A DNA stretch of 64,000 nucleotides from a virus. Positions 1-64,000 of the stretch are shown piece by piece (the stretch's first letter is position 1; every line of letters starts with the position of its first letter). The notes beneath the pieces were generated by a model that was not told where the DNA came from, did no database searches, and saw only the letters and a list, made by a program, of their open reading frames with translations. Where the stretch lies: positions 14,807 to 78,806 of the IMG/VR virus record IMGVR_UViG_3300044998_001035, one strand, 5' to 3'. The translations under genes were made by a program, and so were the position numbers.

Positions 1-2
1 TG

Positions 3-983
3 GACCGCTGGGTGCTCGTCAGCGAGCTGTGCCGGGGTGCGGTCCCCGCGGGCGCGGCCGGGTCCGCGACCGCGATCCTGAACGCGGCCGACCCCCGGCA
101 CGCCGCGCCGGGGCCGGGCCGGTCGCGCGGGGAGACGCGGGCGCGCTGGGGCGTCCCGCCGGGCGCGTTCGTCGCCGGGGCGCTCCAGAGGATGAGCGCC
201 GAGAAGGGGTGCGACGCCCTGATGCGCCTGGCCGCCGCGGCGCCGCGGTGGCTGCGCGTCGTGGCCGTGGGGGACGGGGCGGAGCGGGGCCGGATGCGCG
301 CCGAGGCGTCGTGGCGCGGGCTGCCGATCGCCCTGCCCGGGGCGGACGACGACCCGGGGGCGGCGCTGGCCGCGTTCGACTGCTTGCTGGCTTTGAGCGA
401 CTACGAGAGCTTCGGGCTGTCGATCGCGGAGGCCTGGCTGGCGGGGGTGCCGGTGATCTCGACGCCGGTCGGCGCGGCGGCGCTGCACCCGGGCCTGACG
501 CGCGAGGTCGGGCCTGCGCCGTCCGGCGCGGAGGTGCTGTCCGCGATCGAGGCGGACCGGGCCGACCCGTGCGGGACGGCGGCCCGGGTCGCGCGGGCGC
601 GCGGCTTCGCGGCGCGGGAGTTGGCCCCGGCGCGATTCGCGGCCGAATGGGGGCGGCTGATCCGCGAGGAGGCGGCGGCGGGCCGCCGGCCCCCGCCCCG
701 GCCGTCGCCGCGCCGCCTGCCCGACGCGGAGCTGAAGCGGCTCCTGGCCGCGGTGGCGGCGTGCTCGAGCCGGGGGCCCGAGCTTCCCGCGTCGGCCGCG
801 GGCGGCTGCTGCGGCGGCGGGCCGACGCGCTGGGCGTGCGCCGCCGGGCTCGGCTCGACGCCCGGGGCGCCGACGCTGGACGACTGCCTCGGCTGCCGCG
901 CCGGGGCCTGGGGCCGCCCGGCCGCGGCCGGGTTGAAGCTGCTCAGGCCCGCCGGGTCCGTGACCTCCCTGTCGCAGAGGTAG
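3..983 (+). CDS. Glycosyltransferase family 4 (GT-B), 5' end outside window, with Cys-rich C-terminal extension
   Basis: GALQRMSAEKG, VVAVGDG and FDCLLALSDYESFGLSIAEAWLAGVPVISTPVG are GT4 motifs; the frame is open to the window edge. Confidence 0.85.
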   Translation, partial: DRWVLVSELCRGAVPAGAAGSATAILNAADPRHAAPGPGRSRGETRARWGVPPGAFVAGALQRMSAEKGCDALMRLAAAAPRWLRVVAVGDGAERGRMRAEASWRGLPIALPGADDDPGAALAAFDCLLALSDYESFGLSIAEAWLAGVPVISTPVGAAALHPGLTREVGPAPSGAEVLSAIEADRADPCGTAARVARARGFAARELAPARFAAEWGRLIREEAAAGRRPPPRPSPRRLPDAELKRLLAAVAACSSRGPELPASAAGGCCGGGPTRWACAAGLGSTPGAPTLDDCLGCRAGAWGRPAAAGLKLLRPAGSVTSLSQR

Positions 984-1279
984 TCGTACGTCACCCCGAA
1001 GTAGCGGGCCATCCGGGCGAGGTCGGCGGGGGTGGGGAATCCCTCTCCCCGCGTCCACTTCGAGAGCCGCCCCTGCCCGCGCCCGATCCCCTGCGCCACG
1101 TCCTCCTGGCTGGCCCGCCGCGTCTCCTTCTGCACGGCGACGAGCGCCGCCAGTTTGCGATGGAAGTCGGTCAGGGTCCGGCGCGGCTTGCCCGCGCCCC
1201 CGCCGTCGCCCCCCGCCGCGCCCCCGCCGTCGCCCTTCGGCCTCCCCACGTCACGCCTCCGTATCGAAGTCCTGTTCAT
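401..1279 (-). CDS. XRE-family HTH repressor (CI-like); domain at about 950-1170, remainder overlaps the GT gene antisense
   Basis: SQEDVAQGIGRGQGRLSKWTRGEGFPTPADLARMARYFGVTYDYL is a classic HTH_3; divergent from an HTH gene across an AT-rich spacer. Confidence 0.75.
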   Translation of the reverse strand: MNRTSIRRRDVGRPKGDGGGAAGGDGGGAGKPRRTLTDFHRKLAALVAVQKETRRASQEDVAQGIGRGQGRLSKWTRGEGFPTPADLARMARYFGVTYDYLCDREVTDPAGLSSFNPAAAGRPQAPARQPRQSSSVGAPGVEPSPAAHAQRVGPPPQQPPAADAGSSGPRLEHAATAARSRFSSASGRRRGDGRGGGRRPAAASSRISRPHSAANRAGANSRAAKPRARATRAAVPHGSARSASIADSTSAPDGAGPTSRVRPGCSAAAPTGVEITGTPASQASAIDSPKLS

Positions 1280-1312
1280 CTCCGGCCTCCGCGGTCGCCC
1301 GCCCCGCACCAC

Positions 1313-1503
1313 TCGCGGACCATCGAATCCTATACCCGATTCCCAATTGCATCAATCACGAAAACGGGCGCGCAACCCGACAACGGAAGCGTTGTGGAAA
1401 ATTATCACGCTTCCGTATAGATTCCGTGTTCCCTGCTTATTATAATCTGATGGGGACTACGGTTTGTCGTGGGGCGGGACGCCCTGGGGGCGGGGAGGGT
1501 GAC
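1313..1503. promoter_or_regulatory. Divergent immunity/switch control region
   Basis: AT-rich island between divergent HTH genes; TATAAT at 1441-1446. Confidence 0.6.
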
Positions 1504-1788
1504 TTGTCGGGGACGGGGAACGGCGGCGGCTACCTGCCGCTGCGGGAGGTGACGCGGCGGCTCGGGACCGAGCAGGGGGTGGCGCGGTTCGCGGCGCACC
1601 TGTGCGGCGAGCGGCCGGAGCGGATCGGCCCGGCGTGGGTCTTCACGGCGGAGCAGGCGGGCCGGATCGAGCGGTGGCTGGACGAGGTGGACCCGGGGCG
1701 CGAGTTCCACGGCACGCGCGCGGCGACGGGCCGCGCGCGCCGTGCGGGGCCGCGCGCCGGCGCCGACGACGGGGGGACCAGGCTATGA
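1504..1788 (+). CDS. Small HTH DNA-binding protein (Cro/excisionase-like)
   Basis: YLPLREVTRRLG...RIGPAWVFT is MerR/Xis-like; GGAGGG RBS before a TTG start. Confidence 0.55.
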   Translation: MSGTGNGGGYLPLREVTRRLGTEQGVARFAAHLCGERPERIGPAWVFTAEQAGRIERWLDEVDPGREFHGTRAATGRARRAGPRAGADDGGTRL

Positions 1789-2609
1789 GCGACGCGGCGG
1801 GGTGGGCGTACGGGACGCGGTATCCGGAGCTGTTCGCGGCGCTGGCGGCGCCGTTTGAGCCCTGGGAGGTCAAGTCGAGGAACCAGGGCGGGCGCGAGCT
1901 GCCCTACATCACGGCGCGGTCGGCGATGAACCGGCTCGACGAGGTGCTCGGCCCGGAGAACTGGGAGTTCGAGCTGCACCCGTTCGGCGAGAACGCGGTC
2001 CTGGCGCGGATGACGATCGCGCTGCCCGGCGGGGAGCGGGTGACGCGCTGCGACCTGGGGGCGACGGGCCGGATGTCCGCGCAGTCGGGCGCGGTGGACC
2101 CGGGCGACGACGACAAGGGCGCCGCCAGCGACGGCCTGAAGCGCGTCGCGGCCCACTTCGGGGTCGGCCGCTACCTCTACGGCGACGGCGTGCCGCGGTT
2201 CGTCCTGGATCACGTCCACGGCCCCGGGGCGGCGGAGCTGGCCCCCCGGGCGCGGGCGCAGGGGTACGGGTACGGGGGCGGCCACGGCCGGGACGAGGGG
2301 CGGGAGCGGGTCAATCGCGACTTCCCCGCCCGCCCCCCCGGCGGCGATCCGGGGCAAGGCGGGGCGGGGAACGCCCCGCGCAGCGGGCGCGCCCTGTTCG
2401 CCTGGGTCAAGCAGAAGGAGGACGAGCACGGCGTCGCCCTGCTCAAGTACCTCAACCAGTGGGGCAAGCTCCAGGACCTGCCCGGCCGGATGGTCGACTG
2501 GGATGCGCTGCAGGTCAAGCTCGCCTACGACGAGGCGTGCCGCAAGCTCGGCGGCGGCGGCGGCGAGCCCGCGGCGGCGGCGGCCGGGCACGCGGACGAG
2601 CCGTACTGA
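1785..2609 (+). CDS. Rad52/Rad22-family (Sak-like) single-strand annealing protein
   Basis: LAAPF, PYITARSAMNRLDEVLGPENW, KGAASDGLKRVAAHFGVGRYLY. Confidence 0.85.
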   Translation: MSDAAGWAYGTRYPELFAALAAPFEPWEVKSRNQGGRELPYITARSAMNRLDEVLGPENWEFELHPFGENAVLARMTIALPGGERVTRCDLGATGRMSAQSGAVDPGDDDKGAASDGLKRVAAHFGVGRYLYGDGVPRFVLDHVHGPGAAELAPRARAQGYGYGGGHGRDEGRERVNRDFPARPPGGDPGQGGAGNAPRSGRALFAWVKQKEDEHGVALLKYLNQWGKLQDLPGRMVDWDALQVKLAYDEACRKLGGGGGEPAAAAAGHADEPY

Positions 2610-2791
2610 ACGCGCGTACAAATCGGCCGCGCGCCGGGTTTTATGCAGAAACCGCCTCGCGCCGCGTATTGAATCCGGCGCGAGGCGGCGTTATTGTTGG
2701 GGTCGGCCGTTCGAAATGCGACGGCCCCGGTCGTTACCCCCGGGGCCGTCGCGGAACTCAATCGTCCGCTTGGCAGGCGGACAGGAAGGCG

Positions 2792-4087
2792 ATGTCGATG
2801 AATCCTACACCGGATCGGCACAAAATGCAAGGCCGCGCGCCGGGATTCGCGATGCTGGCGCACTGGGTCGGGGACCGGGCCGACGTCGGCGACGCCGAGG
2901 TCCGGGTGCTCCTCTCGCTGATCCGGCTCGCCCGCGGGCGCGGGGTGGTCGCCTCGACGGACGCGCAGATCGGGCTCCACGCCGGCGGCAAGGGCCGCCA
3001 CGCGGTCTCGCGCGCCCTCGCCGCGCTGGAGGCGTCGGGCCTGATACGACGCGACGCCGGCGCGGGCCGGCGCGGGCCGCGCATGATCTTCTTGGACGAC
3101 GCCATCCTCGGCAGGCCGGGCCAGTGTGACGTCTGCGAGGATCGGGATGTCGCGGATTCGCGACAGGGGGGGTGTCGCGAAAGTGCGGCGCAATGTGTCG
3201 CGGATTCGCGACAGGGGGGGTGTCGCGAAAGTGCGGCGCAATGTGTCGCGGATTCGCGACAGGGGGGGTGTCGCGAAAGTGCGGCGCAATGTGTCGCGGA
3301 TTCGCGACAGGCCCCTGTCGCGGAGATGCGGCAGGGGTGTCGCGAGGAAGCGGCGCAGAGTGTCGCGGATTCGCGACACTCTGGAGAATTCCTGAGAAGA
3401 ATTAAGACCCCCCCTACCCCCCGCGGGGGGGGCGTGTGCGCCGGGACCGCCTCGGAGGGGACGGGAGCCGCGGAGGTCCCCGGGGCCGGGACTCCTCCCG
3501 CACCTGAGGGCGAACCGGCCGGGACGCCCCCCCCGGCCCCCCCCGCCGATCCGCCGCTGTCGGCCCCGGCCCCGGCCGAGTTCAACCCGGCGGCGGTCGC
3601 GGCGGCCGAGGCGCACGTGGCGCGGCTGTTCGAGCTGTACGACGACAACGCCTCTCGGAGCGTGCGGCAGGCGTGCCGCGCCGGGGTGGACCCGGCCTGG
3701 ATCGTCGAGGCCGCCGACGCGATGGCCGAGGCCGGCAAGCTCTCGGCGGGCTGGCCGTACCTGAGGGGCATCCTGAGGCGATACCGGGCGCAGGGCGGGA
3801 CGGACCGGGCGACGGGGGACGGGCCGACGGCGACGGCGACGGCGGCGGCCCGCGGCGGCGCCTCGGCCCCGCGCGTCGCGCTGGGCGACCCGGCGGCCTA
3901 CCTGCCGGCACACGTCCTGACGCCGGAGCGCCACGCGGAACTGACCCGGCGGCGGCGCGAGGCCGAGGAGCGTGGCCGCGCCGCCTACGAGGCGAGCCTG
4001 ACGCCCGCCGAGCGGGCCGACCGGGACCGGGCGTTGCGCCGGATCGAGGCGCTGATGGCCGCCGCCAGGTCCGGGGGTGCTCGATGA
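2792..4087 (+). CDS. Phage replication initiator (N-terminal wHTH, internal iteron repeats)
   Basis: wHTH segment TDAQIG...AVSRALAALEASGLIRR; 16-aa repeats; directly upstream of DnaB. Confidence 0.7.
   Translation: MSMNPTPDRHKMQGRAPGFAMLAHWVGDRADVGDAEVRVLLSLIRLARGRGVVASTDAQIGLHAGGKGRHAVSRALAALEASGLIRRDAGAGRRGPRMIFLDDAILGRPGQCDVCEDRDVADSRQGGCRESAAQCVADSRQGGCRESAAQCVADSRQGGCRESAAQCVADSRQAPVAEMRQGCREEAAQSVADSRHSGEFLRRIKTPPTPRGGGVCAGTASEGTGAAEVPGAGTPPAPEGEPAGTPPPAPPADPPLSAPAPAEFNPAAVAAAEAHVARLFELYDDNASRSVRQACRAGVDPAWIVEAADAMAEAGKLSAGWPYLRGILRRYRAQGGTDRATGDGPTATATAAARGGASAPRVALGDPAAYLPAHVLTPERHAELTRRRREAEERGRAAYEASLTPAERADRDRALRRIEALMAAARSGGAR
3148..3378 (+). repeat. 48-bp tandem repeats containing the palindrome TGTCGCG-GATT-CGCGACA (putative origin iterons)
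   Basis: Palindrome copies start at 3148, 3196, 3244, 3292 (48-bp period) and 3361. Confidence 0.9.
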
Positions 4088-5559
4088 GCCGGATCAACGG
4101 GCACGGGCACGGGCCCGGGGCGCCCGGCGGCGTCGCCGCCCCCCACCGGATGCCCCCGCACAACCTGGAGGCCGAGCGCCGGCTCCTCTCGGCGCTCTGC
4201 CTGGACAACGGCCTGATCGACGAGGCGCAGGCCCTGATCGGACCCGACGACTTCTTCCGCGCCGCGCACGGGGCGATCTTCCGCGCGATCGTGGACCTGC
4301 GCGGCCGGGGCCGCGAGGCGGACGGCCTGACGCTCGCGGACTGGTTCCAGACGCGAGACGCCTGGGGGCAGATCGGGGCGACGGGCGCCCACGACGGGGC
4401 CGACGCGCTCTGCGAGGTGCTGGCGGCGGCGCCGCACGCGGAGGCGGGCGCGGAGGCGCTGTGGATCGTCGCGGAGAAGTCGACGCTCCGGCGCACGGCC
4501 GAGGCCGCGGAGCGCGCGATCCGGGACTGCTACGCGGGCCGCGACAGCTCCGAGGCGGTGCTGGCGCGGGCGTTTCGGGCGCTGGAGGACCTCGACGCCG
4601 GCCGGCGGCTGCCGCCCGAGAGGGCGATGGACGCCGTGATGGCCGACGCGATGGCGTACCGCTGCTCCGCCGGCGGCGCGACGGACGCGCTGGCGACGCC
4701 CTGGGCGTCGCTCGACGACGTGCTCGGCGGCCTCCGCCCCGGCCACCTCGTCGTGATCGCGGGCCGGCCCGGCTCGGGCAAGTCGATCCTCGGCCTCCAG
4801 CTCGCCGTCCACGCGGCGCGGGCCGGGGCACGCGGGGCGAGCGGGGGCGCCGTGCTGCTGTGCAGCCTGGAGATGCCCTGCGTCCCGGACCTGGCGTTCC
4901 GGATCTTGTCCTCGCTCGGCGGCGTCCCGTACCGACGGCTCGTCGAGGCCGGCGCCTCGCTCGGCGCGGCGGACGAGGCGGCGCTGGCGGCGGCCGTCGC
5001 CGACGCCACGTCCCGCCGGCTGCTGGTGGTCGACGAGCCCTACCAGCGGGCCGGCAACGTGATCGCCGCGGCCCGGCGCCTCGCGCGGCGCGGCGGCCTG
5101 GCGCTGGTGGTCGTGGACTACCTCCAGCTCCTCGAGCACGAGGGGGACCGGCGCGACCTGAGGACCGAGCAGGTGGCGCAGATGACGCGCCGCCTGAGGA
5201 AGATGGCGCGCGACCTGCGCGTGCCCGTCGTCGTCCTGGCCCAGCTCAACCGCGCCGCCGACAAGGAGTCCCGTCCGCCACGGCTCTCGGACCTGCGCGA
5301 GTCGGGCGCGATCGAGCAGGACGCGGACGCGGTGATCCTCCTCGACCACGAGCGCCCGTCGCCGTCGGACCCGCTGCCGTCGAGCCGGACGATCGACCTG
5401 ATCGTGGCCAAACACCGCAACGGCCGCACGGCGAAGGTCACGCTGCTCTGGCGCCCGGAGGTGTTCCGCGTGGACGACCCGCCGCCGGGCGCCGCGGGGA
5501 TCGCGGTCGGGGCCGGGCTCCCCCACGCCCCCGCCGCCGACGACGACTCCCCCTACTGA
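4084..5559 (+). CDS. dnaB: Replicative DNA helicase
   Basis: PPHNLEAE, Walker A AGRPGSGKS, VVVDYLQL, LAQLNR, PRLSDLRESGAIEQDAD, VAKHRNG. Confidence 0.95.
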   Translation: MSRINGHGHGPGAPGGVAAPHRMPPHNLEAERRLLSALCLDNGLIDEAQALIGPDDFFRAAHGAIFRAIVDLRGRGREADGLTLADWFQTRDAWGQIGATGAHDGADALCEVLAAAPHAEAGAEALWIVAEKSTLRRTAEAAERAIRDCYAGRDSSEAVLARAFRALEDLDAGRRLPPERAMDAVMADAMAYRCSAGGATDALATPWASLDDVLGGLRPGHLVVIAGRPGSGKSILGLQLAVHAARAGARGASGGAVLLCSLEMPCVPDLAFRILSSLGGVPYRRLVEAGASLGAADEAALAAAVADATSRRLLVVDEPYQRAGNVIAAARRLARRGGLALVVVDYLQLLEHEGDRRDLRTEQVAQMTRRLRKMARDLRVPVVVLAQLNRAADKESRPPRLSDLRESGAIEQDADAVILLDHERPSPSDPLPSSRTIDLIVAKHRNGRTAKVTLLWRPEVFRVDDPPPGAAGIAVGAGLPHAPAADDDSPY

Positions 5560-5663
5560 CCCCGCCGCCGGGCTGGCCAGCCGGATTTCCGACCGATTTC
5601 GATTCGATTTCGCGATTGAGTTTCTCGTCAAACGGGTGTAGATTCCTGGCAGGAGGTGAGACC

Positions 5664-6320
<657 letters not shown>

Positions 6321-6330
6321 GGGCATTCCG

Positions 6331-6615
6331 ATGCGCGTCCCGATCTATTCATGCGTCGAGGTGACGGTCACGGGCCGGCGGCTGCGTCGGCGCCGGTTCA
6401 CGCCGGCCCGGGGCTGCGAGGAGGCCCCGGAGTGCGTCCTGGACGTTCCGGCGGGCTGCGCCCTGTGGCGGGCCGGGGACGACGCGCTCCTGGTCCTCGA
6501 TTACGGCGGGGAGGTCGCCGAACTCGACGCGAAGGGGGCGCTCGACGCGGCGGCGGTGGGCGCGTTCGGGATTCGGCTGGCCGGCGCGGAGCCGGCCGGC
6601 GTCACCGGGCGGTGA
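6331..6615 (+). CDS. Hypothetical protein
   Basis: ORF fills the gap in the operon. Confidence 0.5.
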   Translation: MRVPIYSCVEVTVTGRRLRRRRFTPARGCEEAPECVLDVPAGCALWRAGDDALLVLDYGGEVAELDAKGALDAAAVGAFGIRLAGAEPAGVTGR

Positions 6616-6625
6616 GGAGGCCGGC

Positions 6626-7183
6626 ATGCGTGACGACTGCGAAGGCGACGGGCGCGAGGGCGGGGGGCCGCCGCGGGTCCGCTGGATGGTCCGCGGGGAC
6701 TTGCCCGAGGTGCTGGCGATCGAGGAGGCGAGCTTCGAGGAGCCGTGGACCGAGGGGCGGTTCCTCTCGGTCCTCCGGGAGCGGAGTTCGATCGGCATGG
6801 TCGCCGAGGTCGGGGGCCGCGTCGCCGGCTACATGCTTTACCGCCTCCGGCCGCGCACGGTCGAACTGCTGACGTTCGCCGTCAGCCCGGCCCGGCGGAA
6901 CCGCGGGGTCGGGACGCGGCTCCTGGCGAAGCTGGTCGAGAAGATCGACCGGGGGGCCTGGCCGGTCCGGCGCCGGACGGCGATCGAGGCGGAGGTCCCC
7001 GAGGAGCACGTCGCGTTCCTGATGTTCCTGAGGAAGCGCGCCGCGCCTGGCTCGGGCCTCAGGCTGGACTGCAAGCTCCGGCGGAGCGACACGCGGCCGA
7101 CGGACGCGGTCTGGGTCCGTGTCGAGCACGCGTCGCCGGCCTGGTCGTGCCCCGGCGTCGTGGTCGTCGAGGAGTGTTCCTGA
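6626..7183 (+). CDS. RimI-like GNAT N-acetyltransferase
   Basis: VRWMVRGDLPEVLAIEEASFEEPW, IGMVAE and acetyl-CoA motif FAVSPARRNRGVG. Confidence 0.85.
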   Translation: MRDDCEGDGREGGGPPRVRWMVRGDLPEVLAIEEASFEEPWTEGRFLSVLRERSSIGMVAEVGGRVAGYMLYRLRPRTVELLTFAVSPARRNRGVGTRLLAKLVEKIDRGAWPVRRRTAIEAEVPEEHVAFLMFLRKRAAPGSGLRLDCKLRRSDTRPTDAVWVRVEHASPAWSCPGVVVVEECS

Positions 7184-7230
7184 TCCGACGCCGACGCGTC
7201 GGGCCTATCGGGGCGTGCGGGGGGGCGGCC

Positions 7231-7458
7231 GTGGGCGACGCGATCCTTGCGGCGGGGCTGGCGGCGACGGCCTCGGCGCTGACCTGGCTCGCGTACCGGG
7301 GGGTGCGCGGGGCGCTTCTGCTGGCGATCTTCCGCCCCGGCGGCCCGGCCGCGAGGTACACCGCGATCGCGGCGCTGGCGGCCGGGCTGCTCGCCGTCGC
7401 CGGCTGGATCGCGGCGGCGGTCGCCGCGGCCAGGGCGTTCCTGGAGGCGACCGGATGA
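7231..7458 (+). CDS. Small membrane protein
   Basis: Two hydrophobic stretches; stop overlaps the thyX start. Confidence 0.45.
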   Translation: MGDAILAAGLAATASALTWLAYRGVRGALLLAIFRPGGPAARYTAIAALAAGLLAVAGWIAAAVAAARAFLEATG

Positions 7459-8441
7459 CGGATGACGACGAGGACGCCGGCGGGCTCTGCTGGGCGCCGG
7501 AGATCAGGATCGTGGGGCGCCTGGCGCTGGACCGCGAGAATTTGCGCGACTTCTTCGGGCGCTTCGGGCCCGACGCCGACCGATTCCTCGAAGGGGCCGC
7601 GTCCGACGGCGAGTTCGCGGCCGAGGTCGCGGGGCGGCTCTGCTACCTGTCGTTCCCCCGCCCGCGCCCCGGGGGGCCCGCGGCGTACCACGAGCACATC
7701 CTGGCGTCCGGGCACGGCAGCGTCTACCACCACAGCGTCTACGAGTTCGTGATCTCCGGCGTCTCTCGGAGCCTGACTCACGAGCTGGTGCGGCACAAGG
7801 CGGGCGTGGACCCGTCCGAGCTTTCCCAGCGCTACGTGGACGCGTCGATGGCGCGCGTCGTCGTGCCGCCCCTGCTGGCGCCGGCCGTCGACGCGTGTCT
7901 GCTCCGCGACCGCGTCTGCGGCGGGCGCGAGCCCGCCGCGGCGGAGGCCGAGCTGGCGCGCCTGATCCCGCCGTCCGGTCCGTGGGCGGACGGGTCCGGC
8001 GGCGTCTCCCTGGTCCGCTTCCACGACTGCGCCGACCTGGGTGCGTGCTGGCTGGAGGCCGTCGCGGCGGCGCGGGAGGCGTACGCGCGGATCGAGGACG
8101 CGGCGTCGCGCTATCTGCTCGGCGCAGGGGGCCGGCACGGCGCAGGCCCCGGCACGGCGGAGCGGAAGGCGGCCCGGGAGGCGGCCCGGAGCGTCCTGCC
8201 CGGCGCGACCGAGAGTGCCGTCTATATCACGGCGAACGCCAGGGCGTTGCGGAACGTCTTCGAGCAGCGCTGCTCGCCCCACGCCGACGCCGAGATGAGG
8301 CGGCTGTGCCTGGCCTGGCTGCGGCTGATGCGGGCCGAGGCCCCGCACCTGTTCGCGGACTTCGAGTTCGCCACCGCGCCGGCGCCCGGGGACTCGGGCA
8401 CGCCGATCGAATACGCGATTTGTAAATATCACAAGGTCTGA
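7455..8441 (+). CDS. thyX: Flavin-dependent thymidylate synthase
   Basis: AGRLCYLSF, GHGSV, THELVRHKAGVDPSELSQRY (RHx..SxR), AREAARSVLP, NARALR. Confidence 0.92.
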   Translation: MTDDDEDAGGLCWAPEIRIVGRLALDRENLRDFFGRFGPDADRFLEGAASDGEFAAEVAGRLCYLSFPRPRPGGPAAYHEHILASGHGSVYHHSVYEFVISGVSRSLTHELVRHKAGVDPSELSQRYVDASMARVVVPPLLAPAVDACLLRDRVCGGREPAAAEAELARLIPPSGPWADGSGGVSLVRFHDCADLGACWLEAVAAAREAYARIEDAASRYLLGAGGRHGAGPGTAERKAAREAARSVLPGATESAVYITANARALRNVFEQRCSPHADAEMRRLCLAWLRLMRAEAPHLFADFEFATAPAPGDSGTPIEYAICKYHKV

Positions 8442-8467
8442 ATGTTCCAGGCCGTTGGGGGGGAGGG

Positions 8468-9508
8468 GTGGCCGACATGATCGCCCGGTCGTGGTTCAGG
8501 CGCGCGCTCGACGCGCTCCGCCGCCTTGCCCCCGGCCCCGGCCCCGCCCCCGGCCCCTCGCCATCGCCGCTCCCGTACCCGCCGGCCCCTCCCTCCCCGC
8601 CGCCGGCGCCGGCCCCGCCGCCGGCGCCGGCCCCGCCGCCGGGCCCGGAGACGTTCGCCGTCCCTGCGTGCCGCGTGGTCGAGGACGGGACGGCCTACGG
8701 GGACGTGATGAGCCGCCCGCCCCGGATGCACACGGGCCACGACCGGGCGACGAACGCGCACGAGAGCGCCCACCTGCTCCACGCCGCCCTGCGCAACGCC
8801 AGGGCCGCGCCCGGCGCCCCGCGGGTCAACTGCTTCTACATGATGGGCGGGCGGGCCTGCGCCGTCCCCGAGCCGCCGATTGCGCTGGACCGGGTGCCCG
8901 GGTTCGTCCCGGCGAGGCTGCGCGGCTATCGGTTCCGCCTCTACCTGGAGCGGCAGGTGCGGGCGTGGAACGACCGGAGCCTGTACGTATTCGACGAGGG
9001 CGCGGCGTACCTGATCGACGCGCTGGTCAGCCTGGACGACGCGGCCCGCGGCGTCCGCGGCGTGTCCGGGCCGGCCCCGTTCCTGCCGACGGCCGTCGCG
9101 TCCCGCGACCCCGGCCCGTCCGGCTCGCGGTCGTACCCGGCGCCGTCCCGGCTCTCCCGCTACGCGGCGGCGTCCGCGCCCGGCGAGCCCATGAGGGCCG
9201 TCGAGCGGGACGGGGTCTCCGGGTGCCTGGAGTTCGCGATCTACGGGCTGGCCCACGCGCTGGCGGTCCGGGAGCACGCGCCGGCGTACTGGCGCGGCTG
9301 CGGCCAGTACCGGGCGTGGCTCGGCTGGTTCCTCGGCCGCTGCGAGGCGGCCTGGCGCGAGGGCGCGGGGCTCCCCGGGTTCGCCGCCCTCTCCCAGCGC
9401 GGGCTGCTGGAGGCGCTGCGGGCGGACCCGTCGGCGGCGCCGCATCGCGACCTGCTCTCGGCCGAGTTCGGGGGCGCCTGGCTGTCGCGCCCCGGCCCCG
9501 GCGCGTGA
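8468..9508 (+). CDS. Hypothetical protein, Pro-rich linker plus HEXXH motif (possible metallopeptidase)
   Basis: NAHESAHLLH with downstream FDE. Confidence 0.5.
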   Translation: MADMIARSWFRRALDALRRLAPGPGPAPGPSPSPLPYPPAPPSPPPAPAPPPAPAPPPGPETFAVPACRVVEDGTAYGDVMSRPPRMHTGHDRATNAHESAHLLHAALRNARAAPGAPRVNCFYMMGGRACAVPEPPIALDRVPGFVPARLRGYRFRLYLERQVRAWNDRSLYVFDEGAAYLIDALVSLDDAARGVRGVSGPAPFLPTAVASRDPGPSGSRSYPAPSRLSRYAAASAPGEPMRAVERDGVSGCLEFAIYGLAHALAVREHAPAYWRGCGQYRAWLGWFLGRCEAAWREGAGLPGFAALSQRGLLEALRADPSAAPHRDLLSAEFGGAWLSRPGPGA

Positions 9509-9539
9509 TCTCCCGAGGCGAGGAAAGGAGGGGGGTAGG

Positions 9540-9785
9540 ATGCTGGTGCTGTCGAGGCGTGAGGACGAGTCGATCCTGATCGGGGACGACGTCGAGGTGG
9601 TGGTGCTCTCCATCGGGTGGGGGAAGGTGCGGCTCGGGATACGCGCCCCGCGCGGCGTGCGCGTGGACCGGGACGAGGTGCGCGCGGCGCTCCTGGCGGG
9701 CGCCGCGCCGCCCGGCGGCCCGCCGCCCGAGCCCGCCGCCGCCGCGCCTCCCGCCGCCGGCGGGTCCGAGGGGGGCGCGACGTGA
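9540..9785 (+). CDS. csrA: Carbon storage regulator (RNA-binding translational regulator)
   Basis: MLVLSRREDESILIGDDVEVVVLSI...VRLGIRAPRGVRVDRDEV. Confidence 0.93.
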   Translation: MLVLSRREDESILIGDDVEVVVLSIGWGKVRLGIRAPRGVRVDRDEVRAALLAGAAPPGGPPPEPAAAAPPAAGGSEGGAT

Positions 9786-10702
9786 ACGCGAACGCGAGCG
9801 CGAATGTCGTCGAGATCCCGGTCGGCCGGGTCCGGCCGATGCGCGGCCAGCCGCGTGTGCACTTCGACCGGGAGTCGATCCGGCTGCTGGCCGAGTCGAT
9901 CCGGGAGGCCGGCCAGGTGGTGCCGGCGAAGGTCTGCGAGGTCCGCGGCGACCCCGACGCGACCCACGAATTGATCGACGGCGAGCGGCGCTGGACGGCG
10001 TGCAAGCTGGCCGGTGTCGCGACGCTCAAGGCCGAGGTCGTGGACGAGCCCGACCCGGAGCGGCGTTACCTGCTCTCGGTGATCGCGAACGCCGCGCGCG
10101 AGGGGCACACGCCGACGGAGACGGCGCGCGTCTGCGAGCGTCTGACGCGGACGATGACCGCGGAGGCCGCCGCGCGCGCGATGGGTCGGAGCGTCGCCTA
10201 CGTCTATCAACATCTGTCGATACTCAAGCTCCACCCCGACCTGCGCGACGCGATGGAGCCGGCGGTGCCGCGCGACCGCCGGCTCCTTATGACCGTGGCG
10301 TGCCAACTCGCGCGGCTGCGCCACCACGAGCAGCGCCAGGCGTGGGCGAAGATCCTGGCGGCGCGCGAGGGGTCGTCGCGGGCCATCCCGCTCGCGACGA
10401 TCGCCCAGGCCGTGCTGGCGGGCGAGGAGGTCGGCGGCGGCCCGGCCGCGGCCGGGCGTCCCCCGGGCTCGGGGCCGGGGACCGCCCGCCCCCACGACTA
10501 CAGGCGAGACTTCGAGCGCAAGGCGTCGCGGGTCCGCCTCCAGCTCGCGAGGGAGGAGCCGGCGACGCTGCGCGCGGCGGCGGCGCGCTGGCCGTCGCGG
10601 GCGCGCGAGGCGGCGGCGGCCGACCTTGAGGCGGCGGCGGCGCTGGCGTCGGCCCTGGCGGCGGCCGTCCGGGGCGGCGGGCCGGCGCGGGGGGGCGGCT
10701 GA
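9782..10702 (+). CDS. ParB/Spo0J-like protein
   Basis: GQPRVHFD, LAESIREAGQVVP, LIDGERRWTA, ANAARE, then an HTH. Confidence 0.88.
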   Translation: MNANASANVVEIPVGRVRPMRGQPRVHFDRESIRLLAESIREAGQVVPAKVCEVRGDPDATHELIDGERRWTACKLAGVATLKAEVVDEPDPERRYLLSVIANAAREGHTPTETARVCERLTRTMTAEAAARAMGRSVAYVYQHLSILKLHPDLRDAMEPAVPRDRRLLMTVACQLARLRHHEQRQAWAKILAAREGSSRAIPLATIAQAVLAGEEVGGGPAAAGRPPGSGPGTARPHDYRRDFERKASRVRLQLAREEPATLRAAAARWPSRAREAAAADLEAAAALASALAAAVRGGGPARGGG

Positions 10703-10703
10703 G

Positions 10704-11330
10704 TTGCGCCGCAAGCGGCCCCGGCCGGCCGGCTACCACTGGGACGCCCGCGAGCCGGAGATCCACCCGTCGAACGGGCGCCGGTCCTGCCGCTGGTGCC
10801 GCGGCCCGGTGGAGCCGCCGCGCCGGAACTGGTGCGGCAACCCGGCATGCGTCGAGGCGTGGAAGATCCGGACGGACCCGGCGGCGCTGCGCGCGGCGGT
10901 CTTCGCCCGCGACCGCGGCGTCTGCGCCCGCTGCGGCCTCGACGGGGCGGCGCTCGACCCCGACGCGATCCGGCGCGAGCTGGAGGCGGCGGCCGAGGCC
11001 TTGCGCCGCGAGTGGGCGCGGCCGGGCCCGCCGCCCCGCCCGGACGGCCTGCGCCGGCTCCTCGACGCGCTCGGCGCGGCGCTCGAATGGCGGGCGCGGA
11101 ACAACGTGCCGGCGCGCGAGCCGGCCTGGCAGGTCGACCACGTCACGCCGGTCAGCGAGGGCGGGGACTACTTCGAGATGGCGAACCTCGCCACGCTCTG
11201 CGTGCCGTGCCACCGCGACAAGTCGCGGGCCGAGGCGCGTGCGGCTCGCGAGGCCGGGACGGCGGCGCGGTGCGAGCGGCGCCGGGCGAAGACGCGGGCG
11301 AAGGTCGCGGCGCGTCGGAGGATGGCGTAG
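10704..11330 (+). CDS. HNH endonuclease
   Basis: CRWC, VFARDRGVCARCG, WQVDHVTPVSEGG...NLATLCVPCH. Confidence 0.88.
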   Translation: MRRKRPRPAGYHWDAREPEIHPSNGRRSCRWCRGPVEPPRRNWCGNPACVEAWKIRTDPAALRAAVFARDRGVCARCGLDGAALDPDAIRRELEAAAEALRREWARPGPPPRPDGLRRLLDALGAALEWRARNNVPAREPAWQVDHVTPVSEGGDYFEMANLATLCVPCHRDKSRAEARAAREAGTAARCERRRAKTRAKVAARRRMA

Positions 11331-11342
11331 GCGTGAAGGAAG

Positions 11343-11907
11343 GTGGATAGCACGATGGCGATCAGGGTCAGGGTCAGGGTCGGGATTGAGGGCGGGGTTC
11401 AGGATGAGGTCATCACGGCGGACAAGCTCAGGGAGGGCGAGATCGGGATCGTCATCAGCAGCCGTGCCGGGCAGTATTGCCCCGTCGAGCCCGGGGATGT
11501 CGCCGTTGGGACGCGAGACTCAAGCGTGATCTTCCCGCGCCATTGGGCACATTGCGTTGCCGGGAAGGAGTTCAACGTTCGGAGGCGACGCCCCGGCGAA
11601 GAGATCGTGATCGGGTCTGGGGGCGAGAAAATCAGGTGGGTCCGGGCGGTCGAGAATGATGTGGAGATCACGGGGGACGATCTCTGCACCGGCGAGTTCG
11701 CGATCACCCTGGAGCCATGCGAGGCGCGACGCATTTTTGGGGTCTGCAAAGATGGCCGTCCCGGCCGGGACCGTCGCCACGTATGCGGGAAACGGGGGGT
11801 GGATCGCCTGGATGGGGGACACGGCCTATGACGACCTGGATCTTTCCAGGGTCCGAATGCGTCGGCGCCGCAAGGGGGAGCGGGTCGTGTTCGAGGAGGT
11901 GGGCTGA
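11343..11907 (+). CDS. Hypothetical two-repeat protein, apparently split by a +1 frameshift near 11735
   Basis: ORF 11343-11831 and the end of ORF 11656-11907 share the motifs RRRRPGEEIVI / RRRRKGERVVF; lower GC. Confidence 0.45.
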
Positions 11908-12185
11908 TGAGGCCGAATAGTCGCAGGATCAGGTTCGAGGCCGTGCCGCCGCCCGCGAAGGCCGTGCCCGATCCGCCGGGCCGCCGGGATCGGATCGAGG
12001 GCGTCGTTGCGCGTGGCTGGCTCGCGGTCATGGCCTCCGCGACCGCCGCAATCCTGGCGACGGCGCAGGCGGTCCTCGCCTGGGCGGACCCCGTCGCGGC
12101 GATCGCCGGCTCGCTCGCGCTCGCCGTCCTGGGCATGACGAGTTGGTCCCTGTTCCGCCTCGCGGCCGAGAGGGACCGTGGATGA
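11907..12185 (+). CDS. Small membrane protein
   Basis: Two hydrophobic helices. Confidence 0.5.
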   Translation: MRPNSRRIRFEAVPPPAKAVPDPPGRRDRIEGVVARGWLAVMASATAAILATAQAVLAWADPVAAIAGSLALAVLGMTSWSLFRLAAERDRG

Positions 12186-12257
12186 GGCGGTTTCCGGCCC
12201 CGGCGCGTGCCGGCGCGGGGGCCCTGCGTTCGACTTCGATTCCTGGAGGCAGGCGTC

Positions 12258-13004
12258 ATGCGATTCCATTCCCAGAACCTGACGGACGGGCGGCTCCCCA
12301 CCTGGCGCCACGGGCGGGCCTGGCTCGGGCCCTGGGGCTTCGAGTGGGGCGTCTTCCGGTGGTACTCGTGGTTCAGCGCGAGGGTCTATAAGGGGGGATA
12401 TGAGGGGGACCGCGTCGGGTTCCACGTCGCCGTCCCCTGGTTCTTCCTGTTCGTCTACAGGTCGTGCGGCCGGTCGTTCGCCGCCCGCGAGGCCGGGGCC
12501 TACTGGTTCGGCGGGAGCCTCGTCCTGCTCCCCTGGGTCGGCGACGCCGAGGACCGGGCCTATGGGCGCGCGCCGCGCCGCGGGCCGATCTCCCTGGACG
12601 TCCGGCGATGGATCTGCGGGGCCCCGCGCGTGGAGCGGTCCGAAGGGGAGCCGGTCGCGGTGCTCGTGCCGATGCCGGAGGGCTGCTACCGGGCGACCGT
12701 CACGCGCGAGGAGACGACCAGGGTCTACCGCCTCGGCATCGCGAGGCGCGAGACCTGGTTCTGGCTGCGGGTCGACCGCCCGGGCGGCATCCCGTTCGCC
12801 GGCAAGGGCGAAAACGGTTGGGACTGCGGGGACGACGGCCTGTGCGGGATCGGCGGCGAGACGCCCGAGGAGGCGATCGGCCGTGCCGTGGCGTCGGCGC
12901 TCAAGACGCGCGGCCGATACGGCTGCGCGTCGCACCTCCGCGGCGCCGCCCCGGTGATGGCCCCCGCCGATGCCTCGCCCGGTGGGGAGGTGACGCCATG
13001 CTGA
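12258..13004 (+). CDS. Hypothetical protein
   Basis: GGAGG RBS; aromatic-rich; GKGENGWDCGDDG motif. Confidence 0.6.
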   Translation: MRFHSQNLTDGRLPTWRHGRAWLGPWGFEWGVFRWYSWFSARVYKGGYEGDRVGFHVAVPWFFLFVYRSCGRSFAAREAGAYWFGGSLVLLPWVGDAEDRAYGRAPRRGPISLDVRRWICGAPRVERSEGEPVAVLVPMPEGCYRATVTREETTRVYRLGIARRETWFWLRVDRPGGIPFAGKGENGWDCGDDGLCGIGGETPEEAIGRAVASALKTRGRYGCASHLRGAAPVMAPADASPGGEVTPC

Positions 13005-13799
13005 TCGGGCTCGATCGCCTGCCGCCCGAGGGCCGGGCCGAGTGGCTGGAGTGGGAGGCAATCGACGTGGCCTGCGGCGTCTGGCAGTCCAAGGTGGACC
13101 GCTCGCGGCGGGCGATCGCGGAACTGGCCGGCTCCGTCCCGTGCTTCTGCGCCGAGTCGTGGGGGAAGGACGGGGTCGTGCTGGCCCACCTGTGCCGGGC
13201 CGTGAACATGTCCATCCCGCTCGTCCACTTCCGGGCCCGGGGCCCGCGCGACCCCGACGCGGACGCGACCCGGGACGCCTACCTGGCGGCCTTCCCGGGG
13301 CAGCGCGTCGTCGAGGTCGAGGTGGACGCCGGCCCGCCCGGCGTTGCCGACGACGGGAACGGGGCGGCGGGGCCTCCCGCCGCACGAGCTGGACCGCGAG
13401 ACGGACGCGGCTTGGAACGCGGCGATCCGGGCCTGCGCCCGGCGCCACGGCCCCCGGCACGTCCCCGGGATTCGCGCCGAGGAGTCGTCGGGCCGGCTGA
13501 TCCGGCAGTGGGTGTACGGGGAGGCGAGCCCCAACGGCTGCGCCCCGATCACGCGTTGGTCGACCGCCGACGTGTTCGCGTACCTGGCGACGCGTCGGCT
13601 GCCGGTCCACCCGGCCTACGCGATGCTCGGGGGCGGGCGATGGCCCCGGGAGCGGCTCCGGGTCGCCGAGATCGGGGACACCCACGGCGCCGCGGGCGGG
13701 CGCCGCGAGTGGGAGCGCGAATACTACGGGGACGTGCTCCGCAGGGCCCTGGCGGGCCGGCTCAGCCCCCCCGCGGGGCCGACGCGACCGACACCGTGA
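12998..13799 (+). pseudogene. PAPS reductase (CysH)-like protein, split by a frameshift at about 13330-13370
   Basis: PP-loop SWGKDGVVL in one frame; GIRAEES, APITRWSTADVFAYL, PVHPAY and RLRV in the next frame. Confidence 0.75.
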
Positions 13800-14616
13800 C
13801 CGTCGCGGGCCCCGGCACGTACAGCCACGCATAGCCCCGGTCGTCCACGGCCAGCTCCCGGGCCCTTCCGTCCAGCGAGATCGACCAGCCCCGGCCCGGC
13901 GCCATCGCGAGCAGGTAGACGTCCGCCCCATTGGCGCCGATCGAGACGGGGGCGGGGTCGAGCCCGGTCCGGCCCGCGAGCATCAGGACCAGCGCGTCCC
14001 CCAGCCCCGGCCGGCGGACCAGCACCCGGGGCGTCTCGGCGACCTGGACGGCCGCGCCGGGCCCCGGCGGGGCGACGACCGGGGGCGCGGGCCCCGGGGC
14101 GGGCGCGGGGGGCGGCGGTGCCGGGACGGGTGCCGGCGACGTCCCGGGGCCGCCCGCGAGCGCGACGAGCCCGGCCCAGACGGCGCCCGCGGCGGCGCCG
14201 TCGAATCGCCAGCGGGGGGCGTCCTCGCCGCACCACAGGTACACCTCGGGGACGGGGCCGGCCGGCGCGTCCCACGCGTCGCGCAGCGCCAGCCGGACGA
14301 CGGCGCCGGGGCGCTCGTCGAGGTACAGGCGGTCGGCCACGACGCGCCGCGCCGCCGCCTCCGCGGGCGCGGCCGGGACGCGGGGCAGCGCCGCCAGCGC
14401 CGCCCAGATCGCGTCCCGCTCCGCGTCCTGGAAGTCGCGCGCGCCCTGGCCCCGGAAGTAGGCCGTCAGCACGCGCCGCGTCGGGGCGGACGGGTCGGCC
14501 CGGAGCAGCGCGAGGTAGATCGGGCTGGCGGGGTCGTCGTCGAGGTAGAGCGCGTCGGCGATCACGTGGCGCACGGCGGGGGCCTCGGAAGTTTCGGGTT
14601 TGAGTCTACAATTCAT
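13762..14616 (-). CDS. Hypothetical protein with an internal duplicated domain
   Basis: RHVIADALYLDD...IWAALAAL repeated as RRVVADRLYLDE...VWAGLVAL; start uncertain. Confidence 0.6.
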   Translation of the reverse strand: MNCRLKPETSEAPAVRHVIADALYLDDDPASPIYLALLRADPSAPTRRVLTAYFRGQGARDFQDAERDAIWAALAALPRVPAAPAEAAARRVVADRLYLDERPGAVVRLALRDAWDAPAGPVPEVYLWCGEDAPRWRFDGAAAGAVWAGLVALAGGPGTSPAPVPAPPPPAPAPGPAPPVVAPPGPGAAVQVAETPRVLVRRPGLGDALVLMLAGRTGLDPAPVSIGANGADVYLLAMAPGRGWSISLDGRARELAVDDRGYAWLYVPGPATVTVSVASAPRGG

Positions 14617-14649
14617 CAGGTATTCTAACCGAATTCGCAATAGAACCCA

Positions 14650-14678
14650 TTGACCCGCGCCGGCGGCGCTGGTAGACA
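14650..14678 (+). promoter_or_regulatory. Sigma70-like promoter of the RAMP/pentamer-array operon
   Basis: TTGACC-17 nt-TAGACA with extended TG, at the edge of an AT-rich island. Confidence 0.55.
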
Positions 14679-14767
14679 TGGGTCATGGTGATGTAAGGCG
14701 GGCATGGCGGGCATGGCGCGGCATCGATTGGCACCGGGGACGGGCGGCACGCGAGGAGACGAGCGGC

Positions 14768-15247
14768 ATGGAAATGGCGAGGCGATACCCGCTGGACTTC
14801 GACGCGATCCGGAAGGGGGACGTGCTCACGGCGGACGTCCTCGAGGAAATCTTCGGGGTCGCCCGGTCGCGCCGGGAGTACAGCAGCCGGCAGGTCGGGC
14901 TGGCGAAGCGGATCGAGCGGGAGCTGGCGCTGCGGGGCCGGCCCGCGACCGTGCGGTGCGTGGGGCCGGAGGTGCGCGTGCTGCTGGACGGGGAGGCGTC
15001 GTCGCGCAACGGCCGGCTGTTCGTCCAGTACCGCGGGAGGATGAGCCGGCGGCACGTCAAGATGGTCGAGGTGGACGTCGCGAACCTGACGCCCGAGGAG
15101 CGGGACCGGCACGGCCGGGCGCTGGTCGGCCAGGCGGCCCAGCTCTGCGGGCTCAGGGAGCGCCGCGTCGAGGCTGCGGCGGCGCACAGGCGGTCCACGC
15201 CGGGCCTCGACGCGGGCGGCGCGGGGAGCCTGCCGCCGCCCCCGTGA
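14768..15247 (+). CDS. Unknown accessory protein of the RAMP/pentamer-array operon
   Basis: GAGGAG RBS; 159 aa; the stop abuts the array. Confidence 0.7.
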   Translation: MEMARRYPLDFDAIRKGDVLTADVLEEIFGVARSRREYSSRQVGLAKRIERELALRGRPATVRCVGPEVRVLLDGEASSRNGRLFVQYRGRMSRRHVKMVEVDVANLTPEERDRHGRALVGQAAQLCGLRERRVEAAAAHRRSTPGLDAGGAGSLPPPP

Positions 15248-15678
15248 GGGCCGGCGTGACGGCACAGGGCATGGCGAGGCGGGGCATGGCTGGGCTGGGC
15301 GGGGCAGGGCAGGGCGTGGCGCGGCAGGGCCCGGCTGGGCAGGGGTCAGTGTTTATACCTGCGGCGTGCGGATATCCCCGGTTCGACCCCGGGGCGCCGC
15401 CATCCCGGTATGGCGTGGCATGGCTGGCCAAGGCGGGGCTGGGCCCGGCGGGGCGGGGCTTGGCTGGGCGAGGCAGGGGTCAGTGTTTATGCCTGCGGCG
15501 AGTGGCAAGGCCCCGGTTCGACCCCGGGGCGTCGCGATCCGGCAGGGCGTGGCGTGGCATGGCGAGGCAGGGCGTGGCTCGGCTGGGCGGGGCTCGGCTG
15601 GGCGGGGCTCGGCTGGACAGGGGTCAGTGTTTATACCTGCGGCGTGCGGATATCCCCGGTTCGACCCCGGGGCGCCGC
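15248..15678 (+). ncRNA. Putative guide-RNA array: 3 units of (GGC-NN)14-16 plus a constant tRNA-like tail
   Basis: Pentamer tracts at 15268-15342, 15407-15476 and 15541-15620; constant tails at 15343-15400, 15477-15535 and 15621-15678 (tails 1 and 3 identical). Confidence 0.8.
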
Positions 15679-15742
15679 GATGGGGTGCGGGACGTCCCTG
15701 GCCCCGGTCGGGTCCGGTTTTGCATTGGTGGAGGAGGACATC

Positions 15743-16342
15743 ATGCTCATGCACAAGCACGTCTCGTTCATGGTCCGCGGGCTTTCCCCGCTGCTGCTGC
15801 ACAACGGGCAGATCGCGAACCCGCTGAACAAGTATGCCAAGGCGCTCAAGGAGATCTCGGCCAAGCGCAAGAAGACCGACGCCGACTACGAGGCGATGGC
15901 GGAGATCGAGTGGATGGGCGGCCTCTACCTCGACGAGCACTCGCGCCCGATCCTCCCGGGCGAGGCGATCGAGTCCGCGTTCCTCAAGGCGGCCAAGCAG
16001 ATCAGGATGGGCGAGAAGGCCAAGGCCGGGATCATCTCAGACGGCATGTGGCCGATCATCCACGCGGGCCCCAAGGACCTGGAGGCGCTGTCGAAGGACC
16101 CCAGGTTCCGGGACACCCGCCGCGTCCGGGTCGGGTCGGCGTCGGTGATGCGCACCCGGCCGATCTTCGTGCCGTGGTCCCTGGAGTTCGAGATCAGCTA
16201 CCTGCCCGACCTGTTCAACGAGAAGCAGGTCGTGGACACGGTCGTCACGATGGGCCGAGTCATCGGCGTCGGGGACTACACGCCGAAGTACGGCCGGTTC
16301 GCCGTCGAGTCCTCGAAGGCCGTCGCGCACAAGGCCGCATGA
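15743..16342 (+). CDS. Stand-alone RAMP/Cas7-like RNA-binding protein (candidate effector of the array)
   Basis: N-terminal strand VRGLSPLLLHNG, PILPGEAIESAFLKAA (RAMP P.IPG..LKG-like) and C-terminal Gly-rich loop IGVGDYTPKYGRFAV; GGAGGAGG RBS. Confidence 0.75.
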   Translation: MLMHKHVSFMVRGLSPLLLHNGQIANPLNKYAKALKEISAKRKKTDADYEAMAEIEWMGGLYLDEHSRPILPGEAIESAFLKAAKQIRMGEKAKAGIISDGMWPIIHAGPKDLEALSKDPRFRDTRRVRVGSASVMRTRPIFVPWSLEFEISYLPDLFNEKQVVDTVVTMGRVIGVGDYTPKYGRFAVESSKAVAHKAA

Positions 16343-16351
16343 CCGCCCCGG

Positions 16352-16380
16352 CCCTGGCGATGCGCGGCGCATCGCCAGGG
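16352..16380 (+). terminator. 13-bp perfect hairpin closing the RAMP operon (no U-tract)
   Basis: CCCTGGCGATGCG-cgg-CGCATCGCCAGGG. Confidence 0.5.
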
Positions 16381-16484
16381 GGCGCGCGGGACGCCGCGAT
16401 GCGCCGCGCATCACTCAAGGCGCGGCGCCGGGCGCGCCGATAGACGGGCCGTGGGGCCGAAGGCGCCCCCGGAGGCCCGCCATC

Positions 16485-16716
16485 ATGTACACGGTCGCGT
16501 TCCTGAATCAGAAGGGGGGCGTCGGCAAGACGTCCTCCGCGTACCACCTCGCGGGGGAGCTGGCGCGGCGCGACCTGCGCGTGCTCGCCTGCGACCTGGA
16601 CCCGCAGGCGTCGCTCACTCAGGGGCGAGTTCCTGGTCCGGCTCGACGACCCGCACGCCGACGGCGCGGCGTTCGCGGAGGCCCTGCGGGCCGCGCTCGC
16701 GAAGGCCGCCGGCTAG
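16485..16716 (+). pseudogene. ParA N-terminal remnant
   Basis: MYTVAFLNQKGGVGKT...VLACDLDPQASLT, then similarity stops after about 47 aa. Confidence 0.75.
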
Positions 16717-16934
16717 GCCGGGCGGCACACACGGCGCCCGGATCGCGATTGACTCCGGGCTCGAGTCGTGTTGAGATCGGGATGGGCCGGCCGCGACGAG
16801 CGCCGGCCCGGCGCGGCCCGCCGGCCGTCGCCGCCGGGGTTCGTCGGCCACCCGGGGGGGGATGGCCGGCGTCGCCCCGAGCGGGGCGCCCGCGCGGGCC
16901 GTCGCCGCACCCGGGCGAGGGGGAGGAAGGCGCC

Positions 16935-17468
16935 GTGATCCTCCGCTACGACTCCGAGGCCGGCACGGTGGTCGCCGAGCCGCCACGCGTCTGGGTGCTG
17001 GTCGGCCAGGTCGCCTCCGGCAAGAGCACGTACGCCGCGCGCCGCGCCCGCCGCGGCGCGATCGCGGTCTGCCACGACGATCTGGTCCGCGCCGTCCACG
17101 CGGGCGGGGCCCACGAGGCGGGGCTGCGCGACTTCTACCGCGCGGCCGAGGAGCACCTGGCGTGGTCGGCGCTGGCGGCCGGCCGGCCCGTGGTGGTGGA
17201 CCGGACGAACCTGACGGCGGCGGAGCGGCGGCGCTGGGTGGCGCTGGCGGGGCGGGCGGGCGTCGAGGCCGTGGCGGTGGCGTTCCCGCGCGAGCGCTGG
17301 CCGGTCCACGCGCGTCGTCGTCACGAGCACGACGCGCGCGGCCTGACCCTGGCGGGCTGGGGCCGGGTCGCGCTGCGGCTGGAGCGGCAGGCGCTGGCGG
17401 AGCCGCTGGACGCGGCCGGGGAGGGGTTCGCGCGGCGCGTCGACGCCGGCCCGGCCCGGCGCCGGTGA
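16935..17468 (+). CDS. P-loop kinase (AAA_33/polynucleotide-kinase-like)
   Basis: VLVGQVASGKSTYA, HDDL, VVVDRTNL; GGAGG RBS. Confidence 0.8.
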   Translation: MILRYDSEAGTVVAEPPRVWVLVGQVASGKSTYAARRARRGAIAVCHDDLVRAVHAGGAHEAGLRDFYRAAEEHLAWSALAAGRPVVVDRTNLTAAERRRWVALAGRAGVEAVAVAFPRERWPVHARRRHEHDARGLTLAGWGRVALRLERQALAEPLDAAGEGFARRVDAGPARRR

Positions 17469-18019
17469 GGCTGCGCCGGGTGGTGACGGGCGGCCAGTCG
17501 GGCGCCGACGTCGCGGCCTGGCGCGCGGCCCGCGCGGCGGGGCTCCTCACCTCGGGCTGGATGCCCGCCGGCTACCTGACCGAGGACGGCCCGAGGCCGG
17601 GATACGCCGAGGAGTTCGGCGCGCTCTGCCTGGACGGGCCTGCGCCGTCCGGCGCGGAGCTGGGGCGGCAGTACGCCGCGCGGCGTCGGATGAACGCGGC
17701 GTGGGCGGACTGCGCGCTGCTGCTGGGGGACGCGGGCAGCCGCGGGGGCCGCGGCCTCGTCGCGGACTGCCGCGCCCTGGGCGTGCCGCTGCTGCACTGC
17801 GGGCCGGGCGGGGTCGCGCCCTCCGTCGCGGCCGACTGGGTCCTGTCCCACGACCCGCTCGTGCTGCTCGTGGCCGGGAACCGCGGCTCGGCCGGGCCCG
17901 ACGTCGAGCCCCGGGCCGGCCGGTTCGTGCTGGCCGTGCTCCGGGCGCTGGCGGACGCGGACGCGACCCTGGGTGCGATCCTGGCGTCCCCGCCGCCGCG
18001 CCTCGCGACCGACCGATAA
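17465..18019 (+). CDS. SLOG-superfamily (putative molybdenum carrier-like) protein
   Basis: VVTGGQSGADVAA, GWMPAGYLTEDG, RRRMNAAWAD, LVAGNR. Confidence 0.8.
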   Translation: MRLRRVVTGGQSGADVAAWRAARAAGLLTSGWMPAGYLTEDGPRPGYAEEFGALCLDGPAPSGAELGRQYAARRRMNAAWADCALLLGDAGSRGGRGLVADCRALGVPLLHCGPGGVAPSVAADWVLSHDPLVLLVAGNRGSAGPDVEPRAGRFVLAVLRALADADATLGAILASPPPRLATDR

Positions 18020-18051
18020 CGGAAGTTATGTGCGCCCCGACGCCCGGGGCG

Positions 18052-18300
18052 TCACGCCGACGGCGGGAGCCCGTCCGCCAGGCGCCGGACCTCCCGGGCG
18101 ATGTCGCGCTCCGCGGCCTGGGCCGCCAGCGCGGTCACGTACTCCGCCACGCTGACCCCGGTCAGGCTCGCGGCCAGCTTCGCCCGCTCCAGGACCGCCG
18201 GGTCGATCCGCACCGCGGCCGCGTGCCTGCGCACCTCCGACTTCTTGCCCACGCCGGTCCCGCTCCCGCCCCCGTCCCCGCTCCCGTCCCCGCTCGCCAT
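18052..18300 (-). CDS. Ribbon-helix-helix DNA-binding protein
   Basis: AVRIDPAVLERAKLAASLTGVSVAEYV. Confidence 0.7.
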   Translation of the reverse strand: MASGDGSGDGGGSGTGVGKKSEVRRHAAAVRIDPAVLERAKLAASLTGVSVAEYVTALAAQAAERDIAREVRRLADGLPPSA

Positions 18301-18414
18301 AACTCCCTCCCCCCGAGATCCCCGCCCGCGCCGGCCCGCGCCGACGACACTCCTCAGCATCGTAGGCGGCCCCGCCGACTGTGAACAGTGGCAAAAAAAA
18401 TTCCTGGCACACTG

Positions 18415-18443
18415 TTGACACGGTGTACCGCGATCCGTATAGT
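18415..18443 (+). promoter_or_regulatory. Near-consensus sigma70 promoter
   Basis: TTGACA-17 nt-TATAGT with an A-tract upstream; imperfect palindrome ACACTGT..ACGGTGT spans the -35. Confidence 0.8.
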
Positions 18444-18490
18444 ATGGGTGTAGGACGCAGCGACGGACACAATCAACCGGAGGCGAGGCG

Positions 18491-18766
18491 ATGACGACCC
18501 TGACCCCGACTAAGAGCGCGAGCAGGCTGGCCGAGGCGACGAAGCACACCGTCAAGTACCTCAACGACGAGGACCTGTGGGCGATCTTCAGCCCGGCCGG
18601 CGAGGAGGTCAGCTCCGGCTGGGGGACGCGGGCCGAGGCGTGGGAGGGGGCGAGGGAGGAGCAGGACGCGCTGATGGAATCCGCGATCGAGGAGCGGCTG
18701 GCGAGGATGGGCCGGGCCGAGTACCACAAGCTCGCGGCCCTGATGGAAGCGGCGGGGCTCCTCTGA
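18491..18766 (+). CDS. Hypothetical early protein
   Basis: GGAGG RBS; first gene after the promoter. Confidence 0.65.
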   Translation: MTTLTPTKSASRLAEATKHTVKYLNDEDLWAIFSPAGEEVSSGWGTRAEAWEGAREEQDALMESAIEERLARMGRAEYHKLAALMEAAGLL

Positions 18767-18767
18767 G

Positions 18768-18820
18768 CCCCGCGAGGCCCCCGGCAGGCAGGCCCCCCGG
18801 TTCGAGCCCGGGGGCGGGGG
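18768..18820 (+). ncRNA. tRNA-like element (T-arm plus acceptor-like stem)
   Basis: CCCGG-TTCGAGC-CCGGG flanked by CCCCGC/GCGGGG, intergenic. Confidence 0.4.
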
Positions 18821-18871
18821 ATGCCCGGATGGGCGAGACGACCACCAACCACCAGCAGAGGAGACGAGACG

Positions 18872-19252
18872 ATGGACGCGACGACGACCAAGACGCAAGG
18901 CGACCTCCTCGACGCGATCGCGGCCGAACACGAGCTGAACCCGGAGCAACGGGCATTCCTGGGGCCGGACTTCCCGGCCGTCGAGTGGTGGGCCCACCTA
19001 GTAAGCCCGGACACCTCTTATCGTGGCGTTCAGGCGTCCTGGCTGCCGTACGGCAAGTGTGTTGATGCGGTCAAGTTCGACGCCGGGCGCCCGGCGTCTC
19101 GCGTCGCGCTGCTTGTGATCGGCGACGTCGTCCACGAGTGCGACGACCACACCGCGATCGAGTACCACGGGGCCCGCCTGACCGTCGCCCCGTGCGAGGG
19201 CGGGCGGAAGTGGCACAAGGCGGAGATCCACCGCCCCGCCCCCCACTGCTGA
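18872..19252 (+). CDS. Hypothetical protein
   Basis: GAGGAG RBS; ORF starts MDATTTK. Confidence 0.6.
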   Translation: MDATTTKTQGDLLDAIAAEHELNPEQRAFLGPDFPAVEWWAHLVSPDTSYRGVQASWLPYGKCVDAVKFDAGRPASRVALLVIGDVVHECDDHTAIEYHGARLTVAPCEGGRKWHKAEIHRPAPHC

Positions 19253-19370
19253 CCACCCCCACCCACCCCGGGCCCCGGCGCGTGGCCGGGGCCGCATCGA
19301 GTCGGGCCGGCGGCGCGTGCGAGGCGCCGCCGGCCCCGGAGAGGACCCCCTGTTGCGGAGGAGATCCCCG

Positions 19371-19748
19371 ATGAGCACGTTCGCAGGTCTGCCCTTCGTG
19401 GTCAAGTTCGACAGCCGCCACCCCGCCTCGTACCGCGGCACCCGCCGCCGCCCGTTCGCCGCCGGGATCGACCCCGACGCCCGAACCTGGTTCAGCCCGC
19501 CCCCCAGCCCGGTCGCCAGGCTGATGCGGCATTTGCGTTACCCCCCGTGCAACGTCGAGGCCGCGGAGGCGTGGATCGCCGAGCGCGGCACCGTGGCGGG
19601 CTGCCCCGTGGTCGAGCCCTGGCACGTCGAGGCGATCGACGCCGCGGCCGGCGTCGCCCCCGCCCCCGCGCCGCCCTCGCCGCCGCGCTCGGGCGTGATC
19701 CCGCGCGCGCTGGCGGAGCGGCTGGCCGCGATGGGCAATCCCTGGTAG
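19371..19748 (+). CDS. Hypothetical protein
   Basis: GGAGGAG RBS; ORF starts MSTFAG. Confidence 0.55.
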   Translation: MSTFAGLPFVVKFDSRHPASYRGTRRRPFAAGIDPDARTWFSPPPSPVARLMRHLRYPPCNVEAAEAWIAERGTVAGCPVVEPWHVEAIDAAAGVAPAPAPPSPPRSGVIPRALAERLAAMGNPW

Positions 19749-20138
19749 GACACCGGCAGGCCGCTTGAACGCGGTGTCGGATTCGGTTGGAATGGGGCCG
19801 GGCGCGCCGATGGTTGCGGCGCGCCCGGCCTTCGGTGTCTCGGTCGCGTGCCCCGGCGCGGGCCTGGATCCGCTCGCCCGACCCCGTGCTCGCCCGGCTG
19901 GGGCGGCTGGCGCTGGCGGCGGCGGGCGACCCGGCCGCCGACGTCCCGCCCCGGCCCGCGCCCCCGCCCCCGCCCCAGCCCCCGCCCGCGCCACCCGCCG
20001 CCGCGTACGAGTCCGGCATTCAGGCCGATCCGGGATCGATCTCGGTCCCGACGCCGGCTAGGATGGCGGCCGGGGCCGCCGGAGCGGCTGGCGCGGCGCC
20101 GGCCCAGGCCGGCCCGGGTCCGGTCGGGGGCGGCGGCG

Positions 20139-20762
20139 ATGGGGGCGGCACCGGGTTACGTGCTGGGGTTGGCGGACGGGGACGCGCGGGCGCTGCTGGG
20201 GCGCCGGGCGGGGTTCGTGCCGCTGGGGGAGGAAGACCTGACGCGCGCGGGCTGGGCGCGGGCCTGCACGTTCCGGGGGCGCACCCCGGAGCTGGAGCGG
20301 GACGTTGCCTGGCGGCAATTCGCGACCTACTGCCTGCTGACCCGCGGCGCCCGCGTCTGGGGGTACGTGCGGGCGGCGGGTGACGGCCGGCTCCTGCGCC
20401 GGGCGAGCCTCGGGGTCGGCGGCCACGTCGAGCACCGCGACCACGGCGGGGGCGCGCCGACCCTGGCCGGGATCGCGCGCGCCGCCTGCCTGCGCGAGCT
20501 GGCCGAGGAGGTCGGGCTGGGCGTCGGGCCCGGCGCCGCGCCCGCCCTGCGCGGGGCGCTCCTGCTCGACGACGACGACGTGTCCCGCGCCCACCTGGGG
20601 CTGGTCTACACGCTCCCCTGCCCGCCCGGCCTGGACCCGGCCCCCGCAGAGCGCGGCGTCGAGCCGCTGGGCTGGCTCCCCGCCCGGTCCCTGGCCGGCT
20701 CCGCCCGGTGGGAGGCGTGGTCGCTGGCCCTGATCCCCCTCGCGCCCGCCTGGGCCCCGTAG
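20139..20762 (+). CDS. NUDIX-family phosphoesterase
   Basis: SLGVGGHVE...ACLRELAEEVGL, HLGLVY. Confidence 0.8.
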   Translation: MGAAPGYVLGLADGDARALLGRRAGFVPLGEEDLTRAGWARACTFRGRTPELERDVAWRQFATYCLLTRGARVWGYVRAAGDGRLLRRASLGVGGHVEHRDHGGGAPTLAGIARAACLRELAEEVGLGVGPGAAPALRGALLLDDDDVSRAHLGLVYTLPCPPGLDPAPAERGVEPLGWLPARSLAGSARWEAWSLALIPLAPAWAP

Positions 20763-20825
20763 CGACCCCGCCGCGTATGCCGGTTTGAAACCGGATACCA
20801 ATTAAAAAATCACACCGATTCAGTA

Positions 20826-20853
20826 TTGACAGCGGTTAAGGTCCGGTTAGTAT
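20826..20853 (+). promoter_or_regulatory. Sigma70-like promoter
   Basis: TTGACA-16 nt-TAGTAT in an AT-rich island. Confidence 0.65.
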
Positions 20854-20911
20854 GTAGCCGTGCCCCGGACGTCCCGGGGCGGACAGGCCGCAGACGACCG
20901 GAGGCCCGAGG

Positions 20912-22093
20912 ATGAAGACCGCGACCGCGACCGCGACCGAGGATCGGATCAACCACGCCCCCGCCCCCGCCGCCCCCACGCCCGACGAGGCGCGGGGCCG
21001 GCTGCTGGCGGCCCGCGACGCGATGCGCGCGGGGCTGATCGAGCGGGACGAGGAGGTGGACCTGGCCCTGACGGGCCTCGTCGCGGGCGAGCACGTGCTG
21101 CTCGTCGGGCCCCCGGGCGTGGCGAAGTCGCTGCTGTTCGACTCCCTGATCTCGCTCTACCAGGGCCCGACGTTCAGCGTCCTGCTCACCAAGTTCACCA
21201 CGCCCGAGGAGGTGCTGGGGCCGCTGTCCCTGGCGTCGCTCAAGGCCGACGTCTACCGGCGCGTCGTGGACAACCGGCTCCCCGCCGCCCACCTCGCGAT
21301 GCTGGACGAGGTGTTCAAGGCCAGCAGCGCGATCCTGAACGCGACGCTCCGGATGCTCAACGAGGGCGTGTACGAGGACGCGGGCCGGTGGGCGGCGTCG
21401 CCGCTGCGGCTCTGCGTCGGCGCCTCCAACGAGTGGCCGAACCCCGAGCAGGGGGGGGCGGAGCTGGGGGCGCTGCTGGACCGCTTCACGCTCCGCAAGA
21501 CGGTGCGGCCGATCCGGACGGCCCGGGGCCGGGAGCGGCTGCTGTTCGGGTCGGACGTCGGCGCCCCCGCCCCGGGCGCGGCCCGCGTCGCCCCCGCCGA
21601 CGTGGACGCGGCCCGAGCCGCGGCGGCGTCGGTCCCCTGGGGCGCCGACGCGATGGAGGCGCTGCGGGAGGTGCTGCGGGAGCTGGCCCGCGAGGGGGTC
21701 GTCCCCAGCGACCGCCGGCAGCGCAAGGCGGTCAAGGTCGCCCGCGCCTCGGCGTTCCTGGCCGGGGCCGCAGAGGTCGCCCCGGCGCACATGGAGGCCC
21801 TGGCGCACGTCCTCTGGGACGACCCGGCCGAGCAGCCGGCGAAGGCCGCCGCGGCGGTCGCGCGGGTGTGCAACCCGCTCGGCCTCCAGGTCGGCAACCT
21901 GCTCGTCGAGGCCGAGGAGATCCTGGCGGGCATCGACGCGCGGAACCTCGCGCAGGTCGCGGCCTCCGTCACGAAGCTCGGCGAGATCGCCCGCAAGCTC
22001 AAGGGGCTCGGGCCCGACCCGCGCGCCCGGTCCGCGGCCGATTACGTCGCCGAGGAGGTCAAGGCCCTCCGGCACCGGGCCCTCGACGCCTGA
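20912..22093 (+). CDS. MoxR/RavA-family AAA+ ATPase
   Basis: LIERDEE, HVLLVGPPGVAKS, TTPEEVLGP, LDEVFKASSAILN, ASNE, LLDRF, SDRR. Confidence 0.92.
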   Translation: MKTATATATEDRINHAPAPAAPTPDEARGRLLAARDAMRAGLIERDEEVDLALTGLVAGEHVLLVGPPGVAKSLLFDSLISLYQGPTFSVLLTKFTTPEEVLGPLSLASLKADVYRRVVDNRLPAAHLAMLDEVFKASSAILNATLRMLNEGVYEDAGRWAASPLRLCVGASNEWPNPEQGGAELGALLDRFTLRKTVRPIRTARGRERLLFGSDVGAPAPGAARVAPADVDAARAAAASVPWGADAMEALREVLRELAREGVVPSDRRQRKAVKVARASAFLAGAAEVAPAHMEALAHVLWDDPAEQPAKAAAAVARVCNPLGLQVGNLLVEAEEILAGIDARNLAQVAASVTKLGEIARKLKGLGPDPRARSAADYVAEEVKALRHRALDA

Positions 22094-22177
22094 CCCGCCC
22101 CCGCCCCGACGCGACGGCCCCTCCCCCCCGGGGCCCCGGCCCTCCCCCGCACCCACCACCGGACCGAGGACGAGACG

Positions 22178-23644
22178 ATGACGGACGAGACGAGGACGGA
22201 CGAGACGAGGACGGACGCGCCCGAGGACATTCGGGCCCTGCTCGGGCTGGACGACGACCTGCCCCCGGACCGCGGCGGGCCCCCCGAGCCGGCCGAGGGC
22301 GCGGCCGGGCCGATCGGGGCGGCCCCGCCGCCCGCCCCCCCACCGCCGCACGCCCTGCGGCTCGACGCCTGGGGCGCCCGCAAGGGCCACGACCTGGTGG
22401 CGGAGGGCGGGGCATTGGCGGGCGCCGGGGCCACGCCCGAGGCCGCCGCCGACTTCCACGCGCTGGCCTTCGAGCCCTGCCCCGAGCTGGCCGACGCCTG
22501 CGAGGACGCCCTGAGGCACGAGTACGTCCGGGACGTGCTCCAGACGCCCGACTGGAGGGAGCTGAACGCGTCGACCGCCCTGGACGTGGACGCCTCGGAG
22601 CTGGCGGCCTGCCACTTCGCGAAGGGCTACGCGGCGCTGGCCGAAGCCAGGGCCGAGGCCGGGGCCGAGGTGGGGTCGGGCCCGCGCGCCGAGTCGAAGC
22701 GGCGCCTCCAGGCGATGCGGGCCGCCTCCGCGGCGGCGAGGGCCGCCAGGGAAGAAGTCGAGGCGGCGGCCGAGGCCGCGGAGGCGCTGGGGCTCGGCCC
22801 CGGCCCCGACGGCGCCAGGATCGACCCGCGCCGGGCGGCCGAGGCGTACAGGAAGATCCGGGCGGACCCCGCCCTGCAGAAGATCGTCCGGATGGCCGGC
22901 GTGTTCCGGCGGGTCGCGCAGTCGCGGCGTCGAAACCGGGCCCGGCACGGCCGGGACGAGGTGGTGGGGGTGGAGCTGGGCGGCGACCTGGCGCGCCTGC
23001 TCCCGTCGGAGCTGGCGGCGCTGGCGTCCGGGGACGAGGACCTGGAGCTGGACGCCCTGCGCCGGCTGGCCGAGCGTCAGGCGCTCCAGCACGAGGTGCG
23101 GTCGTCCGAGCCGGTCGGGCGCGGCCCGGTCGTGGTGGTGGTGGACGAGTCCGGCTCGATGCGCGGCGAGAAGATCGAGGCCGCCAAGGGGCTCGCCCTG
23201 GCCGTGGCCTGGGTCGCCCGGAAGCAGGGACGCTGGGCGGCGCTGGTGGGGTTCTCCGGGGGCACCGAGGGGACGCTGTGCGTGCTCCCCCCGGGCCGGT
23301 GGGACGAGGCCGCGCTGCTCGACTGGCTCGCCCACTTCTACGGCGGCGGCACCACGCTCGACGTCCCGATCCGCGAGCTGCCGTTCGCGTACTGGCCGCG
23401 GCTGCTCGAGGCCGGCGCGGCGCGGGGGAAGACGGACATCATCATCATCACCGACGCGATCGTGCACGCCCCGGCCGAGGACGTGTCGCGGTTCAACGCC
23501 TGGCGGCGCGCGGAGCGGGCCCGCGTCGAGGCCCTGGTCGTGGACGGGGAGCCGGGCGACCTGGCCCTCGTCGCCGACGCCTGCTACCGGGTCCGGTCGC
23601 TCGGCCCCGACGACGGGCCGGTCTCGGGCGTGCTCGACCTCTGA
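22178..23644 (+). CDS. VWA-domain protein (ViaA-like)
   Basis: LARLLPSEL, MIDAS VDESGSM, GGGT, IITD. Confidence 0.88.
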   Translation: MTDETRTDETRTDAPEDIRALLGLDDDLPPDRGGPPEPAEGAAGPIGAAPPPAPPPPHALRLDAWGARKGHDLVAEGGALAGAGATPEAAADFHALAFEPCPELADACEDALRHEYVRDVLQTPDWRELNASTALDVDASELAACHFAKGYAALAEARAEAGAEVGSGPRAESKRRLQAMRAASAAARAAREEVEAAAEAAEALGLGPGPDGARIDPRRAAEAYRKIRADPALQKIVRMAGVFRRVAQSRRRNRARHGRDEVVGVELGGDLARLLPSELAALASGDEDLELDALRRLAERQALQHEVRSSEPVGRGPVVVVVDESGSMRGEKIEAAKGLALAVAWVARKQGRWAALVGFSGGTEGTLCVLPPGRWDEAALLDWLAHFYGGGTTLDVPIRELPFAYWPRLLEAGAARGKTDIIIITDAIVHAPAEDVSRFNAWRRAERARVEALVVDGEPGDLALVADACYRVRSLGPDDGPVSGVLDL

Positions 23645-23815
23645 GCCGCCGGCCGGGCGCCGGCCCCCCCCGCGCGCCCGGCGCCGAAAATTATGCAGGA
23701 TCGCGATTGAAATCGGTGTGACAACTGGATAATATCCAAAACGGCGGGGGTGACGCGGGCGCGGCCCGCCCCCCGACAGGACGCCGAAGGGTTTTCAGGA
23801 CGGAGGGTTGCGACG

Positions 23816-24730
23816 ATGGCGACGGCAGCATACGAGGTGGCCGTGGGCGAGACGACCGACCTGTCCCCGTTCGCGGTCCCCGCCGGGGCGGAGGTGCTGG
23901 GGGACGTGGTGACGTGGGACGTGGAGCACGCGGAGGTGCGGTACGAGCACCTGACGGACGCGCTGGAGGCGGCGGGCCTGGACCGCGGGCTGGCGCGGCC
24001 GGTCTGCTGGGCGGACGCGTTCCGGCGCGGGATGCGGCGGCTCGCCGACGCCGGGACGATCGTCCGCAAGCTGGACGAGGCGCCCGAGGCGATCCGGTAT
24101 CAGGTCACGACCGAGCGCAGGGCCGACGACGGCTCGGAGCTGGTCTACACCACGCAGTGTCTGGTCGCGCTGCACAAGGAGGACGGGTCGATCGAGTGCC
24201 CCGACCCGGCGGTCCTCGACCGCGCCCGGGACGCGACGCACCGGGTCCGGGACTGGCGGACGGGCGCGGACATCTCCCGCGTGATGTTCGCCCTGTTCGA
24301 CGGCCGCCGGCGCGCGGACCTGGACCTGATCCCGCTGCGCAAGTGCGGCGGGACGTACTTCGTGCGGCGCGAGGGCGCCGGCTGGCTGGACGCGGCGGGC
24401 GCGTTCCTGGACGCGGTCGGGTGCCGGCTCAACCGCTTCCCGGTCGCGAAGGGGCGAGACAACCGGGCGGTCCGCGAGGCGGTGTCGTCGCGGCTCGCGG
24501 AGCTGGTGCGGGAGTACGAGGGGGCCGTGGCCGAGTTCGGGCGCGACACGAAGGAGTCGACGCTGCGCGCGGCCGGCGAGCGGGTGGCCGCCCTGCGGTT
24601 CAAGGTCGAGTCCTACGCCGAGTACCTCGGCGAGGAGCAGGCGGCGCTGCTGGAGGCGGTCCGGGCGGCGAAGGGGGCGCTGGCGGCGGCGCTGGAGCGG
24701 GTGGCAGCCGAGAAGGCGGCCGGGGCCTGA
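23816..24730 (+). CDS. Conserved phage protein accompanying MoxR/VWA (DUF6744-like)
   Basis: LGDVVTW, DAFRR, PLRKCGGTYFV and a helical C-terminus; family assignment from memory. Confidence 0.6.
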   Translation: MATAAYEVAVGETTDLSPFAVPAGAEVLGDVVTWDVEHAEVRYEHLTDALEAAGLDRGLARPVCWADAFRRGMRRLADAGTIVRKLDEAPEAIRYQVTTERRADDGSELVYTTQCLVALHKEDGSIECPDPAVLDRARDATHRVRDWRTGADISRVMFALFDGRRRADLDLIPLRKCGGTYFVRREGAGWLDAAGAFLDAVGCRLNRFPVAKGRDNRAVREAVSSRLAELVREYEGAVAEFGRDTKESTLRAAGERVAALRFKVESYAEYLGEEQAALLEAVRAAKGALAAALERVAAEKAAGA

Positions 24731-24810
24731 AGCCGGGGACGACCCGGCCCGGCGCGTGGCCGGGCCGGGGTGCGGCGCGGGCGAGGCTCGGGGTGGGGGA
24801 GGAGGAAGCC

Positions 24811-25140
24811 ATGCGGAAGGATGCAGGAACGGCGGCGGAGAAGGCGGCGGAGAAGGCGGCGGAAGTGGCCGGGGGCGTCGGCCGGCCGGGCGGGTCGCGG
24901 GCGAGGCCGGGGAGGGCGGGCGCCGCCTCGCACGCCGCGGCGCGCCGGGCGCCCCAGAGGGGCGAGTGCCTGGGGTGCGGGCGGCCGAGCTGGACGCTGT
25001 ATTGCGACGGCTGCGCGCCGCCCCCGTCGGGCCGCGCCCGCGACGCGTCGGCGCCGCCGGACCTGGACGACCGCGACGACCGGCGGTGGAACGGCGAGGC
25101 GTACCGCCCGATGCCGAGCGGGCGGGCTGCGCGCCGATGA
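24811..25140 (+). CDS. Small Zn-finger protein
   Basis: CLGC...CDGC; GGAGGAGG RBS. Confidence 0.5.
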   Translation: MRKDAGTAAEKAAEKAAEVAGGVGRPGGSRARPGRAGAASHAAARRAPQRGECLGCGRPSWTLYCDGCAPPPSGRARDASAPPDLDDRDDRRWNGEAYRPMPSGRAARR

Positions 25141-25249
25141 GCGGGCGCGGCCCGATTGAAGAAGGAGGTGGGTCATGGGTAGGGAGGTGAAGCGCGTCGC
25201 GGCCTGGTTCGACTGGCCGATCGGCGAGGTTTGGGAAGGAGACGAATCC

Positions 25250-26569
25250 GTGAGGGTGCTCGCGTATCGCGCGGTGAACTTCAAGGGCCTGAAGGACGTC
25301 CGGATCGAGCCCGGCCGGCACGTCGTGTTCGTGGTCGGCCGCAACGGGGCCGGCAAGTCGTCGGTGCTGGACGCGCTCCACGCCGCGCTGGCCGGGGCGC
25401 GGGCGTCGCCCGGGATGCCCGTCCGCCGCGGGGCGGCCGAGGCGTCCGTCCGGCTCGACCTGGGGGACGTGACGGTCACGCGGCGCTGGTCGGCCGACGG
25501 GTCCACCAGGCTCTACGTCGAGCACCCCGACGGCTCGGCGCCCCGGGCGCCCCAGGCGCTGCTGGACCGGATGCTGGGCGCCGTCGGCTTCGACGCCCTG
25601 GCGTTCGCCCGCCAGGACCCCGCCGAGCAGGCGAGGACGCTGCGGCGCCTGGCCGGGCTCGACGCCGCGTTCGCGGAGATCGACGCCGAACTCGCGGCGC
25701 TGGCCGAGGAGCGGGCCGAGGTCGGCCGCGCCGTCCGGGCCGACGAGGGGGCGCTGGCGTCCTACCACGAGGGCGAGTTCGAGGGCGTCCCCGACGAGGC
25801 ACCGGACGCGGCCGAGCTGGCGGCGCAGTACCGGGCCGCCGTAGACGCGAAGGGGGAGAACGACGCGGTCCGGGCGGCGGCCCGGGAGGACGCCCGGAGG
25901 TTGGCGGAGTCGCGTCGGGCCTACGGCGCCGCCTGCGCCGAGACGGAACGGCTCCGCGAGCTGCTGGCCCGCGCCGAGTCCGCGGAACGATCGGCCTGCG
26001 AGGCGGTGTCGGACGCCCAGGCCGCCGCGTCCGAGTCGGCGGCGATGGCCGAGGGCCTGGAGGACCCGGACGTCGCCGGGGCGTGGGGCCGGCTCCGCGA
26101 GGCGCAGGCGACGGCCGCGAAGGTCGCCCGCAAGCGGGAGCGGGCCGACATCGAGGCGCGGCGGGCCGGGAACGCCGAGCACGCCGCGGCGCTCGCGGGC
26201 CGGATCGACGCCCTGAGGGAGAAGAAGAAGGACCTGATCACGCGCGCGCCGCTGCCCGTCCCGGGGCTGGACTGCGCGGGGGACGAGGTGCTGCTGCGCG
26301 GCGTGCCGCTGGCGCAGGCCAACACGGCGGAGCAGGTGCGGGTCGGCCTGGAGGTGGCGGCGGCGCTCTCCCCGCACCTGCGCGTGGCCGCGATCCGGGA
26401 CGGGTCGCTGCTCGACGACGGGTCGCTGGCGGCGGTCTGCCGCTGGGCCGAGGAGCGGGACTACCAGGTCTGGCTGGAGCGGGTCGGGCCCCCGGGCGGC
26501 CCCGGGGCGGTCGTGATCGAGGACGGGGCCGTGGCCGCGGCGCCGCCCGGGGAGGGGGTGGGCCCGTGA
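25250..26569 (+). CDS. SMC/SbcC-like coiled-coil ATPase
   Basis: NFKGLKDV, GRNGAGKSSVLDAL, coiled coil, IRDGSLLD. Confidence 0.85.
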   Translation: MRVLAYRAVNFKGLKDVRIEPGRHVVFVVGRNGAGKSSVLDALHAALAGARASPGMPVRRGAAEASVRLDLGDVTVTRRWSADGSTRLYVEHPDGSAPRAPQALLDRMLGAVGFDALAFARQDPAEQARTLRRLAGLDAAFAEIDAELAALAEERAEVGRAVRADEGALASYHEGEFEGVPDEAPDAAELAAQYRAAVDAKGENDAVRAAAREDARRLAESRRAYGAACAETERLRELLARAESAERSACEAVSDAQAAASESAAMAEGLEDPDVAGAWGRLREAQATAAKVARKRERADIEARRAGNAEHAAALAGRIDALREKKKDLITRAPLPVPGLDCAGDEVLLRGVPLAQANTAEQVRVGLEVAAALSPHLRVAAIRDGSLLDDGSLAAVCRWAEERDYQVWLERVGPPGGPGAVVIEDGAVAAAPPGEGVGP

Positions 26570-27321
26570 GTCGTCGCGCGAAGGCGGCCACGGCCGCCGG
26601 ACGGGCCGGGCCCCGCCGCTGGAACCCGGCCGCGGACCTGCTGGAGATCAAGGCCGCGTACGACGCCTCCGGGGTCGTGGGCAAGCCGCTGCCGTGCCGG
26701 TCGCGCCGCGGCGTCTACGCGGTCGGCGGCGGCCGGACCGGGTTCGACCTGTTCGCCCCCGGGCTGCGGACGTCGGCGCGGGACTGGGCGTTCGCGGCGA
26801 TGGCCTCGTCCGGGACGGTCTCGTTCCTGGTCCCGACCCGGCACGAGGGCGCGGCGTCGGAGTACCTGGCGGCCGTCGAGCGGGACGCGGCCATCGCCGC
26901 GGCCCGGTACGGGCGGTCGCTGCGGGCCATGTTCGAGCGGAACAAGCGGACGTTCCGGGAAGGCTACTCGCTCCCCGAGCCGCCGACGCCCGAGCTGCGG
27001 TGGCTGTACGACGCGGCGGCCGCCTTCGAGGCCGAACTGTTCCCGCCCCGGCCCCGGCGCCTGGGCGCCGCCGATCGACCTCGCCCCGGCGCCCGCGGCG
27101 GCGCCCGACCCGTCCGCGGCCCTGAGGCCGCGCGGGCGCGGGTTCTCGGCCGGGGAGTACCACTGGCGGCCCTGGCCGCTGGCGAACGTCGCGGTCTGCG
27201 TCGAGGGGCGGGGGTGGTGCGCGGCGATGCCGGGCCTTCCCGCGCTGTCGCGAGAGCTTCAGATCAGGATCAGAGAATACCTGTGATCGTCACATCAACA
27301 GAAACCGAGGTGTTACGATGA
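26566..27321 (+). CDS. Hypothetical protein
   Basis: GTG start overlaps the upstream stop; C-terminal part doubtful. Confidence 0.45.
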   Translation: MSRRAKAATAAGRAGPRRWNPAADLLEIKAAYDASGVVGKPLPCRSRRGVYAVGGGRTGFDLFAPGLRTSARDWAFAAMASSGTVSFLVPTRHEGAASEYLAAVERDAAIAAARYGRSLRAMFERNKRTFREGYSLPEPPTPELRWLYDAAAAFEAELFPPRPRRLGAADRPRPGARGGARPVRGPEAARARVLGRGVPLAALAAGERRGLRRGAGVVRGDAGPSRAVARASDQDQRIPVIVTSTETEVLR

Positions 27322-28592
27322 GCGAAGCATGCGCGGGCGAGGTCGAGTCGATCGCGTCGGGCCCCGACGGCTCGGCGCCCCGGGCGGGGTTCGAGGCGTG
27401 GTTCCGCCGGGACGCGCTGCTGGAGGCGTTCGCCCTGGCGTCGGCCGCGTCGGCGGCTCGGACCCCCAGGCCGATCCTCAGGGACGTGATGCTGGAGGTC
27501 GCCGACGGCGGCGAGGCCTCGCTGTCGGCGACCGACCTGGAGGTGGCGTCGCGGGCCCGGCTGCTCGGGCTGGACGCCCCCGCCCCCGGCCGGGTCCTCC
27601 TGCCGGCCGAGCGGTTCGCCGCGGCGCTGCGGTCGCTGCCGCCCGGCTCCGACGGGCGGGTCGCCGCGCCGCCCGGCGGCGGGTCCGTCGAGCTTTCGTC
27701 CGGCCGGAGCCGGTTCGTCCTGGCGGCGAACGACCCGGCCGAGTTCCCCGCGTTCCCCGAGCCCGACTGGTCCTCGGCCGTCGAGGTCCCCGCGCCGGCC
27801 CTGCGCCGCGCGCTGAGGCTGACGGCGTTCGCGTCCGACCCGAACGTCCAGAGCTACGCGCTGGGCGGGGTCCTGCTGGAGCCGGGCCCGGGGCTGCTGA
27901 CGCTCGTGGCGACGGACGGCCGCCGCCTGGCGCTGGCGGCGCTGACGCCGCCGCGGACGCCGTGGGGGCCGGGATCTGCCGGGGCGTGGGGGGGCGGCGC
28001 CGGGGCGCCGCTGCTGCCGTCCCGGGGCGTCCGGCTGTTCGATCGGCTCCTGTCCGGGCTCGACGACGACGAGGACGTGGCCCTGGCGTCGGGCGAGTCG
28101 TGGGTGTCGCTGCGCTGCGCCCGCGGCGTGGCCCACTCCCGGCGCCTGGAGGGCCGGTTCCCGCAATACAGGCAGATCCTCCCGGGATCGCAAACCGCCT
28201 GGGCGACGTTCGACGCGGGCGAGATCCTGCGCGGCGTGGAGCAGGCGTCCGTCGTGGCCGTCAAGGAGTCGCGCGGCGTCGCGATCCGGCTCGGCCCGCG
28301 CGGCGCGAAGCTGGCCGCCGACTCGGCCGACGCGGGCCGTTGCGACGCGGAGGTGCCGGCCGCGGGCGCGGGCGACGACGCGGGCGCCGACGCCGCGGGC
28401 GCCGACGCCGCGGGCGGTGACGTGGCGACCCTGACCCTTGACGTGCGCTACCTGGCGGAGGCCCTGAAGGCGGCCCGGGACGCGGGCGCGGAGTCCGCCA
28501 GGCTCGGCGCGACCGGCCCGGCCGCGCCCGCGGAGCTGCGGTGCGAGGCGGCCGGCGTCTCGTACCGCTACGTGGTCATGCCGATCCAGTGA
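27318..28592 (+). CDS. dnaN: DNA polymerase III beta sliding clamp
   Basis: RPIL, SATDLE, EFPAFP, ALGGVLLE, VATDGRRLA, LEGRFPQYRQILP, YVVMPI. Confidence 0.93.
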   Translation: MSEACAGEVESIASGPDGSAPRAGFEAWFRRDALLEAFALASAASAARTPRPILRDVMLEVADGGEASLSATDLEVASRARLLGLDAPAPGRVLLPAERFAAALRSLPPGSDGRVAAPPGGGSVELSSGRSRFVLAANDPAEFPAFPEPDWSSAVEVPAPALRRALRLTAFASDPNVQSYALGGVLLEPGPGLLTLVATDGRRLALAALTPPRTPWGPGSAGAWGGGAGAPLLPSRGVRLFDRLLSGLDDDEDVALASGESWVSLRCARGVAHSRRLEGRFPQYRQILPGSQTAWATFDAGEILRGVEQASVVAVKESRGVAIRLGPRGAKLAADSADAGRCDAEVPAAGAGDDAGADAAGADAAGGDVATLTLDVRYLAEALKAARDAGAESARLGATGPAAPAELRCEAAGVSYRYVVMPIQ

Positions 28593-28707
28593 CAAACCGG
28601 AATTTAGAAGAAAATCGAATAGAAATTGGCGTGGAATCGTTGTACTATTCGCGCATGGCCCGCGGCCCGCGGGCATCCGCGATCGGTGGAGAGAGGGGAG
28701 GTGTGGC

Positions 28708-29067
28708 GTGGTCAAGGTGCACGAGCAGAAGGCGTCGCCGGGGCCGTCGGCCGCCGCGGGCGCCGGCCCGCCGGCGGAGGCGTCGGCGCTGGAGCTGATC
28801 CGGGCCGCGGCGGACCCGGAGATCCACGGGTTCCTGACGGCGCTGCTGGCCGGGCCGCGGGGCCTGTCGGACCTGGGGATCGACCCGATGAAATTCGCGC
28901 AGCGGCTGGGCAAGCTGCGGTTCGCGCGGGCGGTCGAGCGGCGTCGCGCGGGGCGGAGCATGACCTACGAACTGACCCCGGTCGGGGAGGCGCTGGCGCG
29001 CGGCATCGGGGCCGCCGCCGCGGCCGTGTCGGCCGCGTCCCGCCGCCAGGCCGGCGGCGGGTCGTGA
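28708..29067 (+). CDS. Winged-HTH protein
   Basis: GPRGLSDL...RLGKL...YELTPVGEAL. Confidence 0.6.
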   Translation: MVKVHEQKASPGPSAAAGAGPPAEASALELIRAAADPEIHGFLTALLAGPRGLSDLGIDPMKFAQRLGKLRFARAVERRRAGRSMTYELTPVGEALARGIGAAAAAVSAASRRQAGGGS

Positions 29068-29101
29068 CGGTCCTCCGGGAGCGTGGCGGGTGATCGGCAA
29101 A

Positions 29102-29356
29102 ATGAAGGAGATGAGCATGGCTTTGCATCGGATCGAGCTGGTCCTGGACGACGACGACTACCGGGATCTCATGGCCGAGCTGGAGTTGCGCAAGGGGCGG
29201 GAGCTGCCCGAGGGCGAGTCGAACGACGCCGGCGCCCACGTCGGGGAGATCGTCCGCGACCTTCGGGACTACCGGGACCTGTACGACGCGGAGCATCCCC
29301 GGGAATTCCGGGGGGCCGCGGGCGGCCCCCCGGCGGGCGAGGGGAGGGTCCCGTGA
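29102..29356 (+). CDS. Hypothetical protein
   Basis: Short ORF translationally coupled to the next gene. Confidence 0.5.
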   Translation: MKEMSMALHRIELVLDDDDYRDLMAELELRKGRELPEGESNDAGAHVGEIVRDLRDYRDLYDAEHPREFRGAAGGPPAGEGRVP

Positions 29357-29724
29357 TGCCCGGGGGATTGTCCGTGCTGAACGTCGGGGCGGGCGACCTG
29401 CGGTTCTCGTTCGACCCGTCGGACCCGGTCGAGCGCGAACGGGCCGGGCGCGTCGTGAGGGACATGCTGGCGCGTGGCTACGTGCTGTTCGTCGAGGTCG
29501 GGGGCGAGCTGCGCAAGGCGGTCGGGTTCGACCCCGACGCGTGCGCCTACGTCGTGACCGACGTCCCCGGCGACGCGGGCCACCCCGCGCCGGCCCCGGC
29601 GTCGCCGTCGGCCCCGGCCCCGCCCCCCGACGCGCCGGCCCGCCGCCGCGGGCGGCCGAGGAAGGTGCTCGTCCCGGCGGCCGACGCGGACGCGACGGCC
29701 GTGGCCCCGACGGCGGGAGGCTGA
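29356..29724 (+). CDS. Hypothetical protein ending in -AVAPTAGG
   Basis: GGAGG RBS; C-terminal Gly-Gly. Confidence 0.65.
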   Translation: MPGGLSVLNVGAGDLRFSFDPSDPVERERAGRVVRDMLARGYVLFVEVGGELRKAVGFDPDACAYVVTDVPGDAGHPAPAPASPSAPAPPPDAPARRRGRPRKVLVPAADADATAVAPTAGG

Positions 29725-29728
29725 CCCG

Positions 29729-30442
29729 ATGGCGACCGGCGAGATGACCTGGGAGTCCGTGTCCGCGGCCGTCCAGGCGCACGCCGCCCGGTCCGGCGAG
29801 TGGGCCGGCGCGCCCCTGCCCGTCTGGGGGGTCCGGCTCCGCATGGAGCCCCGGCACCCGTACCGCGGCCTGGACGGGGCCTGCCTCGGCGCCCCCCTGG
29901 ACGGCGACGGAGACGGCGACGACGAAGGGGGGACGATCGTCCGCAACGAATTCCCCTGCTGGCAGCGGATGGTCCGGGTCCTCGTCTGCCAGGACGGGCC
30001 GTCGGCGCCCGTGTACCACCTGACGCTGCCGCTGCTGGAGGACCGGCTCCGGCCGGCCCTGCTGACGATCGGGGCGTCGATGGCCTGGGACGTGGCGGCC
30101 GAGGCGCGGGCGGTCGAGACCCTGTCGGGGCTGGTGTCGCCGGCCGCGATGCGGTCCTACCTGCTCACCGGGTCGTTCCTGGAGACGTCGAGGCGGTCCG
30201 GGGTCAAGTACCTGTTCCGCAAGCTGCGGCCGACGGTGGCGCTCTCCGGGAATGGCGGCGGCGTCCGCGTCCTGGCGGCGCTCTGCCTGCACCCGATCGG
30301 CTACTACGAGGGCACGTACGCCGGGGCGATGGTCCCGACGGACGACGTGATCGCCCACCTCATGTTGATGCGCGGCGACGAGCACGGGTTCTGGAAGAAG
30401 GCGAACCAGCACCCGGCGTGGTCCGCGGCGGCCGGCATCTGA
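29729..30442 (+). CDS. Conserved hypothetical phage protein
   Basis: LCLHPIGYY...PTDDVIAHLML...FWKKAN. Confidence 0.65.
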   Translation: MATGEMTWESVSAAVQAHAARSGEWAGAPLPVWGVRLRMEPRHPYRGLDGACLGAPLDGDGDGDDEGGTIVRNEFPCWQRMVRVLVCQDGPSAPVYHLTLPLLEDRLRPALLTIGASMAWDVAAEARAVETLSGLVSPAAMRSYLLTGSFLETSRRSGVKYLFRKLRPTVALSGNGGGVRVLAALCLHPIGYYEGTYAGAMVPTDDVIAHLMLMRGDEHGFWKKANQHPAWSAAAGI

Positions 30443-30927
30443 TGGGGCATGACCTGCCTGTTCCCGGTCTCGGAGGATTCGACGCGATGGCCACGTTCCT
30501 GACGATCGTCCTGTCGCTGGCCGCGCCGACCCTGGCGGCGGTGGCGCTTGAGTCCTGGATGTCCCGCCCGCGGCCCGTGCACCGGCCACGCGGCGCGGGC
30601 GGCGACGAAGGAGATGAGGGCGAAGAAGATGATGGCAACGGGGACGGCGCGGGGGCCGTCCGCGTGTCCGGGGGGGCCCTGGGCCTGCGGGTCTCGTCCG
30701 GGGGCCGCGAGGAGTACCTGACGGGCCCTTCGATGGCGTTCCTGGGCGGCGGCCGGCTCGTGATCGCGGCCGACAACGCGGACGCGCTGCTGCTCCTGGA
30801 CGGCCCGCGTGCCGAGGCCGACGCGTCGGCGCTGGCGGCGCTGTATTCCGGCCCCGAGGGCGTCTTCGCCGTCGCCCTGGCCGCGGAACTCCGCCGCGGC
30901 CAGGCCCCCGGGGAGGGCACGCCGTGA
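30442..30927 (+). CDS. Membrane-anchored hypothetical protein
   Basis: N-terminal hydrophobic helix. Confidence 0.5.
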   Translation: MGHDLPVPGLGGFDAMATFLTIVLSLAAPTLAAVALESWMSRPRPVHRPRGAGGDEGDEGEEDDGNGDGAGAVRVSGGALGLRVSSGGREEYLTGPSMAFLGGGRLVIAADNADALLLLDGPRAEADASALAALYSGPEGVFAVALAAELRRGQAPGEGTP

Positions 30928-30960
30928 CGGGCGCGATCTCAGAGGCCGACCACCCTGCGC

Positions 30961-31020
30961 GGGGCGTCGCGGGCGCGTGGCGCGCGAGCGCCGCGGGGGT
31001 TCGACTCCCCCGGCGTCCCC
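30961..31020 (+). ncRNA. tRNA-like element lacking normal D and anticodon arms
   Basis: Acceptor-like GGGGCGTC/GGCGTCCC, hairpin GGCGC-GCGA-GCGCC, T-arm GGGGG-TTCGACT-CCCCC. Confidence 0.55.
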
Positions 31021-31272
31021 TGGGGGCGTGGGCACCCCCCCCTTCGGGCGAGAAGGTGCCAGGCAATCCGAGGGTTTCATGCACGCCTTTACGAGGATTC
31101 GCGCTCCGCCCCGATGCCCCACCCATATGGGGGGGCTCCCCTCCCTTGAAGGCGGAACTTTCCGGGCGCCGCCTCCCGCCCAGGACGTGATCGGAAGCAT
31201 TCTGGGTCGCCATCGTCGGGGATCGACGCGAAAGGAGGTGGTCATGCGACGGTCGGGTTGACGGCCCGACGT

Positions 31273-31327
31273 GCGGGGGTGGGGAAACCGGCTCGCCGGC
31301 CCGCGGTTCGACTCCGCGGCCCCCGCA
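31273..31327 (+). ncRNA. tRNA-like element lacking normal D and anticodon arms
   Basis: Acceptor GCGGGGG/CCCCCGC+A, hairpin CCGG-CTCG-CCGG, T-arm CCGCGG-TTCGACT-CCGCGG. Confidence 0.55.
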
Positions 31328-31382
31328 TGCCCCCCCTCGCGGGGGGGGCCGGACTGGACGGGCACGATCGGGAGGGGTGGCG

Positions 31383-31634
31383 ATGGACGGACGTTCTGCC
31401 GGGCCCGGCGCATACCACCGGGAATGCCTGGCGCGGGTCGTGGCGGCATACATCCGGATGCCGGCGCGAGACGACTACGCGCCAGGCTACCGCTACCGGG
31501 CGGACCTGCCTGGCGGCGCGACGGCTTACACCGACGACTTCGGGGAGGCGTGCCGGCTCGTCCTGAACGCGGCCGGCGTCCCGCTCGGGGCGATCCTCGG
31601 CGGCGTCGGGGAGGGGGGCGACCGATGGGCATGA
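31383..31634 (+). CDS. Hypothetical protein
   Basis: GGAGG RBS. Confidence 0.45.
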   Translation: MDGRSAGPGAYHRECLARVVAAYIRMPARDDYAPGYRYRADLPGGATAYTDDFGEACRLVLNAAGVPLGAILGGVGEGGDRWA

Positions 31635-32161
31635 GCTACGAGGACGCCGCGCGGGCCGGCATCGCCCACCTCCACCCCGCCCACCCCGGCGGCGGCCCCC
31701 CCCGCGCCGGGGGCCCGCCGCCCGAGCCCGCCGCCGCGCCGGCCCCCGCCGGGCCGCAGCGTCGCGCGACGAACGCCCTCGGCCAGAACAGGACCGAGGC
31801 CAGGTTCGACGCGGCGCTGGCGGCGCTCCGGGCCGGCGGCGAGATCCGCGAATACTGGTTCGAGCCCGCGAAGCTCCGCCTGGCGGGGCGGACGTTCTAC
31901 ACGCCCGACTTCCTCGCCGTCCGGGCCGACGGCTCGCTGGCGGCGGTCGAGATCAAGGGGTTCCTGCGCGACGACGCCGCGGTGAAGGTCAAGGTCGCGG
32001 CCGACAAATACAAATTCATCGATTTCTTCCTGGCGTTCGCGGACGGCCGCGGGTGGGACGTTCGCCGCGTCACCCCGCGCGGGATCGGCCCCGCGGCGCC
32101 GCGGTGGTGGGAGGGGCCGCGGCGCGAGCCGCCCCCTGGGGTCGACGAGGGGGAGTCCTAA
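31625..32161 (+). CDS. PD-(D/E)XK nuclease (DUF1064-like)
   Basis: NRTEARF, FYTPDF, VEIKGF. Confidence 0.8.
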   Translation: MGMSYEDAARAGIAHLHPAHPGGGPPRAGGPPPEPAAAPAPAGPQRRATNALGQNRTEARFDAALAALRAGGEIREYWFEPAKLRLAGRTFYTPDFLAVRADGSLAAVEIKGFLRDDAAVKVKVAADKYKFIDFFLAFADGRGWDVRRVTPRGIGPAAPRWWEGPRREPPPGVDEGES

Positions 32162-32174
32162 GGGAGCTACGCCC

Positions 32175-32474
32175 GTGAAACTCAGGATCGCCAGGAAGAT
32201 CATCAAGGCCGTCGGCACGTCCCGCGAGCCGGCCTACACGCAACACCAGATCGGCCGGGCGTTCGCCCGCATCGACAGAACCGCGAGCGAACGTGAGTCA
32301 CGCCGCTTCGCCGCCTGGATGTCCCGCCTGTTCTGGACGGCCGCGATCCGTGGGGACGAGCGGGCCCGGGACTTCCTCCGTCGCGGTTTCGAGAGCACAG
32401 CCCGGCCCGGGGAAACGTTCGAGGATCGGCTGGCGTGGATGGAATTCAAGATGGCCAGGGAGGCCCGCCCATGA
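32175..32474 (+). CDS. Hypothetical protein
   Basis: RBS; coupled ORF. Confidence 0.5.
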   Translation: MKLRIARKIIKAVGTSREPAYTQHQIGRAFARIDRTASERESRRFAAWMSRLFWTAAIRGDERARDFLRRGFESTARPGETFEDRLAWMEFKMAREARP

Positions 32475-32713
32475 CCGACCCCCGCCTCGACCGCGTCGTC
32501 GGCGTCGTGACGCATCGCGGCGTGGTCTATCTGTTCACGGATGCCGGCCGCTACCGGGATTTCCTCGACGCGATCGGGAGGGACTTCGGGATGGTCGCGT
32601 GGGTCGATCGTGCCGTGATCGACCCGGATGGATGCGGAACCGCCACGCGACTGGACGGGGATGAGGAGCATTTATGGGAGACGATCGCAGACGCATCAAA
32701 ATCATCGACCTGA
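32471..32713 (+). CDS. Hypothetical protein
   Basis: ATGA overlap with the upstream gene. Confidence 0.45.
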   Translation: MTDPRLDRVVGVVTHRGVVYLFTDAGRYRDFLDAIGRDFGMVAWVDRAVIDPDGCGTATRLDGDEEHLWETIADASKSST

Positions 32714-32904
32714 ATGAACGGTGGGCTACCTGCTCGATGTGCGGGGAAGACACCCCGTCGAAGTGGGGCCTACCAATCTGTTCCGAGGACGGGACGATCG
32801 TCGCGAACGACTACGAGGGGGAGTGGGGAGGAATCCCGGCGTGCGAGTCGTGCTGGGCCAAGCACGAGAAAGGAGCCTTCGTTGGGGAATGGCCGAAATT
32901 CTGA
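32674..32904 (+). CDS. Small Zn-finger protein
   Basis: CSMC...CESC. Confidence 0.5.
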   Translation: MGDDRRRIKIIDLNERWATCSMCGEDTPSKWGLPICSEDGTIVANDYEGEWGGIPACESCWAKHEKGAFVGEWPKF

Positions 32905-33625
32905 CCCCCGCCCCCTCAACCTCCGCCCCCGCGAGGCCCGCCGGCTGGCGAAGGCGGGCTCCGTGCTCGTGCTGCGGCCGGTGGAGCCCCAGCCGCCGGC
33001 CGGTTGTAGGTACGAGATCAGTGGGGCCGGCGACGCGGCGTTGTGCCTGTTCAACGACCCGGCTCGTCCTGGCGGGGTCGGTTTTTGCCCTCCGACGCCT
33101 ACCAGCGTGGACCACAGGCTTATGTCCCCCCTCGGCCCGCCCGGCTCGCGGCTGTGGGGGCGGGAGGCGTGGGGATTTGCTGTACCGCTCGACGAGCGGG
33201 AATGTTCCGATCTCGTCGATTCCGGGGAGGGATTCCGCGTCCTCTATCGCGCCGACGACCCGTCGCCATTCCTGATCGGAGAGGCGGTCGACCGCTGGCG
33301 ACCCGCGACGCACATATCCCGCCACCTGTCCCGCTTCCCCGACCTGACCCATACGTCCTGCCGCGTCGTCCGCGTGTCGTCGCTGTCGGAGGGGGACGTC
33401 GCGTCGTCGGGGGCCTGCGAGTGGGCCGGCACGCTCGACGGCCGCACCTGCGACAACGCGGAGCGTGCGGCGATCCAGGCGACGAGGCGTCGCGACCCGT
33501 CGGCCCCGTTCGTCGCTGGGCTGGGGTTCCTCGCGGCGGCCTGGGACCGCGAGAACCCACGCCACCCGTGGTCGTCCGACCCGTGGGCGTGGGTGTGTTT
33601 GGTGGAGAGGGGGGAGGGGGCATGA
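32882..33625 (+). CDS. Phage ASCH/PUA-like conserved protein
   Basis: RPVEPQP, PLGPPGSRLWGREAW, YRAD, WRPATH, WSSDPWAWV; start uncertain. Confidence 0.65.
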   Translation: MGNGRNSDPRPLNLRPREARRLAKAGSVLVLRPVEPQPPAGCRYEISGAGDAALCLFNDPARPGGVGFCPPTPTSVDHRLMSPLGPPGSRLWGREAWGFAVPLDERECSDLVDSGEGFRVLYRADDPSPFLIGEAVDRWRPATHISRHLSRFPDLTHTSCRVVRVSSLSEGDVASSGACEWAGTLDGRTCDNAERAAIQATRRRDPSAPFVAGLGFLAAAWDRENPRHPWSSDPWAWVCLVERGEGA

Positions 33626-34653
33626 TCTACGGCTCGGTCTGCTCCGGGATCGAGGCGGCATCGGCGGCGTGGGGGCCGCTCGGGTGGAAGCCCGCGTGGT
33701 TCGCGGAGATCGACCCGTTCCCGTCGGCCGTGCTGGCGGAGCGGTTCCCTGGAGTCCAAAATCTTGGCGACTTCACGACGATCGGGGCGGACGCCGGACC
33801 AATCGACGTTCTCGTGGGGGGAACCCCTTGCCAGTCCTTCAGCGTCGCCGGACTCCGCAAGGGACTGGCTGACGACCGTGGCAACCTGGCGATCGCATTT
33901 CTTCGACTGGCTGGCCGCCTCCGCCCCCGTTGGGTGGTATGGGAAAACGTCTTTGGAGTCCTGTCATCGGGCGGAGGACGGGACCTTGGTTCCTTCCTCG
34001 GGGGCCTGGTCGAACTCGGGTATGGGTTCGCCTACCGAGTGCTGGACGCTCAGTACGTGCGAGTGGACGGGTTTGGACGGGCTGTCCCTCAGCGACGACG
34101 GCGTGTGTTCGTTGTTGGATGTCTTGGAGACTGGCGATATCCCGCCGCGGTACTTTTTGACCGCGAAAGCCTGCACGGGCATTCTCCGCCGCTCCGGAAA
34201 CCGGGGGAAGTCGCTGCCGCGTTTACTCCGAGCGGTATTGGAGGCTATCGCGAGGGATGCGGGACACTCAGGGCAGAGGGAGGCGACATTGGAGGGGGAT
34301 CGAAAACGCTCGTAGCCTGCACGCTCCCGGCCAGCAACGGCGGGGCGTCGAGCGGGATGCACCCGGTCGTACCCGTGGCTTTCGGCGGCAACAACACGTC
34401 CGGCCCGATCGACGTGGCGACGGCGGTCAACGCCCACGGCGGGCCCGACCTGCCGTGCGGCACGCTCCACCAGCAGCCGCACGTCGTCGCGTTTCAGGAG
34501 CGCGGGAGGGAGGGGGGCCGGTCGCTCGAATGGCAGGAGGACGTCTCGTATGCCCTGAGAGCGATTAGCGGCGGCGGGTGCAGCGATTGGTTCAACGTCG
34601 CCTACCGCTGGGCCGTCCGCCGCGGGTGGGCCGAGCGGGAGCCCGCATCGTGA
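33622..34653 (+). CDS. DNA (cytosine-5) methyltransferase, C-terminally truncated
   Basis: SVCSGIE, catalytic GGTPCQSFS, WENV, PQRRRRVF; ends at AVRR without the usual LTPRECERLQGFP...GNS segment. Confidence 0.88.
   Translation: MIYGSVCSGIEAASAAWGPLGWKPAWFAEIDPFPSAVLAERFPGVQNLGDFTTIGADAGPIDVLVGGTPCQSFSVAGLRKGLADDRGNLAIAFLRLAGRLRPRWVVWENVFGVLSSGGGRDLGSFLGGLVELGYGFAYRVLDAQYVRVDGFGRAVPQRRRRVFVVGCLGDWRYPAAVLFDRESLHGHSPPLRKPGEVAAAFTPSGIGGYREGCGTLRAEGGDIGGGSKTLVACTLPASNGGASSGMHPVVPVAFGGNNTSGPIDVATAVNAHGGPDLPCGTLHQQPHVVAFQERGREGGRSLEWQEDVSYALRAISGGGCSDWFNVAYRWAVRRGWAEREPAS
33764..34315 (+). CDS. Nested out-of-frame gene inside the methylase (M.EcoHK31I beta-like)
   Basis: SLLDVLETGDIPPRYFLTAKACTGILRRSGNRGKSLP; lower GC across the dual-coding stretch; start uncertain. 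Confidence 0.6.
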   Translation: MATSRRSGRTPDQSTFSWGEPLASPSASPDSARDWLTTVATWRSHFFDWLAASAPVGWYGKTSLESCHRAEDGTLVPSSGAWSNSGMGSPTECWTLSTCEWTGLDGLSLSDDGVCSLLDVLETGDIPPRYFLTAKACTGILRRSGNRGKSLPRLLRAVLEAIARDAGHSGQREATLEGDRKRS

Positions 34654-34856
34654 TCGCCAACCCCAGGCCCGGCCGTCGCGTGGTGCTCCGCTACCGCCGG
34701 CGCGGCGCCCCGCTCCACGGCCGGCGGGGCGTCGTCGCGATCGTCGGCCGCGGCAGGCCCCGGAACCACGGGGTGATCGTCGAGGGTGTCGGGCTCGTGG
34801 TGGTGCCGTGCGGGCACCTGATGCCGGACGACAAACGGGAGGTCCCGAATGGGTGA
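34650..34856 (+). CDS. Small hypothetical protein
   Basis: Coupled ORF VIANPRPG...VVVPCGHL. Confidence 0.45.
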   Translation: MIANPRPGRRVVLRYRRRGAPLHGRRGVVAIVGRGRPRNHGVIVEGVGLVVVPCGHLMPDDKREVPNG

Positions 34857-35712
34857 ACAGACCAAGATCCAGTGGTGCGACCACACGTTCAACCCGTGGA
34901 TCGGCTGCGCGAAGGTGTCGCCGGGGTGCGCCAACTGCTACGCCGCCGTCGACACGCCGGCCCGCGTCGCCCGCGCGCAGGGCGAGGAGCTGTGGGGCCG
35001 GCTCGCCTCGCGGCGGGTGACGTCCGACGCCAACTGGCGGAAGCCGCCCGCGTGGGACCGCGAGGCCCTGGCCGCCGGGGAACGCCGCCGCGTGTTCTGC
35101 GCCTCGCAATCCGACTGGCTCGAGGATCGCGAGGACCTGGTCGCGCCCAGGGCCCGGCTGCTGGAGCTGGTCGAGGCCACGCCGAACCTCGACTGGCTGC
35201 TGCTGACCAAGCGGCCCGAGGGCTATTACGCCCGCATGCGGGAGATCACGGGGGAGTGGCACCTGCCGGCGCACTACCCCCTTCCCAACGCCTGGATCGG
35301 CGCGTCCGTCGAGGACCAGTCCCGCGCCGACGTCCGCATCCCGGCGCTCATCGCGATCCCGGCCGCGATCCGGTTCCTGTCCGTCGAGCCGCTGCTGGGC
35401 CCGGTGGACCTCTCCCCCTGGCTCGGGCAAGACACGATCCGCTGGGTGATCGTCGGCGGCGAGAGCGGCCCCGCGGCCCGGCCGTGCAACCTCTACTGGA
35501 TCAGGGACGTGCTCGACCATTGCCGCGCCGCCGGGGTGGCGTGCTTCGTCAAGCAGCTCGGGGCGCGAATCTTCTTCGACGCGACCCGGGGCACGCGGTA
35601 CGACGACCACACGTACTACAAGTCGTCCGACACCAAGGGGGGCGACCCCGACGAGTGGCCCGGGGACCTGCGGGTGCGCGAGTTCCCGAGCGTGGCCGCC
35701 GGGCCGGCCTGA
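34849..35712 (+). CDS. Phage Gp37/Gp68 (DUF5131) protein
   Basis: TKIQWCDHTFNPWIGCAKVSPGCANCYA, LLTKRP, FLSVEPLLG, WVIVGGESG, FVKQLG. Confidence 0.92.
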   Translation: MGEQTKIQWCDHTFNPWIGCAKVSPGCANCYAAVDTPARVARAQGEELWGRLASRRVTSDANWRKPPAWDREALAAGERRRVFCASQSDWLEDREDLVAPRARLLELVEATPNLDWLLLTKRPEGYYARMREITGEWHLPAHYPLPNAWIGASVEDQSRADVRIPALIAIPAAIRFLSVEPLLGPVDLSPWLGQDTIRWVIVGGESGPAARPCNLYWIRDVLDHCRAAGVACFVKQLGARIFFDATRGTRYDDHTYYKSSDTKGGDPDEWPGDLRVREFPSVAAGPA

Positions 35713-35841
35713 CCCGTCCTTCCGCACCCCCCCCCTCCCGATTCCGCCCCGTCCCCCCTATGCGGCCCCGCCCCCCGCGTGATACCCTCGTTTCCAACCG
35801 ATCTTGAGGTCGGATAGGTATCAAACGGGGATCTTCCACCG

Positions 35842-36411
35842 ATGGGCGACGTTCGCGGGCCCGCGCGTGCGGGCGGGGGGCCGGTCGAGGCGGGGCGTCG
35901 GCTGGCGGCGACGCTGGAGCCCGGGGACCTGACGCCGGAGGGGATCGCGCGGCTGCTCGCCGGCCCCGCCTGCGACGCGGCCCGGCTGGCGGCCCCGGAG
36001 ATCCGGGGGCGTGCCGGGGCGGTCGCGTGGGCCGCGGCCTGGCCCGCCTGGCGAGTCCTGACGACCCGGCACGTGATGGCGATCCTGATCCGGATCGCGG
36101 TCGAGCTGCTGCTGGCCGCGTTCGCGTTCCCGCACGCCCGGCTGATCCGTTCCGTCCTGGCGCTGCTGCGGGCAGTCCTCGCCGGCCCCGCCGTCGCCGC
36201 GACCTGGGTCGCGGCGACGGCCGCCCCGTACCCGCCCGGCGAGTCGCTGGGGGCGGCGCTCGACGCGCTGCTGGCCCGGGTCGCGGAATACCGGGCCGAC
36301 CCCATGACGCGCCCCATGCTGGTCGCGGCCGAACGCCTGCTGGCCCCGGAGCCGGTCCGGGCGGACTTCTTCACCTGGCCCGTCCGGGAGGCATTGAGCG
36401 ATGACGCCTGA
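35842..36411 (+). CDS. Membrane hypothetical protein
   Basis: Hydrophobic segments. Confidence 0.5.
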   Translation: MGDVRGPARAGGGPVEAGRRLAATLEPGDLTPEGIARLLAGPACDAARLAAPEIRGRAGAVAWAAAWPAWRVLTTRHVMAILIRIAVELLLAAFAFPHARLIRSVLALLRAVLAGPAVAATWVAATAAPYPPGESLGAALDALLARVAEYRADPMTRPMLVAAERLLAPEPVRADFFTWPVREALSDDA

Positions 36412-36664
36412 CGAGGCGAGGGCGCTGGTCAAGGCGATCCGGGACGGGGAGTCCGCGGAGGCGACCCTGGACGCGCGGGCCCTGGACAAGATCCGGGCCG
36501 GCTACGCCGCGCGGGCGGCGCTCGGGCGCGCGATGCGGCCGGACCGGCTGTACTCGCCCGCGGCGAGCCCCCCGACGGTCTGGATGCTCGACCCGGCGAC
36601 CGGCCTGGCCGCCGAGGTCCAGCCCGTCCCGTTCGAGGCCCCCGACGCGACGGGCGGGAGGTAG
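36401..36664 (+). CDS. Hypothetical protein
   Basis: GGAGG RBS; coupled ORF. Confidence 0.55.
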   Translation: MTPDEARALVKAIRDGESAEATLDARALDKIRAGYAARAALGRAMRPDRLYSPAASPPTVWMLDPATGLAAEVQPVPFEAPDATGGR

Positions 36665-36667
36665 CCG

Positions 36668-37267
36668 ATGCCGCCGCAGACGGAGGTCCCCGGCCGGGGG
36701 TCCGGCCCCCGTCCGCCGTACTCCCCGCCCCCGTCCCCGCCCCCGTCGCCCGGCTGGGGGCGTGCCCTGGGGCGCGTCGCCGGCTACGCCGCCGTCGCGG
36801 CGCTGGCGGGCGCGCTGGCCCTGGCGGCACCCCGGCTGGGCTGCGGCGACGTCCGACCCGGCCCCGGGCCCGAGCCCAACCCCGCCCCGGCCCCGGTGGA
36901 CCCGTCGGACCCGCGGGCGCAGGCCCGCGCGATGGCCTCGGAGTGGCTGGACGCCTACGCGCGCCGGCTCCGGGAGGCGTCGGCATCGATCCGGGCCGGG
37001 TCCGCGACGCCCGACGCGGCGGCGGCGGCGCTGGCGAAGGCGTGGGCGTCGGACCGGGCCGAGTCGCACCGGCTCCGGCTCGGGCCCCTGGAGGCGGCGA
37101 TCCCGACCGGGGGCGTCGAGGGCGGGCCGGCCCACCGTGAGGGCTACGCCGCGTACCTGGGGCGGGTCGCGGACGGCGCCGCCGACGCCGCGGCCGGGGC
37201 CGCCTCCGGCGTCGCGCCCGCGTCGGCCCCCGCCGCACCCACGCCGCACCCGAGGGCCACGCCATGA
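36668..37267 (+). CDS. Membrane-anchored or lipoprotein-like Pro-rich protein
   Basis: Hydrophobic helix, then LGCG and a PGPGPEPNP linker. Confidence 0.55.
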   Translation: MPPQTEVPGRGSGPRPPYSPPPSPPPSPGWGRALGRVAGYAAVAALAGALALAAPRLGCGDVRPGPGPEPNPAPAPVDPSDPRAQARAMASEWLDAYARRLREASASIRAGSATPDAAAAALAKAWASDRAESHRLRLGPLEAAIPTGGVEGGPAHREGYAAYLGRVADGAADAAAGAASGVAPASAPAAPTPHPRATP

Positions 37268-38235
37268 GCACCGGGGGATCGGCCGCGTACGACGGCGGCT
37301 ACGTCCACGACCCCGAGGGGGCGGAGCGGTACGCCCGGTCCCTGCCCCACGGCGGGACGCTGGCCCGCGCCGCCCCGCACCTGCTCGGGGACGGGGAGGG
37401 TCAGGACCTGATGCCTTACTTGGCGTGGTACGAGGCCGAGATCAGGAACGGCGACGGCTCGACCTGGAAGCCGAAGGGCGTCGAGCCGCCGTACGTCGCG
37501 CAGGTCGGGAACAACTGCACGAGCCGCGGCGACCAGGCCGTTATGGACCTGCTCCAGTGCGTCGACGCCGTGACGCGGGACGAGGGGGAGTCGGACGAGG
37601 CGGTGCCGTACCGGACAAGCTGCGAGGCGACGTATGCATTCTCGCTGCTCACAGCCGGGATGCGCGGCGACCAGGGCTGCACCGGCCACGCCACGGCGCG
37701 GAGCGCCGCGACGATCGGGCGGGTCGGGTATCGCGAGACGGGCCCGCCCTACGAGGAGGACCGGGGCCGGCTCCTGAGGTGGGCGAACGACCCGAGGGGC
37801 GCGACGGAGGCGCTGCGCGAGAAGGCGGCCCCGTACAGGCTGGCCGACCCCGTCCAGATCAAGACGACGGCGGAGGCGCGGGCCTGGATCGCGAACCGGG
37901 GCCTGATCACGATCGCGTCGGGGGTCGGGTTCGAGACGCCCCGCGACGAGCGGGGGATCTGCGAGGAGCGCGGCCGCTGGATGCACCAGATGGCGCTCGT
38001 CGGGTACATCTGCTCCGACGGCGTCCCGAGCTTCGTGGTGGCGCAGTCGTGGGGGCCGAACAACCCGCGGGGCCCCCGGCCGTTCCACCTGCCCGGCTTC
38101 TGCTTCCGGGCCCGGGAATCGGTCGTGCAGAAGATTTTGGGGTGGAACGACTCGTGGGGGCACCGGGCCGGGCCGGGCTTCGAGCGCCGGCCGCTCCCGG
38201 CCCGCTGGCGCGGCGTGGACTGGTCGGGGGCGTGA
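37264..38235 (+). CDS. Papain-like (C1) cysteine peptidase
   Basis: QVGNNC (oxyanion Q, catalytic C), WMHQMALVGY, VAQSWG. Confidence 0.75.
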   Translation: MSTGGSAAYDGGYVHDPEGAERYARSLPHGGTLARAAPHLLGDGEGQDLMPYLAWYEAEIRNGDGSTWKPKGVEPPYVAQVGNNCTSRGDQAVMDLLQCVDAVTRDEGESDEAVPYRTSCEATYAFSLLTAGMRGDQGCTGHATARSAATIGRVGYRETGPPYEEDRGRLLRWANDPRGATEALREKAAPYRLADPVQIKTTAEARAWIANRGLITIASGVGFETPRDERGICEERGRWMHQMALVGYICSDGVPSFVVAQSWGPNNPRGPRPFHLPGFCFRARESVVQKILGWNDSWGHRAGPGFERRPLPARWRGVDWSGA

Positions 38236-38247
38236 GGCTCGATCCCG

Positions 38248-38622
38248 TTGGCGATCCTCCTGGCGGCGTTGCTGGCGACGCAGTCCCCGGCCTGGCGCGG
38301 CGTGGACTGGTCCGGGCCCCCCTCCCGGCCCCCGGCCCCGGCCGCGCCCACGCCCGAGGCCCCCGGCTTCGCCCCCTCCCCGCTCCCGCCGTCCCTGGCG
38401 ACGCCGGCCCCCCCGCGCCGCGAGCCGCCCCCTCCCCGTCCTCCCTCCCCCTCCCCCTCCCCCTCCCCCTCCCCGCGCCTCCCGCGTGCCGAGCCCGGCC
38501 CGCCGCCCGGCCGGCTCCGGGCGCTGGCGTCGCCGCAATCCCCCCCGTCCACGCCCCCGCGCCCGCCCCCCGCGCCCCGCCCCCTCCCCCCGGCCCTGGC
38601 CGTCCCGGGCGCGTGCCCGTGA
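38248..38622 (+). CDS. Secreted Pro-rich protein
   Basis: Signal-like N-terminus; WRGVDWSG duplicates the peptidase C-terminus. Confidence 0.4.
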   Translation: MAILLAALLATQSPAWRGVDWSGPPSRPPAPAAPTPEAPGFAPSPLPPSLATPAPPRREPPPPRPPSPSPSPSPSPRLPRAEPGPPPGRLRALASPQSPPSTPPRPPPAPRPLPPALAVPGACP

Positions 38623-38694
38623 CGGCGGCGACGTCGCCTTTCCTGGCGTGACTCGATTATTACTGATCGCTATCAAACCCGGATGGAGGGTATC

Positions 38695-39621
38695 ATGTCC
38701 CTCGCGGCGCATTCGGCGGTCTCGGTCGGGATTCCCGCGTCGCCCGCGTCGGCGACGCCGACGGCGCGGGCCCGGCCCGCGCGACGATTGGGGGCGGACT
38801 CGATGGTCGTCAAGGTCGCGGAAGTGGGGCTCGCGGCGGGGGCCGGGCTCGGGCTGTCGAGCTTCGTCCTGGCGCAGGCCGGCGGCGAGGGGCTGCCCCA
38901 GGCCGGCTCGGTCGGGGCCGCCGTCCTGATCTCGGTCGTCACGGCCGCCATCACGGCGATCGGGACGACGTTCTTCCAGCCCTGGCTCCGCACGAAGGAC
39001 CTGGAGCTTCGCGTCCGGCACCTGGAGGCCCAGAACGCGGCGCTGCTGGCCAAGATCGAGGAGCAGCAGCGGTCCGAGACGACGCTGGTCGACCGCCTGG
39101 CGCGCCTCGCCGAGCAGTCCGTGCGGCTCAACGAGCGCAACCTGCGCCTCGCCCACGCGCTGCTCGCGACGACGGAGCGGATCATCCCCGGCTCGGCCGC
39201 CGTCGCGCCCCAGGACCCCTCGGCCGCCCAGGATTGCGTCGCCGGGGCCCGCGTGCTCGTGGTCGAGGACGAGGCGCGGGCGCGGGAGTCGCTGGCGCTG
39301 ATGCTCGAGCGGGTCGGGTACGCGGTCCTCACCTGCGGCTCGGTCGAGGAGGCGCGGACGCTCCTGGAGGTGGAGCCGTTCGAGGCGGTCCTGCTCGACC
39401 TGTCGCTCCCGGACGGGGACGGGGTCGAGGTGCTGCGGCACGTCCGCGATCTGGGGTCGCCGGCCCGGGTGGTGGTGACGACCGGCCGCGACCCGTCCCA
39501 GCTCGGCCCCGTCCTGGCGCTCCAGCCGTTCGCGGTCTTCCGCAAGCCCGTCCACTTCGACGAGTGGCTGATCCCGTCGCTCCGCGGCGAGCGCGTGCCC
39601 TCGTCCCTGTCCCCGACCTGA
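38695..39621 (+). CDS. Membrane-anchored coiled-coil plus response-regulator receiver protein
   Basis: TM helices, coiled coil, VLVVEDE, LLDLSLPDGDG, VTTG, RKPV. Confidence 0.85.
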   Translation: MSLAAHSAVSVGIPASPASATPTARARPARRLGADSMVVKVAEVGLAAGAGLGLSSFVLAQAGGEGLPQAGSVGAAVLISVVTAAITAIGTTFFQPWLRTKDLELRVRHLEAQNAALLAKIEEQQRSETTLVDRLARLAEQSVRLNERNLRLAHALLATTERIIPGSAAVAPQDPSAAQDCVAGARVLVVEDEARARESLALMLERVGYAVLTCGSVEEARTLLEVEPFEAVLLDLSLPDGDGVEVLRHVRDLGSPARVVVTTGRDPSQLGPVLALQPFAVFRKPVHFDEWLIPSLRGERVPSSLSPT

Positions 39622-39647
39622 GGCGGCCTGGCCGCCGGGGGTGCGCC

Positions 39648-40268
39648 GTGCCCGGACCCGTGCCCGACCCGGAACCCGTCCCCCCGCCCGTCGCGTACGG
39701 GCGGCTGCTCTCCGCCCTGTCTCACGACCTGCTCAACGCCGCGCACGCGCTGGCGTCGGCCGCGGCGTCGGCGTCCCTGTCCCTGGCGCGAGGGGCCTCG
39801 TCGCGGGCGTCGCGGGCGCTGGCGTCCGCCCCCGAGGCGGCGTCCCGGCTGGCCGACGCGGCGACGGCGGGTGCGGGCCCGCCGGAGCCGGCCGCGTCCC
39901 CGCCGGGGGCGCTGCTGCGGCTGGCGTCCTCGAACGCGCGCCTGGCGGCCGCCGCGTCGCGGCCGGGGGCCGTGGCCCCGGGCACGCCCGCGGCGTGGGC
40001 GGAGCCGCGCGGGCTGGCCCGGCTGGTCGCCGACCTGGCGTGCGAGGCCGCCCGGCTGGCCGGCGGGCCGGGCGCCGCCGTCGCGCTCTCGGCGGCGTCC
40101 GCGGCCTGGCACGCGGCACGGCTCGGGCTCGCGCCCGAGGGCCCGGGGCGGGGCGGGGACGCGGGCGAGGGCGATGGCGGGCCCGTCCGGTTCCGCGTCG
40201 TCGTCCCGGCCGCGCACGCGGTCCCCGGGGCGGCTTCCGATGTCGGAGAAAATCCGGGATCTAGTTGA
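39648..40268 (+). CDS. Degenerate histidine-kinase-like protein
   Basis: H-box-like LSHDLLNA and C-terminal RFRVVVP; no clear N or G boxes. Confidence 0.35.
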   Translation: MPGPVPDPEPVPPPVAYGRLLSALSHDLLNAAHALASAAASASLSLARGASSRASRALASAPEAASRLADAATAGAGPPEPAASPPGALLRLASSNARLAAAASRPGAVAPGTPAAWAEPRGLARLVADLACEAARLAGGPGAAVALSAASAAWHAARLGLAPEGPGRGGDAGEGDGGPVRFRVVVPAAHAVPGAASDVGENPGSS

Positions 40269-40365
40269 AATCCTAGATTATTTCGTGATAACGTGATCGG
40301 CGGCGAAGGACGCCGGACCCGGCGAGGAGACGCTTTCCGATGGCCCATTACAGGTATGGACCGCG

Positions 40366-40707
40366 ATGGCGATGGCACTCGGCTGGGGCGGCGGGGAGGC
40401 GGCCGGCGCGGCGATCCCGCCCGGGGGCTCGGCGGCGTTGCGCCGGCGCCGGCGGACGCTTGACGGCGTCCGGGCGGCCCGGATCAGGGACCTGATCTAC
40501 CTCCTGCTCGTGGACGACTCGGGCCTGAGCCCGGCCGACGCGGAGCTGGTCCTGTCCGCGCCGTGGCCGTCGTCGAGGCAGGGCCGGAACGACCGGCTCC
40601 GGCCGGCCCGCTCGGCGCTCTCGGGCGTCCAGGGCGGGGCGCTGGCGGCGCTGCTGGCCGAGGTCGGGGCGGCGGCCGACGACGCCGGCGACGGGTGGCC
40701 CTCGTGA
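40366..40707 (+). CDS. Hypothetical protein
   Basis: ORF after an AT-rich promoter-like island. Confidence 0.45.
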   Translation: MAMALGWGGGEAAGAAIPPGGSAALRRRRRTLDGVRAARIRDLIYLLLVDDSGLSPADAELVLSAPWPSSRQGRNDRLRPARSALSGVQGGALAALLAEVGAAADDAGDGWPS

Positions 40708-41291
40708 CCGCCTCCGCGCCCTCCTGGGGCCGGTTCCTGGCCGAGCTGGAGGCCGCCGGGCGTCGGCTGCGGGCCCGGGGCAGCCGCGACCCCTTCGCGT
40801 ACCCCCTGGCCCGCTCCGACTGGCGGGGCTCGTCGCTGAACTTCGAGATCTTCGTCCGGCGGTCCTACCCCGAGCTGGTCGTGGACGAGTCGGACGCGAC
40901 GCTGGCGCTGTGCGACGGCTGCCGGCGGGGCGACGCCCCGGCCCCGTTCCCGGCCGGCAGCTCGCGCGTCTGCCCGGTCTGCCACGTCACCGGGCGCGAG
41001 GACGCCCTGGGCCGTCAGCTCGCGCTGGCCGGCCTGCCGCCGGCCGAGCGCCCCGCGCCCCCGGGCCGTCGCCGGCCCGCGCGCGCCCCGCGCGGCGGGG
41101 TGATCCGGATGCGGCGCGGGGCCTGGCACCTCGCCACGGCGCCGACCGCCTCGGGCTTCGCGGCCTGGGCGCGACGCGACGCGCCGACGACGGCCGAGGA
41201 CCCCGAGGACGAGCCCGGAGAGGTCATGGTCGAGTTCGGCGACTCGCGCTCCGAGGCGCTGAGGAAGCTGTCCCGGTCGCTGCGCCCGTGA
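40704..41291 (+). CDS. Hypothetical protein with Zn-finger
   Basis: CDGC...CPVC. Confidence 0.5.
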   Translation: MTASAPSWGRFLAELEAAGRRLRARGSRDPFAYPLARSDWRGSSLNFEIFVRRSYPELVVDESDATLALCDGCRRGDAPAPFPAGSSRVCPVCHVTGREDALGRQLALAGLPPAERPAPPGRRRPARAPRGGVIRMRRGAWHLATAPTASGFAAWARRDAPTTAEDPEDEPGEVMVEFGDSRSEALRKLSRSLRP

Positions 41292-41549
41292 CCCCGCGGC
41301 GCCGGCCGAGACGCGGAGGGAAGGGGGGCGTGATGCTCCGGTTCGCGATCGGGCTGATGGCCGTCGCCCTGGCGCTGGCCCTGCTCGCGGCCTACGCCCG
41401 CGACGAACTCAACCGCCGGGGGTTCTTCTGATGGCGCGAGGGATCTGGGCGGAACTGGCCCTGCTCGCCCTGTTCGTCGCCGCGTGCTACGGCGCGTCGG
41501 GCGTCGTCGTCGCCGCGGCCGAGGCCCGCCGTCGCGGCGGGGGCGGCCG

Positions 41550-42119
41550 TTGAGCGCCCGCCGCCGCGCCGTCCCCGCCGTCGAGGCCCTGGAGCACCGC
41601 GACGCCGCGGCCGTCGTGGTGCCGGGATACCTGACGTGGTCGATCGTCCCCGACGGGACGGCGGTCGTCGGGGGGCCGAGCGTGCTCCGCTCCGCGATGG
41701 CCGCGAAGGACCCGGCCTGGGAGGCCAAGGTCCGGCGCGCGATGGCGGAATGGTCCAGGGCGCTGGGGGTCGCGATCGCCTACGTGCCCGACTCGGGCCC
41801 GCTCGGGTCGACGATCCGGGTGGGCGGGTCGATCGTCCCGGGGACGAACGTCGCGGCCTGGGCGTACTACCCGTGCCCCTGCCCCGAGGGCTCCGACATC
41901 ACGATCAACGTGGCGCAGGACTGGGGCTCGGTCGACCTGTATACCGTGATGCTCCACGAGCTGGGGCACGCCGTCGCGGGCCTGGACCACGGCGCCGCGC
42001 CGATCATGGGGCCGTACCGCGGCCCCGTCGCCGGCCTGTCCGCCGCGGACGTCGCCGCGGCCCGCGCCAGCGTCGTCGTCCTCGCCTCCCCCGTCGGGGT
42101 GCTCTCGAAGGGCGTCTAG
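41550..42119 (+). CDS. Matrixin (M10)-like zinc metalloprotease
   Basis: LHELGHAVAGLDH with Met-turn IMGP; N-terminal RRRAVPAVEALEHR planctomycete-type motif. Confidence 0.85.
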   Translation: MSARRRAVPAVEALEHRDAAAVVVPGYLTWSIVPDGTAVVGGPSVLRSAMAAKDPAWEAKVRRAMAEWSRALGVAIAYVPDSGPLGSTIRVGGSIVPGTNVAAWAYYPCPCPEGSDITINVAQDWGSVDLYTVMLHELGHAVAGLDHGAAPIMGPYRGPVAGLSAADVAAARASVVVLASPVGVLSKGV

Positions 42120-42289
42120 CGCCCTCCCCCGCGACCCGTTCACAATCTTGAAGGCGAAGCCCCCCCCCACGGACGAGGCCGCGTCGCGCGACGCCACGCA
42201 TCGCGATCGACACCACGCCGAGAGGCGCGACGCATCCCGAGGTGAGGCACGGGGACCGCGAGAACCGCGGCCCACGCGAGGATCGGAGA

Positions 42290-42598
42290 ATGCTTATGAA
42301 TTTGAGGTGGCCGAAGGACGCGGCGACGTGGGTCGGGCTGGTCGGCGTGCTGGCCGGCGCGGTCTACCACGCGACGCAGGGGCAGTACGAGGCGGCCTGG
42401 GCGATGCTGGCGGCGGCGCTGGCGATGCTGGGGATCGGCCAGAACGCGGCGACGGCGGCGGCCGAGGCCCACGCCGCGGCCACCCAGGCGACGTTCGCCG
42501 CGGCCGACGCGCGGGCGATCCGCGACGACCCGAGCCTGCCGGGCGCCCCGCTGGGCGCCGCGGAGCGGGCGATCCGCGACGCGGCGGGGGGGGGCTGA
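42290..42598 (+). CDS. Holin-like two-TM membrane protein
   Basis: Two hydrophobic helices; dual Met start M-L-M. Confidence 0.5.
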   Translation: MLMNLRWPKDAATWVGLVGVLAGAVYHATQGQYEAAWAMLAAALAMLGIGQNAATAAAEAHAAATQATFAAADARAIRDDPSLPGAPLGAAERAIRDAAGGG

Positions 42599-42601
42599 GC
42601 C

Positions 42602-43312
42602 GTGGCGAGGCCCCGACCCGAGCCGGGCCACGGTGCCGACGCCCCGGCGTTGCCCGAGGGCGCGGTCTGGCGCGGCAACCCGCGCCTGGTCCCGCTGCTG
42701 GTCCCCGTGGCGTCGCTCCACGAGGACCCCGCCAACGTCAACACGCACCCGGAGCGGTCGGTCGCGGCCATCGCGGCGAGCTACGCCCGGTTCGGGCAGC
42801 AGAAGCCGCTGGTCTGCGGGCCCGACATGACCGTGCGGGACGGCAACGGCCAGCTCCACGCCGCGGCCGAGCGGCTGGGCTGGACGCACGTCGCGGCGAT
42901 CCCGAGCGACCTGGACGGGGTGGAGCTGTCGGCCTACGCGCTGGCGGCCAACCGGACCGCCCAGCACGCCGAGTGGGACTTCGAGGCGTTGTCCGACGTG
43001 CTCAGGGCGATGCGGGACGGCGGCCACGCAATCGACGACCTGGGGTGGGCAGACTACGAGCTGGAGCCGCTGCTGGCCGCGACGTGGACGCCGCCCGAGC
43101 CCGGCCCGCTCCCGGGCGGGCCCGAGGCCCGCGACGCCGGGGAGCCCGTCGCCGGCGGGAAGGTGCGGTTCGTCCTGGAGGTTCCGGCCGACGACGCGGA
43201 CGTGCTCCGCAGGGCCGTCGCGGCGGCGCGCGGGGACGCGGCCGACGATTCGGTGGCGTCGGGCCTGGTCGAAATCTGCCGGGCGTACCTGGCCGCCCGC
43301 GGCGAGGGCTGA
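42602..43312 (+). CDS. ParB-like N-terminal domain protein (DNA-modification associated)
   Basis: LHEDPANVNTH, SYARFGQQKP, DGNG, LAANRT..WD. Confidence 0.8.
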   Translation: MARPRPEPGHGADAPALPEGAVWRGNPRLVPLLVPVASLHEDPANVNTHPERSVAAIAASYARFGQQKPLVCGPDMTVRDGNGQLHAAAERLGWTHVAAIPSDLDGVELSAYALAANRTAQHAEWDFEALSDVLRAMRDGGHAIDDLGWADYELEPLLAATWTPPEPGPLPGGPEARDAGEPVAGGKVRFVLEVPADDADVLRRAVAAARGDAADDSVASGLVEICRAYLAARGEG

Positions 43313-43537
43313 ATGCATGGGGCCGAGCGCGACGGGGCCATGCGACGGGACGACGGTCCGGCTCGCGGTCGGCCTGAACCCCAACGCGGCGACCGCGCGG
43401 GCCCTGGCCGCGCCGGCGGTACGCCTGGCATACCACCGCGAGGGGGACCGCACGTTGTCCGAGGCGTCCGAGACATCCGCCTCGCCCGCGGTGCGGCTGG
43501 CCATGCCCGCGGGGGCATTGCCGGCGAGGGGCGGGCC

Positions 43538-44419
43538 GTGGACAAGGGGCTGGAGCATGCGGACGCGCCCGCGCTGCTCGTCTCGTACGCGTACCTCGGC
43601 CCGTTCCTGAAGAACCGGGCGCGCTACAGGTATCGCGACTGGGCGCTGGACTCGGGCGCGTTCTCGGCCCACAACAGCGGGGCCGAAATCCGGCTCGACG
43701 ATTACATCGACACGTGCAAACGGCTGATGGACGAGGACCCGACGTTGGCCGAGGTGTTCGCGCTGGACGTGATCGGGGACTGGCGGGCGTCGGTCCGGAA
43801 CGCGGAGGAGATGTGGCGCCGGGGGGTGCCGGCGATCCCGTGCTTCCACGTCGGGAGCCCCGAGTCCGTCCTGGTCGGGCTCGCGAAGGATTATCCGAAG
43901 ATCGCCCTCGGGGGCTGCGTCGGCTACCGCAAGAAGGACGAGTTCGCCGCCAACTGCTTCGCCAGGGTCTGGCCGAAGAAGGTCCACGGGTTCGGGTTCG
44001 GGTCTCGGAAGTCGATCATGGCCCTCCCCTGGCACTCCGTGGACGCGACGAACTGGGAGATCGGCCCGTGCAAGTTCGGCCGGTGGGCTTCCTTCGGCAG
44101 CATGAGCGTGCGGGGCGGCGGCCAGAACCTGCGTGCCGAGGTGGAGTTCTACCTGGCCCTGGAGCGTCAGGCGCGCGCCCGGTGGCGGCGGCAGATGGCG
44201 GAACTCGACGCGGCCGGCCCCGCGTCGGCCCCCGCCGTCCGGCTGGCCGCCCAGGCCGGCGGCGACGCCCAGATCGCGCGGTCTGGCCTGGCCGGACCGG
44301 TCCGGACATCGGGCTCGCCGTTGACGCCGGCAGCGCCTCGGGCGCCCGGGTCGCCTCCGCCATCGCCCGCAGTCCGTCTGGCGGTGAAGGAGAGCGGGAG
44401 GCAGGGCTGCCTCGGATGA
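43538..44419 (+). CDS. dpdA: DpdA-like 7-deazaguanine DNA transglycosylase (TGT fold)
   Basis: LVSYAY, LDSGAFS, LDVIGD, IPCFH, IALGG, VHGFG, SVDATNW; adjacent to que genes; start uncertain. Confidence 0.8.
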
Positions 44420-44459
44420 CGGGCGGTCGCCGATCCGAGGGACCAAGGGGGGTGCGCGA

Positions 44460-45128
44460 ATGAAGGTGGTCGCGGTCGTGTCGGGCGGCATGGACTCCGT
44501 GACGCTGGCCCACTCCCTGCGCGCGGAGGGGCACGACCTGGCGCTGCTGTCGGTCGACTATGGCCAGCGGCACGCCAGGGAGCTGGCGTGCGCCGCCGCC
44601 TGCGCGGCGAGGCTGGGCGTCCCGCACCGGGTCGCGGACCTGAGGGCGCTGGCGCCGCTGCTGGGCGGGTCGAGCCTGACGGACCCGGCCGTGCCGGTCC
44701 CCGAGGGCCACTACGCGGCGGAATCGATGAAGGCGACGGTGGTGCCGAACCGGAACATGATCCTCCTGGCCGTGGCGGCGGGGTGGGCGATCTCCCGGGG
44801 CGCCGAGGCGGTCGCGATCGGGGCCCACGCCGGGGACCACGCGATCTACCCGGACTGCCGGCCCGAGTTCGCCGACGCGATGGACCGGGCGTTGTCGCTC
44901 TGCGACTGGTCCCCGGTGAGGGTCCTGCGGCCGTTCATCGGCGAGACGAAGGCCGGGATCGCCGCGCTCGGGGCCCGGCTGGGCGTCCCCTGGGCCGAGA
45001 CCTGGAGCTGCTACAAGGGCGGGGACGCACACTGCGGGCGGTGCGGCACCTGTGTCGAGCGTCGCGAGGCGTTCGAGTTGGCCGGCGTCCCGGACCCCAC
45101 CCGCTATGACGTCGCCGAGGCGGCGTGA
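44460..45128 (+). CDS. queC: 7-cyano-7-deazaguanine synthase
   Basis: SGGMDS, YGQRH, VPNRN, YPDCR, TWSCY...CGRCGTC. Confidence 0.96.
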
Positions 45129-45152
45129 ACGGCCAACGCGAGGAGCGTCCGC

Positions 45153-45644
45153 GTGCGTCCGCTGAGGCGTGGTGAAGTCGCCGGGAAGGGGAACCCGTTC
45201 CTGGTGTTGGCCGATCGCGGGGTCGAGGTTAGGTCGCCGCTGGGGGAGGACGAGATCCGTCGTCGCGACCTGGTCCTGACGACGAATTGCTGCCGCGAGA
45301 AGCTGGCGCGTCGCGACCCGGCGGACCACCGGGAGATCTACCTGGGGAGGATTCAGAGGCGGACCCATGAGTATGCCCGGTTGCGGGGGATACCGTCCGG
45401 GACCCTGAACGCCTACAACGGGATCTTCTTCGACGGAGACCCGGTCCCGCCTTACGACATCCACCCGAGCCAACTCGACGACGCCCGCCTGGTGGAACTC
45501 GGCCGGAACATCGGGCGCCGCTGCCGGTCTCGCGGCGTCCCGGGGGTCGCCTACTATCAGTCCACGCCGTACTTCGCCATGCCGTACCTGGTGATGCTCT
45601 CCTACAGCGGGATTCCGTTCGTCTACGCCAGCCGGTTGTCCTGA
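45153..45644 (+). CDS. Hypothetical protein within the que cluster
   Basis: ORF between queC and queD; lower GC. Confidence 0.55.
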   Translation: MRPLRRGEVAGKGNPFLVLADRGVEVRSPLGEDEIRRRDLVLTTNCCREKLARRDPADHREIYLGRIQRRTHEYARLRGIPSGTLNAYNGIFFDGDPVPPYDIHPSQLDDARLVELGRNIGRRCRSRGVPGVAYYQSTPYFAMPYLVMLSYSGIPFVYASRLS

Positions 45645-45711
45645 CGCGTCGCGGCGGGCGTCGATCGGCGATGTTCGCGGGCCTCGCCGCCCGCGACGGC
45701 TTGTCGTCGCA

Positions 45712-46095
45712 TTGGAACCTGCGGAGGTTGCCCTGTTCCGGATCACGAAGCAGTTCTCGTTCAGCGCGAGCCACGTCCTGGACCATTTGCCGGCCGGCCA
45801 CCCGTGCGCCCGGCTCCACGGGCACAACTACCGCGTCGAGGTGGTGGTGGAGTCGCCGTGCCTGGACGACCGCGGGTTCTGCCAGCTCGACTACCGCGAG
45901 CTGGACGGGTTCGAGGCGTACCTGGACGAGGCCCTGGACCACCGGCACCTCAACGACGTGCTGCCGTGCCGGACGACGGCGGAGAACCTGGCCCGGTTCC
46001 TCCACGCGGAGGCGAGGAAGGCCAGCCCGTTCGTGGTCGCGGTTCGGGTCTCGGAGACGGAGAAGACGTGGGCCGAGTACAGGGGGCCGGCGTGA
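45712..46095 (+). CDS. queD: 6-carboxytetrahydropterin synthase
   Basis: FSASH, CARLHGHNY, LDHRHLND, TAENLA, VSET; start uncertain. Confidence 0.95.
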   Translation: MEPAEVALFRITKQFSFSASHVLDHLPAGHPCARLHGHNYRVEVVVESPCLDDRGFCQLDYRELDGFEAYLDEALDHRHLNDVLPCRTTAENLARFLHAEARKASPFVVAVRVSETEKTWAEYRGPA

Positions 46096-46760
46096 GGTAC
46101 GCGGCCAACGACGTCTACGCCTGCATCCAGGGCGAGGGGTGCATGGCCGGCCAGTCGATGGCGCTCGTGCGCCTGATGGGCTGCGCGGTCGGGTGCCCGT
46201 GGTGCGACACGAAGGAGACGTGGGAGGCCGCCGAGTCGTCGCGGCGCCCGACGCTGGCGGCGGCGCTCGGAACGGGGCCCGCGTGGGCCTGGGCCTCCCC
46301 CGACGAGCTGGCGGCGGCGGCCCGCGCCGCGGGGCCGGCGATCCCCTGGGCGCTCGTGACCGGCGGGGAGCCGGCGGAGCAGCCGCTGGGCCCGCTCTGC
46401 GGGTCGCTGCGCGCCGCCGGATTCCGCGTGGCGCTGGAGACGTCGGGGACGGCCGCCGGGTTCGAGGGGGCCGCGATCGACTGGCTGTGCGTCTCGCCGA
46501 AGCTCGGCATGCCGGGCGGGAAGGCGGTCCTCCCCGGCGCCGTGGCGGCGGCCGACGAGGTCAAGATGGTCGTGGGGCGGCCGGCGGACCTGGACGCCCT
46601 GGACGCGCTGCTGGCGTCGTGCCCGGCGAGGCCGGGGCGCCAGGTCTGCCTCCAGCCCGTGAGCGGGAGCCAGAAGGCGACGACGCTGTGCGTCGAGGCG
46701 GCGAAGGCGAGGGGGTGGCGGCTGTCGCTCCAGGTCCACAAGTTCCTGGGGGAGCGATGA
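46092..46760 (+). CDS. queE: 7-carboxy-7-deazaguanine synthase (radical SAM)
   Basis: IQGEG, CAVGCPWCDT, TGGEP, LETSG, VSPK, SLQVHK. Confidence 0.95.
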   Translation: MRYAANDVYACIQGEGCMAGQSMALVRLMGCAVGCPWCDTKETWEAAESSRRPTLAAALGTGPAWAWASPDELAAAARAAGPAIPWALVTGGEPAEQPLGPLCGSLRAAGFRVALETSGTAAGFEGAAIDWLCVSPKLGMPGGKAVLPGAVAAADEVKMVVGRPADLDALDALLASCPARPGRQVCLQPVSGSQKATTLCVEAAKARGWRLSLQVHKFLGER

Positions 46761-47338
46761 GCGAGGACGCGGATCGCGGCCCGCGCCGGGTGGACCACGC
46801 CAGGGTGGAGCGGCTGGCCAGGGAACTGCTGGAAGCGGTCGGGGAGGACCCGTCCCGCGAGGGGCTGCGGGACACCCCGCGGCGGTTCGCCGACTGGTGG
46901 CGGGAGTTCCTGGAGCACGACCCCGGCCGCGTCGCCACGTCGTTCGAGTCCGACGCGTCGGACCAACTCGTCGTGGTCTCCGGGATGCGCGCGTGGAGCC
47001 TGTGCGAGCACCACCTGCTGCCGTTCTGGTGCGACGTGGCCATCGGGTACATCCCGAGGGGCCGGCTGCTCGGCCTGTCCAAGCTGGCCCGCGTGGCGCA
47101 CAAGCACGCCCGCCGGCTCCAGGTCCAGGAGCGGCTGGCGGCCGGGGTCGCGGACGAGGTGTCGGCCCTGTCCGGCTCCCCCGACGTGGCCGTGCTGGCG
47201 CGCGGCGAGCACCTGTGCATGACGATGCGCGGGGCCAGGACCCCGGGCCTGATGACGACGAGCGTCGTCCGCGGCGCGTTCCGCGCGTCGGCCTCGGCCC
47301 GCCAGGAGTTCTTCAGCCTGGCCGCGCCCCGCGCGTGA
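46757..47338 (+). CDS. folE: GTP cyclohydrolase I
   Basis: GEDPSREGLRDTPRR, SLCEHHLLPF, GLSKLAR, LQVQERL, HLCMTMRG. Confidence 0.96.
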   Translation: MSEDADRGPRRVDHARVERLARELLEAVGEDPSREGLRDTPRRFADWWREFLEHDPGRVATSFESDASDQLVVVSGMRAWSLCEHHLLPFWCDVAIGYIPRGRLLGLSKLARVAHKHARRLQVQERLAAGVADEVSALSGSPDVAVLARGEHLCMTMRGARTPGLMTTSVVRGAFRASASARQEFFSLAAPRA

Positions 47339-47525
47339 CGCCCGGCCCCGCCCCCCCGCGCCGCCCGTCCGCCTCGATCTTCTCGGCGACGGCCCGGCGG
47401 ACGTAGTCGGCCGCCGACATCCCGGCCGCCGCCGCCGCGCGCCGGATCGCCTCCCGCTCGTCCTCCCTGAGCCGCAGGTTGAACAGCCTCGTCTGCGCCC
47501 CCGGGCCGGACCTCCGCTCGAACAT
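47313..47525 (-). CDS. Ribbon-helix-helix protein
   Basis: FNLRLREDEREAIRRAAAAAGMSAADYVRRAV. Confidence 0.75.
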   Translation of the reverse strand: MFERRSGPGAQTRLFNLRLREDEREAIRRAAAAAGMSAADYVRRAVAEKIEADGRRGGAGPGVTRGARPG

Positions 47526-47612
47526 CGACCACCCCCCCTTCTGTTCCTCGCGCCAGGGCCTCGGGCATGGAGGCGGGCCCCGCCGGGACGGCCGGCGAGG
47601 CCCGCGGGCGGC

Positions 47613-48032
47613 TCAGGCCGCCGGGTCGTACCCGATCGCCGCGAACGCCTCGGCGACCTTCGCCGCGGAGTCCGGGGTGAGCGGGTGCCGCACGTCGCCC
47701 AGCTCCTCCAGGGCGAACAGGACCTCGCGGACGGCCTCGGCACACCCCCGGGCCCTGGCGTACTCCAGCGCCTCGCGGTACGCCCCGGCGGCGGCCCCGC
47801 GGGAGGCCGCCTCCAGCGTCGCGTCCACGATCGACTTCAGCACGAACCCGGAGTCGGCCTCCGCCGCGACATCCAAGACCTTCGCCCGCGCCTTCGCCGC
47901 CTGGTCCAGGCTCCGCAGCAGCCCGTTCGCCAGCGCCCGCGCCGCCATGTTCCAGTAGGACGCCTCAAGCTGCTCGGGGGTCAGGGCCACGTGGGTCGCC
48001 TTCGCCGCCGCCTTGATCGCCTTGCTCGCCAT
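47613..48032 (-). CDS. Hypothetical protein
   Basis: GGAGG RBS; has its own promoter. Confidence 0.6.
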   Translation of the reverse strand: MASKAIKAAAKATHVALTPEQLEASYWNMAARALANGLLRSLDQAAKARAKVLDVAAEADSGFVLKSIVDATLEAASRGAAAGAYREALEYARARGCAEAVREVLFALEELGDVRHPLTPDSAAKVAEAFAAIGYDPAA

Positions 48033-48090
48033 CGTCCTGCCTCCGGTTCCGGTCGTCCTCGTTCGTGTGTCGTAGCTGTGTGCTACACTG

Positions 48091-48120
48091 GTAATATCCA
48101 CCGTGTAGCGCTGGTGTCAA
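48091..48120 (-). promoter_or_regulatory. Sigma70-like promoter (leftward)
   Basis: TTGACA, 17-18 nt, ATATTA/TATTAC; A-tract upstream. Confidence 0.6.
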
Positions 48121-48211
48121 TGCGGAATCCGGATCGAATCCGGATTTTTTTTCGGCCCCGGCCGTCGCGGCGTCTCGGCCGGGGCCCCGGGCCGGGCGTG
48201 CCGGGTGGGCG

Positions 48212-48736
48212 GTGAGCACGAGCGAAGAACGCGGCGGGGTGGGCGGCGATTCGGCCGCGCCCCGGTCCACAGATTCCACGCGGCGACGCGTGCGGCCCCA
48301 GCCGTACCGCGAGTGGCGGGCGAAGTTCCTGGGCGCCCTGGCGCAGACCGGGAACGTCCTGGCGGCCACGACGCGGGCGGGGATCGACCGCACGACGGCG
48401 TACAAGCGGCGATACCGCGACGGCAAGTTCGCCGCGGCGTGGGACCAGGCGCTGGAGGACGCGGCGGACCTGCTGGAGATCGAGGCCAGGCGCCGCGCCA
48501 CCAAGGGCGTCGCGCGGCCGGTCTTCCAGGGCGGCAAGCACGTCGGGGACGTGACCGAGTATTCGGATACGTTGCTGATGTTTCTGCTGCGCGGGGCGAA
48601 CCCGAAGAAGTACCGCGAGCCCCGGCCCGGCGCCGGCGACGCGCCGGCCGTGTCGACGCCCGACGAGGGCGGGGCGGTGCAGCTCATCGAGGTCGTGGTG
48701 CCGCCCCCGGCCGATCCGCCGGCGGACGGCGGCTGA
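48212..48736 (+). CDS. terS: Terminase small subunit
   Basis: FLGALAQTGNV...AGIDRTTAY, LEIEARRRA, YSDTLLMFLL. Confidence 0.85.
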   Translation: MSTSEERGGVGGDSAAPRSTDSTRRRVRPQPYREWRAKFLGALAQTGNVLAATTRAGIDRTTAYKRRYRDGKFAAAWDQALEDAADLLEIEARRRATKGVARPVFQGGKHVGDVTEYSDTLLMFLLRGANPKKYREPRPGAGDAPAVSTPDEGGAVQLIEVVVPPPADPPADGG

Positions 48737-48748
48737 CGCGGGGCGCCG

Positions 48749-50185
48749 GTGGCGACGAATCTCTACAAGGTCGATCGGGACGAGGCGGGGCGCGGGCGGC
48801 GGCTGCGGTTCGCCCCGCACCACGGGCAGTACGCGGCGTGGGCGAGCCGGGCCCGGTTCGTGGGCGTGCTCTCCGGGACGCAGGGCGGGAAGACCAGCTT
48901 CGGCCCGCTCTGGCTCCACCGGGAGGTCTACGGCGGCCCCGGACTGCCGGGGCGCGGGCCGGGGGACTACCTCGGCGTGACGGCCACGTACGACCTGTTC
49001 AAGCTCAAGATGCTGCCGGCGCTCCTGGAGCTGTTCGTCGGCCACCTGGGGCTCGGCCGGTACTGGGCGGGGGACCGAATCCTCGAGCTGAGGCCGGACC
49101 GCGACACGCCGTTCCGGGCGCAGCGGTCCTCGGACCCGATGTGGGCCCGCGTGATCCTGAGGTCGGCCGAGGCGGGCTCGGGCCTGGAGTCGTCCACGGC
49201 CAAGGGGGCCTGGCTCGACGAGGCGGGCCAGGACGCGTTCACCGGCGAGACGTGGCGGGCCGTCCTGTCCCGGCTCTCGCTCAACCTGGGGCGCGTGCTG
49301 GTCACGACCACGCTCTACAACTTCGGCTGGCTCAAGACGGAGTTCCACGACCGCTGGAAGGCCGGCGACCCGGACTACGAGGTCGTCCACTTCGACTCGA
49401 AGGACAACCCGGCGTTCCCGGCCGAGGAGTGGGATCGGGCCCGGCGGTCGATGCCCCCCTGGCGGTTCGACCTGCGATACCGGGGCCGCTACAGCCGGCC
49501 GGCGGGCCTGATCTACGACTCGTACCACGACGAGCCGGCCCCGGCCGGGCACCTCGTCCCGCGCTTCGACGTCCCCTGGACGTGGCCGCGGTACGTCGGG
49601 GTCGACTTCGGGGGCAGCAACACGGCGGCCGTCTACCTCGCGATGGAGCCGGTGACGGGGCTGTACTACGCCTACCGGGTCTACTTCGAGGGGGACCGGA
49701 CGACGGCGGAGCACACAGAGGGCATGGCGGCGGGCGAGCCGCCGGTGGCGCGGGCCGTGGGCGGCTCCCCCTCCGAGACTCAGTGGCGCCGCGAGTTCGG
49801 CGACGCCGGGTTCCCGATCGCCGCGCCCGACGTGGCCGAGGTCGAGGTCGGGATCTCCCGCGCCTACGCCGCGTTCAAGGGGCGCCGCGTGCTCGTGTTC
49901 GACGACCTGACCGGGCTGCGCAAGGAGCTGCGCGACTACTCAAGAAAGCTCGGCAAGGACGGGGAGCCGACGGAGCAGATCGAGGCGAAGTCGCGCTACC
50001 ACCGGCTCGATGCCCTGCGCTACGTGCTGGGGCACCTGATGGGCCCGGTGGCGGGCGAGGAGGGGCTGCGGGCGTCGGCGAACCCGCTGGCCGGGTATCG
50101 CGGGACGCGCATGCCCGCCGCCCCGGACGGGCGGCGGGGCGGGCCGGCGGGGCGCCGTGGGGGGTTCGTGCGTGCCGAATACTAG
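48749..50185 (+). CDS. terL: Terminase large subunit
   Basis: GTQGGKT, WLDEAG, VTTT, GVDFG, HRLDALRY. Confidence 0.9.
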   Translation: MATNLYKVDRDEAGRGRRLRFAPHHGQYAAWASRARFVGVLSGTQGGKTSFGPLWLHREVYGGPGLPGRGPGDYLGVTATYDLFKLKMLPALLELFVGHLGLGRYWAGDRILELRPDRDTPFRAQRSSDPMWARVILRSAEAGSGLESSTAKGAWLDEAGQDAFTGETWRAVLSRLSLNLGRVLVTTTLYNFGWLKTEFHDRWKAGDPDYEVVHFDSKDNPAFPAEEWDRARRSMPPWRFDLRYRGRYSRPAGLIYDSYHDEPAPAGHLVPRFDVPWTWPRYVGVDFGGSNTAAVYLAMEPVTGLYYAYRVYFEGDRTTAEHTEGMAAGEPPVARAVGGSPSETQWRREFGDAGFPIAAPDVAEVEVGISRAYAAFKGRRVLVFDDLTGLRKELRDYSRKLGKDGEPTEQIEAKSRYHRLDALRYVLGHLMGPVAGEEGLRASANPLAGYRGTRMPAAPDGRRGGPAGRRGGFVRAEY

Positions 50186-51785
50186 CCGAGTGCCCGTGCC
50201 CGCGCTGATGCTGGGCGCCGCGGGTATGCTCGACGGCGCCCTGATGACCGACCCGCCGGTGGACGGGGGCGAGGCGTGGGGCCGCTACGCCGCGCGGACG
50301 CTGCGATACCGCGTCGCCTGGGGGCTGTACGAGCAGAACATCTACGCCCGGCTCCACGGGCTGGCCGACTCGCTCAAGGACCGCTTCGACCTGGCGGACT
50401 CGATCCGGTCCGTCTACGCGCCCGGCTACCGCATCGGCGAGTTCTGGGCCGAGCACCTGTACGCGTCGCCGCCGGACCCGGCGGCCGGGGACGGGGAGAA
50501 CGTCCCCAGCGGCGTCCCGGTCGCCGGCGCCTCGGACCGGGTGCGCGCCTCGCTGGCCGTGCTCTGGCGGGACAGCGCGGTCGCCCGGCTGGTCGAGCAG
50601 TACGGGCGGCTCGGGGCCGTGCTGGGGGACGTCTTCCTGAAGGTGGCGGACGACCCCTGGCGGGGCCGCGTCCAGCTCCAGTGCATCCACCCCGCGACGG
50701 TCCGGGAGTTCGAGGCGGACGCGGTCGGCAACTGCCGCGGCTACGTGATCGAGCGCCCCGAGCCCGACCCGGACCCGCCCGGCGGCGTCGCCGCGGCCGA
50801 CGCGCCGCTGGTGACGTACCGCGAGGAGGCGTGGCGGCAGGGCGACAGCGTCGTCTTCGCGACCTACCTCGACGGCGAGCCCTACGACTGGCGGGAGTAC
50901 GCGACCGGCCAGCCCCGCGTCGGCCCGCAGTGGTCCATGGCCTACGGGTTCGTGCCGCTGGTGCGGGTCGCCCACCGCTCGCACGCGGCGGGCTGGGGGG
51001 CCGGCGAGTACCACTTCTCGGCGCCGAAGCTGATGGAGTGCGACGGCCTGGCCTCGCGGGTCTGCGACCAGCTCTACAAGATCGCCCGCGCCCCGGTCTA
51101 CTTCGAGGGGATGCGGGTCAAGGACGTGGACATCGCGTCCTCGGGCGAGGGCGAGCACGCGTTCCCCATCCTGGGGGGCGAGGGGAAGCCCCACATGCTG
51201 GTGGCGCCGATGAGCGTCGCGGACGCCGTCGCGCTGATGCGCGAGTTGTTGGCGCGGCTGGAGCGCGACCACCCCGAGCTGATGGCGGACGACGTGGGGG
51301 CGGGCGCGTCGGGCGAGGCGCGGCGGGAGGCGCGGCGCAAGGCGGAGGCGTCGGTCGTCCGCCGCCGGGTCGGCTACGACGAGGGGCTGGCGCGGGCGCA
51401 GATGATGGCCCTGAGCATGGGCGGCCTCGGGGGGTACGAGGGGTACGAGTGGGTCCGTCCCGAGTCGTACCGGCTCGGGGAGCTGTCGCACGCGATCGGG
51501 CCGCGCCCGGTCTTCGCGCAGGACGAGCGCGAGCGGCTCCAGGACGAGGAGCAGCGGGGCAAGGCGCTGTCGGCCCTGACCGCCGGGGGCGTGCCGCTGC
51601 GGGTCGCGATGCGCCGGGCCGGGTTCACCGCGGCGGAGGTCGAGGAGGCCGTCCGGGAGCGCGACGCGGAGGCCGAGGCGGCGGTGGCCCGCGCCGCCCG
51701 GCTCGGGCTCGACGAGGCCCCGCCGCCCGACGCCGCCGACGGCCCCGAGGCCGACGGCATGGCCGGGGCCGGGGGCGTGGCGTGA
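50172..51785 (+). CDS. Portal protein
   Basis: Follows terL; about 540 aa; GAVLGDVFLKV, YGFVPLV; start uncertain. Confidence 0.75.
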   Translation: MPNTSRVPVPALMLGAAGMLDGALMTDPPVDGGEAWGRYAARTLRYRVAWGLYEQNIYARLHGLADSLKDRFDLADSIRSVYAPGYRIGEFWAEHLYASPPDPAAGDGENVPSGVPVAGASDRVRASLAVLWRDSAVARLVEQYGRLGAVLGDVFLKVADDPWRGRVQLQCIHPATVREFEADAVGNCRGYVIERPEPDPDPPGGVAAADAPLVTYREEAWRQGDSVVFATYLDGEPYDWREYATGQPRVGPQWSMAYGFVPLVRVAHRSHAAGWGAGEYHFSAPKLMECDGLASRVCDQLYKIARAPVYFEGMRVKDVDIASSGEGEHAFPILGGEGKPHMLVAPMSVADAVALMRELLARLERDHPELMADDVGAGASGEARREARRKAEASVVRRRVGYDEGLARAQMMALSMGGLGGYEGYEWVRPESYRLGELSHAIGPRPVFAQDERERLQDEEQRGKALSALTAGGVPLRVAMRRAGFTAAEVEEAVRERDAEAEAAVARAARLGLDEAPPPDAADGPEADGMAGAGGVA

Positions 51786-52435
51786 GCGTCGGCGCTCCCG
51801 GCCGGGCCGCCGGGGCGCGGCCTGGCGAGGACGCGGCGGCGTGGGAGGCGGCGGGCCTGGTTCTGCTGGCGGCGCTGGGGCTGTCGCGCGTCGCCCGGCC
51901 GTCGTCGCGGCCGGGGGAGCGCCGGGCCGCGGCGCGCGCCCTGGCGGCGTCGGGGCGGCGCAGGCTCTCGGCGCTGGGGGCGGCGCTGGTCGCGGGGGAC
52001 GTGGCGCTCGACGCCTGGCGGCGCGCCATGCTGGCCGACGTCCGCGCCCGGTCCGCCGCGGCCTCGCTGGCGATCGCCGGCGCGCCCCGGCTCGGGCCGG
52101 CGGGGCGCCGGGAGCTGGCGGGGCTGGTCGGCCGCCAGGCGTGGTTCCTGGGGCGGTTCCGGGCGCAGGTGGCGGCCGGGTCCGTGCCGATGGACGGGCG
52201 GGTCGCGGCTCGGGCCGGGATGTACGCCGACGCGACATGGTCCGTGGCGATGGGCGTCGACCTGGCCGAGAGGAAGGCCGCCGGATACCGCGAGGCGATG
52301 CGCGTGCTCGGGGCCGCCCGGCACTGCGACCCGTGCGTGGCCCTGGCGGGCTACTGGACGCCCGTCTGGCAGGTCGCCCCGATCGGCGACACGCCCTGCG
52401 GGGCGCGCTGCCATTGCTACATCGAATATCGATAG
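51782..52435 (+). CDS. Head morphogenesis/minor capsid protein
   Basis: After portal; RAGMYA, HCDPC...CGARCHC. Confidence 0.65.
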   Translation: MSVGAPGRAAGARPGEDAAAWEAAGLVLLAALGLSRVARPSSRPGERRAAARALAASGRRRLSALGAALVAGDVALDAWRRAMLADVRARSAAASLAIAGAPRLGPAGRRELAGLVGRQAWFLGRFRAQVAAGSVPMDGRVAARAGMYADATWSVAMGVDLAERKAAGYREAMRVLGAARHCDPCVALAGYWTPVWQVAPIGDTPCGARCHCYIEYR

Positions 52436-52463
52436 GTTTATCTCAAACCGAGGAGGGGCCCGC

Positions 52464-52934
52464 TTGGACGCGTCCGAGGTCCGGAAGCTCGTCGAGGAGC
52501 ACGCGCCGAGGCTGCGGGACGCGCTGGGGATCTCGCACTGGACGATCGCGTTCCGCTACGGCCCGCTGGGGGGCGACGGCGACTTCAGGACGCCCGGGCG
52601 CTGCGAGGCGTACGACGAGTACCTGAGGGCGTGCATCCGGCTCGACCCCGAGGCGTTCGACTCGCCGGAGGAGGTGCTGGCGACGCTCCGCCACGAGCTG
52701 TTCCACGTCGTCCTGGCCCCGATGGATCTGGCGATCATCGCGGCCTCCAGGCACTTCCCGGACGAGCGGGCGTCGGACGCGATCCGGGACGTCTGGCGGC
52801 ATCAGGTCGAGGCGACCGTGCTGGCGCTCGAACGCATGTACGTCGGCCTGTGCGAGGCGAACGTGTCCCGCCGCGAGGCGGCCCCGGGCCGGGGGAAGCC
52901 CGCCGCGAAGGCCCGGCGGGCGCCGAAGACCTGA
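52464..52934 (+). CDS. HEXXH hypothetical protein
   Basis: LRHELFHV. Confidence 0.6.
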   Translation: MDASEVRKLVEEHAPRLRDALGISHWTIAFRYGPLGGDGDFRTPGRCEAYDEYLRACIRLDPEAFDSPEEVLATLRHELFHVVLAPMDLAIIAASRHFPDERASDAIRDVWRHQVEATVLALERMYVGLCEANVSRREAAPGRGKPAAKARRAPKT

Positions 52935-52952
52935 GGCGGGGGGGGCGGGCCG

Positions 52953-53234
52953 ATGGCCGAGATGCGTAGCGAGCGGGAGGGCGACCCGTCGGTCCACCAC
53001 GTCTACCCGACCGCGGGGCGTGGGCACGTCACCGACGGCCCCGGCTGCTGGTGCGGGCCGGACCTGTATCGGGTCTGCACGCAATGCGACGGCGACGACG
53101 CCGGCTGCTGGGCCTGCGACGAGGGCCTGGCCCGGGTCGACGCGGCACGACCCGGGGACCGGCTTCTGGTGGTCCACCACAGGATCGAGGACGACGAGCC
53201 GATCGAGACCGTCGGCGACGTCGGGCTCGAATAG
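52953..53234 (+). CDS. Cys/His-rich small protein
   Basis: CWC, CTQC, CWAC, VVHH. Confidence 0.55.
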   Translation: MAEMRSEREGDPSVHHVYPTAGRGHVTDGPGCWCGPDLYRVCTQCDGDDAGCWACDEGLARVDAARPGDRLLVVHHRIEDDEPIETVGDVGLE

Positions 53235-53408
53235 CACGGCCCGCGGGCGGGGCCGTTGGCGACGCGACGGGGGCCGCGCCCTCCCCGCGACGGGGAGGTG
53301 CCGCGGCCCCTTGCATTCCGGGGGGCGTGCGGGCCCGCGATGGGGCCGCGCGCCCCGTGACGACCCTGGGCGATGGCGGGCCCGCGATGGGCCCCGACGG
53401 AGGGCGAG

Positions 53409-54146
53409 ATGCCCGAGAACGAGGGCGAGCAGGACAGGGACAGGGACCACGAGCAGGACGGGGGCGACGAGCCCCGAGGGGGCGACGGAGACGGCGGGGG
53501 GCCGCGCGAGGAGCCGGCCCCGAGGCCGACGCCCCGCAAGCCCCCGGCGAGGCCGGCCCCGAGGGCGGTCCCGGCGACGGAGCGGCCGATCCCGGAGGAC
53601 CCGGACGAGGTGCGGGCGGAATTGCTCCGCGCCCGGCAGGCGCTGGCCAGCCGCAACAAGGAGAACCAGGCGTTCCGCGCGCGGCTGGATGAGCTGGAGG
53701 AGGCCGAGCGGCAGCGCCGCGAGGCCAGCATGAGCGACCAGGACCGGGCGCGGCAGGCGTCGGCGCGGAAGGACGCGGAGATCGCGACCCTGCGCGCCGA
53801 GAAGGACGAGCTGCTGGCGCGGCTGCACCGGACGCTGATCGACCACGAGGTCTCCAGGGAGGGGGCGAGGCTGTTCGAGGACCCGGGGCTGGCGGTGGAC
53901 CTGGTCGACCGCGCGGCGCTTGAGGTGGACGAGGAGACGGGCCGGGTCCGGGGCGTCAAGGAGGCCCTGGAGCGCGTCCTGAAGCGATACCCGAAGCTGG
54001 CGAAGGAGCCGCCGGCGAAGGGGGGCGTGATGCCCGAGCGCGCGTCGCGCCAGCCCGGCGGCGGCGCCAGGAAGGACCGGGACCGGGGCGAGGAGCCGGT
54101 GCCCGTGTCCCACGAGATATCCCGGCACATCGGGGGCTACGACTGA
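53409..54146 (+). CDS. Capsid scaffolding protein
   Basis: Acidic, coiled coil, just before the head genes. Confidence 0.7.
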   Translation: MPENEGEQDRDRDHEQDGGDEPRGGDGDGGGPREEPAPRPTPRKPPARPAPRAVPATERPIPEDPDEVRAELLRARQALASRNKENQAFRARLDELEEAERQRREASMSDQDRARQASARKDAEIATLRAEKDELLARLHRTLIDHEVSREGARLFEDPGLAVDLVDRAALEVDEETGRVRGVKEALERVLKRYPKLAKEPPAKGGVMPERASRQPGGGARKDRDRGEEPVPVSHEISRHIGGYD

Positions 54147-54232
54147 CCGCGGCGAGCGGGCGCGCGCCCGCCCCCCGGTGCCGTTGACGCGGGAGATCGA
54201 AGGGCCCGCCCCACGGGGCGGGGAGGCAGAAG

Positions 54233-54676
54233 ATGGCAGAGATCACCAAGGGCGACACGCCTTCCTTGACCACGCCGCTGCCCTCGGACACGGACCGGCT
54301 CCCGCCGCTCTACGCGGGGGAGGCGATCGCGGCCGGGGACGCCTGCCGGGTCCACAGCGACAACAAGGTCTACAGGACCGACGGGACGGGGACGGGCACC
54401 TTCGCCACGACCGCCCAGGTCGCCGGCTTCGCGCTGAAGGCGACGGCGATCGGCGAGAAGGTCAGCCTGTATTCGCACTGCGACATCGCGTACGCCGCCG
54501 GCCTGACGCCGGGGACGTTCGTGTACCCGAGCGGCACGGTCAAGGGGGGGCTGGCGACGGCCCCGGGTTCGGTGCAGCCGCAGCCGTGCGGCTACGTGCT
54601 CCCGGCCGACGCGCCGGACACCCGCCAGCGGATCAGGGTCTTCCCGACCTTCGCGGCGGCGTTCCCGTCCTCCTGA
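54233..54676 (+). CDS. Capsid decoration/cement protein
   Basis: AGEAIAAGD, beta-rich, precedes the major capsid gene. Confidence 0.6.
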   Translation: MAEITKGDTPSLTTPLPSDTDRLPPLYAGEAIAAGDACRVHSDNKVYRTDGTGTGTFATTAQVAGFALKATAIGEKVSLYSHCDIAYAAGLTPGTFVYPSGTVKGGLATAPGSVQPQPCGYVLPADAPDTRQRIRVFPTFAAAFPSS

Positions 54677-54825
54677 CCGGCGGCGGCGCCTGAGGCGGCG
54701 CCGCGGCCGGCGAGTTCGAATCCGAATCCTTCGATCGAAGACGCGATCCCGCGCGGCGGCGCGGGCGGGGGCGGCCTGCGCGCCCCGCGCCCGCGCCGCC
54801 GCGCCATTTCCGGGGGGCGGGGGCC

Positions 54826-55893
54826 ATGCCGAGCGGGACTCTGGGCACGATCGACCTGCTGAAGTCGAACTTCCAGTCGGTCGAGTCGTACGGCGAGGAC
54901 AACCTGTACGACAACCTGCGGGGGTACTACGAGTACCACAACCAGCAGATGCAGTGGTTCATGGAGGAGCTGTACGACCGCACGACCGAGAAGGAGATGA
55001 TCTTCGGTACGTCCGATGATATGGGGATGGATGAATACGACGAGTACGGCCGCCCGCACGCGCAGAAGATCGCGTACGGCGTCCGCGTCGGCTTCCCGCT
55101 CCGGATGTGGGGGCGGACCCTCCAGTGGACGAGGAACTACTTCCGCGAGGTCCCGGTCGCCGAGTTCACGGCCCAGTACCTGGGCGTGCTCAAGGCCGAC
55201 CGCCAGCGCGTCGTCAACGAGGCGATGCGGGCGATCTTCACGCCCACGAACTACGACTGGCAGGACGTAAACGTGGCGATGCGGAGCGTGATCCCGATCC
55301 CCGTCAAGGCGCTGGTGAACGCCGACTCCGCGCGAATCCCGGCGGCCCCGAACGGGACCACGTTCGACGGCTCCACGCACACGCACTACCTCGCGACGGC
55401 CAGCCTGGCCGCCTCGGATGTGTCGGCGCTGATCGACACCGTGGCGGAGCACTACACCGCCGGGGCGCTGGAGCTGGCGATCAACCGAGCCCAGCTCGCG
55501 ACGCTCAAGACGTTCACGGCGAACTTCCTGCCCTACGCCTTCAGCGGCGTGACGCAGTCCGTGAACGCGAACCGCACCCTGGGGGGGCAGCAGACGACGC
55601 TGAACAACCAGGACCAGGAGGTCGGGATCTGGGACGACGTCCCGGTCTGGGTCCGCAAGTGGGTGCCGGCGAACTACATGGTCGCCTACGTCCGGGGGGC
55701 GGCGAACAAGGTCCTGATGATGCGGACCAGGACCAACGGTTCCGGCGAGCTGGAGATCCTGGCCGAGGACGAGCGGTTCCCGCTGCGGGCCCGCTCGTAC
55801 GGCCGGGAGTTCGGGTTCGGGGTCAGGGAGCGGACCGGGGCCGCCGTGCTCCGGACCAACAACGGGTCCTACGCGGCCCCGACGATCGCCTGA
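54826..55893 (+). CDS. Major capsid protein
   Basis: 355 aa, expected position, strongly biased codon usage, C-terminal REFGFGV..R.GAAV. Confidence 0.75.
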   Translation: MPSGTLGTIDLLKSNFQSVESYGEDNLYDNLRGYYEYHNQQMQWFMEELYDRTTEKEMIFGTSDDMGMDEYDEYGRPHAQKIAYGVRVGFPLRMWGRTLQWTRNYFREVPVAEFTAQYLGVLKADRQRVVNEAMRAIFTPTNYDWQDVNVAMRSVIPIPVKALVNADSARIPAAPNGTTFDGSTHTHYLATASLAASDVSALIDTVAEHYTAGALELAINRAQLATLKTFTANFLPYAFSGVTQSVNANRTLGGQQTTLNNQDQEVGIWDDVPVWVRKWVPANYMVAYVRGAANKVLMMRTRTNGSGELEILAEDERFPLRARSYGREFGFGVRERTGAAVLRTNNGSYAAPTIA

Positions 55894-56019
55894 CGCGGCC
55901 GGCCGCCGCCTGGCCGCGCGGGCGGCCCGGCGGCGCCGCGGCTCGGCTCGGATCGACTCGGATCGGAGCGGATCGGCCGGTCCGACACGCCCGAGAGGAC
56001 GACTGAGGGGGGGGACACG

Positions 56020-56499
56020 ATGAGCGGAGCGAGCGAATCGAAGGCGGACGAGGCGCGGCAGGAGGGGGAGGCGCGCGGCGTCCAGGTACGCGGGCCGCAG
56101 GCCGCGGCGCAGGCGCGCGGCGCCGCCAGGCCGTCGGCCACCGCGGCGCGCGGCCAGGAGCCGGCCGTCAGCCCCGAGGTCCGGGCGATGGCGCAGGCGT
56201 TCGCGCTGGCGCAGAAGGAGGTGCTGCGCCCGGCCCCGGCGTCCAGGACGGAGGGGATCGACACGGCGCCCGTCCCCGGCGGGGTGTACCTCGTGAACGG
56301 GGAGTACGTGGACTGCGACGGGACGCCGGTCCCCGAGGCCCGCTGGCCCGAGGACTACGAGACGGACCCGATGTGGCGCAAGTTCCACCCCCACGGCAAG
56401 GGCGGGCCGCCCGATTACGGGCCCGGGGTGGACCAGTTCGGCCGCCCCCTTGGCGCCGAGGACAGCCCGACGCGGCGCGGCCGGGCCGGGGAGGGTTGA
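56020..56499 (+). CDS. Hypothetical head-associated protein
   Basis: Follows the major capsid gene. Confidence 0.55.
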   Translation: MSGASESKADEARQEGEARGVQVRGPQAAAQARGAARPSATAARGQEPAVSPEVRAMAQAFALAQKEVLRPAPASRTEGIDTAPVPGGVYLVNGEYVDCDGTPVPEARWPEDYETDPMWRKFHPHGKGGPPDYGPGVDQFGRPLGAEDSPTRRGRAGEG

Positions 56500-56502
56500 G
56501 CC

Positions 56503-57000
56503 GTGGCCGTCACGCTCGCGGCGGCGGAGGCGGCGCTGTCGGCGTCGGCCGCCGTGTACATGGGCCCGCTGCGGGCGCTGGCGGCCAGGGCCGGGATGCC
56601 CGAGGGCGCCACGGACGACGCCGCGCTCCTGCCGCCGGCCGTCGCCGCCGGCCTGTTCGCGGCCGGCGTGGTGCCGGCGGACCCGGCCGCTCCCGGGGAC
56701 GGGGACCTGGCCCGCCTCGACCCGGCGGACTGGCCGCGGTTCCTGGCGTTCGCCGAGATCCGCCTGCTTGAGTCCGGGGCCGCCGTCCTGGCGGTCCTAC
56801 CGCGGTCGGTGGACTACGCGTCCGGCACGTTCCGCTACGCGATGGACCCGGACGCGCTGCTGGAGCTGCTGAGGATGCGCCGCAAGGCGCTGGAGGCGAA
56901 GTTCCCGGACGCCTGCGGCGCGGAGCTGCCGCTGACGTCGGGGTGGCTGACCGTCCGGGAGCCGCGGCGGCTCCGGGGCGTCGGGGGCGAGGAATACTGA
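56503..57000 (+). CDS. Putative head-tail adaptor
   Basis: Position and size; helical. Confidence 0.45.
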   Translation: MAVTLAAAEAALSASAAVYMGPLRALAARAGMPEGATDDAALLPPAVAAGLFAAGVVPADPAAPGDGDLARLDPADWPRFLAFAEIRLLESGAAVLAVLPRSVDYASGTFRYAMDPDALLELLRMRRKALEAKFPDACGAELPLTSGWLTVREPRRLRGVGGEEY

Positions 57001-57174
57001 GCCGCGGCGGGCGGGGCGCCGCGATCGGGGGTGCGCGATGGGTGCGACGATCGGCGACCTGTTCCGCCCGTACCTGAGGGCGGCCGACGAGCGCGAGCGG
57101 AGGCACGCGGAATTGCTCCGCGCGGACGCGGCGTGCCGCGAGGCGCTGGAGAGTGAGGAGCGGAGCGGGGGCGA

Positions 57175-57780
57175 GTGAACGCGTCCGGCCCCGTGGGGCT
57201 CGCCGGGCTCGGGTGGGCCGCCGCGGAGGCGGCGGCCCTGGCCGGCGCGCCCGCGGCGCGCGAGCTGATGGCCGTGGCGCTCTACCGGACGGCCCCACGC
57301 GCCGCGGCACGGGCCCTGGCGCGGCTCGACGCCCGCTGGCTCGACGCCGAGGACGTGGCGTCCGAGGCGTTCCTGTACGCGTGGCCCCGCCTCGACGCCT
57401 GGGAACCTGGGCTCGGGGCGCGGCTGTCCACCTACGCGTACCGCGGCCTGCTGATCGGCGCCTACGACGCGGCCCGTCGGGCGCGTCGCAGGCGCGCCGC
57501 GGGGGGCGAGCACGCCCGGCTCGCGGCATGCCCGGACCGCCGCAAGGGGCCCGAGGACGTCGCGGCGGAGCGGGACGGGGTCGACCTGGTGGCGCTCGTC
57601 CTCTCCGCGATGCCGCCCGGCGAGCGCGCCGCGTACTCGCTGCGGCACGGCCTCGACGGCGGGCCGACGCGCTCGGACGCGGAGGTCGCGCGGGTGCTGC
57701 GCATCAGCCGCGGGCTCGCCGCGCGGCTCGGCCAGGCCGCCGAGATCCGGGCACGCGCCTGCTTCGCGCGGCCCGACTGA
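57175..57780 (+). CDS. Sigma70-family RNA polymerase sigma factor
   Basis: Region 2 DAEDVASEA...GARLSTYAY; region 4 MPPGER...RHGLDG...AEVARVLRISR. Confidence 0.8.
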   Translation: MNASGPVGLAGLGWAAAEAAALAGAPAARELMAVALYRTAPRAAARALARLDARWLDAEDVASEAFLYAWPRLDAWEPGLGARLSTYAYRGLLIGAYDAARRARRRRAAGGEHARLAACPDRRKGPEDVAAERDGVDLVALVLSAMPPGERAAYSLRHGLDGGPTRSDAEVARVLRISRGLAARLGQAAEIRARACFARPD

Positions 57781-57795
57781 CGCCGAGAAGAATTC

Positions 57796-58326
57796 ATGTC
57801 TACACAGATATTCATGGTGTTCGACGTCGAGTCGGTCGGACTCCACGGCGAGGGGTACGCGGTCGGCTGGTGGGTCGTGGACCGGGCGGGGAACCGGGTG
57901 GCCAGCGCCCAGTATGTGTGCGACCCGGCCGAGGCCGAGGGGGACGACGCCGGCCGCGCCTGGGTCGCGGCGAACGCCCCGGTGCCCGGCCGGGGCTACA
58001 ACTGCCGCGCGCCGCGCCACGTCCGCGACGAGTTCTGGAGGGCCTGGGAATACGCCCGGACGCGCGGGGCCGTGCTGGTCGCGGACTGCCCCTGGCCCGT
58101 CGAGTCGAACTTCCTCCGCCGCTGCGTCGAGGACGACCCGTCCAGGGCCGAGGCCGGGCCCTATCCCCTCGTCGACGTCGCGTCGGTCCGGCTCGCGGCC
58201 GGTCTCGACCCGCTCGCGTCCGCGCCTCGCCTCGACGGGGAACTCCCCGCCCACGACCCGCTCCGGGACGCGAGGCAGTCCGCCCGCCTCCTCATCGAAG
58301 CCCTGGACAAGTACGCCGGCCGCTGA
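57796..58326 (+). CDS. DEDDh 3'-5' exonuclease
   Basis: VFDVES...HDPLRDA. Confidence 0.75.
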   Translation: MSTQIFMVFDVESVGLHGEGYAVGWWVVDRAGNRVASAQYVCDPAEAEGDDAGRAWVAANAPVPGRGYNCRAPRHVRDEFWRAWEYARTRGAVLVADCPWPVESNFLRRCVEDDPSRAEAGPYPLVDVASVRLAAGLDPLASAPRLDGELPAHDPLRDARQSARLLIEALDKYAGR

Positions 58327-58359
58327 CGACGCGCCGCGACGGAGCAACGAGGCCAGCCC

Positions 58360-61300
58360 ATGCCCGGAACCGACCCCAGCACGCTCGACGGCTACCTCGC
58401 CGCCTACGCAATCGACGCCGACGCCGTGGCGGGCGACGACGGCTCCACCGTCGCGACGCTCGGCAACTACGCCGCGCCCTCGGGGTACGCCGGCCCCGCG
58501 ATCCGCGACGCCGGGCCCAACGGCATGCGGTTCCTGGAGTTCAGTGGCGGCGGCAAGTGCCTGCTCGCGACGCCCCCGGCGTGGTCGCCCAACCCCAACA
58601 ACTCGGGCGGCTCGTACCCGGTCGGGTTCTCCGCGGTCGCGGTCATCCGGGCCGACACGATCCAGCCGTCGGGAGAGTCGTTCCCGAACGACCGCCGCAC
58701 CTTCCTCGGCTGGCTCGCGGGGCAGGACCAGACGCCCGACGCCGGGTGGTCGCTGCTGCCCTCGGGCCGTCAGGCATGCACGTTCCAGCATGCGTCATGG
58801 ACCGGCTCATGGGGCAACGCCGGGTCGCCGGGCTCGGGGCTGTTCGCCGCGGACCTCTGGTACGTCGTCGGCATGCGGACGGACGGCGAGACGCTGACGC
58901 TCTGGAAGGGGCTGAACTTCGACCGCTCCGAGGTCAACCCCCAGTACGTCAACGGCTACTCCCAGCGCATCACGGGCCTCGCCCTGGGGGCGGAGTACCA
59001 GCGCCCCGGGGCGCGCGACTTCCTCGGCGACGTCGCCTACTTCGCACCGTTCTCGCGGGCGCTGACCGACAACGAATACGAGGCCGCGGCCCGGTGGCTC
59101 CTCGATCACTTCGGGCTGCCGGAGCGGGAGATCGACGTCACGGCATGGGTCGGGACCACGGGTCGGGACATCTTCCTGATGTTCCGCGACGCCCGCACGG
59201 GCAAGCAGGCGGGCGTCCAGTCCGCCCCCGACCCGGACGGCATCCACTACTCGGTCAACGGCGGGGCGCTGGTGGAGCCATCGACGGTCCTCAGCCGGCC
59301 GTGGGACCCCTACGGCCTGGACACGCCGCTGATCTCGATCCCGCTGGCCTCCCCGATCGCCCCGGGTGCCGCCGTCGAGGTGTCGGTGGACGCCCTGGCG
59401 ATCGAGACCCGCAAGGGCTTCGTGGACGCCGTCTCGGGCGTGACCGCGACGAACTTCTCGGGCGAGGCCGCGATGCTCTCGCAGGAGGTGCCCGAGGGCG
59501 TGACGATGCGCCAGGGCGTGAACGTCAATCAGTCCCCGTCGTTCTGGACGCCCGACTGCTACACCCGGAACCTGTTCCGGGGGGCGGCGGCGGCCGGCTC
59601 GCCGGGGTCGCTCGACGCCGACGGGTATCCCCTCTCCGGCACGCCGGGGACGACCTACATCCTCCGCCAGGGCCCGGCGACCGGGCTGCCCGAGGGCGCG
59701 ATGTTCGCCTACCCGGGCGTCGAGTACGGCCGCTACGTCGTCGAGTGGGACGGGCCGGCGGGCTCGCTGCTGACGCTCACCGCCGGCAACTACGACGACG
59801 GCAGGACGGTCGTCGCCCACGTCGAGGAACTGGACGACCTCGGGGGCGACGTGAAGCGGCGATACTTCGACGTCTTCGAGCATGAAAGCTCGTCGCTGCA
59901 TTGCCCCTCGCTCAACCTCGTGTACGCCGGCACCGGGGGGCATTGCATCGACATCAAGGTGATGCTCGCCCGCTACGAGGGGGAGCCGGGCGAGTTCGCG
60001 GATCAGGTGATCGAGCGCATCGGCGGGTTCGACGAACTCCGCACGATGGACATGGTCTCGACGAACTTCTCCAACATCGCGAAGCCCGAGCACTTCACGC
60101 CCGACGGTTACGCGACCTGGGGCGACACCCTCCGCCGCACCGTCGCCATCTCCAGGATCGAGGCGTATTCCGGCACGCACTACCTCCCCGACAACACCTG
60201 CCAGCACTGGCTGGTCACGTTCTCCGCCCCGCACGGGCTTGAGAAGGGCCAGGGCGTCTCGATCCGGTCGACCGGCGGGAACATCGACGTCGTGCTCGCC
60301 GACCGCACGGTGAACCTGGACGGGGCCGGGATGATCGGCTGGCCGATCTCATCCACGACGTTTTACGGGTTCACGTTCACGCCCGGGGGCGTGTCGCACG
60401 CGGCAACCGTCACGGCGTTCGAGGGCTCCAACGCGGTCGGGGACGTCGACATCGGGGCGGGCGTGCCGATCGAGGCGGCGGCCCGGCTCGTCAACGAGGC
60501 GGACATCCCGGCGATCCACTTCTGCATGCCGCACGCGGCGACGGAGGCCGCGATCGAGCACGTCGCGACGCGGCTCGACGCCTCGCTCCTCCCCGGGAAG
60601 ATCGTCCGCCTCGAGCTGTCCAACGAGGCGTGGAACCTCGGATTCATCCAGAATTACTTCTTCGCGGGCGAGGCGGCGCGGCTCGGGATGGCGTCGGCGG
60701 CGGACCAGGCGGCGGCCCTCGCGTATGCACGCCTCAGCTTCGAGGCATACGACGTCTTCGCCGCGAAGTGGGCCGACCTGGGGCGCGACCCGGACGACCT
60801 CGAACTGGTCCTCGGCACCCAGTACGGCCGGGTCGGGTTCACCGAGGACGCGGCGGCGTGGGTGGCGGCGAACCGCCCCGAGGTCCGGGCGTGGTGGACC
60901 TTCGCCCCCTACCACGACGCGATGCCGCTGGGGCGGCTCCCGGGCGTGGACTACTCGGGCTGGACGCTGGAACGGATGGTCGACTACCACGAGGCGTGGA
61001 AGGCCGCGTTCGACGGGGCGAAGGACGTCGCCGATCACGTCGCGGTCCTCGACGGCCTCGGCCTGGATTACCGGCTCGGCAACTACGAATCCAACTATGC
61101 GTGGGTCGGGGTCTCCGCGTCCACGGGCGGGGGCGGGCCGTCGGACGCGAACTGGGCCGCGTGGAACCGCGAACAGCTCGCCATCGACCACCACCCCCGG
61201 ATGCGGGGCGTCCACCTGGCGAGCTACGCCGAGTTCCAGGCGGCCGGGATCGAGGTCAACTCGGTCTACTCCAAGAGTTCCGGCTACGTCCGCGAGTTCG

Positions 61301-61884
61301 CGGCCTACGGGCGGGGGAAGTACGGGCACTGGATCGGGCTCGGGCAGGGGACGGGCCGGGGCGAGGCCAACGCCACGGCGTTCGCCGACGAGGCCGGGCT
61401 GCCGGCCTGGCCGACGACGCTCGCGGTCGAGTCGCCCAAGGGCAAGGCCCTCTACGACTGGCAGGCCGCCGCGGGCGGGGCGCCGCCGCCGCTCGTCGCG
61501 TCGTGGGGCCAGGTGTCGTCGCCGCGCGACTCCTCGATCTCGGGGCTGTCCCTGACCTTCAACCGGGCCGTCACGGGGGTCGGCGTCGGGGACGTCACGC
61601 TGACGCGGGACGGCTCGCCCGTGTCGCTGGACGGGGCGTCGCTGACGGGCTCCGGCACGACCTACGCGCTCGCCGGCCTGACCTCCGCCACCACCCCGCC
61701 CGGCGTCTACGTGCTCAGGCTCGTCGCGTCGGGCTCGGGGATCGTGGACGGGGACGAGATCGCCCTGCTGTCCGACGCCGTCCGGTCCTGGACCAGGACG
61801 GGCGGGGGCGGCGGGGGAGGGGGCGGCGACGCCGCCAGGGCGTATTTCGGGGCGTTGTTCTCCATGCCGCTGAGGATCAACTGA
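58360..61884 (+). CDS. Large virion protein: LamG-like domain, glycoside-hydrolase-like core, Ig-like domain
   Basis: LRTMD, GVPIE, MPHAA, LELSNEAWN, FAPY, NYE; C-terminal LTFNRAVTGV...YVLRLVASGSGIVD. Confidence 0.65.
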   Translation: MPGTDPSTLDGYLAAYAIDADAVAGDDGSTVATLGNYAAPSGYAGPAIRDAGPNGMRFLEFSGGGKCLLATPPAWSPNPNNSGGSYPVGFSAVAVIRADTIQPSGESFPNDRRTFLGWLAGQDQTPDAGWSLLPSGRQACTFQHASWTGSWGNAGSPGSGLFAADLWYVVGMRTDGETLTLWKGLNFDRSEVNPQYVNGYSQRITGLALGAEYQRPGARDFLGDVAYFAPFSRALTDNEYEAAARWLLDHFGLPEREIDVTAWVGTTGRDIFLMFRDARTGKQAGVQSAPDPDGIHYSVNGGALVEPSTVLSRPWDPYGLDTPLISIPLASPIAPGAAVEVSVDALAIETRKGFVDAVSGVTATNFSGEAAMLSQEVPEGVTMRQGVNVNQSPSFWTPDCYTRNLFRGAAAAGSPGSLDADGYPLSGTPGTTYILRQGPATGLPEGAMFAYPGVEYGRYVVEWDGPAGSLLTLTAGNYDDGRTVVAHVEELDDLGGDVKRRYFDVFEHESSSLHCPSLNLVYAGTGGHCIDIKVMLARYEGEPGEFADQVIERIGGFDELRTMDMVSTNFSNIAKPEHFTPDGYATWGDTLRRTVAISRIEAYSGTHYLPDNTCQHWLVTFSAPHGLEKGQGVSIRSTGGNIDVVLADRTVNLDGAGMIGWPISSTTFYGFTFTPGGVSHAATVTAFEGSNAVGDVDIGAGVPIEAAARLVNEADIPAIHFCMPHAATEAAIEHVATRLDASLLPGKIVRLELSNEAWNLGFIQNYFFAGEAARLGMASAADQAAALAYARLSFEAYDVFAAKWADLGRDPDDLELVLGTQYGRVGFTEDAAAWVAANRPEVRAWWTFAPYHDAMPLGRLPGVDYSGWTLERMVDYHEAWKAAFDGAKDVADHVAVLDGLGLDYRLGNYESNYAWVGVSASTGGGGPSDANWAAWNREQLAIDHHPRMRGVHLASYAEFQAAGIEVNSVYSKSSGYVREFAAYGRGKYGHWIGLGQGTGRGEANATAFADEAGLPAWPTTLAVESPKGKALYDWQAAAGGAPPPLVASWGQVSSPRDSSISGLSLTFNRAVTGVGVGDVTLTRDGSPVSLDGASLTGSGTTYALAGLTSATTPPGVYVLRLVASGSGIVDGDEIALLSDAVRSWTRTGGGGGGGGGDAARAYFGALFSMPLRIN

Positions 61885-61960
61885 ACCATGCTCGACGATT
61901 CGACGCTCGGCGTCCTCCCCGGCGAGGCCGTCACCCGCTTCATGAACGGATATTGATATC

Positions 61961-62446
61961 ATGCCGACCACCTTCAAGAATTTGCAGCAGGCCGTCGAGA
62001 CGGTCGTGACCGGCGCGAACCTCAACGCCCTCGCGAACAACGCGCTCGTGCTCTCGTCCGAGTACGACAACCGGTACGGGCAGGCCGGCGACGGGGCCGA
62101 GTGGGCGACCCTCGAAGGTTACTTCGACTTCGCGGGGACCGTCGCCGCGAACACGGTGATCGACGGCTGGCTCGTGACCGCCCCGGACGGCACGAACTAC
62201 GGCGACGGCTCCGCCTCGGTGACGCCCGCCCGGCCGATCGAATTCGCCTTCCAGTTGCGGGGCGTCTCGGGGGCCCACCAGCAGCGGGTCCGGGCGGTCG
62301 GGCGGGGCGGCTCCCCGCTGATCCAGCTCCCGCCGTGCAAGCTCAAGCTCCTCGTCCGCAACAACGCCACCGGGTCCGCCCTCGCGTCGAACACGAATTC
62401 ATTCATCAAGATCGGTCGCATCTTCCGCGTCGGGGTGGTGTCGTGA
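61961..62446 (+). CDS. Virion structural protein
   Basis: Beta-rich; in the late operon. Confidence 0.55.
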   Translation: MPTTFKNLQQAVETVVTGANLNALANNALVLSSEYDNRYGQAGDGAEWATLEGYFDFAGTVAANTVIDGWLVTAPDGTNYGDGSASVTPARPIEFAFQLRGVSGAHQQRVRAVGRGGSPLIQLPPCKLKLLVRNNATGSALASNTNSFIKIGRIFRVGVVS

Positions 62447-63171
62447 GCGTCGCGGCCCGCTTCGTCGCCGCGTCGGGCCAGCGCCTGGAATCGGCCGCGG
62501 CGGCCGTCGCCGTCGGGGAGACCGAGTATACCTGGGCGGGATGGGTGTATTTAAATGAGTTGTCGATTAGTCGTTGCTATGGGGCGCGTGATCCCGGCGG
62601 TGCAGGGGGGTGGGAGGTCGGCTTCGACGGCAACTGGTTCGCGACCGCCTATGGCCCCTCGGGCAGCGGCGTGGTCTTCACCTCGGGCGCCCCGTCGCCC
62701 GTCAACGCTTGGCGCCATGTCTGCACCTGGAGGACGATCAGCCCCGACGCGATCTCGCTCCAGATCGACAACGGGACGGTGTTCACCGCGTCGCTCCCCG
62801 GGCCGGTCGCCGCGGGGTCCTCGCCGCTGCACGTCGGGAACGTGGGGTCGTGGGGCTCGCGATACTGGGACGGCCGGATCGGGCCGGTCGGCCGCTGGAA
62901 CCGGCTCCTCACCGACGAGGAGCAGGGCTGGCTCCACAACGGCGGCCGGGGCCTCCCCTACGAGGGGCTGCCCCCGTCGCTGCTGACGGGGCTGGTCGCG
63001 TGGTGGCCGCTCGACGAGGCCGGCGGGATCAGGCGGGACGTCCACGGCGGCAACGACCTGACGCCCGTCAACGGCCCCGGGTGGGGCCTGGGGCACGTCG
63101 GCGGGGCCGACGACGGCGGGGCCGACGACGCCGGGGCGTCGCTCCTCCTTCAACGCATGCTCGGAGATTGA
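62443..63171 (+). CDS. LamG/concanavalin A-like domain protein
   Basis: TWAGWVY, WRHVC, WDGRIG..WNRLLT, LVAWWPLDE. Confidence 0.75.
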   Translation: MSVAARFVAASGQRLESAAAAVAVGETEYTWAGWVYLNELSISRCYGARDPGGAGGWEVGFDGNWFATAYGPSGSGVVFTSGAPSPVNAWRHVCTWRTISPDAISLQIDNGTVFTASLPGPVAAGSSPLHVGNVGSWGSRYWDGRIGPVGRWNRLLTDEEQGWLHNGGRGLPYEGLPPSLLTGLVAWWPLDEAGGIRRDVHGGNDLTPVNGPGWGLGHVGGADDGGADDAGASLLLQRMLGD

Positions 63172-63174
63172 TCG

Positions 63175-64000
63175 ATGAGAAGGGCCGGGAGCACGTCCCA
63201 ATCCGTCGAGATCCTCGCCCTCGATTACGAGGGCCGCCCGGTCACGACGCTGACCCACGCCTCGGGCGGTCTAACCTTGTCGTACCACCGTCCGGGGTCC
63301 GCCGCCGCGTCGATCGCGCCCGCGTCGCTCGCCGGCCCGGACGCGGCGTGGTCGTCGGGCGGGTTCGTCCACGTCTCCAACGGTGTCTACAGGCTCGACG
63401 TGCCTGACGCGGCGTTCGCGGCGGGCGTCAACAGGGTGACGGTCACGGGGGCCGCGACCGGCGTCGTGTTCGTGCCGCTGCGGGTCGCGCTCGTGGCGTT
63501 CGACCCCGGGGATGACGTCCGGCTCGGTCTCACGGCGCTGCCGAATGCGATGTTTGATAGCCTCTCGGGCCTCCCCTCGCGGACCCGCGTCCAGTCCGTG
63601 CCGGGCGACACGTGGAACCTGAACGCCGCGAGCTACAACACCGGGGGCACGATCGGCCAACTCGTCAACAGGCTCGACGCGGCGATCACGACTCGGGCGA
63701 CCGACGCGGGCGTGTGGGCCAATTCGACGCGCGAGCTATCGGCCGGGACGAATATCGTCCTCGCCAAGGGGACCGGGATCACCGGGTTCAATGACCTGGA
63801 CGCGGCGGGCGTCCGGGCGGCCGTCGGGATGGCGTCGGCCGACCTCGACACGCAGCTTGACGCGATCGCCGCGGGCGGGCTCGACGCCGGGGCCGTGGCC
63901 GACGCGGTCTGGGACGCGACGCGGGCCGACCACGGCGACGCGGGGACGTTCGGGGAGGTCTTGCAGGGCTTCGACGGCACGGCGGACGGTGCGACCGAGG
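63175..64000 (+). CDS. Virion/tail-associated protein (3' end outside window)
   Basis: MRRAGSTSQSVEI...GVYRLDVPDAAFAAG; open to the edge. Confidence 0.6.
   Translation, partial: MRRAGSTSQSVEILALDYEGRPVTTLTHASGGLTLSYHRPGSAAASIAPASLAGPDAAWSSGGFVHVSNGVYRLDVPDAAFAAGVNRVTVTGAATGVVFVPLRVALVAFDPGDDVRLGLTALPNAMFDSLSGLPSRTRVQSVPGDTWNLNAASYNTGGTIGQLVNRLDAAITTRATDAGVWANSTRELSAGTNIVLAKGTGITGFNDLDAAGVRAAVGMASADLDTQLDAIAAGGLDAGAVADAVWDATRADHGDAGTFGEVLQGFDGTADGATE

What the first reader, a model, noticed from the sequence alone, without database searches (positions are those of the whole stretch)
14650..16380. Candidate CRISPR-independent RNA-guided system: solo RAMP/Cas7-like protein plus (GGC-NN)n guide array
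Seen: one operon (promoter, 159-aa unknown gene, 430-nt non-coding array, 199-aa gene, hairpin). The array has three units in strict 5-nt register, each a near-invariant GGC (single GGT, GCC and GAC variants) plus a variable dinucleotide. Unit 1 (15268-15342): AT GA GG AT TG TG GG AG AG GT GC AG CC TG AG. Unit 2 (15407-15476): AT GT AT TG AA GG TG CC GG GG TT TG GA AG. Unit 3 (15541-15620): AG GT GT AT GA AG GT TC TG GG TC TG GG TC TG AG. Each is followed by a shared 58-59 nt tail. Established: the protein has the RAMP hallmarks of Cas7/Csm3/Cmr4 backbones (SPLxxH strand, P.LPG..I helix, C-terminal Gly-rich loop), which polymerise along RNA with a fixed period. No cas1/2/3/5/6/10 or CRISPR array is present in the window. 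Inference: each subunit binds one GGC and displays the NN, so the dinucleotides together spell a gapped target (for example NNxNNx), giving three guides, probably against competing phages or host genes by binding or repression rather than cleavage. From memory this resembles recently reported phage 'VIPR' GGY/NN systems; I have not verified that.
Basis: partly seen in the sequence, partly recalled or inferred. Interest (0 to 1): 0.97.

Follow-up and report, generated by a model that had tools for sequence, protein, structure and literature searches.

The report
Phage VIPR guide-RNA system, tRNA-like separators
This complete high-GC phage genome carries a VIPR system, a CRISPR-related RNA-guided DNA silencer first described in 2026 preprints; it is a new example of a known kind, and miniature tRNA-like folds separate its three guide RNAs.

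Summary

- **Protein:** window 15743-16342 encodes a 199-aa protein that matches the solved SUSP1 Vipr protein (PDB 36pp) over its full length, E=2.6e-30. It models with a Csm3/Cmr4-type RAMP fold. All functionally validated GGY- and DNA-contacting residues are kept.
- **Guides:** upstream lie three (GGC-NN) tracts of 15, 14 and 16 units. No other such tract occurs in the 78.8-kb genome.
- **Accessory gene:** the 159-aa upstream gene is a homologue of Vap1, the type II accessory protein. The gene order here is vap1, array, vipr.
- **Family context:** of 83 homologous loci, 55 carry such arrays beside vipr, always on vipr's strand.
- **Natural variation:** a sludge-metagenome relative has near-identical vap1 and vipr. 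Its first guide differs at 8 positions, all NN, and lacks two units.
- **Difference from the literature:** each constant tail is a short hairpin followed by a tRNA-like acceptor/T-arm minihelix. This probably marks cleavage sites for host tRNA-processing enzymes. The three VIPR papers do not mention it. Earlier reports of this scan describe the same tails on other phages.
- **Not found:** no natural target, and no expression data.

Verdict: a new member of a known kind, of modest interest.

The parts
14650..14678 (+). Possible promoter (TTGACC, 17-nt spacer, TAGACA) beside an AT-rich stretch at 14600-14650. Unverified.
   Evidence: Read. The consensus scan finds no promoter here.
14768..15247 (+). 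vap1: a 159-aa Vipr-accessory protein, winged-helix-like followed by two long helices
   Evidence: tblastn finds homologues beside vipr in at least 21 loci. A profile seeded from it finds 27 other loci. jackhmmer from the Vap1 of wV8 (SUSP1-type), LESphi2 and MakoManhole reaches this ORF at 1e-14, 6.5e-31 and 6.5e-13. The AF2 model has pLDDT 89.9. Foldseek gives only weak winged-helix matches.
15268..15342 (+). vrRNA1 guide tract: 15 GGC-NN units
15343..15360 (+). Constant handle 1: starts with GGGT, as tails do across the family, and forms a short hairpin
15361..15401 (+). tRNA-like minihelix 1: 7-bp acceptor-like stem, linker containing GG, 5-bp T-stem, TTCGACC loop
   Evidence: ARAGORN's 'tRNA-Pro' is a forced call built on the third copy.
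15407..15476 (+). vrRNA2 guide tract: 14 units
15477..15537 (+). Handle 2 plus tRNA-like minihelix 2. One acceptor pair is G-U, and the handle hairpin has A changed to G; both changes keep pairing.
15541..15620 (+). vrRNA3 guide tract: 16 units, with an internal 15-nt repeat (NN = TC TG GG, three times)
15621..15679 (+). Handle 3 plus tRNA-like minihelix 3
15743..16342 (+). vipr: a 199-aa RAMP protein that should polymerise on the GGC-NN tracts
   Evidence: PDB 36pp SUSP1 Vipr at E=2.6e-30, residues 7-190 against 4-189. PHROG 4652 at E=1e-50. AF2 pLDDT 94.8. Foldseek matches Csm3/Cmr4/type VII Cas7 at E=4e-6. Key residues are conserved.
16352..16380 (+). 14-bp GC-rich hairpin after vipr, probably the end of the operon. 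It has no U-tract.
   Evidence: Read. It is not called by the terminator scan.

Best explanation
This is a VIPR (Viral Interference Programmable Repeat) system, most likely type II, in a complete 78.8-kb, 75% GC phage genome.

**Shown here**
- The protein is a Vipr homologue.
- The upstream gene is a Vap1 homologue.
- The three tracts have the vrRNA architecture.

**Carried over from experiments on SUSP1 and P. fulva VIPR**
- The operon is transcribed into vrRNAs.
- One Vipr protomer binds each GGC and hides it, so a helical filament forms that displays the NN dinucleotides.
- These pair with double-stranded DNA that reads NNxNNx (one skipped base per unit), giving an R-loop triplex.
- The bound complex blocks transcription of a competing phage, satellite or prophage. 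Vap1 enhances the effect.

**Inferred here**
- The tRNA-like acceptor/T-arm minihelix after each guide is a cleavage signal for host tRNA-processing enzymes (RNase P on its 5' side, RNase Z or similar on its 3' side).
- That cleavage would release three separate guides of about 95 nt, each ending in a short hairpin handle.
For: **Vipr identity**
- Full-length match to the solved SUSP1 Vipr, E=2.6e-30.
- High-confidence RAMP model whose best PDB neighbours are Csm3/Cmr4/Cas7.
- SUSP1 residues with published roles (10.64898/2026.04.26.720927) are conserved: H17, K33, R39, K82, R138 and D177 map to H20, K36, R42, K85, R139 and D178. W178 is replaced by another aromatic, Y179.

**vrRNA architecture**
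- Tracts of 14-16 GGY-NN units, within the published range of 9-16, each followed by a constant tail.
- They are unique in the genome and far above shuffled controls.

**Family association**
- 55 of 83 homologous loci have GGY-NN arrays next to vipr. All are on vipr's strand and none on the opposite strand.
- Tails across the family begin with GGG or GGA, as here.

**Vap1**
- Homologues lie beside vipr in many loci. They are linked by jackhmmer to the Vap1 of a SUSP1-type phage. That phage's Vipr matches SUSP1 Vipr over all 195 residues at E=6e-128.

**Guide-like variation**
- One sludge-metagenome contig covers 14600-15386. It differs from the window at 4 of about 650 bases upstream of the array.
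- Within guide 1 it differs at 8 bases, every one an NN position, and has a 10-nt (two-unit) deletion.
- Indels in the arrays and tails are not multiples of three.

**No self-target**
[quoted passage not shown] The paper reports the same for its systems.

**tRNA-like separators**
- Each has a 6-7-bp acceptor-like stem stacked on a 5-6-bp T-stem with a TTCGANY loop.
- The same design with different stem sequences follows guides in Gordonia phage MakoManhole, L006 and L072. In MakoManhole it also precedes the first guide.
- This genome has six such elements, all on the + strand and none on the - strand.
Against: - No natural target was found, so target-directed function in this phage is unproven.
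- There is no expression or RNA-end data.
- No consensus promoter or terminator was detected.
- Folding energies of the tails are no better than shuffles in this GC-rich sequence (z = -0.2 to +0.7). The minihelix therefore rests on motif, position and cross-lineage compensatory changes, not thermodynamics.
- Rfam's tRNA model does not score these elements.
- SUSP1 R179, which contacts the pyrimidine of GGY, is T180 here.
- Assignment to type II rests on similarity to two type II references and on Vap1. It does not rest on the paper's own phylogeny.
Confidence: 0.85

Rival explanations
1. It is the same VIPR system, but the tRNA-like minihelix is not a processing signal. It stays on the mature vrRNA as its structured 3' cap, filling the role of the SUSP1 pseudoknot by capping the filament, protecting the 3' end or mediating dimerisation.
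For: In SUSP1 the tail pseudoknot caps the 3' end and is resolved in the filament. In this window the minihelix always follows a guide.
Against: In MakoManhole a copy sits before the first guide, where it cannot be that guide's tail. Further copies lie in this genome far from any guide, at 18801, 31000 and 31307. A separate short hairpin handle already follows the last repeat, as in many relatives that lack a minihelix.
Confidence: 0.3
2. The system is intact but does not act on rival elements. It targets the host chromosome or regulates the phage's own genes.
For: No rival-element target was found in any collection. A published case exists of vrRNAs aimed at host REP elements, encoded by satellites (10.64898/2026.10.15.759431).
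Against: No own-genome match exceeds shuffled controls. The host is unknown, so its genome could not be tested. Published natural targets of type II systems are mostly satellites and prophages.
Confidence: 0.1
3. The GGC-NN tracts are translated, for example as an N-terminal extension of the 199-aa protein (ORF 15410-16342), or they are simple G-rich DNA repeats with no RNA role.
For: An open frame runs from 15410 into vipr. The tracts are G-rich.
Against: Homologues align from residue 1-7 of the 199-aa form, and a strong GGAGGAGG precedes 15743. A 5-nt period cannot hold a reading frame. Relatives carry 10-, 2- and 1-nt indels there. Arrays accompany vipr in 55 of 83 loci, on one strand only. 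vrRNAs of this design are experimentally shown in the family.
Confidence: 0.02

Closest known systems
Type II VIPR systems of Escherichia phage SUSP1 and the Pseudomonas fulva prophage (bioRxiv 10.64898/2026.04.26.720920; structures in 10.64898/2026.04.26.720927, PDB 36pp; biology in 10.64898/2026.10.15.759431)
   Same: A single small RAMP protein, 33% identical to SUSP1 Vipr with the key residues conserved. A Vap1-family accessory gene. Several vrRNAs of 14-16 GGY-NN units with a constant 3' tail that starts with GGGY. A phage genome with no cas genes and no CRISPR array. No self-target.
   Different: The gene order is vap1, array, vipr, whereas SUSP1 has vrRNA, vipr, vap1, array. The repeats are almost purely GGC. 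The tail is a short hairpin plus a tRNA-like acceptor/T-arm minihelix instead of a pseudoknot. R179 is replaced by T. The genome is 75% GC and comes from a hot-spring or microbial-mat metagenome. The target is unknown.
Hammerhead-ribozyme-interspersed vrRNA arrays of type I and V VIPR systems (same preprint, fig. S19)
   Same: A structured RNA element between consecutive guides that would cut a long transcript into single vrRNAs.
   Different: Here the element is not self-cleaving. It would depend on host tRNA-processing enzymes. That is inferred, not shown.
Class 1 CRISPR backbone RAMPs (Csm3, Cmr4, Cas7)
   Same: The fold (Foldseek E=4e-6), the glycine-rich loop, a thumb that flips bases at a fixed period, and polymerisation along a guide RNA.
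   Different: There is no second RAMP, large or small subunit, Cas6, Cas1/2 or CRISPR array. The period is 5 nt with three hidden bases, not 6 nt with one. The guide is non-contiguous.
tRNA-like processing signals: the tmRNA tRNA-like domain, mascRNA/MALAT1, and engineered tRNA-gRNA arrays (from my own knowledge)
   Same: An acceptor stem stacked on a T-arm is the minimal shape recognised by RNase P and RNase Z. It is used in nature and in engineering to release flanking RNAs.
   Different: No cleavage has been shown for these elements. They lack D and anticodon arms and are not scored by Rfam's tRNA or tmRNA models.

Membership tests
VIPR system | Vipr protein: a homologue of the published Vipr RAMP family | tested here: met
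   phmmer against PDB 36pp 'SUSP1 Vipr protein': E=2.6e-30, residues 7-190 against 4-189 of 202.
VIPR system | Minimal RAMP fold: a single RRM core, a glycine-rich loop and a thumb | tested here: met
   AF2 pLDDT 94.8. Best PDB neighbours are Csm3/Cmr4/type VII Cas7, probability 1.0. The C-terminal G-loop motif GVGDY..KYGRF aligns to the SUSP1 G-loop.
VIPR system | Residues that bind GGY and DNA in SUSP1 (H17, K33, R39, K82, R138, D177, W178) | tested here: met
   They map to H20, K36, R42, K85, R139, D178 and Y179, which is aromatic. R179 is T180 and M72 is A75.
VIPR system | vrRNA genes: at least 4 (typically 9-16) tandem GGY-NN units beside vipr on its strand | tested here: met
   15, 14 and 16 units lie 60-475 nt upstream of vipr on the + strand.
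VIPR system | A constant structured 3' tail after each repeat tract | tested here: met
   About 59 nt are conserved between the three copies. The structure differs from the published pseudoknot.
VIPR system | NN positions hypervariable while GGY is conserved among close relatives | tested here: met
   The orthologous sludge contig has 8 of 8 substitutions in guide 1 at NN positions, against 4 in about 650 nt of vap1 and leader. Other contigs laid on the arrays may come from unrelated VIPR arrays and were not counted.
VIPR system | Expression of vrRNAs and co-purification with Vipr | not testable with these tools
   No RNA run is on record as a holder. The runs laid were contigs only.
VIPR system | A natural DNA target that obeys the 1-nt skip rule (at least 80% NN match) | tested here: inconclusive
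   No convincing hit. The best is 26/30 in a Spirochaetales MAG, but there the skip base does not fall on the wobble position of the coding frame, and the hit is within chance. The scans needed exact sub-patterns.
VIPR type II | Vap1-family accessory gene in the locus | tested here: met
   jackhmmer from three Vap1 seeds reaches the 159-aa ORF at 1e-14 to 6.5e-31. The database was small (945 ORFs from these loci), so drift cannot be fully excluded.
VIPR type II | Placement in the type II clade of the published Vipr phylogeny | not tested
   Reference sequences of the other six types were not available. Identity is 33-38% to three type II-like references.
CRISPR-Cas (class 1) | A CRISPR repeat-spacer array and further cas genes (cas1/2, cas5, cas6, large subunit) | tested here: not met
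   No such array by TRF. None of about 20 scanned ORFs is a cas gene.
tRNA gene (for the minihelices) | A full cloverleaf with D and anticodon arms | tested here: not met
   No Rfam tRNA or tmRNA match even at E<=10. ARAGORN's single 'tRNA-Pro' borrows guide sequence for the missing arms.

The most novel reading that the evidence does not exclude
In this phage, and in a set of mostly high-GC VIPR phages, guide arrays are punctuated by minimal tRNA mimics: an acceptor stem, a D-loop-like GG linker and a T-arm. Host RNase P and RNase Z would cut at these mimics, which would be a third maturation route for vrRNAs beside stand-alone genes and hammerhead ribozymes. The same mimic is used elsewhere in this genome (18801, 31000, 31307) as general transcript punctuation.
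Probability: 0.45. Interest if true: 0.5.

Novelty: new member of a known kind. Interest (0 to 1): 0.35.

Why it matters
- **Range of the family.** It extends the published VIPR family to a complete, very GC-rich environmental phage. It also shows that the vap1-array-vipr order is tolerated.
- **Guide turnover.** It gives a natural example of guide turnover between near-identical phages from different habitats: hot-spring or microbial mat versus sludge.
- **Testable maturation mechanism.** The tRNA-like separators suggest a concrete, testable route for guide maturation that the VIPR papers do not describe. Gordonia phage MakoManhole is a cultured phage with the same design, and it could be used to test this.
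- **What it does not change.** It does not alter the understanding of how VIPR recognises DNA.

Tried and rejected
**Target searches (none convincing)**
- Exact scans of the 3' 11 NN of each guide, including the terminal AG: 0 hits in viral contigs. For guide 1, also 0 in metagenome and genome contigs.
- I then saw that the last NN is biased family-wide and repeated the scans without it.
  - Viral contigs, 9 NN: guide 1 gave 1 hit (21/30, no extension). Guide 2 gave 0. Guide 3 gave 8 hits in collagen-like repeats with no extension.
  - Metagenome contigs, guide 2, 10 NN: 8 hits, best 24/28.
  - Genome contigs, guide 1, 10 NN: 7 hits, best 26/30.
- The shared "peptide" in these hits is forced by the pattern itself. 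Codon-position GC shows most hits are not in the wobble-aligned frame, so I treat them as chance.
- Mismatch-tolerant searches also found nothing:
  - the own genome;
  - all 83 fetched loci;
  - 401 Actinomycetota genomes;
  - five whole high-GC VIPR virus records.
- The tail motif occurs in no other viral contig.
Exact matching is much less sensitive than the nhmmer/80% method of the paper.

**Host**
- The host was not identified. The capsid protein's nearest isolates are actinobacteriophages at about 27% identity. The terminase is uninformative. Relatives cannot be drawn for a virus record.

**Expression**
- No RNA holder is listed for the stretch. The laid runs were contigs, so no RNA ends could be read.

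**Other negative or weak results**
- Vap1 has no Pfam or PHROG family, no PDB sequence match and only weak Foldseek matches.
- A MAFFT alignment of the minihelices put the acceptor strands out of register, so I did not use the count of structure pairs. The pair table is used instead.
Full report
**What is there.** Window 14650-16380 lies in a complete IMG/VR virus record: 78,806 bp, direct terminal repeats, window = bases 14807-78806. GC content is 75%. The record encodes a terminase, portal, major head protein, DnaB-type helicase, ThyX and a sliding clamp. The stretch holds, all on the + strand:
- a 159-aa gene (14768-15247);
- three tracts of GGC-NN pentamers with 15, 14 and 16 units (15268-15342, 15407-15476, 15541-15620), each followed by a constant sequence;
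- a 199-aa gene (15743-16342);
- a 14-bp hairpin (16352-16380).

The tracts are the only ones of their kind in the genome. They score 15, 12 and 15, against at most 4 elsewhere and at most 5 in shuffled genomes.

**The protein.** Pfam has no match. PHROG 4652, of unknown function, matches at 1e-50. Against PDB sequences, the 199-aa protein matches "SUSP1 Vipr protein" (36pp) at E=2.6e-30 over essentially its whole length.
- An AlphaFold model built on 31 homologues has pLDDT 94.8. In a PDB copy that predates 36pp, its closest structures are the Csm3, Cmr4 and type VII Cas7 backbone subunits, at E=4e-6.
- I aligned it with phage wV8 Vipr, which matches SUSP1 Vipr over all 195 residues at E=6e-128. 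The residues that the cryo-EM paper identifies are conserved: H17, K33, R39, K82, R138 and D177. These include the five whose alanine substitution abolishes or reduces silencing. W178 is Y here and R179 is T.

**The literature.** Three preprints of 2026 describe VIPR systems.
- A system has a lone Vipr RAMP, an accessory vap gene, and vrRNAs made of 9-16 GGY/NN repeats plus a constant tail.
- One protomer binds each repeat. The NN dinucleotides read double-stranded DNA with one skipped base per unit, forming an R-loop triplex. Binding represses transcription.
- Natural targets are satellites, prophages and rival VIPR loci.
- Seven types are distinguished. SUSP1 and the P. fulva prophage are type II, with vap1.

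**Family association.** A profile of 31 homologues retrieved 80 IMG/VR loci. I added three annotated phages: wV8, Gordonia phage MakoManhole and Pseudomonas phage LESphi2. Of these 83 loci, 55 carry GGY-NN arrays immediately beside vipr. Every array is on vipr's strand and none is on the other strand. Tails are very diverse, but most begin with GGG or GGA as here. The last NN before the tail is biased to AA, AT, AG or GA. The invariant terminal AG of the three guides is therefore probably handle rather than guide.

**The upstream gene.** The 159-aa protein has tblastn homologues next to vipr in at least 21 loci, upstream or downstream. A profile built from them finds 27 other loci. jackhmmer started from the gene downstream of vipr in wV8 (the SUSP1-type Vap1), LESphi2 or MakoManhole reaches the window's ORF at 1e-14, 6.5e-31 and 6.5e-13. 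Its model (pLDDT 89.9) is a helix-helix-β-hairpin unit followed by two long helices. Foldseek matches are weak (E 0.4-3) but are mostly winged-helix proteins. This fits the "WH-like" description of type II Vap proteins. I read the gene as vap1 and the system as type II with a rearranged order. I could not place it in the paper's own tree.

**Natural variation.** The stretch is held fully by hot-spring and microbial-mat runs, which are probably the source. It is held about half by sludge and wastewater runs.
- In one sludge run, a single contig covers 14600-15386. It differs at 4 positions in the roughly 650 nt of leader and vap1.
- In guide 1 it differs at 8 positions, all NN, and two whole units (10 nt) are deleted.
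- Another contig from the same run covers vipr with 6 substitutions.
- Indels in arrays and tails are of 1, 2 and 10 nt.

This is the pattern expected of a diversifying non-coding guide on a conserved scaffold. Many other contigs laid on the arrays probably come from unrelated VIPR arrays, so I do not count them.

**The tail.** Each constant region has two parts: an 18-nt handle with a small hairpin, then a 41-44-nt element.
- The element has a 6-7-bp stem enclosing a 9-10-nt linker that contains GG, and a 5-6-bp stem with a TTCGACC loop. This is the acceptor/T-arm half of a tRNA.
- ARAGORN's only "tRNA" in the window is a forced call on the third copy. Rfam finds nothing.
- Folding energy is not better than shuffles in this GC-rich context.
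- The evidence is comparative. The same design with unrelated stem sequences follows guides in MakoManhole (three copies, one before the first guide), L006 and L072 (three copies). Pairing is kept throughout.
- The phage has three further copies at 18801, 31000 and 31307. All six are on the + strand and none on the - strand.
- None of the three VIPR papers mentions tRNA. They do describe ribozyme-interspersed arrays.
- I infer that these are punctuation marks cut by host tRNA-processing enzymes. The alternative, that they stay on as 3' caps, is not excluded.
- Earlier reports of this scan describe the same tails in at least eight other phage genomes.

**Targets.** Under the 1-nt skip rule there is no self-target and no match in the fetched loci. 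Exact sub-pattern scans of the viral, metagenome and genome collections gave nothing convincing. Neither did mismatch-tolerant searches of 401 Actinomycetota genomes and five high-GC VIPR virus records. The best hit was 26/30. The hits share a peptide only because the pattern fixes two of every three bases, and their frames are mostly wrong by codon-position GC. The rival element and the host remain unknown. The capsid protein is distantly (about 27%) related only to actinobacteriophage capsids.

**Verdict.** This is a genuine and apparently intact VIPR system: a new member of a published kind, probably type II. The feature that differs from the held literature is the tRNA-like separator. That feature is inferred, testable, and already seen elsewhere by this scan.

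Noticed in passing
window 18780-18822, 30965-31020 and 31270-31326 (+): Three further tRNA-like acceptor/T-arm minihelices lie in intergenic DNA far from any guide tract. With the three in the array, the genome has six on the + strand and none on the - strand. The two near 31000-31320 bracket about 250 nt of lower-GC sequence that has no Rfam match.
   Followed up: partly
window 14697-14724 (+): Three copies of a 9-nt repeat (GGCGGGCAT) lie in the leader between the possible promoter and vap1. The period is 9, not 5, so this is not a vrRNA tract. It could be an operator or a decayed remnant.
   Followed up: partly
window 16485-17468 (+): The ORF just downstream of the hairpin starts like a ParA/MinD ATPase (first ~50 aa) and, after a low-complexity stretch, continues as an AAA_33 kinase-like domain (residues 169-270). 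This may be a fusion, a frameshift or two genes.
   Followed up: no
window 13344-13799 (+): There is a weak PAPS-reductase-like match (PF01507, E=0.0016, below the family cut-off) about 2 kb upstream. I saw no link to the VIPR locus.
   Followed up: no
window 3148-3311: A perfect 48-nt tandem repeat in 3.4 copies contains inverted repeats, about 360 nt upstream of the DnaB-like helicase gene. These may be origin iterons.
   Followed up: no
L003 (Gordonia phage MakoManhole, PQ184807) 1650-1760 and 2890-3145: This cultured phage has a VIPR locus with vrRNAs on both sides of vipr-vap1. tRNA-like minihelices lie before and after the guides. The GenBank record annotates none of these RNAs.
   Followed up: partly
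window 15566-15616: Guide 3 contains a 15-nt internal repeat (NN = TC TG GG, three times). Its target would hold a 9-bp tandem repeat, or the tract grew by slippage. Database matches to this part were collagen-like repeats of giant-virus contigs, with no extension beyond the repeat.
   Followed up: partly

Follow-up and report, generated by a model that had tools for sequence, protein, structure and literature searches.

tRNA-like minihelices separate the guides of a phage VIPR array and may be cut by host tRNA-maturation enzymes

How are the guides of a tandem array cut apart into individual RNAs? This question is raised by a short intergenic region in a phage genome that carries a VIPR system. 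VIPR is a relative of CRISPR that was first described in 2026 in two bioRxiv preprints (10.64898/2026.04.26.720920 and 10.64898/2026.04.26.720927). According to the text of the first (10.64898/2026.04.26.720920), Vipr is an early-branching RAMP protein of ~20 kDa that polymerizes on vrRNAs, each of which comprises 9-16 GGY-NN (YNNGG) repeats followed by an invariant 3′ tail, and the resulting complex silences DNA targets that are read via the NN dinucleotides. The array variants reported in that text include staggered arrays, arrays interspersed with hammerhead ribozymes, and single guides. Hammerhead arrays aside, the preprint text leaves the excision of guides from their transcripts unexplained.

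The DNA analyzed here (the window) is a stretch of 64,000 nucleotides, corresponding to bases 14807-78806 of IMG/VR virus record IMGVR_UViG_3300044998_001035. The phage record is complete (78.8 kb, direct terminal repeats, ~76% G+C), and its + strand carries nearly all of its genes. In window coordinates, the array fills a gap of 495 bp (15248-15742) between ORFs of 189 aa and 199 aa. Three tandem units, 134 and 144 bp apart, occupy this gap, and each is composed of 14-15 phased GGC-NN pentamers, an 18-nt spacer, and a minihelix of 40-41 nt. The features of the region are as follows.

14678-15247, + strand: upstream ORF of 189 aa, GC3 0.92
15268-15342, + strand: guide tract of vrRNA 1, 15 GGC-NN pentamers in register
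15343-15360, + strand: constant 18-nt spacer, copy 1, GGGTCAGTGTTTATACCT, A/T-rich for this genome
15361-15400, + strand: tRNA-like minihelix 1, with a 7-bp acceptor-like stem, a 9-nt linker containing GG, and a T-arm
15407-15476, + strand: guide tract of vrRNA 2, 14 pentamers, one of them off-consensus (GCCAA)
15477-15494, + strand: constant spacer, copy 2, with one A>G change relative to copy 1
15495-15535, + strand: tRNA-like minihelix 2, with a different 10-nt linker that keeps the GG, and the same T-arm
15541-15615, + strand: guide tract of vrRNA 3, 15 pentamers, followed by a degenerate GACAG at 15616-15620
15621-15638, + strand: constant spacer, copy 3, identical to copy 1
15639-15678, + strand: tRNA-like minihelix 3, same sequence as minihelix 1, separating array and vipr mRNA
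15730-15737, + strand: strong ribosome-binding site GGAGGAGG preceding vipr
15743-16342, + strand: vipr gene, encoding a 199-aa single-domain RAMP protein (phrog_4652, E = 1e-50)
16343-16427, + strand: nested G+C-rich inverted repeats I1 and I2, just past vipr

The initial annotation of this region had proposed a lone RAMP protein accompanied by an array of pentamer guides. That proposal was right, as established by Vipr homology and by the tracts, and the type of system was already published in 2026. The vipr product is 33.7% identical to its matching stretch of Escherichia phage SUSP1 over 93% of its length (E = 2e-29), and this stretch lies inside the first of two SUSP1 genes that are flanked by GGT-NN tracts. 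An AlphaFold2 model of the window protein (pLDDT 95.6) returns Csm3/Cmr4 Cas7-family chains as its top Foldseek matches (E = 2e-6). Homologues belonging to phrog_4652 occur in 147 phage records, including Felixounavirus relatives, LESphi2, LittleE, and Gordonia phages, and GGY-NN-type tracts also precede the vipr homologues of Pseudomonas phage LESphi2 and of MakoManhole. Tracts of at least seven units are present in 62 of the 84 Vipr loci scanned on the + strand, and similar GGC-NN tracts appear in hundreds of unrelated contigs from sludge and wastewater metagenomes. The gene strand alone carries perfect tracts in the 80 IMG/VR loci, and the same holds for relaxed tracts in 16 loci examined on both strands. 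There are no GGY-NN tracts in the rest of the window or on its minus strand, and the 15, 14, and 15 units of its three tracts fall within the published range of 9-16. Because Vipr homology and a RAMP fold are thus joined with gene-strand tracts of these sizes, the locus is a VIPR system and its pentamer tracts are vrRNA guides; a small RAMP homologue, gene-strand pentamer guides, and an invariant structured tail are all present. When read by the 1-nt-skip rule, guides 1 and 2 have no exact 11-unit match in viral or genome collections. A nearby ParA-like ORF had suggested that the pentamers might form an origin or partition site, and this idea was dropped after the link to Vipr and the strand-specific tracts of relatives had been seen.

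The constant segment that follows each tract measures 58-59 nt. It is the same in units 1 and 3, and unit 2 differs from them mainly in the linker. In all units this segment opens with the 18-nt spacer GGGTCAGTGTTTATRCCT, which takes the place of a short first hairpin (of the GGGCUG-UUUA-CAGCGG type) found in other VIPR tails. The array is probably co-transcribed with its flanking genes. A consensus scan finds no sigma-70-like promoter between the units, which is a weak negative, yet the same scan does find a near-consensus site elsewhere in this 76% GC genome, at 18415-18443 (TTGACA, 17 nt, TATAGT), upstream of the ORF at 18491-18766. Because no promoter is seen between them, the array units probably need to be cut apart. 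The sequence GTGTTTATACCT was considered as a promoter and rejected, given that it has no -35 partner and that the scan finds no site in the array. Downstream, the inverted repeats at 16343-16427 probably mark the end of the operon, and a consensus scan finds no T-run terminator at them.

The structure of the separating elements is that of the acceptor/T-arm half of a tRNA. The initial annotation had described a 7-bp acceptor-like stem stacked on a canonical T-arm, and both are present in minihelix 1, where GCGGCGT and GCGCCGC pair at seven of seven positions (the last being U-G) and CCCGG-TTCGACC-CCGGG forms a 5-bp stem closed by the loop TTCGACC. Also as described, a linker (9-10 nt in the window copies) replaces the D and anticodon arms, and copy 2 keeps the T-arm along with six of the seven stem pairs, one G-C pair having become G-U and the inner U-G an A-G mismatch. 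The T-loop TTCGACC is found in all three window copies, which form 12-13 continuous pairs. The base at the discriminator position of minihelix 1 is C15401, and CCA is not encoded. The T-arm motif, defined as a 5-bp stem with a TTCRANN loop, has six occurrences in the window, all of them intergenic and on the + strand, and this count exceeds the chance expectation from Markov shuffles (0.84 +/- 0.98).

RNAfold gives the described acceptor/T-arm fold for isolated copies 1 and 3. At 76% GC the folding energies are not significantly different from those of shuffles (z-scores of -1.0 to +1.9), and stability is therefore not used here as evidence. ARAGORN reports a 'tRNA-Pro(agg)' of 93 nt at 15587-15679, which is an artefact seeded by minihelix 3. 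A genuine tRNA gene is ruled out by the absence of a D arm and an anticodon arm and by the lack of an Rfam tRNA match. Rfam searches of the window and of 20 related loci yield no family above threshold, and a scan of eight related VIPR loci with ARAGORN returns no tRNA. The tests made here support the view that the elements are real mimics of the tRNA acceptor/T-arm domain.

The same minihelix accompanies the tracts of seven other VIPR loci, namely those of MakoManhole (three copies), LittleE (four), and Trine (three) and the IMG/VR loci L019, L076, L078, and L087. A covariance model finds 20 full-length matches in 525 kb, all of them on the gene strand, and three more in Trine. When built without the window sequences, the model still recovers all three window copies (E = 0.001-0.006 per genome). 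Covariation across homologous loci had been put forward as a check on the structure, and both stems do covary, with none of 500 shuffles reaching the observed value for the whole structure. The T stem is paired in 100% of alignment cells, with two-sided changes at four of its five pairs, whereas the acceptor helix is paired in 70% of cells; the alignment was fitted to the model, which favors the structure somewhat. If the pairing partners are slid by one to three columns, pairing falls from 83% to 36-57%.

Across 24 VIPR-linked copies from eight loci, the two stems together form a continuous stack of 11-13 bp, mostly 12 when counted along the 3′ strand, and the division between them varies (7+5, 6+6, or 5+7). 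Several homologues have an acceptor-like stem of 5-6 bp, often with a purine-purine mismatch at the junction in the 7+5 register. The length of the stack behaves like a ruler. The linker of 9-12 nt contains GG, with one column being G in at least 90% of sequences. The T-loop consensus UUCRANY fits 21 of the 24 copies, the exceptions being two in L078 and one in L076, and no copy has CCA after the stack.

The module is absent from SUSP1 and LESphi2, whose tails differ. Loci with the minihelix occupy at least two positions in a Vipr tree, although the tree comes from a quick search, is poorly resolved, and includes one faulty row (L016). The window groups there with L018, which has no module, and with L019, which has it. 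Passages of the Cluster J mycobacteriophage paper (PMC3706429) retrieved by keyword make no mention of this locus.

What purpose might such an element serve in a guide array? RNase P and RNase Z recognize the acceptor stem plus T-arm, and three bacterial enzymes, RNase P, RNase Z, and the CCA-adding enzyme, accept minihelices composed of these parts as substrates. A length of ~12 bp is that of the tRNA acceptor/T-arm stack recognized by these same three enzymes. We judge it moderately probable that host tRNA-maturation enzymes cut guides free at the tRNA-like separators of the VIPR array. The structure, conservation, and placement of the elements, and their restriction to VIPR loci in other phages, are directly observed, and from these we infer a transcript, its cleavage, the enzymes responsible, and the exact ends.

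The placement of the minihelices bears directly on this proposal. They were initially proposed to separate the array units, and they do lie between guide tracts, with homologous loci showing a similar arrangement. In Trine, the order is vipr stop codon, minihelix, tract, minihelix, tract, minihelix, and then the ribosome-binding site of the next gene. MakoManhole and L087 both have a minihelix located after an ORF and ahead of a tract, and the last tracts of the LittleE, L019, and L078 arrays close with plain hairpins. Where it could be read, the next tract begins 2-8 nt past the stack. No Cas6-like gene is seen among the ORFs scanned near the array. Because of the bracketing in Trine, the minihelices that directly follow ORFs, the plain hairpins after last tracts, the location of minihelix 3, and the lack of promoters between units, placement favors a separator over a mere tail. 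Trine also offers an observation on annotation. The annotated start of the coding sequence of its gene 40 (L098:3073-3370) makes that gene span the vrRNA array and three minihelices, and the true start seems to be at a ribosome-binding site and ATG close to locus position 3371.

It could also be that the minihelix remains on the mature vrRNA as a 3′ handle or cap, blocking 3′ exonucleases and marking the end of the Vipr filament or the start of its assembly. At most the 3′ side would then be trimmed, and RNase P would not part the minihelix from the guide. The element does sit where the published invariant tail is found, and the text of the preprints describes the SUSP1 tail as a ~40-nt pseudoknot that stays on the guide and caps the Vipr filament (10.64898/2026.04.26.720920, 10.64898/2026.04.26.720927). 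In LittleE and L078, the minihelix is only 5-7 nt from the last pentamer, and cutting by RNase P would leave the guides there with almost no tail, which counts against that cut. The other stable hairpins that end the last guides would then be equivalent caps. However, certain minihelices come after an ORF and have no preceding tract (the first copy of Trine, the upstream copy of MakoManhole, and the first of L087), and a generic cap leaves the conserved 12-bp stack, the T-loop, and the linker GG unexplained. Furthermore, RNase P would be expected to act on any free minihelix that is not protected. We therefore regard a retained cap as possible but rather unlikely.

Mimicry of tRNA in this phage is not limited to VIPR, as three further tRNA-like elements lie outside the array, at 18778-18819, 30961-31019, and 31270-31329. 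These elements would suit an explanation in which the mimics serve as decoys or sponges for a tRNA-targeting host defense system or toxin, or perhaps as handles for CCA addition, for a modification enzyme, or for EF-Tu, with their position in the array being incidental. In contrast, a covariance-model search of five other phage records (272 kb) gave 13 matches, every one of them within the VIPR locus and only a few bases from a tract border, and the minihelix is thus specific to VIPR loci in those phages. A decoy would also have no need for strict alternation with guides. For these reasons, such a role seems very improbable.

The three outlying elements each have features of their own. The one at 18778-18819 has an outer stem of 6 bp and a small inner hairpin along with the T-arm CCCGG-TTCGAGC-CCGGG. 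It begins 12 nt past the stop codon of the ORF at 18491-18766, before the next ORF (ATG at ~18873), and has no pentamer tract nearby; the model built without window sequences finds it with E = 5.5e-4 per genome. In the other two, the T-loop reads TTCGACT, the outer stems measure 9 and 11 bp, and each element has a single inner hairpin. Between them lie ~250 nt of non-coding sequence with a lower G+C content, which may be another small RNA that is freed by similar processing. Another VIPR array has a longer tRNA-like fold after its last guide tract (L083:1453-1546, also in L085), made up of an outer stem of 8 bp, a single long central arm, and the T-arm GTGGG-TTCGATC-CCCAC.

The minihelices are G+C-rich stem-loops located between genes, and as such they also bring to mind terminators or attenuators between separate units, or elements that act at the DNA level, such as an attP-like tRNA fragment or a protein-binding repeat. 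The 3′ halves of tRNAs are often found in phage attP sites, which would favor a function in DNA. However, the scan finds neither T-run terminators nor promoters between the units, and an attP fragment would be without the matching 5′ acceptor strand. Compensatory changes preserve pairing at the RNA level, G-U pairs among them, and the gene strand carries every copy, neither of which fits a role in DNA. Copies spaced 134-144 bp apart are also far too close to be integration products. We give these possibilities hardly any credence.

If host enzymes do cut at the separators, then each mimic would offer a coaxial stack of ~12 bp capped by a T-loop, which is the feature that host tRNA-maturation enzymes measure. 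The linker GG might serve as a D-loop-like elbow partner, equivalent to G18-G19, that docks on the T-loop through a putative pairing. RNase P would cut 5′ of each minihelix (before G15361, G15495, and G15639), giving the guide ahead of it a 3′ end. RNase Z, or another 3′ activity of the same kind, would cut just past the first unpaired base (~15401, 15536, and 15679) and so set the 5′ end of the following guide or of vipr mRNA. The first tract (15268) has nothing tRNA-like upstream, and therefore the 5′ end of the first guide must arise in another way. The separators would thereby do the job that Cas6 does in CRISPR arrays and that hammerhead ribozymes do in some VIPR arrays. There is perhaps an even chance that in at least two Vipr lineages, including those of the actinophages LittleE, Trine, and MakoManhole, guide biogenesis is carried out wholly by host RNase P and RNase Z.

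Comparison with other VIPR systems is informative in this regard. The Type II system of SUSP1 (Vipr, vap, and vrRNAs) resembles the window in having a small RAMP protein (34% identical), gene-strand GGY-NN guides beside vipr, and invariant tails. The two differ in the tail, which in SUSP1 is a pseudoknot with no minihelix and in the window an 18-nt spacer plus a tRNA-like minihelix. In addition, SUSP1 has a promoter-like pair (TTGACA/TATACT) before its first guide, whereas the window has no promoter-like site between units. Other VIPR types have vrRNA arrays interspersed with hammerhead ribozymes, according to the preprint text (10.64898/2026.04.26.720920, fig. S19). Because those arrays carry self-cleaving ribozymes between their guides, cutting between units is a general requirement. 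Like the window, they place a structured RNA between guides that could allow cutting without a Cas6-like protein, but hammerheads cleave themselves, whereas the window minihelix would borrow host enzymes. Rfam searches find no hammerhead in the window or in 20 related loci.

Parallels also exist in eukaryotes. The MALAT1 and MEN-beta transcripts carry tRNA-like elements (mascRNA, Rfam RF01684). In this case, the cut by RNase P leaves the upstream RNA with its 3′ end, and RNase Z frees a small tRNA-like RNA. As in the window, a tRNA-like fold without a normal anticodon arm is embedded in a longer transcript, but these elements are eukaryotic and nuclear, there is one per transcript, and the released RNA is not a guide. 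The RF01684 model gives only a weak match in the window, located at a separate element (30972-31017, 17.7 bits versus a cut-off of 42.5). In the TMERs of murine gammaherpesvirus 68 and the tRNA-snoRNA dicistrons of plants, a tRNA-like module recruits host tRNase Z. These resemble the arrangement proposed here in that a tRNA-like module, viral in the case of the herpesvirus, frees small guide RNAs, but they differ in their eukaryotic hosts, their transcription by RNA polymerase III, their full cloverleaf, and their miRNA or snoRNA products. Finally, engineered polycistronic tRNA-gRNA arrays for Cas9 alternate guides with tRNAs that are cut by RNase P and RNase Z. They are synthetic constructs with complete tRNAs, and the window array would be a natural, miniaturized phage counterpart.

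The VIPR system itself has been known since 2026, but the tRNA-like separator adds a new form of array architecture to it, judging by the preprint text. The words tRNA, RNase P, and RNase Z are absent from the main texts of the VIPR preprint and its cryo-EM companion, and a later survey that recovers VIPR arrays makes no mention of tRNA-like elements or minihelices. If the separators are real processing sites, then the question of guide excision would be answered for a whole group of systems, and there would be a third route of guide maturation beside Cas6-type proteins and self-cleaving ribozymes, as well as a natural viral forerunner of engineered tRNA-guide arrays. The phage would be making its guides with the essential host enzymes RNase P and RNase Z, a dependency that the host cannot easily drop. 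A separator of ~40 nt would also be a compact option for multiplexed VIPR or CRISPR guide arrays. Direct tests of the idea are within reach, as the same module is carried by three phages that can be cultured on laboratory strains, namely LittleE (Mycobacterium smegmatis) and Trine and MakoManhole (both Gordonia).

Several observations concern the genes around the array. The 189-aa ORF upstream (14678-15247) may be a VIPR accessory (vap) gene or may just be the preceding gene of the operon. It has no family match in Pfam or PHROG, and BLASTP finds no similarity between it and the genes that follow vipr in LittleE and MakoManhole; homology to vap was dropped for lack of similarity to these partner genes. 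No small gene directly follows vipr in the window, and a vap homologue is not recognized at the locus. Within 16485-18019, on the 3′ side of vipr, one ORF joins an N-terminus with a ParA-like Walker A motif to an AAA_33 or polynucleotide-kinase-like domain, and an overlapping ORF encodes a circularly permuted YpsA SLOG domain; where the genes in this stretch begin and end is uncertain. Farther upstream, at 3148-3311, there is a perfect 48-bp tandem repeat of 3.4 copies, each with the palindrome TGTCGCG-N-CGCGACA, which may be an operator or iteron array.

Single-protein locus searches with neighboring genes returned no close relatives, and the loci retrieved via MoxR have no array. The exact array was not found elsewhere by blastn against phage records or by an exact 19-base pattern search of IMG/VR. 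A near-identical phage from bioreactor sludge has small indels in the linker of minihelix 2, and its guide 1 is shorter by exactly 10 nt (two pentamers) at window position 15308. Because this relative lacks exactly two pentamers of the guide, guides appear to change by whole units. Samples in which the locus occurs come from hot-spring or microbial-mat, sludge, and wastewater sources.
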